Shown: piece by piece, positions 1 through 64,000 of the stretch
How positions within the stretch are numbered: position 1 is the first letter of the stretch
Layout of the letters: every line of letters starts with the position of its first letter
Source: Epithemia pelagica
Lineage: Eukaryota; Protista; Bacillariophyta
Direction: 5' to 3'
Length of the DNA: 64,000 nt
Assembly: GCA_946965045.2 (NCBI GenBank)
Contig: OX337242.1
Span: forward strand, 744,001 to 808,000
Translations under genes and position numbers: made by a program
Notes under the pieces: model-generated
Databases searched by the model: none
Told to the model about the DNA's origin: nothing
What the model saw: the letters and a program-made list of their open reading frames with translations, nothing else

Positions 1-504
1 CTTTTTCATCGGTGGGGTTGACGTGGGCAGTGATTTACAAGAGCCATTCATAAAAATTATTGTCACACATATTTTCACGGACCACATCCACTTTTTCCTT
101 TGGATGCGTGATGCGTGACTGCATACACGGATCACGACTACAATACTGGACAGCAGTTCGGAAGAATTTTTTGTGTGTGTCGGCCATTTTGCGTTTGTGG
201 TGTGGTGTGTCGTCGACCGCAAGAGGAGGAGGAACACGGCTGTTATTGCTTGGCCAGATACAACGACCTACCTATCCCATCCATTTGTTTGCGAAGGTCC
301 TGGTGGGTCCATTGGCACTTCCAAGAGTTCGTACGGTGGAGTCGCTGCGTTGCACTAGGAGGAGTCCAAACTTTCCGACTCCCTACCTAGTAGGAAAAGA
401 GCTGCTGGTGCTGCTGGCTGCTGTTGTGACAAGGAACAGTGTGGCGGTGATTGGTCTCGAGTTTACTCGTCGTCCTTCTCCTCCTCCTCCTCATCATCAT
501 CATC

Positions 505-2217
505 ATGACGGATTTGACGGTTTTTGCCGAAGGGTTAATTTCGACCGTGGCACGAGCCTTTTACGAAGACGAGGTGGTGTGTTTGATTGATGTATTGATT
601 CGCGACAAGTTTTTGCGCGACGATGACATGGCGCCTCGATTGCAATTGCCCGTCAAAAAGTTGCGGGCCACGCTCCAATTTTTGCAATCCGAACACATTG
701 TCAAGGAAGAAAATGTGGATGATTTGCATGAAGGAGGGAGTCAAGCGACCAAATTCTTTTACATTGATTACTGTACTGCCGTTCATTCCATTCGATTGCG
801 GTTGCATTTGCTGCGACAAAAATTGGAAAAGGCGGAATTGCAGGCGCGATCGAGTTCCTTTTATTTGTGTCCAGGCTACAAGGATCAACGATGCAATGGG
901 CGATATACCGAAGAAGAAGCGCAACGAGTCTTGGATTACGAATCGGGACTCTTTTTGTGTCAAGAATGTGCCCGCAATTACGAAAATGATCCGAATGCAC
1001 CCCCCAAAAGTTCCTATACCTTGCAATTGGTGGACAATGAAAAGGATTTAAAGTTGGCCATGGACAATCTACGACGTCTCAATGTTCAATTGTCGGCCAA
1101 AACCATTGGCAACCATCAATTGCGACCCGGAATTTACGATTGGTTGCAAAAGGTACGAGGAGGCACGGGCAAACCAGGAGCCACGGGCACCGCAGTGACG
1201 CATGCCAAACTGGCGGTTGCACCCATTACCAGTAATTTGCCGTCGGAAAATTTTGCCTTGGGCATTGGATCGACCCGATTGGCGGGGACTGGTCGTACGG
1301 CTGGAATCAAGGCTCTCAAAATGCAAAAACAGGGTCTGGCCGAATCCTCGGCGGAAGCACGACAATACTTGGTGGGAGGATCCCGAGGAGGAAGTAACCC
1401 CAATGGTGGAGGCAGCCACAGCCACAATAGCAACACCCACAGTGGCCACAACAGCAACACTACCACTGAACTCATGTTTTTGAAAAGTGCGCATGGACAC
1501 GAAATTCAATTCACGGTCGAAAAGGGGGGTGGTGCGCGTGCTCAAGTCTTGGCCGGAGCTCATCGTGGACAAGGAGGCGGAGGAGGAGCCCAATCCGGAC
1601 CACACGCCTCTGTTTCTTCTTCTCAGCAACCCCTTCTTTCGCAACGAAATCATATTCGAGGACATCGAAGACGCAAATTAATGGATACAGCCGCCAGTCG
1701 TGTCGGTGTGGCCTTGCCCTTGCCAGTGCGAGTTGCCCTCTGGGCCCATCAAAAACGAAAACGCCAAGCGCAAGCCGAACATGAATCCAAACGGCACAAA
1801 CAATCCTCGTCCAATAACAACAACAACAACAAGGCATTGTCGTCAATCCCCGATTTTTTGGTAGACAATATTGGTTTGGCCCGTCACGAAGGACGGCGTC
1901 GGACCAAAGACGACGACGACGAACAGGACGATGATGAGAACGATGATACAGGCCTTGGAGGTGAACCCGAATTGGTCTTGGATCCCGAATTGGCCGAATT
2001 GGAAGAAACGACGGAAGAGGCTCGATTGGCAGCCTTTCAAGCCATGTACAAGCAAGAAATGGAACGACAAGAGCGACTCTTGCAATTGTCGTCCTCCACG
2101 ACTACCAACCAAAACAATCCGAACAACAACAACAACAATGCGAATCTACCGGATTCCACCCTGGACCCCGACGAGGACGAAATGGCTACAATCTCTTGGG
2201 AAGAAGGATGCGTCTAG
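505..2217 (+). CDS. GTF2E1: General transcription factor IIE alpha subunit (TFIIE-alpha)
   Basis: N-terminal winged helix (LIDVLIRDKFLRDDDMAPRLQLPVKKLRATLQFL), then a zinc ribbon (YLCPGYKDQRCNGRY...FLCQEC) and an acidic C-terminal tail. First ATG is at 505; the ORF track starts at a non-ATG codon at 451. Confidence 0.85.
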   Translation: MTDLTVFAEGLISTVARAFYEDEVVCLIDVLIRDKFLRDDDMAPRLQLPVKKLRATLQFLQSEHIVKEENVDDLHEGGSQATKFFYIDYCTAVHSIRLRLHLLRQKLEKAELQARSSSFYLCPGYKDQRCNGRYTEEEAQRVLDYESGLFLCQECARNYENDPNAPPKSSYTLQLVDNEKDLKLAMDNLRRLNVQLSAKTIGNHQLRPGIYDWLQKVRGGTGKPGATGTAVTHAKLAVAPITSNLPSENFALGIGSTRLAGTGRTAGIKALKMQKQGLAESSAEARQYLVGGSRGGSNPNGGGSHSHNSNTHSGHNSNTTTELMFLKSAHGHEIQFTVEKGGGARAQVLAGAHRGQGGGGGAQSGPHASVSSSQQPLLSQRNHIRGHRRRKLMDTAASRVGVALPLPVRVALWAHQKRKRQAQAEHESKRHKQSSSNNNNNNKALSSIPDFLVDNIGLARHEGRRRTKDDDDEQDDDENDDTGLGGEPELVLDPELAELEETTEEARLAAFQAMYKQEMERQERLLQLSSSTTTNQNNPNNNNNNANLPDSTLDPDEDEMATISWEEGCV

Positions 2218-2636
2218 GTAGTGTTGGAAAAAGGCAGTGCTTTGGGGATCGAACGACATACTGAGAAACATGTACAAACGAAATCTTGTTCGAGTCGAAC
2301 GACAGGACATACATGGGAGGAGGATGACTTGACCTTGTTCTTCTTCACAACTGAGTCTTTTTGAATGTTCTCCAAAGGACCTATGACCAACGAAACGATT
2401 CTGCAATACAACATCTACTTCTAGTGAACGTGGTGGACATTTTCCTGAACATATATTCGGAAATAGATTCTTTTGTTGTCGATTCGTAATGAATTAGAGC
2501 TATATCGCTATGTCATCATCTCGATTCTCAACCGCATTGGCCACAAAGACTATCAAAACCTCCGATGTCAAGCATTCCTCTGTTTTCTAGCGTTCGGAAT
2601 AACCTTACAGTTATTTGAAAGTGTATTATTCATGAT

Positions 2637-3485
2637 GTGATACCGAGAGGGTTTATAGTTTTGCTTGCCAGGTGGAATTGGATATATGGAAGATTCAATA
2701 TTGAAAGAATGGTTGCGGCTCCCTCCTTTCTCGCGTTTACCAACCTGCTCTTGTCCACGACAAGTTCTCCATCATTTGCCATGGATAGTAGGAGTGTTGC
2801 GGTACCCATGATTTGTATTTTTGGAAGGCCGGGGGCGGGAAAGACAACCGTTGCGGAACAAGGCATTGCCAAGCTAGTAGAACTGCCAACGGCCACCACA
2901 CCAGGAGTAGATCCCCTTGGATTGGATCTGGATATTTGTGTTCCACAATGGATGAAAGATAACTTTGCCAAGGGACTTTATCCTACCTTGGAGCAACGAT
3001 TGGAGTTTGCGGAAAAGGCCTGTGACTACATTGATGAATCCGTTCTTGCCAAACAACAGAAAGCCGAAGAAGAACAAGATGCTCTCAAGTCGTCTCAACG
3101 GATCACCGTAGCTATTGTGTCGTTCAGTTTTGTCAACACGGATCTTCGAGATTACTACCGTCAACGATTTCCTCATGCCAAATGGGTACTCATTGATACT
3201 ACGGAATCGGAGGCTTCCAGGAGGATCGAGCAACGACAAGGCCATTTTTACAAAGGGGCCGCAACCGCCGAAAAACAAGAACCGGAAGACTTTGCAAACA
3301 GTGTCAGTACAGAAAAACCGTCGACCCCCGTTGAAGAGGGATTAAATGATGAATGGAAGTTTGCTCCAGTCGAATTTGAGCACGTCATCTTGGATGGAAC
3401 CAAGTCTATCACTCAAAATTCCGATCATGTGGTGGAATTGATTCAAGAAATGGTAGTCAACCATGTAAAGTCTCTAACAAGTTGA
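2637..3485 (+). CDS. Gluconokinase/shikimate-kinase-like P-loop small-molecule kinase
   Basis: Walker A GRPGAGKTT, LDLD motif and lid RRIEQRQGHFY, as in GntK-type kinases. Start codon uncertain. Confidence 0.7.
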   Translation: MIPRGFIVLLARWNWIYGRFNIERMVAAPSFLAFTNLLLSTTSSPSFAMDSRSVAVPMICIFGRPGAGKTTVAEQGIAKLVELPTATTPGVDPLGLDLDICVPQWMKDNFAKGLYPTLEQRLEFAEKACDYIDESVLAKQQKAEEEQDALKSSQRITVAIVSFSFVNTDLRDYYRQRFPHAKWVLIDTTESEASRRIEQRQGHFYKGAATAEKQEPEDFANSVSTEKPSTPVEEGLNDEWKFAPVEFEHVILDGTKSITQNSDHVVELIQEMVVNHVKSLTS

Positions 3486-3883
3486 CCATAAGTTCTTATG
3501 AACCAAGAGATAACCACCAAGACGAACTAACAGGCGGCACTGTTCTGCCATGTGCTTGTCGTTCAGGGTTCCGGACCAACACTTGGTAGATTGGTTCAAC
3601 AGCTGCTTCTTTGGACCTGGAAGAGAAAGGTAATGCGTGGATAATTTTTTCATTCACTTCCCATCCACGCTGTTGAGAAGAGACGGCCACAGGAATCAAG
3701 CGTTACAAAGCCCTCTGGGACGAAACGTCTTTACTTCCCGATTCAATGATCAAACGAAAGTTTAGTATTTCGAAGGACGAGGTGATAATTCACTCGGGGT
3801 ATGTGAGTTAGTGTCGTTCAAAACGAAAGTTTGCTAATCAAAATGGGTTGTTTCTAAGTCTTACATGATGATACATTGCACTT

Positions 3884-4501
3884 CTACTCTTGTTTCTTTT
3901 GTTCAGGTACAAATGGGACTTCCGTAGTCAGATGGGAGACCAGTAACTTGAGGAACAAGAGAGGAACAAACCACTCCATTCCAGATTCCGTAGGAGGAAG
4001 AATAGTCTTCATGGATGTCACCAAAATTGTGCTGGCCGTTATGGCCAGGGCCGTTGGGCGTTGGAGATACAAAGGCACACAAAGAACAATCGCAGCGGCA
4101 ACCGACAAGGCACCATACAGCCGACAAAAGTATTGGATCGAGTCATTTGGTACATAAAGCCAAGCCAATAAACCAATTTGAACTCCATGAAGAGCAATGA
4201 ATCCCATGTGATCCACGAATCCTTGTGAATCGCGATGGTACCATCGCTTGGCTGAAGATGTGGCGTTGGTGACGATTCCTCCAATTAGGTCCATTCCCAG
4301 AAGAAGAACGACCCATTCATTGGTTGGGTTGTCATTGGTTTGCCGGTAGTTTATCCAACAAAGCGCACCAATGAACAAGGACGCTCCAAACTGCAGTATG
4401 AGCTCGGCCGAGGTTGCACCGGGTCCAATGAACTGGTCTAATGCTCCTAGCAAACCTGTTCGTGGCTCCGGATGACTTTCATAGTAGGTGTACTTTGGCA
4501 T
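3884..4501 (-). CDS. Intronless multi-pass membrane protein of unknown function (about 6 hydrophobic segments)
   Basis: 205-aa ATG ORF with several hydrophobic helices. Polar motifs DQFIGPGAT and DLIGGIVTNATSSAKRWYHR...FIALH resemble uncharacterised bacterial membrane proteins (recalled, not searched). Confidence 0.7.
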   Translation of the reverse strand: MPKYTYYESHPEPRTGLLGALDQFIGPGATSAELILQFGASLFIGALCWINYRQTNDNPTNEWVVLLLGMDLIGGIVTNATSSAKRWYHRDSQGFVDHMGFIALHGVQIGLLAWLYVPNDSIQYFCRLYGALSVAAAIVLCVPLYLQRPTALAITASTILVTSMKTILPPTESGMEWFVPLLFLKLLVSHLTTEVPFVPEQKKQE

Positions 4502-4922
4502 ACCTTTTTCGTTTAGTACGAATAGGAGAAGTGTAGATTTCCAGATTTTGTTGCAGGCTCTTTATTTTTATGATTGCCTTGGATCTTCGTCGTAGAACTA
4601 GGTATTCTGCGTTTAGAAGATTGTGGAACAACAAGGAACACTCACGGGGCACTACGAACTATGAAGAAGCTCCAGCGTCCAGAGCCACAAATTTAGGGGG
4701 CACCATAGAACGCTTCCCATGGCCCATGTGTAGAGCCAGAAACCAAGCAACATGGCCAAGGGACCTTAGGTCAACACGAGTTCCGAACCTTGAACAAGAT
4801 GTTGGATTGACTCCCCAGATACAGATCGTCACAAAACAGCCACATCGCCAATCGGTATGGCTATATTTGATGGAACTTTAGGACATACCCCAATTTCTGA
4901 ACAGTTTTCCCGTCAACAGTCA

Positions 4923-6506
4923 TCACATGGTAGTCCCAGAAGTGTTCGTTTCTGATGGTTGGGTGAACTGTCGAAAGAAGGTAGCCGTAGCGTGGTACGT
5001 AGACTGGACATTGGAGGTGGCTACCATACCACCCCAATGCTCTTGATTGTACTTTTTGGTCGTTTTGCCCACAAATGTGACCCGGTGAGAATCGGGACGT
5101 CGCAAATCACAGAGTGGTTCTGGTGGATTGCGAATCCATTCCTGAAAGGCCTGATTGGATGCAGTGTCATTGTACTTTGCCTTGATTTCCAATTCCGCCA
5201 ATCGAGTTTCGTAGGCTTCCAATTGTTGCAGTTTGACGTGTTGCTCGCGCAAGAGAGGCGAGCCCTCATCCAATTTGGCTTGCAAGCGTTGACATTTGGC
5301 AATTTCTTGCAGCAGTCGCCGTCGTTCCTTCTTTTCACGGCTACTGAGCAACCGTTGTTGGGCCAACTTGGGAAACCACAATTGCCTCAAGGCCAGTCGT
5401 TCTGCCTCTGTGGAGGAACCAGCATAGCTGGGGTGCAACAAGAACAAGTGATGCAATACCAAGGCAGTGGCGACGGACAAATTGAGGGAATCTGCAAATC
5501 CTCGCAACGGCAAGTACACACGCAAATCAGCCAAATCCAACATCTCGTGAGAGCAACCGACAGCTTCTGTTCCAAACACAATGGCCAACTTGTTTGGAAG
5601 CGGCCAACAGCTATTTCCTTCCACTAGTTGCAAAGCCTCTGGAACCAGTGGAACAGCCTCTTGCGAAAGATCTGTTACCCATACTTGATGACCAGAATCT
5701 TTGAGCGCTTGAACACAGTCTCGCGTGGTATCGTATTCGGTGATGGTAAGCCATTCCGTGGCATTTTGAGCAAACAAATGATGCATTTGATGCTGTTCCA
5801 TTTCTTGCGCTGTCAACTCCACCTTTTTCTTCTTTGTGTCCACTTTGCTTTTGTCATGGTCCTTTGGTCGGTCTCGTGAATTGGTCTCGTTCTTATCGGT
5901 AGTTTCTGATGATAAGCCATTCTTTTCATCGTCATCATCATGATTGCCATCTTTAGGGCTGATTTGGCCCTTCGTATTCTCATCCTCCTCATTTTCCATG
6001 GCTCGGTCAAGATTTTGCAATTGGGAGTTGACCGAATCCACAATGGCTACATTTTGAACTCCCAAGGCTTCTGCCGTTCGTAAAATGGCCGAATAATTGT
6101 GATCGTTGGTACACCGTTCAATGACCACTGTCAATCCCATGCTCCGTAATCGAATCACTGTTTCCGCCTTGCGCAACAAGCGCAATTCCAAATCGGGAGC
6201 GTCCCACATTTTGTCCGTCGCAGGATCTGATTCATCTCCCGCTGTGCTGCTTGTCACAGACGGATCGACTGAGGTGATGAAGGGAAACGAGGCTTGTCGC
6301 GAACATGTACCATCAGTTGAGCTATCCCTATCCTTCTTTTCCTCGTTACGGTTGTGATTGGACATGATCCGAGTGGTATTGTTTGATAGTGTGTGTTCGC
6401 CATGAGTCTTGGAGGGAGGACGAAAGAATCGCTGAAGAAGCACAATCGACGTCGCCGCCGAAGCTGCGCCAAGGATAAAGAAGGAGAATCTTTCTGAAGT
6501 TGTCAT
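4923..6506 (-). CDS. SpoU/TrmH-family (SPOUT) RNA 2'-O-methyltransferase
   Basis: All three SpoU motifs: NYSAILRTAEALG, IVFGTEAVG, LPLRGFADSLNLSVA. N-terminal hydrophobic segment and a low-complexity insert. Confidence 0.88.
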   Translation of the reverse strand: MTTSERFSFFILGAASAATSIVLLQRFFRPPSKTHGEHTLSNNTTRIMSNHNRNEEKKDRDSSTDGTCSRQASFPFITSVDPSVTSSTAGDESDPATDKMWDAPDLELRLLRKAETVIRLRSMGLTVVIERCTNDHNYSAILRTAEALGVQNVAIVDSVNSQLQNLDRAMENEEDENTKGQISPKDGNHDDDDEKNGLSSETTDKNETNSRDRPKDHDKSKVDTKKKKVELTAQEMEQHQMHHLFAQNATEWLTITEYDTTRDCVQALKDSGHQVWVTDLSQEAVPLVPEALQLVEGNSCWPLPNKLAIVFGTEAVGCSHEMLDLADLRVYLPLRGFADSLNLSVATALVLHHLFLLHPSYAGSSTEAERLALRQLWFPKLAQQRLLSSREKKERRRLLQEIAKCQRLQAKLDEGSPLLREQHVKLQQLEAYETRLAELEIKAKYNDTASNQAFQEWIRNPPEPLCDLRRPDSHRVTFVGKTTKKYNQEHWGGMVATSNVQSTYHATATFFRQFTQPSETNTSGTTM

Positions 6507-8280
6507 TGTGATCTGGTCCGATATTCACAACAACACATGTACGACAACAACACAAGACGAACGACAGCCATTGCCACATGTGGTTGGAACTTCTCCATCC
6601 AATGGCTCATTGGTCCCGCCCATAGGTCGTTTATAGGTCGCATATTATCACTTGCAAAGAGATGAGTAGCTATGAGTAGTTTGGACTACTCCTATTTTCT
6701 TTTTCTTGCTAACCAAATGCAAGAGTTTCATACAAGGCGTGTTCAATGGGTCAGCTGGATACCAGTCACTCTCAAGAAAAGATAGATCAGCCAGGGTAAG
6801 CTGAGAATATCCATGACCTTCACTCTCATGGAGAAGTTGTACGACACACGCCCCCCAAATCTCAAGAAGAAACTGGATAACAGAGGTTGAAACGGATCAA
6901 CGTCTTGGCTTTCGACGGCATTGGATTCAAACTGTTGCTCCACTATAATCATACATCGCATGGTTGGGAGAGGGGACCTTTGCGGAGAAAAAGGAGTAAA
7001 ACAGACGAACGCCGACCGGTTCTTGTCCTGTTGTACATGTCGTAAGGTCGTGTGATTTCTACTCTTCCACCAACAATGCCGATTGAGCGTGTACAGATAC
7101 AGACTGCACAATACGGAACCAGAAAGTGGATAGTAGGTAGTTCATCATTATTTCACTTTCATACCGAAATCAAGACGAGCCACGTATGTTTTAGTTGTGA
7201 ACACTACCGATCGGTACAACGGTCACATGCGCAACTGACTGAATAGAGTTCCGTATAGATTCAAATCTCAAGACGCTGGGATGTCGACCGATGACGCCGA
7301 GACACGGAAGCAACTATAGAGAAGATCTTGTGTGTTCTTGGGTTTGTGGAAGGCGTTGTTGGCGTCGAGTCTTGTCTTTGGTTGCAACGTTACGTAAAAA
7401 GGGAAGTCCTGAGAGCAGTTGCAGAGCAGTACAATGTTGTTCCGTTCGAACCAAGATCCAAGCAAAGCATCAGTCAACTTGTCTAATAGAACGAATCGAC
7501 GCTGCCGGTTGTTCCGCTTTGAGCTCTTGCGCGCCCTGCGAAAAGTGTTTTACAGTACACAAAGGACACCATCGAGTAGGACTCCGAATCGACATTGGTC
7601 TCCATACTTCTCATTTGCTCTTGTTGCAACAATGTGATCTTCTTTTCCGGATTATTGTGCGTGAAACCAACGAAAACAGAGGTTTCGAATCAGCAATGGA
7701 CAAACCCGAAATCATAATTCTCGTCTCGCACGCGCACATTGGACCTGAGCGAACGGATGCCAAATCATGCTTCTTTGGTGCTTGGTTAAGAACTCAGTCT
7801 TTGTGTGTGGATTCCATGAGTCTCTTGACATTTTGTTTTCTTTTGCGGTTTTTTTTCTTCCAGACTGGAGGGTTTCATCCTCGTTTTTCATAGGACAACA
7901 TCCCAACGACGAGATTCCGAGAGCAGATGCTTCCTGGAGCGAAACGAATGAGCCACGAGAACAAATGTGTCGTGTGTCGGAACCGACTCCACTGGTTGTC
8001 GTCCGATGCCAATGATGAGGGCACTCTGTGGAAAGAATCGGCAGAGAAAACCATCATCCTTGACGTCCTTACAGCCAGGGGAAGCGGCTTCGCACACGAC
8101 ACATTCGTTCTTTGGGCTGGTTCTTCATCTTGTCATGTATATTTCTGCAACAGCACATCTTCGCCATGGTTGTTTGGGATTGCGGTCGATGGAGGGGCGG
8201 GGCACGGGCAACGGGAAGACCTCCTTCTCTTTTCAGTCGCACATCACAGATGCGACTTGAAGAGCGGAAAATGATGTCAC

Positions 8281-8332
8281 ATCATTCGGAAGTCGGAAGA
8301 TTGAGTATCATTCGGAAGTCGGAAGATTGAGT
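8281..8332. repeat. Perfect 26-bp tandem duplication upstream of the P450
   Basis: ATCATTCGGAAGTCGGAAGATTGAGT x2 (8281-8306, 8307-8332). Confidence 0.9.
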
Positions 8333-8437
8333 CAGTCGACGACTGTGGACTACAGATTCGTTTTTGGTTGTTGGTTGTTTGCCTTCGACAGGATTCCAGC
8401 TCCAACATCCGAATAGTTTCCCTTTTCGTGTGTCACA

Positions 8438-9949
8438 ATGGCTATCAAGACTGGTTCATCTTCGTCGCTTTTGCTTACGGCCAGCGTCGTGGGAGCGTTT
8501 GGCCTCGGATGCCTTCTTCGGCAAGTGTTGGCCATGCAAAAGAAGCGAACGTCGTTGGAGGGAAATGAGGAACAGAAACTGGAAGCAAGCACCACCAAGC
8601 CAAAGCCTCCCATGGCACCGGTGGGAATGATGGAGACGATTCGGGAAGTTGCAGGCAACCAGGCACCCTTCTTTTTGCTGCGACTGGCCCGTGAACTTGG
8701 TCCTTCGGTCCCCATTTTTGGCATCCCCATTCCCCTAATGGGTGGCATGTACGTTGTGGCGAGTGGCGAGTTGCAACGCCAAATCATGAATGATAAGCGC
8801 AGTGACAAACCCAAAAAACTCTACGGAAAATTTGAGATCCCCGGAAATCCTGCTGGAATCTTTACTCGATCTTCGAATGATTCCATCTGGCGCTCTTGTC
8901 GAAAGGGGGCAGCTCCCGCCTTTTCCAAATCCGAAGTGGATCGCATAAATGCCGTGTGCAACCAACATGTCGAAGAGTGGATCCAAGAACGCCTTGAGCC
9001 TCTTGTTGCCAAGAATCAAAGTTTTGATCCGTCACGTGAAATGACATACTTGACCTTTTGTACCATTATGGAAGCAGGTTTCGAGTGCGAACCATCTCTT
9101 GAGGAATTTGAACGATACACGGGCAATCTTAACAACTTTCTTCGTGAATTTGGCTTTCGCCAAATAGGCAATCCTTTTCGTCGACCCTTTGGATGGTTCT
9201 TGAAGGATTACCGAACGGCCATGCGTTCGACGGAAGAGAACGTTGCGTATTTGATTGAGAAGGTGATTACACCCTACCGTCAAAATCCCAATCCTTCGCC
9301 ACGAAATACGCTCATCAAATTGATCCTCAACAACCCGGATATTATCAATGATAGACACGCTGTTTCGGAAATCGGAACCTTTATTGCGGGTGGCTTTGAT
9401 ACTATTGGCTTTACCTTGTCAACGACCTTGGTCTTGCTGGCGAAACATCCCGAGGTTGCTGCCAAGGTTCAAGAAGAACAAGCCAAAGTGGGTCCCAACC
9501 AAGTGTCGGAATACCATTCTTGTGTCATTAAGGAAAGCCGTCGTTTCTTGACCACTGCCGCCATGGGTTCCAGTCGCCAATTTGCCGAATCGGTCGAAAT
9601 TGGTCCCTACAAAATTCCCGCGGGTGCCATTTTGCTCATGCCGCAAATGTTGCCCCATCGCGATGAACAGGCCTTTCAACCCGATCCAGATGTCTTTCGA
9701 CCCGAACGGTGGATGGGAGAACCGACCGAGGCAATGAAGGAATCCCTCTTGTCGTTTGCGACCGGTATGCGCAATTGCATTGGACAAGCCTTGGCCATGG
9801 CAGAACTGGAGTCAGTTCTTCCGCGACTTTTGTCAACGTACAAGTTTACCGTTGAAGAAGAAGGGAAACTTGACTTCTTTTTGACACTCAAGTTCAGTGG
9901 AACACGGTTGCGTGCGGAACGGTTGTCATCGATGAATCACGCAATTTAG
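8438..9949 (+). CDS. Cytochrome P450
   Basis: N-terminal membrane anchor, I-helix AGGFDT, K-helix ESRR (ExxR), PERW and haem motif FATGMRNCIG. Confidence 0.95.
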   Translation: MAIKTGSSSSLLLTASVVGAFGLGCLLRQVLAMQKKRTSLEGNEEQKLEASTTKPKPPMAPVGMMETIREVAGNQAPFFLLRLARELGPSVPIFGIPIPLMGGMYVVASGELQRQIMNDKRSDKPKKLYGKFEIPGNPAGIFTRSSNDSIWRSCRKGAAPAFSKSEVDRINAVCNQHVEEWIQERLEPLVAKNQSFDPSREMTYLTFCTIMEAGFECEPSLEEFERYTGNLNNFLREFGFRQIGNPFRRPFGWFLKDYRTAMRSTEENVAYLIEKVITPYRQNPNPSPRNTLIKLILNNPDIINDRHAVSEIGTFIAGGFDTIGFTLSTTLVLLAKHPEVAAKVQEEQAKVGPNQVSEYHSCVIKESRRFLTTAAMGSSRQFAESVEIGPYKIPAGAILLMPQMLPHRDEQAFQPDPDVFRPERWMGEPTEAMKESLLSFATGMRNCIGQALAMAELESVLPRLLSTYKFTVEEEGKLDFFLTLKFSGTRLRAERLSSMNHAI

Positions 9950-10387
9950 GCGGCCTTGATCCTCACGTTCATGTTCCTTTTCTCATTTCCTTGCCATGAC
10001 TTCATTGAGCACCGCAAATTAACACCTTGCACGTCATTCAATGTTATAGAATTCTTTCCAATTGTTTAGCAAGACTACTTACTTGGATAGTCTTGCACAC
10101 AAACCCAGAACAGCGTATGAATTCATGTGTATTGATGTCTGGTGTTGTCGTTCATGTGTTAGCTTTACCTAGATTTGTATGCCAACACCTTTTGGTCACT
10201 GCAAATAGGTAGTATACATGTATATGATATATCGCCTGGCCGCACCTTCTCTTCCCCCCAATCGAGCTACCTGACTCCAACCAACAGGTAGCTCTTTACC
10301 GCCTTTTCCAATTACTGGCCCTCTTGTTTTGTTTGTCCCCTGATTCCTGTTTCTCTTTGATCGAATACCCTCTTCCATCATCACACC

Positions 10388-11704
10388 ATGTCCTCCTACG
10401 CAAGATCCCTCGAAGAAGTATTCAACAATGTGGAGAAGTCAATGGCAGACTCAGACGAGGAGCCTGACATCGAAGAGATAGAAACTCCAAAAGCTGTAAC
10501 GCAGACAGCCACTTCAGTGACGTTGGATATGAACCAACCACAGCCAGTGACAAACAAAAGGCCTGCAGAGCCGGTGGCAAAGAGAGAATCTCCACGGCTC
10601 AAGATACAACGTCTATTGGACGAGGCAAAACGGGCGAGACTACAAAAGACCAAGAAAGGCCCTCCTACAGCACCTCCTTCTCGTGCTCCACCGGTGCCTG
10701 TCAGTGCTTCCGCGGCAACAACAAACAAGTCGACAAAAGCCAAACAGTCAAAAGGCAATGGCGGAAAAGGCCGAACAAGGGGCAGGAATTTTACAAGCGA
10801 TGAGACTTGGTATTTGTTGAATCTCATTGCCACTGTTCGTCCGGGTGGTCAAAACGATTGGGACCGCATTACCGAAGCCTACAACGAGAAGTTTGGTAAC
10901 AGTGATGGAGAGCGGCTTCGCGACAGAGAGTCCCTCAAGCGTCGCTTCAGTGCTCTCCACGGCAGGAAGATCCCTACTGGGGATCCTGACTGCCCCAAAG
11001 ACGTTAAAGCTGCGAAGAGACTTGTTCGTTACATCGAATCGCGTTGCGATTCAGGCGAAGTTGGAGACGAGGAAAACTTCTTGGGTGAGGACCAGATTTT
11101 GTTGGACAACCAGGAAGAAACAGAAGATTATGCAGATGGAGACGTGGAAGACGATGCTTCTTTGGATGAAGAAGAAGCAGCAGCCCAAGAGGAACAAAAA
11201 CAACCATCCAGCAAGAACCCACGAACTCCAAAAGAAACAAGCAAGCCTGTGGAGGGTTTGGCTCTGGATTTGGCTGAAAGACTGGAATCAAAACCGCTCC
11301 GGTCTGCCACCAAAGGCAGAAAGAAGGTAACAATCGAGGATCCCAAGAAGGACGACAGCGACATAATGAAATACCTTATTGTGTCGCAGCAGAACCGACA
11401 AAATGCAGAGGACAAGGAACGCCGTGAACGCCGTGAAAAGGAAGACCGCGACCGAGAGGAGCGCCGTGAAAGAGATGAGCGTCGCGAGCGACAAGAAGAA
11501 CTTCGACAACAGCAAGCCATGCAACAATCCATGGCTATGCAGCAGTCTATGATGCAAATGATGATGATGGTGTTTGGACAGCGCCATCCGGTGCAGAACA
11601 CCCAAACCGTTCAAAATACCCAGACTGTAACGGACGACAACATTCCCAAAGGCAATAGCGACACCACTACAAAAGAAAACACTGACGAGAACACAAAGAA
11701 CTAA
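10388..11704 (+). CDS. Harbinger-associated Myb/SANT-like DNA-binding protein
   Basis: RGRNFTSDETWYLLNLI...QNDWDRITEAYN...RDRESLKRRFSAL...IPTGDPDCP, followed by an acidic region and a charged coiled coil. Stops 28 bp from the transposase stop. Confidence 0.75.
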   Translation: MSSYARSLEEVFNNVEKSMADSDEEPDIEEIETPKAVTQTATSVTLDMNQPQPVTNKRPAEPVAKRESPRLKIQRLLDEAKRARLQKTKKGPPTAPPSRAPPVPVSASAATTNKSTKAKQSKGNGGKGRTRGRNFTSDETWYLLNLIATVRPGGQNDWDRITEAYNEKFGNSDGERLRDRESLKRRFSALHGRKIPTGDPDCPKDVKAAKRLVRYIESRCDSGEVGDEENFLGEDQILLDNQEETEDYADGDVEDDASLDEEEAAAQEEQKQPSSKNPRTPKETSKPVEGLALDLAERLESKPLRSATKGRKKVTIEDPKKDDSDIMKYLIVSQQNRQNAEDKERRERREKEDRDREERRERDERRERQEELRQQQAMQQSMAMQQSMMQMMMMVFGQRHPVQNTQTVQNTQTVTDDNIPKGNSDTTTKENTDENTKN

Positions 11705-11732
11705 GTAGAATCATTTAACTATAGTAAAGACT

Positions 11733-13052
11733 TCAATGCATGTAACCATATATTTCTGTGGCGGCCAAACCAGGGTAGAACGTAGAGGAGATTTGGTCAA
11801 AGCCGACTGTAGAAGCACGAAAATTGTAGAGCAAGACAATGAGAGAGACAATCACTTTTCTCTCACCAAATTCTTCGTACCGAAGACGGTCTTTCAAACG
11901 GGGAAAGGAGGCTTGAAGGCCTCGCATCCCCCACTCCGAAAGCTGTCGGACGGATGTGGCAGCCTTGTGAATCTCACTATCTCTCCGAACTCTTCCCTGT
12001 CGGTCTGTGTTTCTCTGGTATGACTTTAGGAGACTCTCTCGTGCCTCAGAGCCAAAAGCAGAATCAACCACAATTCTTGCTCCACCACAAGCTTGTTCTC
12101 GTGCGTTGATATGGTCTAGCTTCTCGTAGGTTTTTGAGTAGACGGCCATTGTGGAATCGTGCCAGGATCCGGGCGCATTGATATAGCTTGCCTGAATCCT
12201 GCCATCGGGCGAGAACACAAACAAGTTGGAAATGTAATGATCACATTTCCAACCGTTGTAGAACATGTTCTCGAGGTCCGGATTTGCCTCAATAAGCAGT
12301 TTTAGGCCGTCCATTGCTCCCCACACGTTGGTCAACACAGGGTACTTTTCGTTGATGACTCTTTTGAAAGTCGCCACTTCGTCACTTGTAGGCAACTTTA
12401 CCATTGCGTCCGGATGATCTTTTAGCACAGTGACTAAGACCCTTCGTCCGAATCTTAGCCATACAGAGACGGGGGTTGCAGTCATACCGAAGATGACCTG
12501 CAATGCTGTCGTCGCCCCCCTTGTCCGTGTCCAGGCTAGAACCAACGCTAGACAAATAGTTGCATTGATCAGCCTTTTCCTGCCAGTCCTCCCCGAACGT
12601 GGGAGTCGCCTCATACGGTAGGTGTTGCTTGCAGTTTGCGGATAGGGCGTCCACTCGTTGAACACAGGAGCAAATAGTTCAAGTAGTTTTTGGAAGGACG
12701 CATGATCAAAGCCGCATAATGCAATCAAGGACGAGTCGTCTTTGCTATTAAACAAGCGGATGAATGCAGAACGTTTTGGATGCTGAAGTGCCAAACGGCC
12801 AATTCGTGCGGAGGGACGTCGTTTGAGTTGCTGCAACATGCGATGAAGTCGTCTCTGTTTCTTCCTGTGAAGGAGAAGCATAAGAAAGGCAGTTTCCTCA
12901 TGTTCGTCCATTGTTTTGCCTAATAACAATTCTATGATCCTAGGACTAAAGCAATCTACATGAGGACGATGGTGGATGATGGATGATGGTGGATGGAGGT
13001 GGAGGATGGTGGACGATTGTTGGATGAATGTTAGATGTTGGATGGAGTTCAT
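11733..13052 (-). CDS. Harbinger (DDE_Tnp_4/HARBI1-like) transposase
   Basis: WGAMDG, NAPGSWHDS, IVVDSAF and RQLSEWGMRGLQ motifs in an uninterrupted frame. A likely start is MDEHEE at 12911. Confidence 0.9.
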   Translation of the reverse strand: MNSIQHLTFIQQSSTILHLHPPSSIIHHRPHVDCFSPRIIELLLGKTMDEHEETAFLMLLLHRKKQRRLHRMLQQLKRRPSARIGRLALQHPKRSAFIRLFNSKDDSSLIALCGFDHASFQKLLELFAPVFNEWTPYPQTASNTYRMRRLPRSGRTGRKRLINATICLALVLAWTRTRGATTALQVIFGMTATPVSVWLRFGRRVLVTVLKDHPDAMVKLPTSDEVATFKRVINEKYPVLTNVWGAMDGLKLLIEANPDLENMFYNGWKCDHYISNLFVFSPDGRIQASYINAPGSWHDSTMAVYSKTYEKLDHINAREQACGGARIVVDSAFGSEARESLLKSYQRNTDRQGRVRRDSEIHKAATSVRQLSEWGMRGLQASFPRLKDRLRYEEFGERKVIVSLIVLLYNFRASTVGFDQISSTFYPGLAATEIYGYMH

Positions 13053-14529
13053 TGGGGGATAGATGGCATGAAAAAGGTGAAAATGGCGCGAAGCATGAAT
13101 GTAGACCTTATGCCCTTAGTGTGCTGGCGTGCGCTTTGAGTCTTACTGGTTTAGGGCTATGACTTTCAGTACCAGTACGTCTTTTAAACTTAACCCCTAT
13201 TTGTCCTAAATATGGTTTGAGATTTACGTCAGATTTCCCTCCGACTAGATGTCCGCTTCTTAGCTCGTCTGTTCGGGCAAGACAAACCCAATCTCACAGA
13301 CAAAAAAATGAATGGAAATTTCACATCCATCGGTGGAAAGGCTGGCGTGATGTGAAGGTTGGAAGATGGCAGGCGTTCTTCTCAACAAGACTCAAAATAG
13401 TGTTCTCAGTGAGTTCACGGGTCACAAAATCGATGCAGGCAACAAAACGAGGCAATGACCAAACCAACACCAAAAACGGCATGCTTCGTCCCTGGCCATC
13501 TCATCTCATCTTTGTCACTGCACATCCATCATGGTAAGTTCTGGAATGGCTAATACTTGCATTGGAATGGACAATGTTTAGTTGTAGGCTCTCACTACGT
13601 TGCCAGTTGCCATAGTGTGTCATTTGTTTGTGCCATGTAACATCCATTTTGGTCGATGCCATGTGGGGCTGCTGGCATCATTTGTAGGATCCTTATAGGA
13701 CAAAATAGAGCTATAGACCTCAATTAGGAGTAGGTAGGATAAGTGGAGGAAGCCATCCATTTTTCCTCTGCTGTCGCTCAGTTTGGGTCTTTAGTGGATT
13801 GTGATGTCGACCTGCTCCTGTTGTTCTTTTTTTGTTGCCATGAGCATGACTTGTCTTTCCCAGCAGTGCAGGGGACTCTACACTCTATATGCTCCATAAC
13901 GCAACTAGGTAGAAAGAGACGTATTCTAAAATAGGACTGTATGTGGTTGCAAAGAGACAAGCCTACGGCAACGGCACGGTGTTGTGGAGGAGGGTCCACT
14001 TTTAAACGGACACAAACACTAGAAACAACCACACTTCTCCTAGAAAAAACAAAGAAAGGATGGGGTAGAGCAAAACACTATCTATGGTCTATATGTCAAA
14101 TGTCCATGGTGTGCAGATGATGGAGAATGCATTGTGATGGTGCATGTCCATTATCCATGTCAAAAGGTGCGTAGTGAAAATAATGTGGGTCGCAACTTGG
14201 GACGACAATCAAGAATGGGGAAGACCAACGGTCAAAGTGCGCACGCCTGCTCACAAAATTTCAAAACGGTGATCCAGAAGGCCGGCGTGATCATTTTCAT
14301 TTTGACCCGAAATTTTCTTCAAAAACGCAAAAAAACCAAAATTAAAATGGTTGGTCGCGGAGAGCGGCTGGGGGGCTAAGAAGCGGACACCTAGTCGGAG
14401 GGATACATTCAGTAGACACCCATTTGTCAAAAAGCCTCCAACGGCCGTCGGACAGACCGAACAAGAACAAAAAGAACTTTTGCTGACAATCGTTGGCGGT
14501 GAGAAGAGCGGCGATGATAGATATTGACC

Positions 14530-16275
14530 ATGGCAGCCTCTAAAGCCTTCACAGCGAGTATGGCGGACGAAACAGCAGCAGGGACAAATCCTGTTGCTTC
14601 CGTGAAAGAGAGGTCAGATGCAGATTTTATATCGGTTCCGTTCCTAAATATGGCTGGAATAGGACACACCGATGACAAGCGATTGTTGTATTGTCGCACT
14701 GGCGTTGTGGAACTACTCGAGTTTGTGGACCGAGTCGCCGATGGGAATGTGTTGGGATTAATCTACGGTCTACCGGGTACAGGAAAATCGTCAACGTTGT
14801 GGTACAAAATGCTTGGTCTGTCAAAACAAGGGAAACAAATTGCGTGGTTCCATTTTGACCGTAATGGGCTCAACGAAGCGCGAGTCTTTCTAGATAGAAC
14901 AGGTTGCCGAGAGGACCCTATTATCAAGAAAAGAGAATTAGATACTACCATCGACGCAATCCACGCGGATATACTTGTGCTGGACGGGGTTACTCGGGAT
15001 AGCTATAATGAGCGTTTGGAACAGTTGAAGTTTTGGCGGAAAGCAGGGCCGAATCGATCCGCATTTCTTACAGTCTCAAACAAGATCGAGCGGTTGCATC
15101 CACACGAACTGGAAAATATGAAAGAGAAGGGACTCTACAATTATTTCACTCAACATTCATGGACCTTGGACGAATTCCTTGCGGCGTTCGTGAATGAAGA
15201 CGAATCAGCATCCCCCTTGTTTGTGGAGAACGAGGATATTTTCAAGTCAGAGTGGGAAATATCGAACGATAGCAAAGAAGCACGTAAAAGAAACCGAAGT
15301 GGGAGTGGGAAATTTACAACCATCAGAGAAATCATCACTCAAAAATATTTCTTTGTTGGTGGATCGGCACGTTGGATGGTGCGTTTTACAAAGGCTGAAA
15401 CCGAAAGTGCGATTCGGGACAGCATAAATGATGCGTCTCGAGTTGGAGATATTCTTGACTTCAATTTGGGACCGAAGTCGCCTGCCGCAAAGACGCATCT
15501 ATATAGTTCGATGGAGGCTAACGGTATTACAGTATATGCCATTGTCAGTGAGCGTGCTACGCAGCTGCTTGTTGAAACTTATGGTGTGAATGGAATAAAG
15601 ACACTGTACGGCCACGCGAGAAAATTAAACAACCCGGCCTTTCTTGGGTGGGTTATTGAGGCGGACTACTTTTCTCGTTGCGAAACAAGCACTCTGTTGC
15701 TTCGCAAAAGAGGGCATTCGACGGCGCGTAGAATTGATTTCGAGAAACCGGTTCTGGAATTCGACTGTGGTGAGCTGTTTAATATGCATGAAAGCGAAGG
15801 CCATGAGCAGTTTCGTGCGGTGCGAAACCTCCTCCCGTGTGAAAAAAATAGTCCAACGTTGTGCAAGCCCAAAGATTGGAATCAAGGCGGATATGATGTC
15901 GTCAGAATTGTGAAAGGCGACGAAGTCAAAGAAGAGGGAACAACTGGTGTGAAAGAATCGTATCATCTTTTATTCGGTCAGGTAACCAAGTCAAATACTC
16001 ACTCACTCAAGCTTTGGTACTTCTCCGATTTGGCGAGGTGCATAGTGGCTGCTGGCTTCATCGTTGCATCTGTTGAGATTGGCTTTATCGTCCCTCCCGG
16101 CAAGACGAAAGACTTCAGAATCACGCCATCGAAAGTGACAGGAACGGGACTCCTTAGTCACTTTGATGTTCACGATGTATCGCCGTCCATCAAATGGCAC
16201 AAATCGCACGAGCACCAGTATATCACTGTGTATGAACTTGACATGACGGGGATGAATTTCCCAGGAAGCATTTAG
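14530..16275 (+). CDS. Crinkler (CRN)/RHS-like protein: P-loop NTPase plus restriction-endonuclease-like domain
   Basis: GLPGTGKS (Walker A), ILVLDG (Walker B), KYFFVGGSARWM, LGWVIEADYF, WNQGGYDVV and FGQVTKSNTHSLK, which are typical of CR-NTPase/CR-REase architectures. First ATG at 14530. Confidence 0.7.
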   Translation: MAASKAFTASMADETAAGTNPVASVKERSDADFISVPFLNMAGIGHTDDKRLLYCRTGVVELLEFVDRVADGNVLGLIYGLPGTGKSSTLWYKMLGLSKQGKQIAWFHFDRNGLNEARVFLDRTGCREDPIIKKRELDTTIDAIHADILVLDGVTRDSYNERLEQLKFWRKAGPNRSAFLTVSNKIERLHPHELENMKEKGLYNYFTQHSWTLDEFLAAFVNEDESASPLFVENEDIFKSEWEISNDSKEARKRNRSGSGKFTTIREIITQKYFFVGGSARWMVRFTKAETESAIRDSINDASRVGDILDFNLGPKSPAAKTHLYSSMEANGITVYAIVSERATQLLVETYGVNGIKTLYGHARKLNNPAFLGWVIEADYFSRCETSTLLLRKRGHSTARRIDFEKPVLEFDCGELFNMHESEGHEQFRAVRNLLPCEKNSPTLCKPKDWNQGGYDVVRIVKGDEVKEEGTTGVKESYHLLFGQVTKSNTHSLKLWYFSDLARCIVAAGFIVASVEIGFIVPPGKTKDFRITPSKVTGTGLLSHFDVHDVSPSIKWHKSHEHQYITVYELDMTGMNFPGSI

Positions 16276-16648
16276 TGCAGTGTCTTTCGCTTCGAGAAAG
16301 GACGGTGTGTTGAAACAATGGCTCTATGCCTTCAGCCACGTTCGACAAGGGGTACAGTAAACCCCGATTTTGTACTTTAGTACTATTTTCCACTTCTCTT
16401 GAAGTCTCATAACCTATTAGAACGTACCTCCAAGGTGCATCATAACCTATTCGAACATGCCTCCAGCGTGCAACAACAACAGATGCAAAAGCAAAGCGGG
16501 TGATAAACTACTACGGATATGAACGAGCACAACAACAGACATGTCAACAACGTGCACTGCTCACTACTACTACTACTTATTCCTGGCGGGTTGGTTCATT
16601 ATTCAACAATCAAACAAGAATCATGAACGGCTGCCCCACCACCTGTGA

Positions 16649-17313
16649 TTAGTTCTTCTTTTTGTTGTTGCGTCGTGTCGACCGACGAGCAAACAAAGGT
16701 GAGTCATCGCTATCATTGCTGTTGTTGTTGTTGTTCCATTTCTTCTTCTTCTTCTGTAACTCATCATCCTCTTCACGTTCATGTCGTGAATCAGGGCTCA
16801 TCAAGTCGAAAGCCTTGAGAAGGCGCTCGTCTTGCATCATGGTGACATCCTGAGAAAATGAGTCCTTGGTGTACAGAACACCATCGTCCGACGACTCGTC
16901 AGTTGAGGCTTCTTCTTCTCCTTCTCCTTCGTGAATGGTACCAACCCCGTGGTCCGTGCGTTCAGCATCCTTCATCTTGAAGGCAATGACGCTCAACGGG
17001 TCTTTGGATTGCATCGAACGGTGACGCTGGTCGAGGTAAACAAGCTTCCAGCAGTCACCGTCGATGCAAATGGTTCCTGGAACCGATACAACAAAAAGGT
17101 AAGTACGTGAAACAGCAGAGACAAGTGTACAACGTGTTTCTCACCTGTGAAGTTGTCCACAGAAAACGAAAAAGGCGACGAAGACGACGATGACGACACG
17201 ACAATGCCATCAGTGGCAACACCATTGAGGACAGCAGTGGTGCCTGAAGCTTGGTCCTTCAGGATTGCCGTGAGGCAATATCCATCCGGTTGCTTCTGCT
17301 CATCTGCTTGCAT
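16649..17313 (-). CDS. Cargo ORF A of the CAC element, spliced, about 198 aa, function unknown
   Basis: Exons 17313-17145 and 17076-16649. The 68-nt intron (CAG|GTGAG...TACTTAC...TTCCAG|G) joins ORF 16993..17466 in frame to ORF 16649..17014, giving ...VDNFTGTICIDGDCWKLVYLDQRHRSMQSKDP... The start may lie further upstream. Confidence 0.55.
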
Positions 17314-17599
17314 GGTTTCCAAAAAGTGAAGAGATGCAACAATCAAACGAAGTACTTCTCCACCATGTGTAGAAGAGCTTGCGTGCGCTTCCCGCCTTGT
17401 CCGCAACAAGACTGCACACGTGCTTGACCTGTGCGAACGACGTTCCCACTTTTTGAATATCAACAATCATTCCACAATCGGGAATGATGAGAGAGCGAAG
17501 CACATGGTGATGCAAGATGCAACAATCAAACAGCGCAGGAGGCCACTCCATCGTCCGCGCCAGCAGCCAAGGAGGAGGACGGCGACGGAACTAACACAA

Positions 17600-18190
17600 C
17601 AAACAAACTTTGACGACGACGACAACAACCCAATCCACGGACCACGGAGCTGACAGCAAACAACAACAACAACAAAACACGCCACGGCGACATCAACAAA
17701 CAACAACAACAACAAAACACAGCACGGCGACATCAACAACACAATCCACGATGCTGACAGGAAACAACAACAACAACAACACCAACAACACAACCCGCGA
17801 CAACAAGTGACGACAACAACGACGACGACAACACAACCCGCAACAAAGACAACAGCAACAACGTCAAGACAAGCCGTGGCAACAACAACACATCACTGCG
17901 ACATCAACAAACGACACCAACAACACAATCCACGACGCTGACAGGAAACAACAACAACAACAACAACAACACAACCCGCGACAACAAGCGACGACAACAA
18001 CGACGACGACAACACAACCCGCGACGAAGACATCAGCAACAACGTCAAGACAAGCCGTGGCAACAACAACAGTAGCAACACAAGCCGCGACGACAACAAC
18101 AACATCAACAACGACAACGCAAGCAACCACGCTGACCTCAAACAACAAGAAGAAGAACGACAACGACACAAGCCACGACAACACACGCCC
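17600..18190 (+). repeat. A/C-rich (AAC/GAC) low-complexity tract containing an imperfect duplication of about 181-184 bp
   Basis: Plus strand almost devoid of T. The block CAATCCACGA(T/C)GCTGACAGGAAACAAC...GTCAAGACAAGCCGTGGC occurs at about 17742-17880 and about 17926-18061. Confidence 0.85.
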
Positions 18191-18252
18191 CCGTGGCAGA
18201 AGCAACGGAAAAGAACAGGACTGCTGGTGGCAGCAAAAACGACGCAACAACA

Positions 18253-18678
18253 ATGAGATTGACTGGTGGAATGTTTGAGGTCGGAATAGTAGACCGTGAT
18301 TCAGAGGATCACATGTGGACTCGGAGCCACAGTGCCGCTCTCTTTGTCGGCAAGACAAACTTTGGGCATGGCTTTCAAGTGTCTTACACCGGCGCCGACA
18401 AAACGCTGGTCCATAAGACATTTCTGTCCCATGAAGTGTTGGCTTGGGATGTCTTTCGTGTCAGGAGTCAACGCAATGGACACGAGGGACTCGAGTTCTT
18501 CGCAGTCGTTCCATTGCCTTTGGGACATGAAGGAGACCGATGTCACGTTGGAGAAGAGTGTCGGGAGTGGATGCTTCGCTTCACCATCATGGGGCACCAT
18601 GAGTCTTTCAAGCTCCTAAAAACAGCGTGTCGTGACAGTGGTTTCCGGAAGCGGGGACTTGTACTAGAGAAAGCTTAG
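18253..18678 (+). CDS. Cargo ORF B of the CAC element, 141 aa, convergent with the transposase, function unknown
   Basis: Non-repetitive, protein-like ORF (MRLTGGMFEVGIVDRD...WMLRFTIMGHHESFKLLKTAC) ending 51 bp from the transposase stop. First ATG at 18253. Confidence 0.5.
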   Translation: MRLTGGMFEVGIVDRDSEDHMWTRSHSAALFVGKTNFGHGFQVSYTGADKTLVHKTFLSHEVLAWDVFRVRSQRNGHEGLEFFAVVPLPLGHEGDRCHVGEECREWMLRFTIMGHHESFKLLKTACRDSGFRKRGLVLEKA

Positions 18679-18729
18679 TCATTAACCAAAACCTTACTTA
18701 GTATTCCTTACATGCGATTATGGTAGCTA

Positions 18730-19666
18730 TCATGATTCCGACTGAAGCAGCTTTTGGTGTCGTAGTTCATCAAGTCGGGGGTACTTCTCCTCTTGGATAG
18801 CGAACATCGATAGAAGTGCCACCCGCTCAGAGTCACGCAAGGCCTTGTGCTTGTTGCCTTTGTAGGATTTGGGGGCTTCTTGATCACCCCCCTCACCATT
18901 TCTCCTGTTCACGTTCCGTTGTACCGCTTTCGTGACCGCAACAAGCCTGTCTTGCACTGCGTCATTCTTTGTCATCACCTCCAACTGAGCTACAACTTGC
19001 CCCTTTGTTGAGTGGTTTAGAGACTTCATGCGGCTTTCCATCTGCGCCCCAGTCTGATGGGCGCGCTCGCCTTCATCTTCACCCAAATCACCGATTCCGC
19101 CGTACCGTTTCACTGCGTCAAGTGCATGGTCTTCCAAAATGTGCATCTTGGGTGAAATTGTGATGTCGAGTGCTCGCCATACCGAAGAAGCATGCTTCAA
19201 ATGATGCTCTAAGTGGAGCACCTGTTGTGGCGTGATGTGATTCCGAGGCGTCTGCAAAATAGAAAAAGTGGCATCGAGATGCCCCATCAATCGTTCATAG
19301 GCATCAATCACCCTTTTGATTGTCGCATTATCCACCCATTTCTGTTCGTCCGGGAGGTCCCGGACGTAGACCCAAATCTCTTCGAAGATAAACTTCCGAT
19401 CAACCAACACTGTGCTGCAGGGGTTGCCTTGCAGAGCACCCCCATGAAACGCTGCCCTGTCAATTCCATGGGCACGCTCGATCCCTTCGAACTTGCGATA
19501 GACAGGTTGTCCATGCTTTCGTGAGTTCTCAGGGACACTCTTCTCTTTGTCCCATTCATGTTTTGCTTCTTTAACCAACTTTGCCCTTGCCTTCCGCTCA
19601 CCATCCTTCTCCTTCAGGCTTTGTTTCAACAAAGCAATCTCAGCTGCAATGTGCTCATCCGGAACC

Positions 19667-19704
<38 letters not shown>

Positions 19705-22164
19705 TTCCTGTTTCTGCCGCGTGATTTCCATCAGCTCGCTCACCACTTGTTCTTCTTCCTTTTTCCGTCTGAGCCATTCCGTTTCAAGATCGATCCAGGC
19801 TGCTGTGTAGATCTCACAGGCAGCCTGGAGATCACTGTACAAACAATCTAGAGCCTTGTTCACAACGCCCAACTTGATGTGGAGAACAGGCATTGACACA
19901 TGACACACATCCACGGCAGTAAGCAAAGGCACATTTTTTATTCCCTTTCGCAGGGCACCCTTTGCATTCTCATCGAGCGTTTTGTTGTATTCAAGCTGGG
20001 CCTTCATTGTCGCAAGCGACCACTTTGTGCCTCGAGCATGACTAAGTGGCTGCCATTCTGCCTTTGTCAGCTGACAAAAGGCACACCAGCAGCTAGACAT
20101 GCCTTCTCGCCCATAGTTGGTCATAATTTGGGCTAGGTCTCCTGCCAAGGACACTTCTACTGGGAGTCCTCCATAGAAGCGTGTGTCGCTAGGTTGGTCA
20201 GGACGTGACCCCGCAAGCCTTGAGTAGTACCACTCTTCATTTTCATTTAGTTGGGCTCGCTTCCACACGTCGATACCGCCTTTCTCTGTCAACTGACTTA
20301 GCGCACTGTCTAGTTTTGGCATGTAGGTGCTTTTCAGGATCTCGTAGGTGTCCTTCTTGCACCTAGCATCTGCTAGACTGTAGGAGTCTTTGTGTTCCGT
20401 CCACTTATTTGAGCTAGGGTCATGTTTCCGACAAATTAAGACCGCATGGGCACGAGAGAAGCCTTTCCCATGGTCGGCCGACACAACCATATCAATAGAG
20501 GTCCAATGCTGTCGAGTGTCAGCTCGATTAAACACAGTATCGCAAAAGTAAAGCAATACCTGTGTCGCATCTCGCACACTCCATTCGATTGACTCGTTGT
20601 TTAATTGTAGCGTATTGCATTCCGGTGCCACAGCCTTCTTAGTTACTAGGACTCTCTTTAGCTCATCAGGTGAGCTAACCAGGGGACATCCGAACCAGTA
20701 CTTGAGGTGACGTGCAATCAGTCTTGCCTGCGAGTAGTTTATGTTTGCGTCCGACCACATGGCAAACGTTGCAACCGGGTCCATTGCAACGCACGCAAAC
20801 TTTTGTTGTTTCACTGCCTCCTTGACCACATTCGGAAATCTCTTGCCGAGATGGGCAAAGAGATTCTTTGCCGTATACTCCATGTCGGTCAGCTCCTCTT
20901 CCTGCCCCTCCTCTAACTGATCCTCCTCTAGCTCATCTACCTCGTCATTTCGCACATCTGTACTCGGCTTCAACACCTTCCGCGGCCTGTCGTTTTGTTT
21001 CCCGAGTGCTTCCAAGACTTGATCAATCCACTTGAAGTGTCTGTCTTGCTCATGGAAGCTTTTCAAATTGGTAGATTTTGGTATCCGAACCAAAGATACC
21101 ATCCTACCGTTAGACATCCGGGTCGTGAGCACATCGTGCTTTCTTCGCTTGTCAGATAGAGTGACAAGGTCTCGCACAAGATCACTAACCACGCGTTTGT
21201 TTGTTGTGTCAATTCCATAGGCATGCAACGTAGGTGTGCTCAATTTTTGATGGGGGGTCATAAAACTTTGAACCCCCAACATTTCGCCTCTTTCTCTCTC
21301 GTTGTGTTCATACAGTACTTTCATGACGGAGGCGAGGGCACCAGCAAGATCTTGCTCCTCAAAAGATTCGGATTCCAAAAAGTATTCTTCCATCACATCG
21401 AAGAACTCCGGCTTGAAGACTTTCGGAAACAAATGGCAAATCAGCTGTTGCTTGATGAGTTGATTCCGGCTCACGTGCTGCTTGTTATTGTTCTGGTTGG
21501 TAGCAGGAGTGGTGATCTTTGAATTGTTCTCCATTCTCATCGCTCGTTTTCTTTCATTCTCCAATGTCTCACTGGAGAGAGAAACTTGCTTTTGCGTCCT
21601 CTTGTCATCAGCAGCTGCTCCTCTTGGCCTCTTCAGGATGCTACTTCTGCGCCGCCTTGGAGATGGGGTTTTTATCAGCGTTGTTGGATTCGTAGTCGTC
21701 CCCGTAGAACTGTCACCAGCTTGTTTTGTTGTTGCATTCAGAAGCAGCTTTTTTGTTTGTACTGCAATGGATTTGGTATTTTGAATCGATGGCTTGGTGA
21801 AATTTCGGAAGACATAAAGCGGACTTGCACTCGTTTTGTCGCAACCCACTTCAAGGAAATGTCGCCGTTGCTCATTTCCATACCTGCTTTTCGTGAGCGC
21901 TGTGATGTCTCGTAGGTGAAACCGGTCTAGGAAGGTTTCAATTTTCCTCTCTTGAACTCTCCACGACGAGGATGTTGATTCGTTCGTTGTTGCCACTCGT
22001 GACACCCATCCGACAACACTCAATAGGCACATTAGGGACTCCGTAGAGATCCTAAGTAGATTAGCGAGACTGTTCTCATCGCTTTCACCTACATTTATGC
22101 CATACCACCATGGCCTATTGGCCGAACCAATTTCACGGATCAACTTTGCGAGTGCTTCGTCCAT
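18730..22164 (-). CDS. RAG1-core/Transib/Chapaev-like DDE transposase (1144 aa)
   Basis: D1 VVSADHGKG; D2 LAGDLAQ...WCAFC (CxxC); PVLHIKLG; PKMHILEDH (Hx4H); GIGDLGEDEGER (E). D1-D2 spacing is 112, D2-C is 18 and H-E is 20, against 108, 19 and 20 in mouse RAG1 (D600/D708/C727/H942/E962). Contains a poly-Q insert. Confidence 0.85.
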
Positions 22165-22498
22165 GACGATCCAAGTTGTTGGAGGCTACTACTCCAGCGG
22201 AAGATGGCAAAAATAGTGCAATCGCGAACACTTTCTAGGGTATTATGGACAACTATCATCTGAATGAAGCTGTGCAATATGTTCGCGATTGGAGAACTAC
22301 ATCCCGCGGTATCATCATCGTTGATGCGCAAATCACGAGTTCTGCACTTCAAAAAATGGAACGAGATACGATACACACATGGGCACGTGTGGAGGGTCGG
22401 CCGGCGAAGACCTACAACCTAGAGACCAAGACCAAGTGAATACTGTAGGCATAATATTACAATACAAAATCGGCTCCTTGTCGAACGTGAGCAAGAGT

Positions 22499-22913
22499 TG
22501 CTTGAGAACTCAAGCGCTCAAGCACCCAGACTACGGGAAAGTCCCAAAACGTAGCAAAAACCCTCATTCATCTGCCTTCACACCTTTCCAAAATGGCCGA
22601 GAACTCCAGTGATGATGAGAATGAGTCATCATACCATCCAAATGATGATCATGATGAACAAGTGTCCCAAGAGGACCTAATAGCAGATGACAGTGATGAT
22701 GGTCAGAAAGGTAAAATGTCATCCGTGGCAAAAGAATTTGTAAGGCCTCCTATTATTGTCATTCACAAAGGCAAAGAAATAGATGTTACAAAGAAGCATC
22801 AAGATGCTCGTGGAGTCTATTGCCATAGTTTCCCGTGTTAGCCCTTTTCGCTGCCGCTTGAGCGCTTGAATTTGGTCTCGGCTCAAGCGCTCAAGCGCTT
22901 GAGTTCTCCAGCA
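22499..22913. mobile_element. Possible MITE or TE relic with 20-bp inverted termini
   Basis: TGCTTGAGAACTCAAGCGCT (22499-22518) versus the reverse complement of 22894-22913, with 1 mismatch. Extra CTCAAGCGCT/AGCGCTTGA copies lie near both ends. No TSD seen. Confidence 0.4.
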
Positions 22914-23084
22914 GAAAAAAGCTGTTGCTGGACACAGCTCTACGTACCAAGTAGTAAACATGCGACATCCGACAAGCTCGCCGATGAGAGGATGAAGAAA
23001 AGAACAAAAAAGGTCGAGAAACAAAATTCAAAATCAGAACACACTTCGAAACAAAAAAAGCCAAAAGGCCTAAAGGCTAAAGGC

Positions 23085-23264
23085 ACCAGTCCGTTTCGAA
23101 CATCCAAACAATGGTTTCCAATCATCATTCGATTATTCGCTTTGTCATGGCCTTGACAATGATTGGCGTAGAGAACCAGTCCGTTTCGAACATCCAAACA
23201 ATGGTTTCCAATCATCATTCGATTATTCGCTTTGTCACGGCCTTGACAATGATTGGCGTAGAGA
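23085..23264 (+). repeat. 90-bp (30-codon) tandem duplication over the start of the chimeric ORF
   Basis: 23085-23174 and 23175-23264, with one mismatch seen (ATGG/ACGG). Confidence 0.9.
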
Positions 23265-24373
23265 ATCGTTGTGCCTATGTGCAGGCTTTCTCCTGTCCTC
23301 TCACTAGAAGAAAGACTTTCGGGTTTCCATCGAACAGCCAAGTCCATTTGGTAAATATGGCCATGTCATCGAAATCACTCTCTCCTGAGTCAATCACTAC
23401 AAGGGAAAACCCTTCAGTTGGATCGCAAGTTTCTACGGGATCAACCTGCCCTTTCACCCAAGTGGAAGCCAAGTGGCAAGAATACTGGAGGGGGATGAAA
23501 GGACATAATATCTTGCATCCCATTGTTATTGCTTGGGATGCATTTCGTTTAGCAGTGGAACAACTTGCTGTTCAAACGAGTGCTCGATCGTTCCAAAATC
23601 CTGCCCAAAACAAGTTCAAGGACAAGTCAATGACGCCACCCATGGCCACTGTCTCCATGTGGGAGACCATTCAATCCATCGCGGGTTCCGACGCACCGTT
23701 TTTCCTACTTCGAACAGCACGACAACTAGGTCCGTCCACAAAGATATTTCGTATTCCCATTCCTATCCAGGGTGGTGTCTATGTTATTTCGACCGACAGA
23801 CAGTGTGCTAAAGAAATCATGCATTTCATTGCTGGAGGATATGAAACCACAGGATATACCTTAGCAACGACCTTGGTGTTATTGGCCAAACACCCCGAGG
23901 TAGCCGACAAGGTTTACCAAGAGCAGGCAAAAGTAGGCCGCACTCAAATATCGGAGTATCTCGCATGTGTCATCAAGGAAAGTCGTCGCTTCCTTCCCCC
24001 TGCCGCTTTATTTTCCAGCCGACAATACAGAGAAAGCGTCCAGTTGGGATCCTATAAAGTGCCTGCTGGTGCCATTTTGCTTCTTCCGCAAATGCTACCA
24101 CATCGGGACGAACGGGTCTTTGGACCTGACCCGGATGCCTTTCGACCGGAAAGATGGCTGGGTGAACCTTCGAAAGAAATGGACGACTCCCTCTTGACCT
24201 TTGCTGCTGGTACACGCAATTGCGTGGGACAGGCTTTGGCCATGGCGGAACTTGAGTCCGTTTTGCCTCGGCTTCTTTCAACCTACAGGTTTACGATTGA
24301 GGAAGAAGGGAATCTCGACTTCTTTGTGTCACTCAAGTTCAGCGGGACGCGGCTGCGTGCTGAACGATTGTAA
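23111..24373 (+). pseudogene. Chimeric LeuRS(5')::P450(3') open reading frame, 420 aa; pseudogene or young chimeric gene
   Basis: N-half matches LeuRS at 30519 (CAYVQAFSCPLTRRKTF, PFTQVEAKWQEYW, MKGHNILHPI, AWDAFRLAVEQLAVQTSA). C-half matches the P450 at 8438 (PPMATVSMWETI...APFFLLR, then FIAGGYET through FAAGTRNCVG...AERL). Confidence 0.85.
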
Positions 24374-24611
24374 TGATGATTAACTCTCAAATATATGGGT
24401 GTGCGCTGCCTAGTAACAACTGCTTGAATGTCTAAAACCACTAAGAGAATCGTTCGAATGTCACTACGTTGACTTATTCTACGGTGCAATTCAAACTAAC
24501 ACTTGATGCTTTCCGTTCGGAAGCTTGGCTCCATTAGAAAAGAAACTATAATAAACGGAATAACAATTGGTCATCCAGATTAGTCATCATATAGATCCAA
24601 CAACTTGATAT

Positions 24612-27600
24612 TTAGTTCTCCTTTGAGGTGTCCATAGGAGAAAAAGCTTTCTCCAACACATTGGCGAACGGAGGGAGCACTAACTTCTTTTTCGCTGCGG
24701 CACTGGCCGATCGCGTAATACGTTTTGTCGGTTGGTTGGCGTTGCCAGCGTGCTCTTGCTTATTAACCGAGTGTGAAGGCTTCGGAGACAAAGGCGTGCG
24801 AGAATGTGAGCCTTGTCTCGACAGCTTCGGTTTTGTTTCTGTTTCTCCCGATGTATTAGAGATGGAATTTCCCGAAGAACTAGGTGATCGCGAAGCACGT
24901 GATTCCCTCACGGATCCGGGTAGATCAATCGGGAACACTGGTTTCGGTGAAACACCTCTCCGTGATCTGGATGCACGTGTCGCACGAGTCGATGTTGTTC
25001 GCTTGTTGCTCTTGGGAACTGGGGAGCGTGGTGGTAATGATGGAACTTCATCAACTGGCGATTTTCTGTCCAATGAAGATGAAGCAATCTTCTTTCTAGG
25101 TCTTGAGCTGTTATCGGGTGCTGGAGAGGCCCTTTTCGTTCTCGTGTGACGATTCATTGACGAAAGAGGGGAAATTTTTGCACGTATTCTTTTCTGTTCG
25201 CTAAGGACGTCATCAGCTTTTGCTGAGACCATGCGAGAGGAAGTACGTGCGGCTTCCTCTGTGGGCGAAACCTTTGAGCGTTTGCGTGCGGTCAGGTCTT
25301 CGTTGCTAGGTGAAACCTTCGAGCGTTTTGGTCGGATATTGCTGAACGGATCCGATTCTTCGCTACCAGTGCTACTGCTGGAATCGTATCGCCGCTTTTT
25401 CCTATCCGTTTTCACCGTTCGCAGGTGCATAAACTCCTTTCTTTGTTCAATCCATGAACTCATTTGATCCGAGTTTTCGAGGAGCAACCGAACGTCATCG
25501 CTTAGTAGACTAGCATCGAAAATAGCACCTTCTTGATCATACCAAGATTTCAACAAACCAGCCAGTTGTTCCATTTTGAAAGAAAACTTTGCTTTCATAT
25601 GCTTACGATACCTCTCTTCTTTCAACAGATGAGAACTTCCCGTTTGTCGACTTAGCAACCTGTTTTTGTTGCATTTCCTGTTTTCGAAATCGGCCAACTG
25701 AGCGTTGAGGACGCGGACTTCAGAATCTAGTGACAATATGTTGCTCTTAGTTCCCTGTTTGGTCCGTAGTTTCTCGACTTCTTTGTGAACAGCATCTAGC
25801 TTCAATAGTTTTGATTCCAAAAGCGAAGACTTTGTTTTGGCATCTTTCGCAGATTTCAAAACCCACGTCTCACCGTGCAAAGATGCATTATCGACAATCT
25901 TGTCAAAGTCTTCAGTACTCTTTGCATTCGCCTCCCTTTGCAAGTTTTCCATCCGCTCCCAGAAAATGCCTCTGTCGGAGCTCGAAATGCCCAGGGCCTC
26001 CCAGACAACTGCTAATGCCTCGACTTCACTAATAGCCATGGCTTCAACACAACCGGACAATGCTTCCACCTCAGAAATGAACGTGCTGATCCTCTCCCTG
26101 GATATTTCAGGAAGCCGGAACAATGCCTCGTGAAAAGAGGAGTAGGCTTCTACGGTTTCAGACTCACCATCAACGGCTTCAAGTAACTTTTTCTGAGCAT
26201 GCTCTACAAGACGTGTCAATGCGACCGAAAGATCGCGGCGACATGACAGAGTTTGCTGCAACGCTGTGTGAATAAATGATATGTGTTGCGTGTATGCTTC
26301 AGTTGCTTGCACCGCCGAGCTGTCAGATGATAATGAATTTGTGATGTCCGTAGCAAGTTCTTCGTTCCACCAGGATGGAGAGGAGTTCATCTTGCGTTTC
26401 ACAAGGCTCGAGACTTGGTTTGCCTTGAGTCCAGCGCTCTTTACCATGCCCTTCGTAGCTTCGTACCGTTGGCTATTGGTCACAAGGATCTCACTTTTCC
26501 TCAACCTCAATGCCGACAGATGTTCTTCGCACTTATCCAAATGCGACTGGCTGACAGTTACAATATCGCTTTGTGAGGATCTGATCAGCTCTTCAAAACA
26601 CTGGTCTACGTCCTGCAAGCCTAATCCAAGATCTTCCATGACTTTTTCCAACGCCCGCTTTATCGAAGCTCTTTGATCCAACGCGTCATTGTATTGTGTT
26701 CTGAGATCAGTTTCCACTGCTTTCATTTTGGAGAGTTGATCAACTAAGCCTCCCTCTGAGGAAACCTCAACACTCGCCAATCCCAACTGCATCGTGAGTA
26801 ATTCCACCGATTCTATGCTCGCCTTGAGCTCCTCGGAGATTTTCGCGCTCTCTGTTTTAGCCTCTTGGAGATTCCTTTGAATAGTGTCTCGGACGCTGTT
26901 TCTGATCGAGTCGATTAAGTTTTCATTCGATTCATCCCGGCCCAATCCTCGGAGAAGCGTCTGAAGCTCATCCAGAATCGGCTCTGCTACGCTGATTTGC
27001 TCCTGGATGGAGGCTGTCGCCTCGAACAACGACAGCTTCTCTTTTGCTTCAACGCTTTCAGTCATATAGTGATTTTTCTGTTGAGATAACTCATCTATGG
27101 ATGCTTGAAGTCGCGTTAATTCCACAGAGTTTGGGGATTCCTGGTCCTGAGGAGATGGTACTTTTACGATTTGGTTGCTCAACACGTCAATTTCTTTCTC
27201 GAGACTCTCGACAGTCTTAACCTTTTGTTTGAGTGAATCTGCATGTTCGCGGCTTTGAAGCTAAGGGGATCACGAACACGTTAGCTCCGGTTATGCGAGC
27301 ATAAAATGTCATTCGGAACTACTTTTCAACTTACCTCGGACGACGCATATAATTCAAGCACCTCGTGCATGACGCTTCGTAGTACAGGTGCATCTTTGCT
27401 TTCGATCCATCCTCTCATTTTAGTTTCTTGTTCGTCTCCGTCGTCTACCATCTGGCGTTCCAATTCTTTCAAACTGTTTCCAAGAATTTCAGCTTTTAGC
27501 TCCATGTCCAAAATGTTTTGCTGTAGGTCTTCTTCGACTGGACCGTTGTCTTTCGTCGACTGACGGAGCTTCTCGACCGCTTCAGCCATCGATCGCATTG

Positions 27601-30060
27601 TCGATGAATACTCAGCAATTTGTTTTTGGTACAAATTCTGGAGACATGCTTTTTCAACTCTATCATTTATTGAGTTTCGCAGAAATCCAATGGCGTCTTC
27701 TACTTCCTCAGTTGATCGAGCGTAAAAGGATTCTTCTGTGAGCTGAGGAACTGGCATCGTCATGGTTAGTCGTCGACGACCGCCAGTTCGTTGCAAATCA
27801 CGTTTTCTCACTGACAAAAGCTTTGACAAGTGGCTCTTTGTCTCTTCTAGTTTTCCGGTCAGCTTCTCGATATAGATCTGTCTTTTCTCCAAATTTTTCT
27901 TCTGCATCTCTACTTCATTTTCAAGCTTTGACATTTTGTGCGTCGTCTTGCGCTCCTTCTTTTTTAGAGCAGTAATTTCACGTTGCTTCGCCTCAGTATA
28001 CTCCCGGTGTCGCTGTCCAGCTTCTTTTTGCTTTTTTATCATCGCCGCACGGTCGGCTTTGAGGTCGGCGATTTTTCGCTCGAGATCATGGCATTTCTCG
28101 ACTTCCTTATCGAGCAAACGGCATTTCCTTCGATGGTCTTGAACCTCGATGCGTAGTCTCGACAATGATCTATCGACATTCTCCATGTTCCGCCGAATAG
28201 TTTTCGAACATCCCTGTGATGGGTCTTTCGTGACTTTTCCCAGCTTGACAGACAACTCCGACTTTTCTGTCTCTAACTGGCGTACTTGAGCCATCGACAT
28301 CTCGTATTTGTCTTTCAATTCTTGGTAAACCTTCATACTATCTCGGAGCTTCATCAAAAGTGCCTGCTCCTTCTCAAGTATACCATCGACCTCTTTGATC
28401 TTTTCGTGGTCTTCTTTTTGTGTCTCTGTGAAATCTTGGTCGCGTTGTTGCAATTCGAGTAGATGATTCAGGATTTGCATATCGTCATCAGGATTCACAT
28501 CTTCAAAAGAGCTTCCATAGTTTCCTGATGACTTTTTATGTCCATCATTACTATTGATTTCGAATTGTATGTCCGACTGGCCGGTTGGCGGTGTCAGTGC
28601 AAGGGCACTATCGTTCGGTTCAGGCAGAAAGGGTACAACGGCCGACAACGTTTTTGTTGATTGCGCTACGTGGTTCAACTTTGATAGATATTCTCTGACA
28701 TCCTCTCGCTGAAGGAGGTCATCTTCCATGGGCTTATTGGCTCCTCCCGTTGACTCTGGTATAAACTTCAGTCGAAGAAGCTCCGACTGAAGAACGCTAC
28801 TCCAAGAACGAAGTTTCTGTAACTCCAATATCGTCGAATCAACATTTTGTACGGGGGCATTTTTGATATTCCGTGCTCGGTTTGCATATCGGAGGGTACT
28901 CAATGTTTCACTTGCATTGGTTGTCGACGGGGAGACACATGCTAGGAACAGAGTCTGGGAATTGCCACCTAAAGCATCTTGCAGCAATCTTGTGAGTTTC
29001 GATTGACGATAAGGTACGTGTGGTTTTTTCCCCTCTCGTTCTTCATCAGCGAGAGCGTTGATGACGTTTCCAAGCGCTAAGAGGCCTTCATTGATTTTGA
29101 TCCCCTCCCGAGCGCGCTCTCCTTCTGCCCCAGTCTTTTTCATACGCTCACTTCCAGCAAGGTCGACAAAGGTGAAACGGCTGGTAGCACACACTTCTAC
29201 TCCATCACCACCGATTGTTGTTTGATTCAACGTCACAGCAAAGACTGCGTGTGATCTACTACTTGTAAGGTTCATGAGAGTAGCAGCTGTGGTGCGGTTA
29301 AGGGTTCCTTCATGCAGGACTTGAAGGGCAGCCTGAGCTGTCCTCACGGGTTTCTGCGACAGACCACTACAGACAACTCCTCCGTTGGCATCTTCCCGAA
29401 TAGGAACAGATGGTCGTGAAGGATCGAGTAAATCATGAACGTCTTCGCCATAGACTTCGAGAAACGAAGCTTCAATGCTGTAGTCAATCAGAGCGTTCGT
29501 TGTAGCTGCAGCTGAAGAAGGAATGTCCCCACCATCTTGAGAAGATGATGCTTCGGCCGCTTGCTTACAGCTTCCTGCCTCTTGCCGGCGTCGTAATGAA
29601 TCGAACAAATCATTCATAAAGCGAGGAATCAAACCTGTATTCTCTGACACGCGAATATCGGCATGGGCTTCGCTCCCCATGGTGAATGTCTTGCCAGAAC
29701 CTGTTTGACCATACGCCATAATCTTAAAATTCGAAGAACCAGCTGTGAGGGTACACCGAAACTCATGAAAAGACTTTCCAACATAGAACGTACCGTAGCA
29801 TTGTAGCCGTCGATGAAGCTCTCGAGTAAAGGAGGAGCAACGGACCGATAAAGTTCGTCTTGCTGAGTCCTTTCGTCAAACACGGTATCGTACGTGAACC
29901 GTCGTTCTGTTCCCAACCGAATCTCTCGATTACCGTGACACGATAAGGCAGGTTTGCTTATTCCGCCGTCTTGAACAATTTCCTTGGATGTCAAGGGACG
30001 GACACGAACTCCAACCCGTACGACGGAGCGATTTCGTGGAGACGGTGGTCGGTGTGACAT
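24612..30060 (-). CDS. Kinesin-4 motor fused to a PRC1/MAP65/Ase1-like microtubule-crosslinking domain (3 exons, about 1767 aa)
   Basis: Exons 30060-29794, 29722-27335 and 27260-24612. Introns are 71 nt (ACG|GTACG...TTAAG|ATT) and 74 nt (GAG|GTAAG...GCTAAC...CTTAG|CTT), both phase 0 and in frame. Motor motifs: VRVRP, AYGQTGSGKT, SSRSH, DLAGSER, HVPYRQSKLTRLLQDALGGN. MAP65-like motif: NKNRLLSRQTGSSHLLKEERYRK...LLKSWYDQEGAIF. Confidence 0.8.
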
Positions 30061-30518
30061 GACAAAAGGGGAATAGAATCTCCTCCTTCTGAGATGAAAA
30101 TCTGGTTTCTATGACGAAATGTGCACAGATAATTGCAGTCAATCAGACTTTGGCTTCGATGGTGAAATCGTTTGTCGAGACCTGCTTTGTTCAGGCGTAT
30201 TTTGTAACGCACTCTATGCTCAACTTGTGTTTTGTGTGGGCTTCTCTGGCCTCTGCATCTTTATCTTTCTCTTCCCCAGAAATGTGTCCATATATGGGTC
30301 GGCGGGCGTTTGAGCGCGCATCGATGTCTGCAATAGGTTATGGGACTCTGACGTTTTCCTCAAACGTGGGCTCCAGGTGGAATCAAACCACCAAGTTTGC
30401 TTCCAATTTCCAACACATCATCATTCATCCCTCAATCAGATTCTCGAGACGACGACGAAAGATCCAGATGATCGGACTGCCGCAATAGGCGAGGTTAAAG
30501 GACTACAGATAAATTGAC

Positions 30519-33314
30519 ATGGTGTCTATTCATCATTCTGCCGTTCGCTTGTCTGTTTCGTTATCGTTCCTATCAAGGTTCCTACCTAGGTTCTTTATCA
30601 TGACCTCGACGATGATTGGCTTGGCGAATCACTGTGCGTATGTGCGGGCCTTCTCATCTCCTCTCACGAGAAGGAAGACCTTCGCGTTTCCACTGAGCAA
30701 CCACGTCCATTGGTCAAAGATGGCCTTGTCATCGAAAACGGACGCCACTGAATCAGCTACTGCGACGGAAAGCCCTGCGGCCACATCGGAAGTTTTTCCC
30801 GGAACGTATCCATTCACCCAGGTGGAAGCCAAATGGCAAAAATACTGGAAGGACAACGCCACATTTCGAACTCCCGATCGAAGTTCGTATAATGAAGAAA
30901 ACAGCAAGCCCAAAAAGTATGTACTAGACATGTTTCCGTATCCATCTGGTGCTGGCTTGCATGTCGGTCACCCCGAAGGTTACACTGCCAGTGATGTAAT
31001 GGCTCGATATTGGCGAATGAAAGGATTTGATGTCTTGCACCCAATTGGTTGGGATTCTTTTGGTTTACCAGCGGAACAATTTGCGATTCAAACTGGTGCT
31101 CAACCAGCCGAAACTACTGCGCAAAACATTGCAAATTTCAAACGACAATTGCAAATGTTGGGATTCTCCTATGATTGGGATCGCGAAATTGCCACTACAG
31201 ACATTGAATACGTCAAGTGGACGCAGTGGATCTTCCTCCAACTCTTCAAGAAAGGATTAGCTTCACAGTCCAAGGTATCGGTCAACTGGTGTCCGGCGTT
31301 AGGAACTGTTTTGGCCAATGAAGAAGTCATTGATGGTCTCTCGGAACGCGGAAGTCACCCCGTGGAACGGGTACCCCTACGACAATGGGTATTGAAGATT
31401 ACCCAGTATGCTGACAGCTTGTTGAGTGGATTAGAGGGGTTGGATTGGCCCGCGGGAACGCTAACAGCTCAAAAGCAATGGATCGGCAGATCGGTGGGAA
31501 GCCGGATTGAATTTGACATTGAGAACAATGGCGAAGACAAAATCACTGTATTTACAACACGACCTGACACCTTGCTTGGTGTCACGTACGTGACTCTAGC
31601 ACCAGAACATCCATTGGTCAAGCAGGTGACGACCAATGAACAACGAGAAGAAGTGGACGCATATGTCGAGTTGACGCAACGTCGATCAGACTTGGATCGT
31701 ACGTCAGCCAAAGAAAAGACAGGTGTATTCACAGGGGGATATGCGATTCATCCCCTTGACTCAAGTATTCGCGTACCGATTTGGGTGGCCGATTACGTCT
31801 TGGGATCGTACGGCACCGGTGCTGTCATGGCGGTCCCAGCGCATGATACACGCGATTTTGAATTTGCCCAAACTTTTGGGCTGCCGATCAAATGGGTTGT
31901 GGGCCCACCAGACTCTTCCGAGACAACATCAGACGACACAGAAGAAACAGCCTTTACAGATCCTGGTGTTCTCATCAATTCTGGTGAATTTGATGGCCTT
32001 TCCACTGAGGATGCCAAAACCGCCATTACGGAAAAACTAGAGGAACTGAAGAAAGGAGGTGCTGAGATCACTTACAAACTTCGTGATTGGGTGTTTTCGC
32101 GCCAACGCTATTGGGGTGAACCCATTCCAATTTACTTCCCTGTTGACTTTCCCGAGGGTGTTGATCCATCCACACAAGACCCACGTGAAGATGGTTGTGA
32201 ACATAGCATTCGATATGACGACCCCATCCCCGTCAAAGAAGAAGATTTGCCTTTGGCGTTGCCAGTAATGGAAGATTTTCAACCTGGGGATGATCCAGCA
32301 GGATGTTTGGCTCGAGCTAAGGAGTGGAGGTACTTTTTCGAGGACAACCAGTGGTTTGCACGCGAAACGAATACCATGCCGCAATGGGCGGGAAGCTGCT
32401 GGTATTACTTTCGATTCGCCGATTCAAAAAATGACAAAGAAGCATTTAGCAAAGAAGCAGATTCTAGTTGGATGCCCGTAGACTTGTATGTGGGAGGATC
32501 GGAACATGCCGTGTTGCATTTGCTTTATGCCCGATTTTGGCATCAAGTGTTGTATGATTTGGGATACACAACCCACCCTGAACCTTTCCAGAAACTGGTC
32601 CACCAAGGAATGATTCTGGGAAGCGATGGCGAGAAGATGTCTAAAAGTCGAGGGAACGTAGTCAATCCTGATGATATTGTACAAGAGCAAGGTGCGGATG
32701 CACTGCGAATGTATGAAATGTTCATGGGTCCATTGGAAGCAGTTAAGCCTTGGCAAACCAGTCAAGTGGCTGGAGTGGTTCGATTCATGCAAAGAGTGTA
32801 CACTGTCGTTTCCGCTGCTGTGGTCAACCAGAAGAAGGACATGGATGATGAAACTCTTCGGTTAATGCACAAAACAATGAAGAAAGTGACAGAGGACATT
32901 GAAAGCATGTCGTTCAACACGGCTATTTCCGCACTTATGGTATTCACCAATCACTTGCAGTCCCTGAAAGAAGAGGTTCCAATGGAAGCTGTCAAAAACC
33001 TTGCTTTGATGGTATCGCCGTTTGGACCTCATTTAGGCGAAGAATGTTGGAGTTTATTGGGAAACGAGATGTCTCTGGCGTATGAGCCATGGGTAGAATA
33101 CGATGAAGCTCTTTGTGTAGACGAAAGCATTACGATGGGTGTTCAAGTTAACGGAAAGGCTCGGGGAGAAATCACAATCCCCGCAGACGCAGATCAAGAA
33201 ACTGCGATTGCAGCGGCGCAAGAGGTGGAGAAGATCGCCAAGCTTATTGATGGAAAGGACATAAAAAAGATCATCTATGTTCCAGGACGGATTTTAAATA
33301 TCATAGCCAAGTAG
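30519..33314 (+). CDS. leuS: Leucyl-tRNA synthetase, organellar (bacterial type)
   Basis: MFPYPSGAGLHVGH (HIGH), CP1 editing region TTRPDTLLG...GTGAVMAVPAHD, DWVFSRQRYWG and KMSKS. N-terminal presequence with VRA-F, an ASAFAP-like cleavage site. Confidence 0.97.
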   Translation: MVSIHHSAVRLSVSLSFLSRFLPRFFIMTSTMIGLANHCAYVRAFSSPLTRRKTFAFPLSNHVHWSKMALSSKTDATESATATESPAATSEVFPGTYPFTQVEAKWQKYWKDNATFRTPDRSSYNEENSKPKKYVLDMFPYPSGAGLHVGHPEGYTASDVMARYWRMKGFDVLHPIGWDSFGLPAEQFAIQTGAQPAETTAQNIANFKRQLQMLGFSYDWDREIATTDIEYVKWTQWIFLQLFKKGLASQSKVSVNWCPALGTVLANEEVIDGLSERGSHPVERVPLRQWVLKITQYADSLLSGLEGLDWPAGTLTAQKQWIGRSVGSRIEFDIENNGEDKITVFTTRPDTLLGVTYVTLAPEHPLVKQVTTNEQREEVDAYVELTQRRSDLDRTSAKEKTGVFTGGYAIHPLDSSIRVPIWVADYVLGSYGTGAVMAVPAHDTRDFEFAQTFGLPIKWVVGPPDSSETTSDDTEETAFTDPGVLINSGEFDGLSTEDAKTAITEKLEELKKGGAEITYKLRDWVFSRQRYWGEPIPIYFPVDFPEGVDPSTQDPREDGCEHSIRYDDPIPVKEEDLPLALPVMEDFQPGDDPAGCLARAKEWRYFFEDNQWFARETNTMPQWAGSCWYYFRFADSKNDKEAFSKEADSSWMPVDLYVGGSEHAVLHLLYARFWHQVLYDLGYTTHPEPFQKLVHQGMILGSDGEKMSKSRGNVVNPDDIVQEQGADALRMYEMFMGPLEAVKPWQTSQVAGVVRFMQRVYTVVSAAVVNQKKDMDDETLRLMHKTMKKVTEDIESMSFNTAISALMVFTNHLQSLKEEVPMEAVKNLALMVSPFGPHLGEECWSLLGNEMSLAYEPWVEYDEALCVDESITMGVQVNGKARGEITIPADADQETAIAAAQEVEKIAKLIDGKDIKKIIYVPGRILNIIAK

Positions 33315-34068
33315 AGCTATTAAGTCTGGTCTGAGAGTTGTTTGGTTATCTCCTTAGATCGTATTTCTTCATGCCCATCTGAAAAAACCCGATACTACTC
33401 CTAGCATCTACGAAGAGCTAGGAATCCAGAATCGAGAGGGTAACGGGGTAAATGTGCCGCCAGGCTCGCGTCTCTTGCTTATACCCAAGAGGCTCGTTAA
33501 CTAGCAGAAATCTCGGCGCACGCGTATGGAATTAGAATTGTTTTGCCTTCTCTTTTTTCACTCTGCCTTCATATAAGGAAAAGCTGGGTTGTCGCGCCGG
33601 GTGATCTTGAATCAAATGCCGAACGAGCGCAGAAAGTTCCAGATTTGCTTTGCCTCGTTTTTTTCCACCGTAACGACGGCATTGCTTGCGTGTGGCTCAA
33701 AAAATTATGGGTTCTATCGCTGCTGCTCTCAATAAAAATGAACATTGACAGATTGTATAGGTAGCCGAGAGAGATGCTTCGTCCGGTCTGAACTTCCTCC
33801 TCCCAGAGGTGCAAGGGGCAAACCATGGATCCTTTGAATCTTTCCGATGTGATCAAAAGTATGTTCTGGTAACCTTGATCTTTCTTGCGTTTGTCATTGT
33901 TTTTGTGAAGAGGACCGGAAAACTCGACATGGTTCCAACATCCCGCGGGAGGATTAAGGTCACTCGTGTGCTGATTGGTGTTCTCACACTTATTATGCTT
34001 CTCGTCATCCCCCATTTTCTTCTCTTTATTGGAATTATCCTTTCTTTATTTCTTCTTGAACAACGGAC

Positions 34069-36087
34069 TTGCAATCTACAGGTCTGAATGAGCCCGGAGA
34101 CGGAGACAGTGATAAACAGCATGTCACCTTGGAGCAGTTGCGCCAATTACTGTCGCATGATGAAGAGCAAGGACTTATTCGAGCACAGGCAATTGATGCA
34201 CAAGTAGATCGAATATTATGCTGGAGAATTTCTTGCACCATTCCACAACTTGCCACTGGAGTTTCTCCCACTTCCTCGAGCAGTGGTGCCACATCGCTCT
34301 CAACCGTGCCCATTCAAACAGCCTTCACCACTTCCAGCACTAGTACTTTGGATCGTACTGCGTTAATTCTCACTTTGGAATGCCTTGCATTGTTGTGGAC
34401 CAAACCATCCACTACGGAGCGCCGAAAAGAAACGCGGCGACAAGGGGTGGATCTTTGCAATGGTCTTTTGTTGATATGGCAAAACTTTCCAAGCGACGAG
34501 AAACTCGTTCAGGCCATTCGACTCATTCTCAAATCATGGACTAAACTATGTAAAGACGATGCGGCAGTCCGACAGACCTTGATTCGTCAATCTAATTTGG
34601 TTTCTTTCCTGGGGGTACAGCTGGACCAAACAATAACCTCAACATCTACCACAACACAAATTCCCTCTTCATGTCCTCCATCGGGGTATCTTGCTCTTAT
34701 GAAACATGTCGTGTTTCGAGCGGAGAATGGGTCACAGAAAGAGTTCTTATTCCAGCAATGGAATGACGTTGTCGTTAGATGTGTCCTGCCATCAAGAGGT
34801 CCAAACAGCAGTGGTGGCATCATATGGACTGCAACCACCGATGTGAAGAACGAGTGTGTAGACGCAGCCTCGGCGATTTTATGGAATTGGGCTAGTTGGG
34901 GACCACTTGCTCGAAACATGGCTAAAAGTCATAGAATGTGGGAAACCATGCGAGAACTCTTGGACTATTCACGACAATCGGATCAACTTGCCGCCCAACG
35001 CAATGTGTTATCAACTATTGGAACTATCATTTCTTGTTTTAGCGGGAATAAACAAGAGCTTATGCTTCAAGATGATCGAGAGAACTACCAAGTTGTGGGA
35101 GCAGTAGCTGAACAGCTACAGCAGCAAACGTGGATCCTCAGTTCTTGCATTGACATTGTTCAAGAAACAAGCGATACGGATTCGAGAAGGAGATGTCTGA
35201 GGACAATCCGGTGTCTCAGTTCTTCTACCTGGGGAAGATTGTTTATGCAATCAAACACGGCAGTATCGAAGGATAAGCCTTTGCTTGCTTTACTGCTCCA
35301 AGTATTACGGAGACCAGAAACAGATTCAAATATTCACATTCAAGTTTGTCAGACTATTGTTTCTTTGTCCCCGTGTTGTTCAGAAGATTGGATCAAACCA
35401 TGGATCCCTCATTTCCAAGTAGCACTGATACAAAAGGTTCAAGATACACAAACGGAAAAAGGACTTTTGACCGCGGCACTCTCCGCGCTGAGTAGTCTTT
35501 GCAACGTAATGGACAATTTCGAGACACTTGAGGTTCTGGGCTGGAAAGGAGAGGATTCTTATTCAACTGCGTTCTACAAGCAATTGACGACGCTGTTGTC
35601 AACCCGGTACAGTGACGACGTTGACTTTCATCAAACAGTTGCAGAGTTTCTGAACAGTCTGGTTCTGTACGACAATCAGATCCATAATCATGTGAACAGT
35701 GCAGCGGCGGTTGTGGATGAGGACATTGACTCTATGAATGTCACAAATAGCCAACAGATGGAAGCGGAAGAACTTGGTACTAAATCAGCAGCTGCCAAGT
35801 CTCCACCGTCTTCTGATTGTTGCTTTTCCAACAACTTTCATGCAGTCCAGCTATTCTGCTTGCTTCTGTCGCCCACGAATCCAGAGTTTGAACGGTCGCA
35901 GCAAGTCACCATAGATACCTTGGGACAACTCGTTCACCATCACAGAGATTCGCGAAACAGAAAGGCTTTGGCAGATCATGAAGATTTGCTTACTGGGGTG
36001 GTAAACTTGTGTCTCCTGACAACTATCAAGGGTACAACCAAGGACGAGGCAAAACGAATAATATTGGCTCTGGTCCCCGAACTCTAA
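34069..36087 (+). CDS. Hypothetical alpha-helical (ARM/HEAT-like) protein
   Basis: 672-aa ATG ORF, Leu-rich amphipathic helical pattern. No catalytic motif recognised. Confidence 0.65.
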   Translation: MQSTGLNEPGDGDSDKQHVTLEQLRQLLSHDEEQGLIRAQAIDAQVDRILCWRISCTIPQLATGVSPTSSSSGATSLSTVPIQTAFTTSSTSTLDRTALILTLECLALLWTKPSTTERRKETRRQGVDLCNGLLLIWQNFPSDEKLVQAIRLILKSWTKLCKDDAAVRQTLIRQSNLVSFLGVQLDQTITSTSTTTQIPSSCPPSGYLALMKHVVFRAENGSQKEFLFQQWNDVVVRCVLPSRGPNSSGGIIWTATTDVKNECVDAASAILWNWASWGPLARNMAKSHRMWETMRELLDYSRQSDQLAAQRNVLSTIGTIISCFSGNKQELMLQDDRENYQVVGAVAEQLQQQTWILSSCIDIVQETSDTDSRRRCLRTIRCLSSSTWGRLFMQSNTAVSKDKPLLALLLQVLRRPETDSNIHIQVCQTIVSLSPCCSEDWIKPWIPHFQVALIQKVQDTQTEKGLLTAALSALSSLCNVMDNFETLEVLGWKGEDSYSTAFYKQLTTLLSTRYSDDVDFHQTVAEFLNSLVLYDNQIHNHVNSAAAVVDEDIDSMNVTNSQQMEAEELGTKSAAAKSPPSSDCCFSNNFHAVQLFCLLLSPTNPEFERSQQVTIDTLGQLVHHHRDSRNRKALADHEDLLTGVVNLCLLTTIKGTTKDEAKRIILALVPEL

Positions 36088-36454
36088 GGCTTTGGGGGGA
36101 CGAATGTGCCTTTGTTATTTGGCATGTTAACTGACAGACATTCTCTCGCTTTCTGGGAATGGTGTACATTAGCGAGAAGAGTGCAATCTCGAAAACGTAC
36201 TATCAATAGACATTCATCTTTCTGCATTCTGTACTTTCCACCATTTTGCCTTTCGTCCTTTTCGATATAACTCCGCTTCTCTAATGCCCTTTGGTATTAG
36301 GAGCTATTTGGTAGGTAGATAATTTCGATCGGTCCAAACGACAAATTGCATTGAAGAATCTTAACAAAAAATTATGATCAACGTTGGAGTTTCATTCCAA
36401 GAGAATCCTTTTGTGTTCCTCACTCCAACATCCAATACGCACGTACACAACACC

Positions 36455-37753
36455 ATGGCTTCCAGTGGTTCACAAACAGGCACCGACAAGCTTTTGTTGG
36501 CGGCAGTGGAGGGAGGAGGCACATCGTTTCGAGTCGTTGTTTGTGAAACCACTTGTGGCGCAACAGATTCACTCCACGGGACAGAAGAACCTAGAATCAT
36601 CGTGCAGGATGAATTCGACTCGAGTCATGACAACACTCCACAGCAAACGTTGCACCAGTGTGCCGATTTTTTCGAAAAGCACAAGCCTTTGAATGGAAGT
36701 GGGTATGCATCGCTGGGAATTGCCATTTTTGGACCCGTTGGTGTCCACGAGGATCAACCAGAGACATACGGAACTATCTTGTCCTCTTCGCCCAAAGCCA
36801 ACTGGCGAAATGTCGACTTTTTGACACCACTTCGCCAGGCATGTCAGGGTTCCAAAGGACAACCGTTGCCCGTTATTGTGGAAACAGATGTGAATGCGCC
36901 TGCTTTGGCGGAGTACATGAAAGCTACAGAATCGACCAAGGGGTCCGGTACGACAGGAATCACGGGCGACACTATATCAAGCGCTTCGTATATCACTGTT
37001 GGAACGGGTGTGGGAGTTGGGCTTGTAGTTAACGGACAGACTGTTCATGGTCGAATGCATCCTGAAGGTGGACATGTTCCGGTACAACCCCTTGAAGGTG
37101 ATCCGTTCAAGGGTTATTCTTGGGGAGAGCAATGTTCTCCTTTTCACGGAAGAAATACTGTGGAGGGCATTGCCTCATCCGTGGCTTTGACAGAACGCTT
37201 ACTGCAACGCCAACAAAAGAAGGACGCAGTAAGCGAAACTATCAATTCAGCAAAAGGACGTTCGATCTTGGCAGACATTGAAGACGACGATGATGAGTTG
37301 TTTGATCATGCAGCTAATGCGTTGGCGAACCTTTGTGCGACTCTCTTGCTCATGTTGTCCATGGAAAAAATTGTGCTAGGAGGTGGTTTAATGAAACGAA
37401 AGGGATTGCTGGACAAGATTCGGAATCGAACGGTGACTCTGATCAATGGATACTTGGAACTGCCGAGCGATATGAGTTCCTTGATCACGACGAGCTCTTT
37501 TGGAAATGATGCCGGTATTCATGGAGCGATTGTGTTGGCTCAACAAGCGTTGAGGCGCCATGCGCAACGTCAAGAAGAGTGGAAAAGAAAGACAACATCC
37601 ACTGGAAATGGCCCATCATCTTCTCAAGAAAGCGAGCGACGAATGAAACAGGAAGCTTTTGGAACGGGTGTCTGGCACGGAATAATCTTGGGTGCGGTTG
37701 CGACGGCAGCCATATTCAAATGGTGGTTGCCCGGGGGTTCTCGGCGGAGATGA
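36455..37753 (+). CDS. ROK-family fructokinase with a C-terminal hydrophobic tail
   Basis: AVEGGGTSF, ETDVNAPALAE, YITVGTGVGVG, MHPEGGHV and EGIASS. C-terminus GVWHGIILGAVATAAIFKWWLPGGSRRR. Start taken at MASSGS (36455). Confidence 0.88.
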   Translation: MASSGSQTGTDKLLLAAVEGGGTSFRVVVCETTCGATDSLHGTEEPRIIVQDEFDSSHDNTPQQTLHQCADFFEKHKPLNGSGYASLGIAIFGPVGVHEDQPETYGTILSSSPKANWRNVDFLTPLRQACQGSKGQPLPVIVETDVNAPALAEYMKATESTKGSGTTGITGDTISSASYITVGTGVGVGLVVNGQTVHGRMHPEGGHVPVQPLEGDPFKGYSWGEQCSPFHGRNTVEGIASSVALTERLLQRQQKKDAVSETINSAKGRSILADIEDDDDELFDHAANALANLCATLLLMLSMEKIVLGGGLMKRKGLLDKIRNRTVTLINGYLELPSDMSSLITTSSFGNDAGIHGAIVLAQQALRRHAQRQEEWKRKTTSTGNGPSSSQESERRMKQEAFGTGVWHGIILGAVATAAIFKWWLPGGSRRR

Positions 37754-38285
37754 TAACAGGATGAACGGCTGCCTTTTGAGGAATTCTTCTACAATACAAA
37801 TGGGCATGCTCACTAACGCAGAACATTTTAACGTAATTGTTAGCTTTGGACTAGAATAGACTCCACGATTGTTCACCTTTACCGGGGCACATCTTCGCTT
37901 ACGACCGTGCATCATCCATGGTCAATCATTTTGTCCGGAGTATGATGGTTTATGACCGTTGAAATCGTTGTTCGGAAGTAATCTATCTCTTTTTTATGTT
38001 GGGGGTTGGGGGTCGTGGTTTGCCCCCGAGGTCGGTTATGCTCGACAAAAACAATCGGCAGGACTCAGATCCAGACCAGGATCGAGTCGTCTTCACTTTT
38101 TCATCCTCATTGGAACGATTTGACAAATTCCAGCCGAGAGACCATGGCCAACTTGTCCAAAGCACTAATGGCGCCGGTGGAAGGGCTTGCCAAATGACTT
38201 TTGTCGACACTGGACATCTCGCAATGAGAACTGGAAATGAGACGGCATCTTATCCCAAAGACACAATGAAACAGGTCACGGCATA

Positions 38286-39155
38286 ATGGACAGTCACCAA
38301 TCAATCATCCCCCAAGCCCAAAGTTGGTGGGGCTTCATGGTTGTGACACATTTCCCAACAGACACAGCTGGAAATCACATCATCCGAGAGAGCGCGACAT
38401 TGGCAGCGCGCGCGAAAAAATGCCGCGGGACATGCTTTGCTTGGTGTCAAATTGTACCATCCCGAACATGTGCGTGCTATGGCCGGCGCTGTCCCGATCC
38501 GTTGAGAAGAGGTTTTGTCCTTCCACTTGTCACACCATGCTGGGACTATGTACGTTGAAAGTATTCCCTCCCGAACTCTATGACACCACTCTCAGTCTTT
38601 CAGTAGGCATGCACGCGGAACGTCATCATGTGCTTCGTGGAACAAACAGCCCCACAACGATGGTCCCCAAAATCCTCTCCCCAGATTTTTCGGGAACTTG
38701 CTCTTTCATTATTGTTGGCGCATCGATCAAGGGAAGGAACACTTATCTCATTGAGAAACAAACACGATCTACGGTCACGAGATCTTCACCGCAAAAGATC
38801 GACAATGAGAGCGTCAATTCAAAGCAGTAGCGACGATTTGACTTCGCAGGAGCTATTTGAATTGGTGGCTTCTCGTGACCATGAAGCTCTTTGCATCCTC
38901 TATGCTCGAGTGGGGCTTCACACAATTCAACGACACACCACCGCGCACCGCGAGCGTGCCGGTAAGTACTAGATGCGTTGTGGTATTATTTGGTCAACCC
39001 CACCTTCCCACGAAGGTGCAATGGAACGTTGCGCTTTGTCAAGTTTGGCGCTGGTTTGGCAAACTGGAACGGACAAAACCATAAGGTGCACCTCTGGTAC
39101 GGGTGCGCTCCACTGTACTTTTGCAGCGGACGCCTCCTCCGCCCATAACCATTAA
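38286..39155 (+). CDS. Possible 3-exon hypothetical gene
   Basis: GT-AG introns 38550-38606 and 38962-39015 would join ORFs 38286, 38628 and 38973 in frame. No recognisable domain. Confidence 0.25.
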
Positions 39156-39315
39156 ATTCGAGCGAAGGCGAAAGCATATTGGAAGAGTGTTGTTCATTCC
39201 TTCCCACCTGCACCGCACATTCGTTTCGTGGTCACTCCGCTACCAGAGCTCACTTTGTCTTTTCTTTCCTGTCGTGATGATGTCCAAAACCATTTAACTG
39301 GGGTCAGAAGAGAAA

Positions 39316-41574
39316 ATGGATGACAGCGGTTTCTGGCATTCACCGATAAGACGGGGATCGAGTCATGATCAGATTGCCATGTACAACCAGCTCCTTCGGG
39401 AACTTTCGTTGTTTGTGACCCAGAAAGATGATATGTGCAGCACTCTTCCGCAGAAGAAGAAATCCAAGGTTGAGGTGTCTGCTGATGCCGAGCGGTTGTT
39501 ACGAGATGCTGTCGCTGCTTTCTCGGACGCGAGACCGCCAACGAATTTTGTCGTATTCGAAGACTTATCGGAGGAAATAAGCAGCGGAAGCCACAACACC
39601 GTGGATGGGCACCGCGATGTCGGGACAGGAATGGATGGACCACCAATTTTTGATGGCAGCGTCGCCAACGCTACTCCGCAAACGGGCGGTGCTGGTACCA
39701 TTTTGCACCTTGCATGTGCGCTGGATGAACCTCTTTGCCTGGCGTTTGGTCTCGCCATGGGTGCTGACGCGCGAGCAACCCATACAGCCTTCCGAAGGCT
39801 CATGATACACGAGGCAGCGTGCAATGGTAGTATTCAGTGTCTGACGCTATTGTTGGAACTCGGCCGACAATACGGGAGCAACCTTCAAGACAACGATGCC
39901 GACGCCAAACTGCCACCGCGCATGTCGAGACACGCTCGTGGCTTTGAGCTTCCGTTTTTGCCTCGTCGATTGGATCGATCAGAGGTCATGGCACCCCTTC
40001 ATATGTACGCCTACCAGGGAATCCATGCGCCTCCACAGCCATTGCAAACAGAACGATTGACTCACGAGCGTACCATGCCTGTAAGTGGTCCGGGAGGATT
40101 CATCGGACGAAAAAAGAAACAGCAACAAAAGACTCTTCCTGGCACCGATTTCTTGACTCTTTTGCAAAGTTTTCGCATGTATGCGCGACAAGTGAAAGAA
40201 GGAGAGCTCTCGGAACTAGATGCTGCTCGCAAAGTTTTGCAGCTATCCACTCTTTCCGAATCCTCGAAACTGTCTCTTGCCCGTTCTTGCGCCTTTAAAA
40301 GTGGTCAGACGCAAAAAGAACCAGAAATGTCTTTGCGCAATCGGGTTCGTCACAACATTCACCAAAGCAACAATAGTACGTCGGACGGACATGGAAACAC
40401 GCCTTTGCATTGGGCAGCTTTTAAGAATGAAACGGAATGTGTGAGTTTGCTTCTCAGTTACGGTGCCAACCCGAACGCCCGGGCACATCCCTCGGGTTGG
40501 ACACCTCTTCACGATGCCGCGTACAGTAACTCGATGGAGTCTGTTGAGCTTCTGGTTGATGCTGGAGCTGCAGTAGATGCTCGGGCCAACTCAGGGGCTA
40601 CTCCTCTTTGTTTCGCAGCACAAGAAGATTCGGCACGGTCGGCCGAGCTTTTGCTGCGGCGTGGAGCGGACTTGTCAGCGCGATGCGCGGGTGGGCCGCT
40701 TCGCGAAGATGGGAGTCAACTACCATCAAGCTCGTCGCGCTTTTCTGGCTACACGCCCCTTCATTACTGCGCCCACTACAATGCCAAAGCAGCCGCCCGC
40801 ATCTTGTTGCAACATCCCTCGGCAAATGTGGCGATGGAAATTCCAGACCTCAACGATCGCCTTCCTATCCACGTGGCAGTTGCTCGAGGTTCGTCTGCGG
40901 TTCTCAGGGAACTGCTGCATGCTGGTGCACGCGTCGTGACACGATCGCTGGAGGAAAGTAGTAGCTCAGGTTCTGATACAACTTCATCCTCGACATCCTC
41001 CCCTGTACCTACATCTCCAGCGTCTTCCGAGCCTACGACACCCCGTGAGAGAGGAAACATGTCCAGCGGCAGCAGCAATGGGGTTGTCGTTGTGTCCACC
41101 CCTGTCTCGTCTCCTGTCCTTCGGTCCATGATTCCAAGCCAACCAGTGAATTCGTCCAAGCCTTGGAACTGTTTGAGTCAACAATCGATTGACGAATGCC
41201 GAGATTTAATTCATCAGGCTGAGCAACACTGGTCACCCACCAGAAATAATTTGTTTACCCCAGCGGATCGGCGATCGGTTCTTACTTTGCTTATGACCGG
41301 TAAGCGACTCGAACAATCGCACGGGATCTTTATCGATCTATGGCCACAAGTCTTATCATTTTGTGGCCGTGGATGGTTTGACCCGATTGATCCGAGTCAT
41401 GCTCCAACCGTGGTTTTGGTGGACCCCAGTGTTTCCACTCCGTCTTCGTCGGCGCTCTACTATAACACCCACGCTGACGGACAACACAGAGAAGATGTTG
41501 ACATGGCCATGACGCCAGTTAGCCATGCAACTGAAAACAGCTACGACGATAGTCTCTCGCTTCCTGCACTCTAA
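39316..41574 (+). CDS. Ankyrin-repeat protein
   Basis: Ankyrin repeats GNTPLHWAA, GWTPLHDAA, GATPLCFAA, GYTPLHYCA and LPIHVAV. Conserved-looking C-terminal segment (WSPTRNNLF...LWPQVLSFCGRGWF). Confidence 0.9.
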   Translation: MDDSGFWHSPIRRGSSHDQIAMYNQLLRELSLFVTQKDDMCSTLPQKKKSKVEVSADAERLLRDAVAAFSDARPPTNFVVFEDLSEEISSGSHNTVDGHRDVGTGMDGPPIFDGSVANATPQTGGAGTILHLACALDEPLCLAFGLAMGADARATHTAFRRLMIHEAACNGSIQCLTLLLELGRQYGSNLQDNDADAKLPPRMSRHARGFELPFLPRRLDRSEVMAPLHMYAYQGIHAPPQPLQTERLTHERTMPVSGPGGFIGRKKKQQQKTLPGTDFLTLLQSFRMYARQVKEGELSELDAARKVLQLSTLSESSKLSLARSCAFKSGQTQKEPEMSLRNRVRHNIHQSNNSTSDGHGNTPLHWAAFKNETECVSLLLSYGANPNARAHPSGWTPLHDAAYSNSMESVELLVDAGAAVDARANSGATPLCFAAQEDSARSAELLLRRGADLSARCAGGPLREDGSQLPSSSSRFSGYTPLHYCAHYNAKAAARILLQHPSANVAMEIPDLNDRLPIHVAVARGSSAVLRELLHAGARVVTRSLEESSSSGSDTTSSSTSSPVPTSPASSEPTTPRERGNMSSGSSNGVVVVSTPVSSPVLRSMIPSQPVNSSKPWNCLSQQSIDECRDLIHQAEQHWSPTRNNLFTPADRRSVLTLLMTGKRLEQSHGIFIDLWPQVLSFCGRGWFDPIDPSHAPTVVLVDPSVSTPSSSALYYNTHADGQHREDVDMAMTPVSHATENSYDDSLSLPAL

Positions 41575-41977
41575 TTCCAAAGAGTGTTCCGAACAAGTAC
41601 TATGTGAAAGACTAATTGGAAGGCATCATTTGGGTTGACAAACTTACCATGTGAAGTCAAGATCTGAACTGGAAAGGACTACCTTAGTGGATGGCTTTGC
41701 AGTTACTACAATTTAGTGACAAAATGCCAAGAAATCATTTGGCTGTATAAAGTATCATCACCTCTTATCGCTGGGTGTGGTGTTAGTCTCTCCTCTTCAA
41801 ATATTACATCTGGTATGGCTCCTTTCTCTATGATAGGTTGTGCGTTCTTCGTAGAACAAATAATGAAGAGGGAAGAGATGTTAATAAGCCATGGTCTCCA
41901 ATGCTGCTATCTGTTTCAGAACAGATAACAGGTTCAGGAGGGGAGTCTGGTGGAGCTGAAATCAGGTGAGGTCATAA

Positions 41978-42035
41978 TTGAACCACTTCTTGCGATTCGA
42001 TGGGTTGAACCACTTCTTGCGACTCGATGGGTTGA
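41978..42035. repeat. 27-bp tandem duplication
   Basis: TTGAACCACTTCTTGCGA(T/C)TCGATGGG x2 plus TTGA. Confidence 0.85.
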
Positions 42036-42520
42036 CGTTGCAACACATGAAGTGCGAATCTGGTTCTCTTTTCATGGACTGCTTTGAAGCCAATGAGTGA
42101 CAAGCCTATGCTTGAGAAATATGTTTCAACCTGGATGAATAACAAATATTGCCTTGCTCACGATAACTATGTATGGCCTTCCTCATGTCGAGTAAATGAA
42201 CAAGCCCTAGCGATAAGTGGCCATAGATTGGTTGTTTTGACTTTGACTGCTTGGTTGTTTCGATTAATGGTCTCTCGGAGGCTGAATCCAAAGAAGATGC
42301 GAGTTCATGTAAGGAAAATGGAACTTGAGACCATGAAACCTACTCCAAGGAGTTCTGTTGTCATCACACCTCACAGCTTGATGGCATACGCATTATAGGC
42401 AGTGTGTTCATAACTTTACAACTTTTCTATACTCAATGACAACAATAAAAACGTAGCTCGTCGGTAAGATAGCATTGAAAAATTCACATCCTTTCGTCTT
42501 CTTCGTTATGGCCTGTCGGT

Positions 42521-44283
42521 TCAATTCGTTCCTTCCGTCGTGTTGGTTCGCAGTTGCGAAGAGGAAGTTGTCAAAAAGTTATCATCATTCAACCAGACCA
42601 TTAGAACACAAACGTTGTCTCCTGTCCCTCTCCGAACTGCCTCTCTGACAATCGATCGCGCCATGTTTCGGCGAAGGACAAGGCGATAATTATCAATGTC
42701 CTCTTGTGTAGTCAGCTCCTTGCGTGCCAATTCTGATTCAAACCTCCTTTTCACATACGACACCACATCTTGACTGCTCATGACATCCCACAAACCATCG
42801 CTCGCCAGAATCAAGAACTCATCCTTTCCTTCAACGACCGGGAAAAGCTGGATATCCACTTCACCGCTGACAACCGGCTTGGCATAGGCATCACCGATCG
42901 CTCGGCTAAGACTCAAAGTCTCCACTCGATGAACTTTGGCAAGGGCATCCCATTCAATTGTGCCTCCATGTCTCTTGATTCGAGCCATTTCCCGCTCTTC
43001 GTTCGGTTTGTGATCACGAGTCAGATCCACCGCCACTCCCTGCCTTGAAAGAACGGCGCGCGAGTCACCCACATTGGCCGACACCAAGGTACGAGTTCCA
43101 TCCTGCTCTTCATGGACCCACACCGCCACAGCAGTACTTCCCTGTGCGTTCAATTCCTCATGCTTCAACACATGTTCTTCTGCTTCGTTAAACGCAGATC
43201 GCAACGCTGCGACATGAGAGGCAATACTCGCCGTTCGGGTCGGATCCGAACCACTACTGCTCTTTTGAGAAAAGGGATGGATGTCATCAATCTCCCACCT
43301 CTTTCGTTTCAAGGCATTGGTGGCCAAATGGTAGAGATTCTGTTGTAAATACGAGCTCACAGAAGCTCCGCCATGTCCATCAAACACAGCCACAAAACGC
43401 CCTCCTTGTCCAACAAAGAATGTATCCTCCATGGTAAGTCTTTGTCCTTTGATTGCTCGAACAGAAAGCTATAGAGAAAAGCCAATAGGAATGAGCAAAT
43501 AGTGAGGAAAAAGTTTTATGGACGAGCCCAGGTACGAACATGATATGAAGGACTTACATCATACGGTTCATCGTGGCGACGTTGAGAGGCCGAAGTGGGT
43601 GTTGTAATATCACCCATAGGTTCGACCCTTTTTGACTTGCCACCTTCGTCTCCATCCTTTCCTCCACCAATGTTCGTCTCTTCCCGAAACCCTGAAGTGA
43701 GTTCGGCAACCCTTTCATGGGGGTAAATGATTGCAACCCGAGGGTCCAAATAGAGAGCACTCGTGGCAATCAGAGGAGCTGTGTGTTCCCCCTGTCGCGT
43801 ATTCATAAAGCCATTTGGTTCCTCTGACGCACCTCCTCGGGGGAACTTTTCTCCATCCATGACATGGGGTTTCAATCTCGCTTGCTCAGAGGACCAGTGC
43901 GACAACAACACAGCAGAAGTGCTTGCGGCAAAGACGAATATGCCTAGCATCTCTGTGTACCAAGATGATTCCGAATTTTTCGAATACGATGATACGTTGG
44001 ATTTGGATACGGATCTTGTGGTGGACAATGGTCTCGAGGCGAGTCTACGAAGCTCATCTTGTCGCCTTGTCCACGAGGGTAGATGCGAACGGGTCTCCAA
44101 TGAATTATGAACTCTGAACTTGCTACTTCCAGATACGACCCAGAAAGAACGATTGTGGCCCTCAGAACTGTAGTGCAATCTTCCTCGCCGCGTGGCACCA
44201 AGCCGACGACCAATGGTGGCCTCTTGACAACAAGAACAAGCAGAAGCGGCGGAGAGAAGGCTCATGTTGATGAATAAGGCCAA
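42521..44283 (-). CDS. PP2C (PPM) protein phosphatase, 2 exons
   Basis: Exons 44283-43558 and 43468-42521; intron 43557-43469 (GAT|GTAAGT...CTATAG|CTT). Motifs KGQRLTMED, VFDGHGG, ANVGDSRAV, DHKP, SRAIGD, ASDGLWD and DN. Confidence 0.9.
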
Positions 44284-45149
44284 CTTTAAACAGATGATTC
44301 AACCCTGCAACAAGAGAACTCGCTCATCCAACTCTTCCCAACTTGGTCGGTTCTGATCATGGGCAGTTGTGGAGCGGCCTGAAAAGACAGACGTGAGACA
44401 GAAGGTCCAGACCAAAGGCAAAGACATGAAGAAGAGGAAGAACCAGCGAACAACGACAGTTCTTGCGAACTGGAGTGCCACAGAAGGAGGGCAAACCAAT
44501 TGGGTCACTTACGTAATCCAGCGTGGTAGATCCCCGCGTTTCCCCCACTCCCCCGCACTGGTCTACACTTTACAGCTTACAACTCATCACCATCATCAGA
44601 AGATGGGGATTCGAAAACTACCGACACTATCCGTCATAGTCATAGCTCATCAATGGCTTTATGGACTTGGAGTGGCATCTTGAACGACACTTATTGCAGG
44701 GCACCAAATTGTCAACCGCATCTTACACTGAGCAATGAACCTATCTACTGCAAGCAATCTATCGAGAGTCAACGCCACAGAACGATGTTTCAAAGATATT
44801 CAAAGTGGATGAAGGTTTCAATGCAAGTGAAACAGGTGTCAATGAGAATTGGATTTGCCGCGTGAGACGTTGAGATGGTGTACCTCTAGCTTGGCGGCAT
44901 GTGTGTGAAAGTGAACGTGTTCCTAAGAAAAAGCATGATTGTGACCAGTCGATGTGTCTCCAAAGACCGCGATTCGACAACCTTGCGTGAGAATCAGGAT
45001 ACGTTCAGTAAGCTCACCTTTTCCTACCTAGCTAGGACTCTCGTTCGCTCCCATAGCTGCGTTTGTTGAGTCTACCTACCGTAAGGGTGGGGTAGATGAC
45101 TCTTGTGCAAGTGTGGCTGAAGCGAGGACTAGTTTCCCTTTCCCATTCC

Positions 45150-45236
45150 GATTTCCGATAGGATAGCTGCGATAGTTCAATCGTTTTGGGGGATTTCCGA
45201 TAGGATAGCTGCGATAGTTCAATCGTTTTGGGGGAT
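45150..45236. repeat. 42-bp tandem duplication in an intergenic region
   Basis: GATTTCCGATAGGATAGCTGCGATAGTTCAATCGTTTTGGGG x2 (45150-45191, 45192-45233). Confidence 0.9.
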
Positions 45237-45878
45237 GGATCCCACGAAAACCAATCCCACAACGAACACAATGGGTCCCACAATGAAGGACAACGGCAAA
45301 CTCTCACGTAATAGTCCCCTCTCCATTGTCTCTATATCCATCTACCAAGTAGAGACAGAGAGCAAGTACGGTTGGAGCAGGCTCACTGTTTTCGTTGATC
45401 GAGTCCGTTGCTGCAATGGCCTGTCTTATGTCTATCCACATCTATTCATAGTGTAGGACCTGTATCATGGTCTTTCTTCCTTTCTCTATAAATCGAACTA
45501 GGTAGAGCGTGTCACACTTTACCATCGTTGAAACAAGAATATGATGCCGTAGTGGGTAGTGGAGTGTTGTGTAGTTGTTTCACGAGCCGTTCCCAGTTGC
45601 GTTCGATGGATGCCGTACAATGTCGGGGGTCATTGGTCATTGTCAGTCATAGGAACTTGGCGGGACCACCGCCAAAGACTTGTGTGTTCCGTGTCACTGG
45701 CTCGTGAGCGCTACCTCAACTACAGATATATCACTGTGGTTCCGTCGGGTATCCTTGATGTGGCGGTAGATGTCTTCCATCTCCCACCACCAAAAGATTC
45801 CCACGAGTTTCAGCCTTGCCTTCCCACAAAACAAAAAAGAGGCAACACACAAGGCACTCTCGAACATTACCATCAAAA

Positions 45879-47513
45879 ATGGGCGCACCGCCAATTCTCA
45901 AGCGAGACCTCTCCTCAGAGGTACGAAAAAGCACACCCACTAAAAAGCCGTGTCTCAAAATTGAGGCAACGACCAGAACCACTTGGAAGAACCAACTAGA
46001 ACTCCACCCTTTCGTCTTTTCACCATTTTCATCACCACCAACAACGCCACCACGTACAATGTATGGCTATTCTTCTCCGAGAGACCGCAGCAACGAGTCT
46101 TCCTCAACCGCGCGTCCCATCTTTCATAGTCACAACACTCCAGACTCTCGAACACGATCGCAGGCTCCGACTCCTTCTGCTTGTTTGTCGGGAATGCGAG
46201 AAGAAACTTGGACATGTCAGCATTGTCAAGGACGCAATTTCCATCCCTACAACGGAGTGTGCTGGGAGTGTCATGACCAGCAACACCCACCAACAGCAGC
46301 CAACCTTGTAAATTCTTCTTCGTGGTCTTCCTTGGAACCCAACGAGTTTCGTCACGGACGGCCCGAGCCAAAGTGTATCCTTTCCTCTCGTTCTTTGTCC
46401 ACAACTACAATCGGTAGTCAACCTTGCATGGAACCGGCCCACAGGGCCAATCTCTATGGCTATCAACCATTTCCAGCTCCGAACCAGCACGATGCTACGG
46501 AATATATACAACAAGATCGCGTCATTGCTTCCTCAAAACGTGGTACCGCCAGCCACTGTCCCGACAGGGCGAATCCTTCCATGACATCTGTCACATCTTC
46601 TTCCTTTCTCGGAGAACAACAACGTTCGATGGTGGCTGGAGTATCATTCCAAGAACCGTATACCAAGGCTCGTACCAGCAATAGTGCATCTCGTCCGGTC
46701 CACAAAAAGAGAGGTGTTGGCATCACCAAGCCTCGTGTTCCTCTCAAGACTACCCAGGACAATCAAGCGAAGAAACGTCGTCTCCCTCCTTGTTCTAACG
46801 AGCAGAACCAAGAGCCAACCAAAGCGGACCTCGCGCATGCAGTAGCCTATTTGAACACCAACAACTTGAGTGACACCTATATGGATGGCACTCCAGTGCC
46901 TCCTCAACGACAGTTGTTGGTCCATCCCGATCGATCTCTCTTGACCGACTATTCATATTACATGATGAAACAGCTTCGCCATTGTCACTTTTCCGAGCGC
47001 GACCGAAAAACACGAGGGGGCAAACGACAAGCCGTTCCCATTGGATTTGGCGGGTTGCAATGCGTCCACTGTTGCGCCCGGAATCAAGCCGCGGAACCAC
47101 AGCCGCGCAAATTTTTTTGGGCTCATTCCGATCGGTTGGCCAATAGCTTTTCTGAAATTTCCAGTCACATTTTGAAATGTCGTGCTTGTCCCAAGGCTAC
47201 CAAAGATGCTCTCTCGATCCTCAAGGCCAAGCATCCCGAGCAAATGACACTCCTTCCACGAGGGTCCCTTAAAATTTACTTTCGTCGCATGTGGGAACGC
47301 ATTCAAGACACGCCTGTGGAGAGAGGCCCTGAGACAACGAGGTGTGATCCAGAACCGAGTTTATCCGACAGTTCTGTTCCTCCCAATAGTAGTAACATGG
47401 GACCATCTCTCCTAGAAGACACTGGTGACAACCGCCATGTGGGCTCTGAAGAGGAGGAGGAGGATGGGAAGCAGCCGACGAATGACATGTGTACATCCTG
47501 GTTGTCCTTGTAA
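45879..47513 (+). CDS. Diatom-type putative Zn-binding protein with an N-terminal RanBP2-like zinc finger
   Basis: WTCQHCQGRNFHPYNGVCWEC, plus a C-terminal domain RGGKR...GFGGLQCVHC...RKFFW...DRLANSFSEISSHILKC...LPRGSLKIYFRRMW that I recall from expanded diatom protein families. First ATG at 45879. Confidence 0.7.
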   Translation: MGAPPILKRDLSSEVRKSTPTKKPCLKIEATTRTTWKNQLELHPFVFSPFSSPPTTPPRTMYGYSSPRDRSNESSSTARPIFHSHNTPDSRTRSQAPTPSACLSGMREETWTCQHCQGRNFHPYNGVCWECHDQQHPPTAANLVNSSSWSSLEPNEFRHGRPEPKCILSSRSLSTTTIGSQPCMEPAHRANLYGYQPFPAPNQHDATEYIQQDRVIASSKRGTASHCPDRANPSMTSVTSSSFLGEQQRSMVAGVSFQEPYTKARTSNSASRPVHKKRGVGITKPRVPLKTTQDNQAKKRRLPPCSNEQNQEPTKADLAHAVAYLNTNNLSDTYMDGTPVPPQRQLLVHPDRSLLTDYSYYMMKQLRHCHFSERDRKTRGGKRQAVPIGFGGLQCVHCCARNQAAEPQPRKFFWAHSDRLANSFSEISSHILKCRACPKATKDALSILKAKHPEQMTLLPRGSLKIYFRRMWERIQDTPVERGPETTRCDPEPSLSDSSVPPNSSNMGPSLLEDTGDNRHVGSEEEEEDGKQPTNDMCTSWLSL

Positions 47514-48203
47514 TATCAAGGGAATCAAATAGAGAAGATAGAGTCACCCGAACTCATTCTTCCCGTGGTTGAGCCGATCTACCGTAATTACGGTAGGCAG
47601 ACCCTCCACTTCTTGCGTGCTTTTTGTATCGCATACATAGGTCGTCCTTTCTCCTATTTATAACGTCGAATTTTTACTTTCAACTTTGATTCCATTCGTA
47701 AAATTTCAGCGCCGTGCTTCAATCATCTATGTATGGAACAGCCGTCAATCCTTTCATAGTGAACAGGCCGTCGTACGGAATCATCAGTGTTTGTGCCATG
47801 GTCGTCTCCTTGATTTGGGGGGTGAAAAAATGATCCCGTCCGTCCGTCAGCCGGCTCACCGATGTGTCTGTGGACATGTCTCGTAAGACATTGTATCAGG
47901 TTATGACTCACCGAACTGACGTACCCCGTCGTCGGACCACCTCTCGTCGCGACCACCACATTCTGCTTAGCACTATGATGGGCCAAGAAGATCGACCGCT
48001 TTTTCTACAGCACATCACCGTCCATCAATCCATCAAAAGAACACAGGTCTCTGCGTGTGTTTTGGGTTCGCTGCTGCATTCGAGTGACTGACACCCACCC
48101 ACCCAAAAGCTTTGGACAAGAAGGGGTAACCACAACAAGCCTCTGGTCTTTGAGAGTACTTGCTGCGTTTAAGTATTGAGAATTCATTTTGAATAATAGC
48201 ACG

Positions 48204-48860
48204 ATGATGCGATTTCTTGTTTTGCTCGGACTCTCCAGTCAGATGGCCCTCGGCTTCTCCCCCCTCGCAACAGTCCATTCCATCAGACCATCCTCGGCTT
48301 TGAACGGGGGTGCATCCGGATACGCAACATCGTCTGCTGGAAAGCAAGCCACTGTTGAAAAGGTAAAGGAGATGTTGGACTCTTCTGAAATGATTTTCTC
48401 CATGCCAGCTTCCTCCTTGACCGTGTCAGAAATGGAGAAACTCCGCCTTGCTATTCCAGAACAGACTGCAATTAAAATTGTCAAAAACACCCTCATGAGA
48501 AGAGCTGTGGAGGGAACGGACTTTGCTTGTCTGTCCGAGTCTGAATTGACCAAGGGGGCCAACATGTGGTTCTTCATTGAAGAAGATATTGGAGGCACGT
48601 TGGATGCCGTTAGCGCCTTTTGCAAGGAGAATGGTAAGAAGGAGAGTCATCCTATTTTGGGAGGTGTCTTGGAAGCCAATGTGTATGATCCCAAGGGCGT
48701 AGAAGCCATTGGAAAACTCCCCTCCAAACAAGACTTGTATGCCAAAATTGCTGGATCCATCAAGGCTGTTCCTACCAAGGTTGCTCGTGTCATCCAAGCT
48801 CCCTCCTCGAAACTTGCTCGGGCAATCAAACTCGCCACGGCAGAAGATAAGGAAGAGTAG
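48204..48860 (+). CDS. rplJ: Plastid ribosomal protein L10 (uL10c), nucleus-encoded
   Basis: Signal peptide with ALG-FSP (ASAFAP-like); core KIVKNTLMRRA and LPSKQDLYAKIAG. Confidence 0.9.
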   Translation: MMRFLVLLGLSSQMALGFSPLATVHSIRPSSALNGGASGYATSSAGKQATVEKVKEMLDSSEMIFSMPASSLTVSEMEKLRLAIPEQTAIKIVKNTLMRRAVEGTDFACLSESELTKGANMWFFIEEDIGGTLDAVSAFCKENGKKESHPILGGVLEANVYDPKGVEAIGKLPSKQDLYAKIAGSIKAVPTKVARVIQAPSSKLARAIKLATAEDKEE

Positions 48861-49559
48861 ACATGATTTTTGGGTAATTAATGGATCAAAAACTGTAAAA
48901 ACTGTTACATGAAAATTTAGTTTGTGACGTTTGTTTGCTTGGTACGCCGAAGGGAAATGGTGTACACAAACGTACGATTTTGTCGATAACTAGGACTTGG
49001 AGTACCTACAGCCTTTATTCGGTGAACATTCCTCCTTGTCTATTATTCTTGAGTCAACCAAGACTTAGTCGGTACCTTGTGGCCTTTTTTGCTAATCATC
49101 CAATTTAGCAATTTACATGCAAACGTGAGGTTTTTAACGATCCACCACACTGAGCCATTGAGCGTCTGAATTGCATTGGATTCCAGACGATGCGGATCGA
49201 GCTCTATTGGACTGAAACCAACTCCTTCTCGACCATACGCTGGAAAAGGCTGACCGTCGCGACAGAGTACTGCTCTTGATTTTTGCTGTTTTCCAGCCAA
49301 GACCTTATTGCGCAAGCAAGCAGTGAACAAGACTGGGGAAGCAAGGTGGCTTTTAATTCCGGAAGATAGCCAAATAATTGCTGATGTGGATTCATTGATG
49401 GCATCCTGTCTCATGCCTCCGCATGTCCTCTTTACTAGGAATTTTCCTGATCTTGAAAGTATGCAGAGGTTGTGCAGAGCTACTAGAAGGAATTATTAAT
49501 GTCTTCGAGTGCCGAAGTCGTTGCTACTTAGCCGAGTAAATCGACTAGTTATGCCCCGA

Positions 49560-50124
49560 TCGTTTCTTATCTCATGGTTATGGAGTCTCCGAGTACATAA
49601 CCAATATCCACGGAGCAAGTAGATTAAAGAATCCAATGGGGTCAATTGTGAAAAAAATTACCCTGTCGCATGTCGGGAGTGTCGTGGAATGGCATGTCTC
49701 AGTTCTTGAGCACACACATTGACAAGAGTGTTCCAGTCTATGCATTACCAATCTAGATTCAAAAATCGTGTCAAAAGAGATTGTCCTGACAAGTATTCCT
49801 GCAGCCTTCCCTTCATCAATGCCACCCTGCACTGGCTTCAGCCCTGAGCCTGCCAGCCTGCCTGGCCTAGGCCTGTGCAGCTGCAGGGATAACAAGTGCC
49901 CCTGCCAAGGCATCTTTGGCTGCCTGAGAGAGCTCCTGCGAGTGTGCCAGCTGGTTGGTGCCCTGTTTGGTCGGCGATGATGATGTTGCTTGGGAGGGCG
50001 TTGCAGGCAATGGCACTGGCACAGTCACTCTTGGAATTCCTTGATCGATTTGGTTATCGGTAGGAACTGAGCTTGTGTGTTCAGAGTTGGTATCGATTGA
50101 CAAGCCGGACGGCGTCATTGTCAT
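49560..50124 (-). pseudogene. CpG-decayed ORF relic (probable old TE)
   Basis: The frame of ORF 49867..50124 continues past TGA/TAG stops. No CpG in GC-rich 49769-49938. Reverting TG to CG restores an Arg-rich read (RRRREGRRNTRQDNLFRHDFRI). Confidence 0.5.
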
Positions 50125-50949
50125 TGTCGGCAGGAGTTTCCTGACTTGGAATTCGGAACCACAAAAGATCGAGTCGGCTTCGGTAGGTGAATATCAGATT
50201 GGATAAACAGCAAAGAGTGTGGATGTTAGTTTAGGTTCTTTTCTATCCTAGGACTAGGAGTGTTCTACTTCCCGCTCGCTAATGCGCAGGCTGGCGTGTC
50301 TTCGGACGGACTAATCTGCTTCCACTCGCACTCGGTCGCCGATATAGAAACTATCAAGATTACGATTGAGTATTGAGTGTGATCCATGTTCATCAGGGTT
50401 GTGAAGTACGCACACTCACACCTTGTACTTGACTACTAGTCCTTAAGTACACTAAAACTAGTAGCTGTTACTTTACTCTTAGTACTTTAAGTACGTCTAA
50501 TGAAAGCATGTACTTTTCTTGTGATACTTACAAGATTAGTCGTCTGTGCTGATTAATTAACGTACTTAACTTAAGATAAGTAAGTACAACAATCTAACCA
50601 GACTTACTTTACTTAGCAAAAGTATCTGTTGCCGATACTGTGCTGGTACTTTAATATCAACAAGTACCACATCATGAGAGTTTCCCTCGCCTTACTTACT
50701 CCAAGTAAGTACCTTACTGTCTAACCCAAAGTACTTAATTTATAACTTTAAGTACGTACTTTCAAGTAATCAAAGTACCTACTTCACGCATCAATTTATC
50801 ACTTACCTGTTACAGTCTGTTACATACTACTGCTCTCCAAGCTCCAAGGTACAAGTGCAGCGTTCAGTGCAGTGCATAGTGCATCCTGTGTTCCTTGCCC
50901 AATTCCAATCCCATTTTCCAATCCAAGTAATGAGACATCCCCATTCACC

Positions 50950-52677
50950 ATGTCGATGGATTCTCTCATAGAGGACAATTCTCTTCTGCAATTCACATCA
51001 ACCTGTCACATCGAGTGGTCTCTGTCATGCTGTGACTCATATTCTCTTTTCATTGCGGACAGTATTACTTCATGCATTCTGGCTCCGCACGAGGAACAAT
51101 TACATGCGGTTGTTACTGCCTCTGCCTCCTGGCTGAACCGTAATCAGCATTCGATAAAACTTCATACTCTCTCTGAATGTCAAGCAAGTCACCATTGTAT
51201 TATACCCAGATTTTCTTTCGAACAACTCCTTTTTCAAGTTAGCTCCCTTATTCTCCAATGGCTCAATGGAACAGACGAACACAACCTTATTTCCATCACA
51301 TCACATGACGAAACAACCGATCTTTATCTTGAAGTAAAATGCACACCGAAGTTCTCAATCTCCCCATGTATGGGTTGTTCCCAGTGCACCTCCTTTGTCA
51401 TTGACGAAATCAAGGAATATCCCGACGACTCTTTGCTGAGTATTGTTCTTGCATGGATACAGCGCAATCAAGCCCAATTCGTTGTCACTGATACCCTAAC
51501 AGGTGTCTCCACTGTTCCCAACTCAATTGAAACGGTAATGGAAATTTTACTGAATTATATCTCGGAAAAGATAACTCAATTACCGACTCCACCAGACCCC
51601 CTAAGCACACCACCCGTGTCCATCCAAGATGTATCCAAAAAAGCCTCTGACGATTCCACCACATCCTCATTATCTCAATCCACGAACTCTGTGCAGAATA
51701 CGAAAACATCTTCTCCTAAAAAGCTCAGTCCATCCTGCCACAAGTACCAAACTCGGAAACAGAATGCTTTACTTTCGAGAGAAATCATTCTTGGGTCAAA
51801 ATCTCGCAACAAAGTACAATACAATGATGGGAAAGGACCACGTCGGTTCATGCATGGCGACCCATTCAAAATATCCCCAAGTCGCATTACATGCCCGAAT
51901 TTACCACTCCGGCCATCCGCAACAACTATCGCAGATCAAGAAGCTTTCCTTGACGAACTACAAGCCTTCCACAACGTGCTTAAAAGTTCTGGACTCCATT
52001 CTCCTCGTGATGCCTGGGAAGAATGGATGGACATGGTGGCAGGTGATGACAAACTAGCGGACAAGGCCTTCATGTGTCTCATAATCATTCTTATGAGCTC
52101 GAGTACAACAGACAGTCAATTAGCGGCATTCATTCCCAAAATATTCTCTGCCGGTGTTACCTCCGCTGATGGTGTTCTCGAAGTGGTAGATCGCATTGGA
52201 ATTGACCCCTTTTGTGCACTAATTTCTCCAGTTGGCCGTTTCCATCAAAATGCCGAAAGGATTGTCCATTCGGCATCGTACTTTGTCACCAGACATAACG
52301 GCAGAATCCCCAAGGACATATCCATACGAGAGTTGACCTCCTTGTTTGGAATTGGATACAAGACAGCACAAATTGTTGTATCCACTGCATTTGACCGAAT
52401 AGATGGCGTCCCATCTGACGTCCATGTTATGCGTTGGTGCGAGGCACTGAAATGGACACCGCCACTTTCAAACGACGGTCTACTCTGTTCGAAGTGCATA
52501 GAACAATGGCTGCCTCCATCAAAATGGGGAATAATCAATCCCCTGTTTGGTGGAATTGGTCAGCTGATACAAAATCCGGAAAAACGTCCGCAATTGCTAG
52601 CATTATTGGACGAGAACGGCTCTGACATGCTACAATCTACGATTCGCCTTATTCTGAAAGCTTACGGTAAATACTAA
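50950..52677 (+). CDS. Endonuclease III (Nth)-like HhH-GPD DNA glycosylase with a long unknown N-terminal region
   Basis: LIIILMSSSTTD, HNGRIP, HhH LTSLFGIGYKTAQIV (catalytic Lys), GVPSDVHVMR (catalytic Asp) and IEQWLPPSKWGIINPLFGGIGQ. No C-terminal 4Fe-4S Cys motif. First ATG at 50950. Confidence 0.88.
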   Translation: MSMDSLIEDNSLLQFTSTCHIEWSLSCCDSYSLFIADSITSCILAPHEEQLHAVVTASASWLNRNQHSIKLHTLSECQASHHCIIPRFSFEQLLFQVSSLILQWLNGTDEHNLISITSHDETTDLYLEVKCTPKFSISPCMGCSQCTSFVIDEIKEYPDDSLLSIVLAWIQRNQAQFVVTDTLTGVSTVPNSIETVMEILLNYISEKITQLPTPPDPLSTPPVSIQDVSKKASDDSTTSSLSQSTNSVQNTKTSSPKKLSPSCHKYQTRKQNALLSREIILGSKSRNKVQYNDGKGPRRFMHGDPFKISPSRITCPNLPLRPSATTIADQEAFLDELQAFHNVLKSSGLHSPRDAWEEWMDMVAGDDKLADKAFMCLIIILMSSSTTDSQLAAFIPKIFSAGVTSADGVLEVVDRIGIDPFCALISPVGRFHQNAERIVHSASYFVTRHNGRIPKDISIRELTSLFGIGYKTAQIVVSTAFDRIDGVPSDVHVMRWCEALKWTPPLSNDGLLCSKCIEQWLPPSKWGIINPLFGGIGQLIQNPEKRPQLLALLDENGSDMLQSTIRLILKAYGKY

Positions 52678-52723
52678 GTTGGTTGAATGTTCATTAAAAT
52701 ACTACTTTAGTTCTTCACTGGTG

Positions 52724-55700
52724 TCAATGGTTTTCCTCGTCGTCTTCATTGGTCTCCTCATCGTCCTCATTGGAGTCGTCGTCTCCCACCTCCTCTTCTT
52801 CTGCCTCCTCATTGGCATCCTGGAACTCCTCTTCTTCCTCTTCATCCTCATTCTCATCATGCTCTGAATTTTCATCTTTATCGTTATCTGACAAGGCATC
52901 AAGCAATCTACGAGAGAAGTTGCTCTCTTTTTCCATATTGTCCGATTGTTCATCGCTCCGACCTGATTGAGTCGATCGTTGTTTGTTCTCTTTCTTCTTC
53001 TTCTGTCTAGGAGACCGCCTCAATTCTTCGCTTCCTGATGACCTTTTTCTCGGTGGTGGTGGATTTGTCTTCTTTGTCGTTGACTTGGAACTGGATGTTG
53101 TTCTAATTTTGGACTGCTTGGCCTTCTTCTGACTCGAAGTTGTTGGTGTTTGGTTAGCCTTCCTCTTCTTCTTTGACCCAGATTCAGATCCTGCCGTATC
53201 GTCCTTTTTTTGGCTCATCGCTTTTCTCTTTCGTTCCTCGACTGCTTGTTTCCTTGATCTTTCTAGTGATTCAAGACGGTCCATTTCTTCCTGTAGATGA
53301 ACTGTGATGGCTTCATCTGTGTCGATGTCTTCTTCGACATCACTTTCCTCATTGTGATCACTGACATCAGACAAGTCCAATGATACTGGCTGTATGTCGT
53401 CTGCTGGCATCGGTACTGCGTCGTCGTTGTTGTCGTCTCCCAAGTCTGGATAGTACTCGTATACAGGTTCCGGTGTGCTACTTGCGAGAATATCGGTCGG
53501 CGGATTTTTCTTTGCGTTGAAATCTTCCAATTCTTTAGTCGCTTCCTTCAACAACATGTTCCTCAGATATTCTGCCTGCTCTGTGTTCTCGAACAAGTGT
53601 GGAGCCCGCTTCTTGCCAGGACCCGAGTGTGCTTCTGCCCCAACTTCTGTCAACTGCGGACTTGTTGTATCTGGATTGTGTTCATCCGCTACCGTAGGTG
53701 CTTCATTCGCTGTTGTGTTTGTACCTGTGGCATCTTGCCTTGTTGTTGCTTGGTTGTCTCCCCCCTCTCGCGAGTCGTTTCCGATCGTTACATTCGTAGT
53801 ATTGCCATTGTTCTCGTCGTCTTTGTCGTCCTCAATGACAATCACATCTTGTTCCTTATTTTGATTTTCTAAGGCAATCTCCCTTTGAACAATATCCAAT
53901 CGGATTTTTCGTGTCAGCTTCTCCATCGCCCTCATCTCGAAGTTCTTGGCGGTAGTTTTGGTCTGCAACTTGTTTTGTTGAAACCACGAACCAAGGGAAA
54001 ACACACGCTCTTGGAAGGCGTTTGTGGCGGGCTTCGTGAGCCATATGACAGCTGTTGGGAAGACATGTTGGTAGTTGTCCTTGTTTTTCTCCCACCATCC
54101 CATGACGTCGAAATACTTTCCCACAACAAGGAAATCAGTATCTTGGCATGCCGCAATGAACTGGGCTTTTTCCGGCCCTTTCCATTTCTTGGACTCGGTA
54201 GTGTATGCCTCAGTAGGGTATTTAGTGATCGCCTCTTGCCATCGACCATCGATTTCTCTTTTACATGCACGACGGAAATCTCGGAGACTATCTTCGCATG
54301 TTTGTCTCAAGACCTTGGCCACACGGGCTTCTTCCTCAGCAGCAGACGCCTTACCAGTAATGTTCAATAATGCTCTCTCGTTCAGTTCCTGAGATTCTCG
54401 AAAGTTGCGGAAAGCATTGAACTTTTTGAACGGTACATTTGCAGTTGGAAGAGAGTTGGTCGCTTGGGTCGTATTGCTTTGGGTTGCAGGAGTGCTGCTC
54501 TGTTGTTGTGTTGCCATCAACGAACCAATTCTGGAGTACGACTTGTTCGAGAATTTTTTGATCATGTCCCTGAGAAAAAGTTCCTTCACACGGGCGCCAT
54601 CGTTCTGATCATACACTCCCAATGATTGGAAGAACTTAACAAAGATGTTCGTCATCAATGGATGGGCCATAAGAGCCTTTTCGGAGTCATCATTGATGGA
54701 ACCACCATCGTCGCGGACTCTACGCCGTTCCGCCAACAAGGTCTTGAACTCAGCAATGATACGTCGAATAAGAGTCCGTGGACCTGCTTTCAACTCCCCA
54801 AAAGACATGGGATCCCGTTGGCGATCTAATTGGGAAATGGTTATGTCTCCATTCCATCGTTTGTTGACTGGTGTTGTAAGTTTCACTGGAAGACAACCAA
54901 TGGAATTGACTGTATTCTTCATTCGATGAGCATAAGACCGGGCGAGATAAATTTGCATTAGGGCAGCGGAAGAGGATCCTGGTTCGTCGGACTGAATGGA
55001 GATGGAAACCTCCTGTAGTACGACCAAGATTGCCTCGTATTGGGCCAGTGTTTCCCATTGTTCCTGCTGTGGATAACTCTCTTTGAAGTCAGGGTCGGTC
55101 CCAAAGTGACGTGAGGCGTAGTCGTCAAAGCACCATTTGTTCCTCAACAAATACTGGATGGTAAGCACACATCCAGAAACACGTGTTTCATTAGGTAGCG
55201 GAATCTGGACTACGCTTTGGTTCATACGTTCCATTTCTGTGCGAACAGTATCAAACCGGTGGTTTGCCTTCTTGGACATCAACCACGCTGCAAATTTTTT
55301 GAATTCTGAGTACAGCTCCACAAAAGCCTTGTTGTCGTCCACCACTCTCTTATCTCTCGTCCGGACAACCAACCCTGTGGCGTGTTTCAAGACCAATTCG
55401 GCCTTATGCATGTCGCATTTGCCCACATTGGACGAACGCGTTATATATTTCCCTGCAAGCACAGCCGAAGCCGTGTTATCGTTGACGGACGAGCAGAGAT
55501 CACTTTTGTGAAAGCCCACTGTCTGTAGTAAAGAGTGAGTCAGTCGCGCAACTTGTACAGCAGTGTGACCTTTAGTCTGTGCCAAACCAATTGGGATGCG
55601 ATACACGGCACAATTGCGAGGATCACAGAACATGACAGTGACCCCAAGTACATCGTACTTCTTAGCCTGCCACACATCATGGCATACAGTGGCGAAAGGG

Positions 55701-56776
55701 ATTTCCTGTCGGCAAACCTTTTTGTAGTGTTGCCGGACACGATAGGAAAGCTTGGACACTGTTCTGATGAAATCTTGATACGAAGCAACACGCATGGATG
55801 TTATTTCGCGACGACTGATCACCTCAGGCCTGGATTCACGAAGAAGATTCGCATTTTTGATAGCAAAGTCGATCATCTTGCGGAACTCTGGCTTCTCCAC
55901 AATAGAAGCGGGTAGGCAACAGTCGTTGACGCACTGGTATATGTGTTGCTGCATTTGTTGTCGAATGTTTCTCTTCGTGATCATTCCAGATCCATCGCCA
56001 CGATACATCGTCATTGTCGTTTGCGTCGGACTAGGTTGTTCTGGTTCGTTCGGATCGTCCTTTGTTCCTGGGATGACGAAGTCTTTGTGCTTTCCGTCAG
56101 TATGCTGTTTGATATTGGAGGGCTTGCCGGTCAGCATGACAACTGCATTAGACAATGGAGTCTCGGGGTCCTTCATACACAACGGGCATAGAACACATCG
56201 CTTGGCAATGAAGGAAAACGGAGTTTTGTAGTCGGCCTTGTTAGGAAACTTCTTTGCTGCTGAGGCTTGTTCTTTTTGGGCAGCCTTGAAAGCTTCGTTG
56301 ATGCGTTGGAAACCTTTATACATGGTCAAATTCTGTGGATCGTGAGAACTCACAAAGGCCGAGAACTGTACCCAGTCAATGTGGACAGCAAATTTCCAAA
56401 GGGGCGACACGTTGTGATGTCCAAAGTGGTCGGAAGGTAGCTCTTGACATTTGGGAACAATCTCCTTTTCTTGTAGGATGAACGACCGGAGAGACTTCTG
56501 TTGTGCAGCAATTACTTTCTCCGATTTCTTTCTCTCAGCATCACGGTCAGCTTTCTTTTTCTTTTGACGGATGGGCATGATGATATAATGATTGAAGGAA
56601 GCACTGATGGACAAGAGAGACTTGTTGCTGTTGTTGTAGATTATGAGAGGACAACAAGTTACAAGGGACCGAGAGGCAACAACATTCATCCATGTTGGCA
56701 TGAGACATGGATTGAAAGATATAGGTGCAAGCGATTTTGGAGATGAATGAGAGAGTGGAGAGGCTACTTGCTCCAT
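52724..56776 (-). CDS. hAT transposase (1350 aa)
   Basis: BED-like CVLCPLC...IKQHTDGKH, ATVCHDVW (D), SVNDNTAS (D), CDMH (CxxH), NETRV and dimerisation domain WWEKNK...VFPTAVIWLTKPATNAFQERVFS (E). Acidic/basic tail. Confidence 0.93.
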   Translation of the reverse strand: MEQVASPLSHSSPKSLAPISFNPCLMPTWMNVVASRSLVTCCPLIIYNNSNKSLLSISASFNHYIIMPIRQKKKKADRDAERKKSEKVIAAQQKSLRSFILQEKEIVPKCQELPSDHFGHHNVSPLWKFAVHIDWVQFSAFVSSHDPQNLTMYKGFQRINEAFKAAQKEQASAAKKFPNKADYKTPFSFIAKRCVLCPLCMKDPETPLSNAVVMLTGKPSNIKQHTDGKHKDFVIPGTKDDPNEPEQPSPTQTTMTMYRGDGSGMITKRNIRQQMQQHIYQCVNDCCLPASIVEKPEFRKMIDFAIKNANLLRESRPEVISRREITSMRVASYQDFIRTVSKLSYRVRQHYKKVCRQEIPFATVCHDVWQAKKYDVLGVTVMFCDPRNCAVYRIPIGLAQTKGHTAVQVARLTHSLLQTVGFHKSDLCSSVNDNTASAVLAGKYITRSSNVGKCDMHKAELVLKHATGLVVRTRDKRVVDDNKAFVELYSEFKKFAAWLMSKKANHRFDTVRTEMERMNQSVVQIPLPNETRVSGCVLTIQYLLRNKWCFDDYASRHFGTDPDFKESYPQQEQWETLAQYEAILVVLQEVSISIQSDEPGSSSAALMQIYLARSYAHRMKNTVNSIGCLPVKLTTPVNKRWNGDITISQLDRQRDPMSFGELKAGPRTLIRRIIAEFKTLLAERRRVRDDGGSINDDSEKALMAHPLMTNIFVKFFQSLGVYDQNDGARVKELFLRDMIKKFSNKSYSRIGSLMATQQQSSTPATQSNTTQATNSLPTANVPFKKFNAFRNFRESQELNERALLNITGKASAAEEEARVAKVLRQTCEDSLRDFRRACKREIDGRWQEAITKYPTEAYTTESKKWKGPEKAQFIAACQDTDFLVVGKYFDVMGWWEKNKDNYQHVFPTAVIWLTKPATNAFQERVFSLGSWFQQNKLQTKTTAKNFEMRAMEKLTRKIRLDIVQREIALENQNKEQDVIVIEDDKDDENNGNTTNVTIGNDSREGGDNQATTRQDATGTNTTANEAPTVADEHNPDTTSPQLTEVGAEAHSGPGKKRAPHLFENTEQAEYLRNMLLKEATKELEDFNAKKNPPTDILASSTPEPVYEYYPDLGDDNNDDAVPMPADDIQPVSLDLSDVSDHNEESDVEEDIDTDEAITVHLQEEMDRLESLERSRKQAVEERKRKAMSQKKDDTAGSESGSKKKRKANQTPTTSSQKKAKQSKIRTTSSSKSTTKKTNPPPPRKRSSGSEELRRSPRQKKKKENKQRSTQSGRSDEQSDNMEKESNFSRRLLDALSDNDKDENSEHDENEDEEEEEEFQDANEEAEEEEVGDDDSNEDDEETNEDDEENH

Positions 56777-57353
56777 ACTGTGATGTACTTATGGACTTAG
56801 AAGTAGATATATACAAATAATAGTACTTACCGATAGAGCTTTAAGTACGAAGAGAGGAGCTAAGGTACTTGATAGGGGTACTTAAGGTGCCGGTGAGGAG
56901 TAATGGTACTTGATAAGGGTACTTAAAGGATGAGGGTGAGGGAAGTGGTACTTCATTAAGGGTACTTAAGGTGGAAAAAAAAAGAGACGGTACTTGATGA
57001 AGAAGGCCTTGCGAAAAGTAAAGGAATTGGTATTGATCAAAGGAACTTGGACAAAGGCAAAGGCAAAAGTACTGAAAAAGTACCGTTTTGGCGAAAAATG
57101 GGTACTTGGTACTTCACAACCCTGATGTTCATTGATTTAGGGCAATGTTATTCTTTATCTACGTAGCTACTCCTAATTGTGATCGGTGTGCATCCTCAAT
57201 CCTCAGCCCTTCGTGTGCTATGCACTGCTATGTGACACAACAAACCAATGCACTGATAGAATGAAAAAATGAGATGGAGACAAACGACACACACACAACA
57301 TAGGATTAGCTACGATGAAGCTAGCCAAATAATGAGGATAAGCTGAAAACTCA

Positions 57354-57610
57354 AAACGGCAGATTGGAGCTAAACGGCAGATTGGAGCTAAACGGCAGAT
57401 CGGAGCTAAACGGCAGATCGGATCTAATCGGCAGATCGGAGCTAAACGGAAGAAAGGCGCTAAACGGAAGGAGCTACGAGAAAACACGTAGGATTTTGTA
57501 CTAGGAGGCGTTAAACGGCAGAAAGGCGCTAAACGGCAGAAAGGCGCTAAACGGCAGATCGGAGCTAAACGGCAGTCGGAGCTAATCGGCAGATCAGAGC
57601 TAAACGGTAG
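57354..57610 (+). repeat. 18-bp minisatellite in two blocks
   Basis: Unit AAACGGCAGA(T[TC]GGA/AAGGC)GCT, about 7 copies, then a spacer of about 35 bp, then about 5 copies. Confidence 0.9.
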
Positions 57611-59172
57611 AGCACGTAGTAAGTAGGACTGATCCATGACCATTTAATATCCCGGTTTGAATTTTTAGCTTGAGCCTTCTTAGCAATGATTCTGTCTTCT
57701 TTATGTGCTGATCCCCGAGTCGCTCACACCAACTCTATGTCTTGGGTCTTGGACAAATTTTTAAGCTCTGTAGCTACTAGTTCTGCGACTCAATCTTATT
57801 CGGTTGCTAATGAATGTTCTAGTTGTCTATTTGGATGCTAATTGATTGTATCTATAGTGGTCAACAGTTTAAGCTACAGTTCTACCTGTTACGAGCCACT
57901 GCTACGAGTGTCATCTTGTCGACGTTGCGGACCATCAGGCGCAAAAGGATGTTCCGATGACGCGGACAGGACCTACGTCACATTCATGACTCCTTTCGCA
58001 ATACATCCGCCCCCAATACCACGAATCCCCCCCCGTTTTTAGGAGACTCCATTTTTCTTCTGTTTCCAATCTTTCATGGAAGATTCTTTTAGACAGAGGA
58101 CAAAGTCGTCTGCAGGAGCTCTCATGAGGATACCCCATTGAAAAGCAGGGTCTTCTAGTTGGTTGCGAGTGTGGATCTACTGTTTCGAGAGATGGAGAGA
58201 GGAAGTGGATCCGTTCCAAACATGGTGGACGATGATGCCAGCAACCGACTGCCGACCGCGAACTCGAACGAAGCTTCTCCGGAAAGCGACAATGAGATAC
58301 AAGAGGCGACAGCCGCCTCAGCAACAGAAACGGATCCATCATCAATCGACGATAGCCTGGACGAGCTATCGTGTCCTCTGTCCTCGAAAAGTTGTGCTAG
58401 CCTTCCTGTTGAAAGAGATCTATCAAGCAGCAGGCCAGATCAATAGCGGGTGCGCCTGCTTGGCCTATGCCAACTCAAGCCTTCCCAGTGCTGGGTTTTA
58501 GACATAGCTGCTCTACTACGCTGGCTGGCTAGCTGGGGCATGCATGCTCCTGCTGGTGGTGTTGGGCTTGCTCAGGATTTCCATGAGGGATGCACGGGTG
58601 ATCGATGGCAATGGCAGCATCAAAGATACGTCGAATCTGTGTGGGAACGCGCTGGGGGCAACGGTATTGCTCCTCCCTTGCCCCAGTCTCGGGGATTGGC
58701 TCGCTTTGTGCTACTGCACGAGCGAAGTCACCTCCAGTTGTTACAAACAAGTAAGTTCTCGTGATTCGATAGACAGACACCTTCCCTCCAGCCGCGGAAG
58801 CTTTTTTACACTTCCTTTTTGGATACCGGGACGGAAGCGATGAACGAAACGTTCTTGCTTGACGAACAAACCAAACGGTAGAACGATAAAGAAAAAGTTA
58901 TCCCACCGAAGAGGTGAAGCACGAAGTTTTGACGACACCAAGTAAGTTGGAGGAAGACGAGACCACCACGAACGAACTACGAAGCGTTCCCGATATAAAA
59001 AGTCGAGACGAAGAAACAAGGCAATACTAATAATGGAATACTATAGTATTGCTTTTCACTTTTCTTTCTTACTAATGATTATTCATTCATGACTATGATT
59101 GTTTTCTTTAACGTTTTACATGTTTATCCTCGACGAATCGACAAACGACCGAACTTTACTCTTGAGACGGAT

Positions 59173-59835
59173 TTAGAGGAAGGCAATCGCGACGGTAGCC
59201 AACATTCCGACGAACGCAAAGGACGATGCCTTGGCAGCGGTTGAACCGGCACTCGACATAGCTCGCGTTGGAACTGGTGTCGAGGCTTTTGTCGGAGCTT
59301 TTGTGGGTGATTTGGTCGGCGATGCAGACATCAAGGTGCACGTTCCGAGTCCCATACCGGGTTCGACCGTCGCGGCGGTATTGCTGCAGCAAGCAAAGGA
59401 AGGAGGGCCGGTGCATGAATACGGAGTCAATTGTCCGGTAAAAGCGTAATCACGCATACAAATTGCTTCGGGACTTTGACCGAGACGAGCCACGGGTGCG
59501 AGTGCTCCCGTTGGAATACAATCCATAATCCCATCACCGTCGGCATCGACGGCAGGATCGGTCTCAAGAACGTCTTTCGAGGCGGATGCTGCCATTTTGG
59601 TACACGTACCTAAAGCCATGCCGGGTTCGCGAGTATCGTCGCCATCGGTGCAACAGGCACCTGGGGTTGTACCAGTACACTCGTAGGGGGTCGTAGTGCC
59701 GACCCACACGTAATCACGCTAGCAGACCTCGTGAGACGCAATGGGGGTTGGAATACAATCCGTGAACAAGGCGTTGACAGAAGGGGTAGTGGAGATGGCG
59801 GCGATAGCGGCAATGGCGTAGATAGAGAGCTTCAT
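59173..59835 (-). pseudogene. Copy 1 of the Cys-rich surface protein, with a premature stop
   Basis: CAG to TAG at 59721-59719 (Gln39), plus A>T, K>M and G>A changes relative to copies 2 and 3. Confidence 0.85.
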
Positions 59836-61125
59836 GTTGTTAGTTGATCGTTTGGTTTGGTTTGTCGGTTGGTTATGAAATGGTATTTCGTAGCGTAAGT
59901 TTTAAAAATTGTGTGATAATCGATGGATTTTACTCTCCTCGGAGATCCCATACGGAGGATACTACTGGCGCGTTCAAAAAAAGAAAGTTCCCGGCATCGC
60001 AAGAACATATTATATGATCAGGACAAAGTTCTGTGGCCAGTGGCCATGTGTCCATTCCACAGTTTTCCCGATCAGTTCAACGAATTGGATCTTGAAAGGG
60101 AACTTATTTTAAACTTCGGCATAACATATATTTCAATAAAATATGTAGTGAAAAGTACTGGATCCGTTCCAAACATGGTGGACGATGATGCCAGCAACCG
60201 ACTGCCGACCGCGAACTCGAACGAAGCTTCTCCGGAAAGCGACAATGAGATACAAGAGGCGACAGCCGCCTCAGCAACAGAAACGGATCCATCATCAATC
60301 GACGATAGCCTGGACGAGCTATCGTGTCCTCTGTCCTCGAAAAGTTGTGCTAGCCTTCCTGTTGAAAGAGATCTATCAAGCAGCAGGCCAGATCAATAGC
60401 GGGTGCGCCTGCTTGGCCTATGCCAACTCAAGCCTTCCCAGTGCTGGGTTTTAGACATAGCTGCTCTACTACGCTGGCTGGCTAGCTGGGGCATGCATGC
60501 TCCTGCTGGTGGTGTTGGGCTTGCTCAGGATTTCCATGAGGGATGCACGGGTGATCGATGGCAATGGCAGAATCAAAGATACGTCGAATCTGTGTGGGAA
60601 CGCGCTGGGGGCAACGGTATTGCTCCTCCCTTGCCCCAGTCTCGGGGATTGGCTCGCTTTGTGCTACTGCACGAGCGAAGTCACCTCCAGTTGTTACAAA
60701 CAAGTAAGTTCTCGTGATTCGATAGACAGACACCTTCCCTCCAGCCGCGGAAGCTTTTTTACACTTCCTTTTTGGATACCGGGACGGAAGCGATGAACGA
60801 AACGTTCTTGCTTGACGAACAAACCAAACGGTAGAACGATAAAGAAAAAGTTATCCCACCGAAGAGGTGAAGCACGAAGTTTTGACGACACCAAGTAAGT
60901 TGGAGGAAGACGAGACCACCACGAACGAACTACGAAGCGTTCCCGATATAAAAAGTCGAGACGAAGAAACAAGGCAATACTAATAATGGAATACTATAGT
61001 ATTGCTTTTCACTTTTCTTTCTTACTAATGATTATTCATTCATGACTATGATTGTTTTCTTTAACGTTTTACATGTTTATCCTCGACGAATCGACAAACG
61101 ACCGAACTTTACTCTTGAGACGGAT

Positions 61126-61788
61126 TTAGAGGAAGGCAATCGCGACGGTAGCCAACATTCCGACGAACGCAAAGGACGATGCCTTGGCAGCGGTTGAACC
61201 GGCACTCGACATAGCTCGCGTTGGAACTGGTGTCGAGGCTTTTGTCGGAGCTTTTGTGGGTGATTTGGTCGGCGATGCAGACATCAAGGTGCACGTTCCG
61301 AGTCCCATACCGGGTTCGACCGTCGCGGCGGTATTGCTGCAGCAAGCAAAGGAAGGAGGGCCGGTGCATGAATACGGAGTCAATTGTCCGGTAAAACCGT
61401 AATCACGCTTACAAATTGCTTCGGGACTTTGACCGAGACGAGCCACGGGTGCGAGTGCTCCCGTTGGAATACAATCCATAATCCCATCACCGTCGGCATC
61501 GACGGCAGGATCGGTCTCAAGAACGTCTTTCGAGGCGGATGCTGCCATTTTGGTACACGTACCTAAAGCCATGCCGGGTTCGCGAGTATCGTCGCCATCG
61601 GTGCAACAGGCACCTGGGGTTGCACCAGTACACTCGTAGGGGGTCGTAGTGCCGACCCACACGTAATCACGCTGGCAGACCTCGTGAGACGCAATGGGGG
61701 TTGGAATACAATCCGTGAACAAGGCGTTGACAGAAGGGGTAGTGGAGATGGCGGCGATAGCGGCAATGGCGTAGATAGAGAGCTTCAT
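61126..61788 (-). CDS. Secreted Cys-rich, probably GPI-anchored protein (220 aa), copy 2
   Basis: Signal peptide; two 6-Cys repeats (DCIP..CxRDY..TPYxCTG..ACC..EPGMxLGTC) linked by DADGDG; PT-rich stalk SPTKSPTKAPT; hydrophobic C-terminus with no cytosolic tail. Confidence 0.88.
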   Translation of the reverse strand: MKLSIYAIAAIAAISTTPSVNALFTDCIPTPIASHEVCQRDYVWVGTTTPYECTGATPGACCTDGDDTREPGMALGTCTKMAASASKDVLETDPAVDADGDGIMDCIPTGALAPVARLGQSPEAICKRDYGFTGQLTPYSCTGPPSFACCSNTAATVEPGMGLGTCTLMSASPTKSPTKAPTKASTPVPTRAMSSAGSTAAKASSFAFVGMLATVAIAFL

Positions 61789-63078
61789 GTTGTTAGTTGA
61801 TCGTTTGGTTTGGTTTGTCGGTTGGTTATGAAATGGTATTTCGTAGCGTAAGTTTTAAAAATTGTGTGATAATCGATGGATTTTACTCTCCTCGGAGATC
61901 CCATACGGAGGATACTACTGGCGCGTTCAAAAAAAGAAAGTTCCCGGCATCGCAAGAACATATTATATGATCAGGACAAAGTTCTGTGGCCAGTGGCCAT
62001 GTGTCCATTCCACAGTTTTCCCGATCAGTTCAACGAATTGGATCTTGAAAGGGAACTTATTTTAAACTTCGGCATAACATATATTTCAATAAAATATGTA
62101 GTGAAAAGTACTGGATCCGTTCCAAACATGGTGGACGATGATGCCAGCAACCGACTGCCGACCGCGAACTCGAACGAAGCTTCTCCGGAAAGCGACAATG
62201 AGATACAAGAGGCGACAGCCGCCTCAGCAACAGAAACGGATCCATCATCAATCGACGATAGCCTGGACGAGCTATCGTGTCCTCTGTCCTCGAAAAGTTG
62301 TGCTAGCCTTCCTGTTGAAAGAGATCTATCAAGCAGCAGGCCAGATCAATAGCGGGTGCGCCTGCTTGGCCTATGCCAACTCAAGCCTTCCCAGTGCTGG
62401 GTTTTAGACATAGCTGCTCTACTACGCTGGCTGGCTAGCTGGGGCATGCATGCTCCTGCTGGTGGTGTTGGGCTTGCTCAGGATTTCCATGAGGGATGCA
62501 CGGGTGATCGATGGCAATGGCAGCATCAAAGATACGTCGAATCTGTGTGGGAACGCGCTGGGGGCAACGGTATTGCTCCTCCCTTGCCCCAGTCTCGGGG
62601 ATTGGCTCGCTTTGTGCTACTGCACGAGCGAAGTCACCTCCAGTTGTTACAAACAAGTAAGTTCTCGTGATTCGATAGACAGACACCTTCCCTCCAGCCG
62701 CGGAAGCTTTTTTACACTTCCTTTTTGGATACCGGGACGGAAGCGATGAACGAAACGTTCTTGCTTGACGAACAAACCAAACGGTAGAACGATAAAGAAA
62801 AAGTTATCCCACCGAAGAGGTGAAGCACGAAGTTTTGACGACACCAAGTAAGTTGGAGGAAGACGAGACCACCACGAACGAACTACGAAGCGTTCCCGAT
62901 ATAAAAAGTCGAGACGAAGAAACAAGGCAATACTAATAATGGAATACTATAGTATTGCTTTTCACTTTTCTTTCTTACTAATGATTATTCATTCATGACT
63001 ATGATTGTTTTCTTTAACGTTTTACATGTTTATCCTCGACGAATCGACAAACGACCGAACTTTACTCTTGAGACGGAT

Positions 63079-63741
63079 TTAGAGGAAGGCAATCGCGACG
63101 GTAGCCAACATTCCGACGAACGCAAAGGACGATGCCTTGGCAGCGGTTGAACCGGCACTCGACATAGCTCGCGTTGGAACTGGTGTCGAGGCTTTTGTCG
63201 GAGCTTTTGTGGGTGATTTGGTCGGCGATGCAGACATCAAGGTGCACGTTCCGAGTCCCATACCGGGTTCGACCGTCGCGGCGGTATTGCTGCAGCAAGC
63301 AAAGGAAGGAGGGCCGGTGCATGAATACGGAGTCAATTGTCCGGTAAAACCGTAATCACGCTTACAAATTGCTTCGGGACTTTGACCGAGACGAGCCACG
63401 GGTGCGAGTGCTCCCGTTGGAATACAATCCATAATCCCATCACCGTCGGCATCGACGGCAGGATCGGTCTCAAGAACGTCTTTCGAGGCGGATGCTGCCA
63501 TTTTGGTACACGTACCTAAAGCCATGCCGGGTTCGCGAGTATCGTCGCCATCGGTGCAACAGGCACCTGGGGTTGCACCAGTACACTCGTAGGGGGTCGT
63601 AGTGCCGACCCACACGTAATCACGCTGGCAGACCTCGTGAGACGCAATGGGGGTTGGAATACAATCCGTGAACAAGGCGTTGACAGAAGGGGTAGTGGAG
63701 ATGGCGGCGATAGCGGCAATGGCGTAGATAGAGAGCTTCAT
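63079..63741 (-). CDS. Secreted Cys-rich, probably GPI-anchored protein (220 aa), copy 3
   Basis: Translation identical to copy 2. Confidence 0.88.
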   Translation of the reverse strand: MKLSIYAIAAIAAISTTPSVNALFTDCIPTPIASHEVCQRDYVWVGTTTPYECTGATPGACCTDGDDTREPGMALGTCTKMAASASKDVLETDPAVDADGDGIMDCIPTGALAPVARLGQSPEAICKRDYGFTGQLTPYSCTGPPSFACCSNTAATVEPGMGLGTCTLMSASPTKSPTKAPTKASTPVPTRAMSSAGSTAAKASSFAFVGMLATVAIAFL

Positions 63742-64000
63742 GTTGTTAGTTGATCGTTTGGTTTGGTTTGTCGGTTGGTTATGAAATGCTATTTCGTAGC
63801 GTAAGTTTTAAAAATTGTGTGATAATCGATGGATTTTACTCTCCTCGGAGATCCCATACGGAGGATACTACTGGCGCGTTCAAAAAAAGAAAGTTCCCGG
63901 CATCGCAAGAACATATTATATGATCAGGACAAAGTTCTGTGGCCAGTGGCCATGTGTCCATTCCACAGTTTTCCCGATCAGTTCAACGAATTGGATCTTG

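Follow-up and report, generated by a model that had tools for sequence, protein, structure and literature searches.

A 64,000-nucleotide stretch of the genome of the diatom Epithemia pelagica (the window) contains, at 16337-22489, a 6153-bp copy of a DNA transposon of the cut-and-paste type that is young and mobile. Its transposase is predicted to fold like RAG1, and its two ends are built from the same conserved blocks, set at spacings that differ by 11 bp. Asymmetric bipartite ends have already been published for RAG1-type transposons (insect Transibs, 12/23; a pelagophyte RAGL, 4/13). The best explanation of the present case, which we hold at roughly even confidence, is that the element is a young RAG1-fold, Chapaev-like transposon with functional, family-specific differentiated ends.

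Copies were counted in the organism's own 60.5-Mb assembly. The family of the element (family 1) is represented by nine full-length and four short, non-autonomous copies, together with fragments. Six full-length copies are uninterrupted and 99% identical, two are internally rearranged, and one is stretched; copy lengths of the element range from 6131 to 6153 bp. The full-length type is referred to as subfamily A and the four short elements (∼2 kb) as subfamily B, which has only the first 83 and the last ∼322 bp in common with the full-length type, at 80%–90% identity. Matching 3-bp flanks were found at 11 insertions (AGC, AAC, ACC, TCT, ACC, CGT, TGT, CAT, CAC, CAA, and TTT). The flanks of the copy at C4:840895-846689 do not match (TAT versus GGT) and its interior is rearranged (query 1-1505, then 1618-6153); recombination between copies may have produced it. 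The stretched copy, C4:2513125-2545683, owes its length of 32.5 kb to insertions nested within it and to tandem arrays in its interior, and its outer flanks retain the matching CAT duplication. The contig of one transposase relative (P0001) is the locus of an already counted copy in another assembly.

An empty allele was found for the subfamily B copy at C1:5464094-5466143. Contigs of three public runs of the same organism fuse its flanks and skip 2053 bp, which corresponds to the 2050-bp element plus 3 bp. The existence of this allele fixes the boundaries and the 3-bp duplication and indicates recent mobility of a non-autonomous element with these ends. In those runs, the empty site (C1:5463900-5466350 region) was found beside the occupied form, which indicates heterozygosity or strain polymorphism.

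AAC-rich tandem arrays with units of 40, 30, and 181 bp lie at window positions 17657-18110, where they occupy part of the 2.4 kb separating the transposase stop codon from the left end. Similar AAC-rich arrays, in a 24-bp register, are present at many other loci (C17, C1:665386, C7:3032221, and C16:2962836).

Features of the family 1 element in the window and genomic positions of the family 2 copies
Feature	Position	Strand	Remark
Left target-site duplication, AGC, 3 bp	16334-16336	+	Direct repeat of the right flank
Terminal 14-mer of the long-spacer end, CACGTTCGACAAGG	16337-16350	+	Left end, 3′ of the transposase gene
Terminal 8-mer of the long-spacer end, CACGTTCG	16337-16344	+	Identical at all 26 ends, in both subfamilies
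Positions 9-14, ACAAGG	16345-16350	+	Within the termini, only positions 9-12 are hypervariable between A and B
13-bp interval from 14-mer to box, GGTACAGTAAACC	16351-16363	+	Holds 11 left-specific bases; from the sequence and the left/right alignment
Internal 11-bp box, CCGATTTTGTA	16364-16374	+	Begins at position 28 of the long end; from the sequence and the genome-wide pattern search
33-bp subterminal repeat, two tandem copies	16407-16472	+	85% identical; left end only
Transposase ORF, single exon, 1144 aa	18730-22164	-	RAG1-like core, aa 459-1080; coiled-coil insert, ∼aa 786-881
Right-specific insertions, 8 bp (22443-22450) and 7 bp (22427-22433)	22427-22450	-	From the left/right alignment
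Internal 11-bp box of the short-spacer end	22463-22473	-	Position 17 of this end, which is on the 5′ side of the transposase gene
Terminal 14-mer of the short-spacer end	22476-22489	-	Followed inward by 2-bp AG, 22474-22475
Right target-site duplication, AGC, 3 bp	22490-22492	+	Direct repeat of the left flank
Family 2 copies	C17:3035442-3039671 region; C1:2723770-2727999; C11:19825-24059; C18:2129353-2133120		

The preliminary description of this DNA had reported bipartite ends with an 11-bp asymmetry of the spacer, and this is borne out. Between the 14-mer and the box lie 13 bp at the left end and 2 bp at the right, where the reverse complement of 22463-22489 reads as the left end's 14-mer, AG, and then the left end's 11-mer. 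The partial similarity described for ∼12 further bp is also present, with 8 of 12 positions alike in the left/right alignment. A genome-wide search with the pattern CACGTTCG-N6-30-CCGATTTTGT gave 25 exact matches, compared with none for the reversed pattern used as a control; the spacing was 19 bp in 13 of them and 8 bp in 12. One further short-type end was found with one mismatch, giving 26 ends (13 + 13). No spacing other than 8 or 19 bp occurs among these 26 ends of the nine full-length and four short copies, so the offset is fixed across the copies of the family and is not a private indel. Every element in which both ends were identified pairs a long with a short end, none being long/long or short/short, and the transposase gene invariably has the short-spacer end on its upstream side.

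The 8- and 19-bp spacers are counted between the 8-mer CACGTTCG and the 11-mer box, the blocks that are conserved across both ends and both subfamilies. Each end has two such blocks, and the two spacer classes lie about one helical turn apart, as in a 12/23-type asymmetric bipartite signal. Of the spacers of 12 and 23 bp originally proposed, the 11-bp difference stands wherever the boundaries are drawn, whereas the values themselves came from chosen boundaries and become 8 and 19 with blocks defined by the data. A resemblance of the box to the RSS nonamer had also been put forward. It amounts to 7 of 9 positions and is seen in the opposite orientation only; it was rejected as evidence of homology with the nonamer and carries no weight. 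All copies go back to one recent ancestor, being 99% identical with the addition of a derived subfamily, and the fixed spacing is therefore no evidence of selection.

When the left end is aligned with the right, similarity extends over ∼75 bp and is broken by three indels, the left end having an additional 11 bp and the right end an additional 8 and 7 bp. Measured from the cleavage site, the positions of the box at the two ends differ by 11 bp, and those of the next shared motifs by +3 and −4 bp, not by a whole turn. The word GTACAGTA sits between terminus and box at the left end and recurs on the other side of the box at the right end. No counterpart of the 33-bp subterminal repeat was found in the right 590 bp. 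After the terminus, the box is the longest word common to both ends, and its length was reached in 1 of 500 shuffles. At positions 9-14, A has ACAAGG at both ends and B has TTTGGG at the left and CTTCGG at the right. Outside positions 9-12, the terminal ∼90 bp are ∼95% identical between A and B, compared with ∼80% further in. Spacer variation between these two subfamilies is confined to positions 9-12; the remaining spacer is conserved, the left interval GGTACAGTAAACC at 13 of 13 positions in subfamily B, and all end-specific segments are kept in both. The ends are long (∼75–90 bp), imperfect, differentiated inverted repeats.

The sequence of the transposase has no match in Pfam or the PDB, and a PDB search with a 22-sequence profile matched only coiled-coil proteins, through the insert. 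Language-model features of the protein point to RAG1 (score 0.96). An AlphaFold model of aa 420-1100 has a pLDDT of 92.8, with model residues 367-462 forming the inserted coiled coil. In a Foldseek search of the PDB, all 45 significant matches are RAG1, amphioxus BbRAGL, or HzTransib (best E value 1.5e-11), and the next match has an E value of 0.03. With VIA-align, model residues 40-660 were superimposed on mouse RAG1 460-1008 with a Z score of 25.0 (470 residues, rmsd 4.1), and Z scores of 22 were obtained for both BbRAGL and HzTransib. The earlier suggestion of a RAG1-like transposase is thus supported at the level of the fold, the diatom enzyme being of the RAG1-fold DDE type. A word-based protein search found three relatives, and an exhaustive search found 994 at E values up to 1e-3. 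Alignments of 22 and 55 relatives show conservation of D564, D676, C694xxC697, H762, H1008(4)H1013, and E1029/E1033. From the motif context, these conserved residues would be equivalent to RAG1 D600/D708/E962. According to the predicted structure, the enzyme is a DDE transposase with a RAG1-core fold and Cys/His pairs of the ZnC2/ZnH2 type. Inside the coiled-coil insert, a poly-Q tract is encoded by a perfect (TGT)12 run at window positions 19667-19703.

The N-terminal model has a pLDDT of 69.8 and consists of an alpha/beta domain, a disordered basic stretch, and a helical module. A low-confidence (disordered) acidic linker, aa 391-425, joins the conserved N-terminal module to the core. Residues 1-420 are poor in Cys and His, and the N-terminal model has no zinc-finger match. 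Foldseek returned only weak matches to winged-helix regulators for this model (E values of 0.2–1), and a wide VIA search only a helical hairpin (Z under 6). In the VIA-align comparison, no part of the transposase model aligns with the nonamer-binding domain of RAG1 (389-458). The N-terminal domain was considered as an equivalent of that domain and not accepted as such; the fold matches are weak and the RPRK motif is not conserved.

No RAG2-like (kelch) gene was found, and no other ORF in 16337-18730 has a family match. The convergent 161-aa ORF at 18193-18678 was rejected as a partner gene, with no Pfam match, an Atlas score of <0.9, and low recognition. Two metagenomic relatives of the transposase (L038 and L039; 36% identity) have small convergent ORFs immediately following the transposase, of 174 aa (L038:3905-4429) and 160 aa (L039:3705-4187). 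These resemble each other and not clearly the 161-aa ORF, for which no convincing alignment to them was obtained.

The closest predicted structure in the Atlas is a nematode DUF1280 cluster (TM 0.63), with vertebrate RAG1 behind it (TM 0.61). DUF1280 (PF06918) matches 5 of 55 relatives and not the transposase itself. The relative P0059 scores 28.5 bits against the PF06918 model, for which the curated cut-off is 25, and matches the transposase in phmmer with an E value of 2.8e-30. The RAG1 family gave no match at E values up to 1 in the transposase or the 55 relatives, with a Pfam version that does not include the newer RAG1 domain models, and Transposase_21 (PF02992) gave none in the same proteins. 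No second, TnpA-like conserved gene was found in the element, and the N-terminal Chapa zinc-finger domain is absent from aa 1-420 of the transposase. DUF1280 has been described as comprising Chapaev transposases and clustered with RAG1 (PMC3985635), Chapaev and Chapaev3 have been treated as clades of the Transib superfamily (PMC4411706), and a “CMCT” clade has been set by C(2)C + H(3-4)H motifs, CA..TG termini, and 2- to 5-bp duplications (PMC12730594). The diatom element combines a DDE transposase that has C(2)C and H(3-4)H with CAC...GTG termini and a 3-bp duplication. From this duplication and the link of some relatives to DUF1280, it probably belongs to a Chapaev-like branch of the CMC/Transib (CMCT) clade. 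Some Transibs make 3-bp duplications (preprint 10.64898/2026.08.26.747230), so the length of the duplication alone is not decisive. With a 3-bp rather than a 5-bp duplication and no RAG2-like gene, the element departs from the canonical Transibs and RAGLs. Its place is probably with the Chapaev-like (CMC/CMCT) elements rather than with Transib or RAGL proper. As to an occurrence “far outside deuterostomes”, the diatom does carry a RAG1-fold element, but such a distribution is not new, since 12/23-like ends are known from insect Transibs (PMC1131882) and 4/13-bp asymmetric ends from an active RAGL of Aureococcus (PMC9435367). In a literature search of incomplete coverage, we found neither Chapaev-like elements reported from diatoms nor asymmetric ends reported for Chapaev elements.

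Several known systems resemble the diatom element in part. Some Transib families have 5′ and 3′ ends that resemble RSS12 and RSS23 (Kapitonov and Jurka, 2005; PMC1131882, “Structure of Transib TIRs”, Fig. 4C). Like the diatom element, the insect Transib5, Transib2_AG, and TransibN1-3_AG described there have a RAG1-related transposase, CAC termini, and bipartite ends with the internal block ∼11 bp further in at one end. In contrast, they make 5-bp duplications and have CACAATG-type heptamers and an A-rich nonamer in the RSS orientation, and their transposases match Transib/RAG1 by sequence; the diatom element has a 3-bp duplication, a box that is T-rich on the CAC strand, spacers of 8 and 19 bp, and an enzyme with no RAG1 Pfam match. 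All Subgroup I Transibs have asymmetric ends, and Transib-like genes occur in bacteria, fungi, and plants (PMC9435367). The same study describes AanRAGL, an active RAGL transposon of the pelagophyte Aureococcus anophagefferens, with 13- and 10-bp terminal elements, spacers of 4 and 13 bp, and 5-bp duplications (Tao et al., 2022; PMC9435367). It is similar in being a RAG1-type transposon of a stramenopile alga with two terminal elements at unequal spacers. [quoted passage not shown] ProtoRAG, whose 27/31 ends are reviewed alongside the RSS12/RSS23-like ends of Transibs in PMC8355894, likewise has two-block ends with unequal left and right spacing, and differs in its RAG2-like partner and its offset.

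Chapaev and Chapaev3 (PMC3985635, PMC4411706, PMC12730594) are similar in their DDE transposases with C(2)C + H(3-4)H, their CA..TG termini, and their 2- to 4-bp duplications. At the sequence level the likeness runs through the relatives that match DUF1280, and the nearest predicted structure is the DUF1280 cluster. Published Chapaev elements come from animals and have a Chapa zinc finger at the N terminus, in some cases accompanied by a RING; in contrast, the protein of the diatom has no Cys/His-rich N terminus, contains a long coiled-coil insert, and is itself below the DUF1280 threshold. Like EnSpm/CACTA elements, the diatom transposon duplicates 3 bp of its target, has CAC...GTG as its termini, and carries a subterminal repeat in one of its ends. 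Those elements, however, encode Transposase_21 (PF02992) and a TnpA-like second gene, whereas the fold neighbors of the diatom enzyme are RAG1 and DUF1280.

A sister family (family 2) is present in the same genome. It is 4.23 kb long, with ORFs of ∼1084 aa that are 37% identical in amino acid sequence to family 1; its four copies are 99% identical and have 3-bp duplications (GCA, AAG, and ATA). Its ends share only CACGTTCCGA / CACATTCCGA, which form inverted repeats of ∼10 bp, and CACGTTC / CACATTC are retained at the termini. No shared internal box was found in family 2: the longest common word past the terminus is 7 nt, a length reached by 127 of 500 shuffles. At positions 17-28 of its gene-5′ end, the position of the family 1 box, the sequence is CCAGATTTATAC, identical at only 7 of 12 positions. 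Families 1 and 2 have CTTTAGTAC in common in their gene-3′ ends (positions 39 and 50; 9 of 500 shuffles, with no correction for the six comparisons). Together with the likeness at position 17, this sharing may be taken as a lead and not as evidence, and conservation of the bipartite architecture with its 11-bp offset cannot be demonstrated beyond family 1.

The C18 copy of family 2 is truncated beside a solo short-type end of family 1 (C18:2129268). Decayed single copies of other relatives, with stop codons and 44%–54% amino acid identity over fragments, were seen at C4:1158438-1160230 and C3:4212378-4213334. Searches of the same genome with DUF1280 and with P0059 revealed no further families. 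Two fragments with 50%–57% identity, P0011 and P0013, suggest that relatives of the family exist in other diatoms. For the comparison of ends, CACGTT words upstream of the L038 and L039 genes were rejected as termini, since single short contigs cannot define ends, and two further metagenome loci were left out because they match over only 49 residues.

The asymmetry could also be a neutral, inherited indel, a reading that we regard as possible though somewhat improbable. The 11 bp would have arisen once in the ancestor of the family and been harmless, their near-one-turn length being a coincidence, and only the terminal 8–14 bp, perhaps with loosely placed subterminal motifs, would matter. The left and right ends do differ by three indels (11, 8, and 7 bp), and with three of them one of 10–11 bp is not improbable. 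The near identity of the complete full-length copies and the origin of subfamily B from the same ends agree with a single inherited event. Family 2, in which inverted repeats of ∼10 bp accompany four nearly identical copies with 3-bp duplications and in which no shared word stands out from the shuffles, points in the same direction. A neutral origin is harder to reconcile with the box as the longest perfect block shared after the terminus, or with the better conservation between subfamilies of the terminal ∼90 bp, including the 13 left-specific bp, than of the interior. Moreover, differentiated ends are functional in many well-studied transposons.

At the other extreme, the ends may obey a true rule of the 12/23 type, in which synapsis and cleavage require one short and one long end and a dimeric domain binds the box, as in RAG. 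Such a rule would be either inherited from a common ancestor of RAG1, Transib, and Chapaev or convergent; we consider it unlikely. The offset equals the difference between 12 and 23, the core of the enzyme has the RAG1 fold, all 13 elements combine a long and a short end, and transposons of this enzyme superfamily repeatedly show bipartite, asymmetric ends (PMC1131882, PMC9435367, PMC8355894). The presence of CTTTAGTAC in both families may be added to these points, with the reservation about uncorrected comparisons given above. However, the pairing of long with short ends in all copies is explained by descent, and family 2 does not have the architecture. An equivalent of the nonamer-binding domain was not found in the transposase, the box is oriented opposite to the RSS nonamer, and the duplication is of 3 rather than 5 bp. 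In vertebrates the 12/23 preference depends on RAG2 (PMC8355894), and the element has no RAG2-like gene.

Functional, family-specific differentiated ends remain the preferred explanation. The occurrence of only two spacer classes, the constant pairing of long with short ends, and the retention of end-specific segments within a terminal ∼90 bp that is better conserved than the interior were counted in its favor. Counted against it were the weak winged-helix matches, the unconserved RPRK motif, and the missing counterpart of the nonamer-binding domain; the three indels with other motifs at +3 and −4 bp; and family 2, which works with ∼10-bp inverted repeats and no shared box. Two-block ends with unequal spacing are also found in piggyBac (3/31) and the P element (9/21), whose enzymes and offsets differ from those of the diatom element. 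The end architecture of family 1 is probably inherited and family specific, and it may be regarded as an analogue of the 12/23 RSSs and of the asymmetric ends seen in some Transibs, RAGL, piggyBac, and P elements. In the most likely mechanism, the catalytic core would recognize the CAC terminus in the way that the heptamer is recognized by RAG1 and Transib, and the box would be recognized by another part of the protein that binds DNA and is tethered through the disordered acidic linker. With an offset of one turn, the box would face roughly the same side of the helix at either end, so that one protein could bind both while the ends could still be distinguished.

The origin of the 12/23 rule is debated, with Transib ends, RAG2, and the hinge of the nonamer-binding domain as candidates. 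As a test system from outside the animals, family 1 is natural and apparently active, with intact single-exon transposase genes, a 2-kb non-autonomous partner, a one-turn difference between the ends, and a RAG1 fold without a RAG2-like partner. If the pairing of left and right ends is not obligatory, the family is one more transposon with differentiated ends, and its value lies in documenting a Chapaev-like RAG1-fold family in diatoms. If pairing is obligatory, discrimination of spacing would not need RAG2. There is a small chance that the 8/19-bp architecture is a working one-turn spacing rule in a Chapaev-like, RAG2-less diatom lineage that makes 3-bp duplications. Were this so, asymmetric synapsis of bipartite ends would not have originated with RAG, RAG2, or HMGB1 and would be an ancestral or repeatedly evolved trait of the whole RAG1-fold superfamily.

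Follow-up and report, generated by a model that had tools for sequence, protein, structure and literature searches.

On the minus strand of a 64,000-nt stretch of Epithemia pelagica DNA (GCA_946965045.2 OX337242.1:744001-808000; the window), an open reading frame for a kinesin is followed by an 857-aa ORF with a MAP65/Ase1-like motif, which raises the question whether the locus holds two neighbouring genes or one gene for a motor joined to a microtubule crosslinker. Our analysis indicates that it is very probably a single three-exon gene for a 1767-aa protein with a kinesin-4 and a PRC1/MAP65 part, a proposed midzone motor-crosslinker (Table 1).

The kinesin ORF ends in ...TCC GAG|GTAAGT TGA, with the last exon base at 27335 and the donor G at 27334. 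Intron 2 contains the branch-like box GCTAAC and closes with the acceptor CCCCTTAG, ending at 27261, and exon 3 opens at 27260 right behind the acceptor TAG and is read in frame through 25 codons before it enters the 857-aa ORF. This ORF has no ATG of its own and is listed from a GTG. The preliminary description had proposed this GAG|GTAAG donor, a 74-nt intron with GCTAAC and a downstream ORF lacking an ATG; all were read as such on the minus strand, and the intron is skipped in a transcript contig. This contig, of 6874 nt and from run X5 (assembled; run kind not on record), spans 24450-30226 with exactly two skips, at 27260/27335 (74 nt, CT..AC on the plus strand) and at 29722/29794 (71 nt), and extends 166 nt upstream of the ATG. 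It carries the exact 27335/27260 joint that had been named as the one to look for in transcripts, and the same stretch is unspliced in the genome-type runs X2 and X4. As one assembled contig and not raw reads, such evidence hides minor isoforms and cannot show transcript ends; minor forms, for example a kinesin-only product of intron-2 retention, may exist. The spliced CDS of 5304 nt translates into 1767 aa with no internal stops, and removal of intron 1, which falls within the motor domain, between positions 78 and 79 of the Pfam profile, restores ...GYNATIMAYGQTGSGKT... in the translation. It is confirmed that one polypeptide, from a single in-frame spliced transcript, holds both halves.

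Table 1. Features of the fusion gene, in positions of the window.
Feature	Position	Strand	Description	Evidence
Whole fusion CDS	24612..30060	(-)	3 exons, 1767 codons + stop, 198 kDa	
Exon 1	29794..30060	(-)	aa 1-89; start codon and initial motor portion	Pfam Kinesin profile 1-78
Intron 1	29723..29793	(-)	71 nt, GTACGT..AG, phase 0	skipped in X5 contig
Exon 2	27335..29722	(-)	aa 90-885; remaining motor, neck, coiled-coil stalk	Pfam Kinesin profile 79-327, E 7.6e-87
Kinesin motor domain	28865..30006	(-)	aa 19-375, split by intron 1	Pfam and motifs
Kinesin-4-type stalk segment	27953..28453	(-)	aa 513-679, Pfam KIF21A_4th	PF25764, E 1.1e-10
Intron 2	27261..27334	(-)	74 nt, GTAAGT..GCTAAC..TTAG, phase 0; kinesin/MAP65 joint	skipped in X5 contig
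Exon 3	24612..27260	(-)	aa 886-1767 + stop; linker coil, PRC1/MAP65 module, basic tail	
PRC1/MAP65-like module	25425..27008	(-)	aa 970-1497; dimerisation hairpin, rod, spectrin-like domain	AF2 model, Foldseek, VIA-align
Spectrin-like microtubule-binding domain	25431..25781	(-)	aa 1379-1495; includes ...NRLLSRQTGSSHLLKEERYRK...	VIA-align
Disordered basic Ser/Pro/Arg/Lys-rich tail	24615..25415	(-)	aa 1501-1767	composition, pLDDT
Conserved C-terminal short motif	24615..24677	(-)	LPPFANVLEKAFSPMDTSKEN (LP(P)FGxVL..[ST]P..KEN)	

The N-terminal half is, judged by its sequence, a kinesin-4 with a complete, active-looking motor and a KIF21A-type stalk, in agreement with the identity suggested beforehand. 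The P-loop GQTGSGKT (aa 94), switch I SSRSH (aa 243) and switch II DLAGSE (aa 276) are all present, and the two exons together match Pfam Kinesin (PF00225). The stalk scores 41.9 bits against a cut-off of 33.1 for PF25764 (KIF21A_4th), a domain also present in the diatom and Nannochloropsis (eustigmatophyte) orthologues and not found by Pfam search in the oomycete ones. Among solved motors, KIF4 (3ZFC) comes closest, followed by KIF7: in a phmmer search of the PDB, which gives a ranking and no phylogeny, KIF4 reached 229 bits and the kinesin-like 7x4n 225 bits, followed by KIF7 and, below it, OSM-3, KIF3B and Eg5. With the full motor of a 64%-identical orthologue, KIF4 scored 300 bits, KIF7 253-268 and the best named non-kinesin-4 252.

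The same architecture is shared by diatoms, both pennate and centric, and by eustigmatophytes and oomycetes; the search of stramenopile proteomes advised by the preliminary description was rewarded with full-length fusions. In diatoms these are Epithemia clementina ACA910_009677 (63.6% identical, with aa 10-1767 aligned in one HSP), a 'Kinesin-like protein' of Seminavis robusta (1710 aa), a 'kinesin family member 4/21/27' of Fistulifera solaris, NITZ4_000694 of Nitzschia sp. Nitz4 and the MMETSP transcriptome-derived A0A7S3Q1D9 of Chaetoceros debilis. Nannochloropsis gaditana (W7U8S6) and N. salina (TFJ88142.1) represent the eustigmatophytes, and three oomycetes, Pythium oligandrum (TMW65173.1), Lagenidium giganteum (DAZ96700.1) and Achlya hypogyna (OQR93907.1), have fused proteins with 26-42% identity in two conserved ends. 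Furthermore, at the relatives' loci L001, L003-5 and L006 the MAP65 ORF is immediately preceded, on its own strand, by a kinesin ORF, and a kinesin adjoins upstream in all "stand-alone" MAP65 gene models that were checked. The fusion is real and ancient in stramenopiles, with an origin that predates the divergence of diatoms, eustigmatophytes and oomycetes. The diatom setting in which it had been placed holds insofar as diatoms have it, but it is no diatom speciality; since eustigmatophytes and oomycetes share it, the diatom central spindle alone cannot explain it. The fusion was not known beforehand to have been described, and a literature search found no published description of a kinesin-4–PRC1/MAP65 fusion. 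The database entries that we found for fused relatives carry generic names, and no annotation or discussion treats any of them as a kinesin-PRC1 fusion. As far as found, the recognition of the fusion is new, and unremarked gene models were already public in protein databases.

The C-terminal half, which follows the kinesin stalk after a linker coil of about 85 aa, is supported as a complete homologue of the PRC1/MAP65/Ase1 type by its orthologues and its predicted structure, despite an absent Pfam match. Whereas Pfam Kinesin matches the E. pelagica copy, MAP65_ASE1 (PF03999) does not at E<=1, an outcome that the preliminary description had regarded as counting against the fusion. Moreover, phmmer with this copy gave no PRC1 match and PDB results that were mostly coiled-coil noise, amid which the family profile reached PRC1 at an E of 0.044 only. 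Together with the fact that middling Z-scores are common for helical models, this would fit a generic long helical or coiled-coil tail with a basic end and a superficial likeness to PRC1. However, PF03999 matches 11 of the 15 family members (14 orthologues and the E. pelagica copy, which is among the four without) at E<=0.1, the best at 2.3e-10. Four orthologues pass its gathering score (40.2, 29.7, 27.4 and 27.0 bits against a cut-off of 26.9), fused full-length relatives reaching 36-40 bits, and the E. pelagica copy is orthologous to PF03999-matching family proteins at E 1e-86 to 1e-173. With the AF2 model of the module (pLDDT 80.3), the top four Foldseek matches are all human PRC1 (4L6Y/4L3I; E 1.8e-6 to 3.2e-5), four orders of magnitude before the next match (0.02), and VIA-align places model residues 1-528 on human PRC1 8-444 (Z 12.6; 12-13% identity), the alignment running collinearly through 417 of the 432 PRC1 residues. 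The PRC1 order of N-terminal dimerisation hairpin, helical rod and spectrin-like domain is matched, and isolated spectrin domains fall on the right sub-region (microtubule-bound PRC1 5KMG_P: Z 9.1, rmsd 5.0, 106 residues, model residues 410-526; 3NRX: VIA-align Z 8.2). The spectrin-like block has the densest invariant columns of the family alignment and holds FENRKCNKNRLLSRQTGSSHLLKEERYRK, the motif that had been read as a MAP65/Ase1 signature, and all 30 neighbours in a language-model atlas are MAP65 clusters. A merely superficial likeness is therefore highly improbable, and the missing Pfam match of this one copy is outweighed by the orthologue matches, Foldseek, VIA-align and the language-model neighbours.

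Alternatively, the locus could hold two functionally separate genes, with the kinesin ending at the intron-2 TGA, the MAP65 protein starting internally and the spliced joint being only a minor, conjoined transcript produced by read-through. If intron 2 were retained, the kinesin would indeed stop two codons past the donor, minor isoforms are invisible in contigs, and several assemblies and annotation pipelines divide the locus into two gene models. Nevertheless, no ATG lies at or close to the beginning of exon 3, whose reading frame is open right from the acceptor, and the sole transcript contig is spliced. In addition, a phase-0 GT..AG intron of 69-77 nt lies at the same codon (after ..SE) in the diatom loci L001, L003 and L006, and this position is shared by four lineages with 36-50% identity. 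Transcript-derived ORFs of other species cross the joint without an intron, as in transcript contig L002, where the stalk and the MAP65 part form one continuous ORF, and adjacency is kept from diatoms to oomycetes, which would not be expected of unlinked genes. Transcripts terminating after 27326, which had been named as the mark of two genes, are countered by the X5 contig running through the joint and by the fused transcript-derived relatives, and we consider two separate genes quite improbable. This argument draws in part on X5, whose run type is not on record and whose intron-less contig might derive from DNA, as a processed retro-copy or through an assembly artefact, in which case it would be no evidence of an mRNA. 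Against this, both introns are removed precisely at GT..AG, X5 comprises 39 Mb of contigs compared with about 120 Mb in the genome-type runs from the same organism and study, and the gene model is independent of X5, as proteins of other species, transcriptome-derived or annotated, show it too. A DNA origin of the contig is thus extremely improbable, and we infer that X5 is cDNA.

The single fused gene combines two families with well-known partners. Animal PRC1 dimers crosslink antiparallel microtubules, and in reconstituted midzones KIF4A and PRC1 are the minimal module for setting the length of antiparallel overlaps, with Xklp1-PRC1 in Xenopus and Klp3A-Feo in Drosophila as counterparts; in animals, the association of KIF4A and PRC1 is a regulated, low-affinity step. 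The two halves, separate and interacting in animals, are one mRNA and ORF in Epithemia and its relatives, in keeping with the Rosetta-stone fusion that had been postulated. In the animal complex, Kif4A uses its extreme C-terminus (aa 1133-1232) to bind PRC1, which is contacted in its N-terminal dimerisation/rod region (aa 1-168) (PMC10620760). Likewise, the fusion joins the C-terminal end of the kinesin to the N-terminal end of the PRC1 part and continues in the PRC1 order of dimeriser, rod, spectrin domain and basic tail. In contrast to the micromolar, phosphorylation-regulated association in animals, its link is covalent, constitutive and 1:1, and the crosslinker itself appears to replace the usual C-terminal tail of KIF4, since the kinesin part ends after the stalk at aa 885. 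The fusion shares with MAP65/Ase1/PRC1 proteins (PF03999) the collinear fold over PRC1 8-444, the conserved spectrin-domain block and a basic Ser/Pro-rich tail. It differs from the stand-alone members of plants, fungi and animals in being very divergent, with the E. pelagica copy below the Pfam threshold, in having about 970 aa of kinesin and linker N-terminally and in its clade-specific C-terminal LPFGxVL..KEN motif. Centralspindlin (kinesin-6 MKLP1 and CYK4) and the bipolar tetramers of kinesin-5 may be functionally similar in combining a motor with antiparallel bundling in one stable midzone particle, but they belong to other protein families and are non-covalent oligomers.

We infer a midzone function for the fusion protein. 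It would dimerise, with its MAP65 arms selecting and bundling antiparallel overlaps, and its own plus-end-directed heads would carry it to the overlap plus ends and act there, overlap length and sliding being set at a fixed 1:1 ratio of motor to crosslinker. Since phosphorylation could not switch this association in the way it does in animals, cell-cycle control would need another target, either the tail, with its 11 SP/TP sites and possible KEN degron, or protein abundance. How the kinesin coiled coil, which is parallel, fits together with a PRC1-type dimeriser, which is antiparallel, is a topological puzzle. A more far-reaching proposal, which we regard as unlikely, is that stramenopiles have in the fusion their main, and perhaps their sole, PRC1-type crosslinker and KIF4-type motor. 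With its combination of parallel kinesin coiled coil and antiparallel PRC1 dimeriser, it would then assemble into a bipolar higher-order particle able to bundle antiparallel microtubules and to slide or brake them, and it would be the overlap-zone machine long sought in the diatom central spindle. On this view it might even correspond to the 205-kD spindle-associated phosphoprotein of Stephanopyxis, reportedly described by Wordeman & Cande in 1987, whose phosphorylation is said to correlate with spindle elongation in vitro; centric-diatom orthologues have 204-222 kDa.

Organisms with the fusion offer a natural experiment on the effect of a fixed stoichiometry, with the association switch removed since before the diatom/eustigmatophyte/oomycete split, and the Rosetta-stone fusion validates the end-to-end topology of the KIF4A-PRC1 complex. 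The diatom central spindle is a classical model of anaphase B whose molecular parts, to our knowledge, were never fully identified, and the gene can be cloned as a candidate for the crossbridging motor material of its overlap zone. In Phytophthora hyphae, where nuclei are positioned by antiparallel overlaps, it is just as much a candidate for these. The locus is also relevant to genome annotation, as it is split into two genes in several assemblies. Pfam overlooks the MAP65 half in some copies, including that of E. pelagica.

The tail, rightly characterised beforehand as basic and S/R-rich, has 267 aa with a pI of 11.4, 58 K+R, 53 S and 11 SP/TP sites, none of them a full [ST]Px[KR] site, and the pLDDT of the AF2 model drops below 50 at its start. 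In 101 family proteins the C-terminal motif lies in the final 60 aa, with the KEN downstream of it in 61 of them, and its residues P864, F865 and L869 are invariant in the family alignment.

A single minus-strand gene of Epithemia pelagica encodes a kinesin and a PRC1/MAP65 module in one polypeptide, and we are highly confident of the gene model and of both domain assignments. Joined, its three exons form a 5304-nt CDS that specifies 1767 aa (198 kDa) without an internal stop. The kinesin frame ends in ...TCC GAG, immediately followed by GTAAGT TGA, the GCTAAC box and the acceptor; from the TAG of this acceptor onwards the frame of the third ORF is open, with 25 codons preceding its GTG. The in-frame link between the kinesin ORF and the 857-aa ORF on which the preliminary description was built could thus be reproduced exactly. 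Moreover, removal of intron 1 restores the P-loop context ...GYNATIMAYGQTGSGKTFTMG... of the motor.

Coordinates of the fusion gene and of fused or split homologues
Feature or source	Location or accession	Strand	Length	Remarks
Open frame 1	30060-29629	-		N-terminus of kinesin motor
Intron 1	29793-29723	-	71 nt	GTACGT..AG; between Pfam Kinesin profile positions 78 and 79
Open frame 2	29719-27326	-	797 aa	remainder of motor and stalk
Intron 2	27334-27261	-	74 nt	phase 0; GCTAAC box; acceptor CCCCTTAG
Open frame 3	27185-24612	-	857 aa	ORF call begins at GTG
Epithemia clementina	ACA910_009677		1801 aa	full-length fused protein
Seminavis robusta			1710 aa	full-length fused protein; "Kinesin-like protein"
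Fistulifera solaris			1624 aa	full-length fused protein; "kinesin family member 4/21/27"
Nitzschia sp. Nitz4	NITZ4_000694		1703 aa	full-length fused protein
Bacillariaceae MAG	SGILL_001299		1589 aa	full-length fused protein
Chaetoceros debilis (centric; MMETSP transcriptome)	A0A7S3Q1D9		1988 aa	full-length fused protein
Nannochloropsis salina / N. gaditana	TFJ88142.1 / EWM29216.1		2095 aa	Kinesin + KIF21A_4th + MAP65 (Pfam)
Pythium oligandrum	TMW65173.1		1574 aa	Pfam Kinesin; C-terminus matches diatom MAP65 profile
Lagenidium giganteum	DAZ96700.1		1676 aa	Pfam Kinesin; C-terminus matches diatom MAP65 profile
Achlya hypogyna	OQR93907.1		1483 aa	Kinesin + MAP65 (Pfam)
Bacillariaceae MAG (GCA_046255035.1)	L009 4989-10172			split kinesin/MAP65 models
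Pythium insidiosum (GCA_001029375.2)	L010 5993-10954			split kinesin/MAP65 models
Further assembly	L011 5712-11043			split kinesin/MAP65 models
Further assembly	L012 6128-12207			split kinesin/MAP65 models

Splicing was assessed by comparing window positions 24450-30250 with the contigs of sequencing runs, four of which, all from one organism and one study, contain this stretch. The locus is unspliced in two genome-sized runs, X2 and X4, each of which comprises about 120 Mb of contigs. Run X5, of unrecorded type, amounts to 39 Mb of contigs; a single one of these, 6874 nt long, spans 24450-30226 and skips just two segments, 74 nt at 27260/27335 and 71 nt at 29722/29794, both of which read CT..AC on the plus strand and GT..AG on the strand of the gene. 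We read X5 as cDNA. At the junction 27335/27260, which had been singled out for such a check, the contig joins the kinesin exon in frame to the downstream ORF, and a molecule carrying the predicted joint therefore exists. Being an assembled contig, it shows neither transcript ends nor minor isoforms, and a transcript that retains intron 2 may yield a kinesin-only product, since retention brings a stop two codons into the intron. The spliced, fused form is the one represented in X5. Positions 1-1242 of the same contig extend below 24450, downstream of the fusion gene, into the convergent ORF 23111-24373; this extension is either a long 3′ UTR overlapping that ORF or a merger of two convergent transcripts by the assembler.

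Sequence and structure-database comparisons identify the N-terminal half as a kinesin-4, in line with the preliminary description. The window protein matches Pfam Kinesin at E 7.6e-87 and the kinesin-4 stalk domain KIF21A_4th at 41.9 bits (cut-off 33.1), and P-loop, switch I and switch II of the motor are all intact. Among all PDB sequences, the motor is closest to mouse KIF4 (3ZFC/3ZFD), the kinesin-like 7x4n and then KIF7, with kinesin-2 and kinesin-5 ranking lower. When the uninterrupted motor is taken from the Epithemia orthologue (64% identical), it scores 300 bits against KIF4, 253-268 bits against KIF7 and 252 bits against the best named non-kinesin-4. Furthermore, two independent sources label orthologues as "kinesin family member 4/21/27".

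Homology to PRC1/MAP65 holds for the C-terminal half despite the Pfam miss in the window copy. The preliminary description had named a missing MAP65_ASE1 match as grounds for refutation, and in formal terms this condition applies: a Pfam scan of the 882-aa product of exon 3 lacked this domain even at E<=1 and returned solely a sub-threshold RNase_J_C match. Searching the PDB with this product (phmmer) recovered only MIS12 and coiled-coil noise, and hmmsearch of the PDB with the family profile placed PRC1 at E 0.044 amid GCN4 and myosin coiled coils, a result which is unusable alone. Four independent lines overturn the Pfam negative and bear out the MAP65/PRC1 assignment. In protein-language-model space, the 30 nearest Atlas clusters are without exception MAP65_ASE1 families (top score 0.90; 189 of 256 features in common). 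Orthologues of the C-terminal half were retrieved at E 1e-73 to 1e-173, and 11 of the 15 family members match PF03999 at E<=0.1, four of them above the gathering score (best 40.2 bits, 2.3e-10); the window copy is among the four non-matching members. An AlphaFold2 model of exon-3 aa 85-640, built on the 15-sequence alignment (mean pLDDT 80.3), retrieved human PRC1 (4L6Y, 4L3I) at ranks 1-4 of a Foldseek search of the PDB (E 1.8e-6 to 3.2e-5, probability 1.0), with the first non-PRC1 match at 0.02. Finally, VIA-align superimposed model residues 1-528 collinearly on PRC1 8-444 (Z 12.6, 417/432 residues aligned). The isolated spectrin-like microtubule-binding domain aligned to model residues 410-526, the expected sub-region (5KMG_P, Z 9.1; 3NRX, Z 8.2). 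The MAP65/Ase1 signature recognized previously lies inside this domain, where it forms the family's densest block of invariant columns. As is usual for the layout of MAP65/PRC1 proteins, a basic tail follows the spectrin-like domain; in the fusion it comprises 267 aa with a pI of 11.4, 58 Lys+Arg, 53 Ser and 11 SP/TP sites.

The architecture recurs throughout the diatoms that we compared. In the diatom genomic contigs L001, L003-5 and L006 (36-50% identity), a kinesin with Kinesin and KIF21A_4th domains (Pfam) adjoins the MAP65 ORF upstream on the same strand at a distance of 55-135 nt. Each of these contigs allows a canonical phase-0 intron to be placed at the homologous codon, after ...SE, with lengths of 77, 69 or 75, and 69 nt. 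In a JGI transcript-type contig (L002), stalk and MAP65 part constitute one uninterrupted 1162-aa ORF without the intron. This contig also carries a single reading-frame change at about 1800-1812, matching aa ~598 of the window protein within the kinesin stalk, which may be an assembly indel, a real frameshift or a retained segment; it leaves the kinesin-MAP65 joint, which lies within one ORF, untouched. Full-length fused proteins were found with the longer L002 protein as query, which admitted long candidates, and several of them combine Kinesin, KIF21A_4th and MAP65_ASE1 in a single chain (Pfam). Aligned to the Epithemia protein ACA910_009677, the spliced window protein (aa 10-1767) gives a single HSP of 63.6% identity that runs across the joint.

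The preliminary description had set the fusion against the background of the diatom central spindle, and one correction is needed: the fusion is not confined to diatoms but also occurs in eustigmatophytes and oomycetes. An exhaustive HMM search with a profile of the MAP65 part retrieved 241 proteins at E<=1e-3; past the diatom family, the best matches are again long proteins, in which the similarity lies at the C-terminal end. Together with the Pfam assignments, this search, of a kind that had been suggested as a check, recovered the same architecture in diatoms, Nannochloropsis and oomycetes. A word search with the Nannochloropsis MAP65 region, intended to extend the taxonomic range, returned only eustigmatophyte relatives and one more fusion. 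The fusion spans the stramenopiles from diatoms to oomycetes, and the architecture is therefore older than the ochrophyte-oomycete divergence; judged from these sequences, one origin would be an economical reading. Genuine stand-alone MAP65 genes were sought among the shorter matches. All contig-placed, adequately flanked shorter models (L009-L012) follow immediately on a same-strand kinesin, and we read these MAP65-only entries as split gene models; separate KIF4 or MAP65 genes may nonetheless exist elsewhere in these genomes. Since the locus is divided into a kinesin and a MAP65 model in public annotations and by ORF callers, the fusion will be under-reported in database counts of domain architectures.

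Antiparallel microtubules are crosslinked by PRC1/MAP65 dimers. Kif4A docks onto residues 1-168 of PRC1, which form the dimerisation/rod region, by means of hydrophobic motifs in its own last ~100 residues, and central spindle and cytokinesis are disturbed when this interaction is lost (PMC10620760). In the fusion, the C-terminal end of the kinesin-4 stalk is joined to the N-terminal end of the PRC1 module, so that the same two ends which meet non-covalently in the Kif4A-PRC1 complex are linked covalently. As no more of the kinesin follows the stalk, the binding partner appears to have taken the place of the usual KIF4 tail. We propose with moderate confidence a mechanism at the midzone: the fusion protein would dimerise, its MAP65 arms would select antiparallel overlaps, and its plus-end-directed heads would carry it along the overlap microtubules and act on them. 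Overlap length would then be set, and sliding resisted or driven, at a fixed 1:1 ratio of motor and crosslinker. Control would shift to the tail or to protein abundance, because motor-crosslinker association would no longer be a regulated step. Moreover, the combination of a parallel kinesin coiled coil with an antiparallel dimeriser could yield higher-order bipolar assemblies.

In agreement with the earlier statement that the fusion was not known to have been described, full-text literature searches found no paper describing a kinesin-4-PRC1/MAP65 fusion. A broad kinesin survey (Wickstead 2010) leaves MAP65, PRC1 and Ase1 unmentioned, and a 2025 preprint on Phytophthora microtubules confines itself to noting the conservation of MAP65 in oomycetes. 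Both protein families are textbook knowledge and their partnership is well studied; the difference lies in the covalent, constitutive link. As GenBank and UniProt already list the proteins, under generic names, the fusion is an unremarked architecture and not new sequence. Diatom central spindles served as the classical in-vitro system for anaphase B, and a 205-kd spindle phosphoprotein has reportedly been linked to elongation in Stephanopyxis. Fusion orthologues of centric diatoms have masses of 204-222 kDa, a coincidence that is only a lead.

The fusion ends (24615-24677, minus strand) in a conserved short linear motif, in which LP(P)FGxVL is followed by [ST]P and then usually by KEN. Of the 101 family proteins that carry the motif, 61 have KEN no more than about 20 residues away; the motif is only weakly present (KEN/QEN) in eustigmatophytes and was not seen in the oomycete proteins. 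One may speculate that it serves as an APC/C KEN degron or docking site.

The fusion gene is flanked by the plus-strand ORFs 23111-24373 and 30519-33314, both of which start with a near-identical leader of ~120 aa (MVS.HHS..R.. / CAYV.AFS.PLTRRKTF.FP... / PFTQVEAKWQ.YW.). A full leucyl-tRNA synthetase (LeuRS) is encoded by the 3′ neighbour, and the other flanking ORF has a P450-like C-terminus; the leaders resemble a LeuRS 5′ end that has been duplicated at a distance of about 7.4 kb. The contigs L003-5 and L009 have a PP2C phosphatase, a TLD-domain protein and a phytochelatin synthase in common as neighbours of the fusion gene, a set that differs from the LeuRS and P450-like ORFs of the window.
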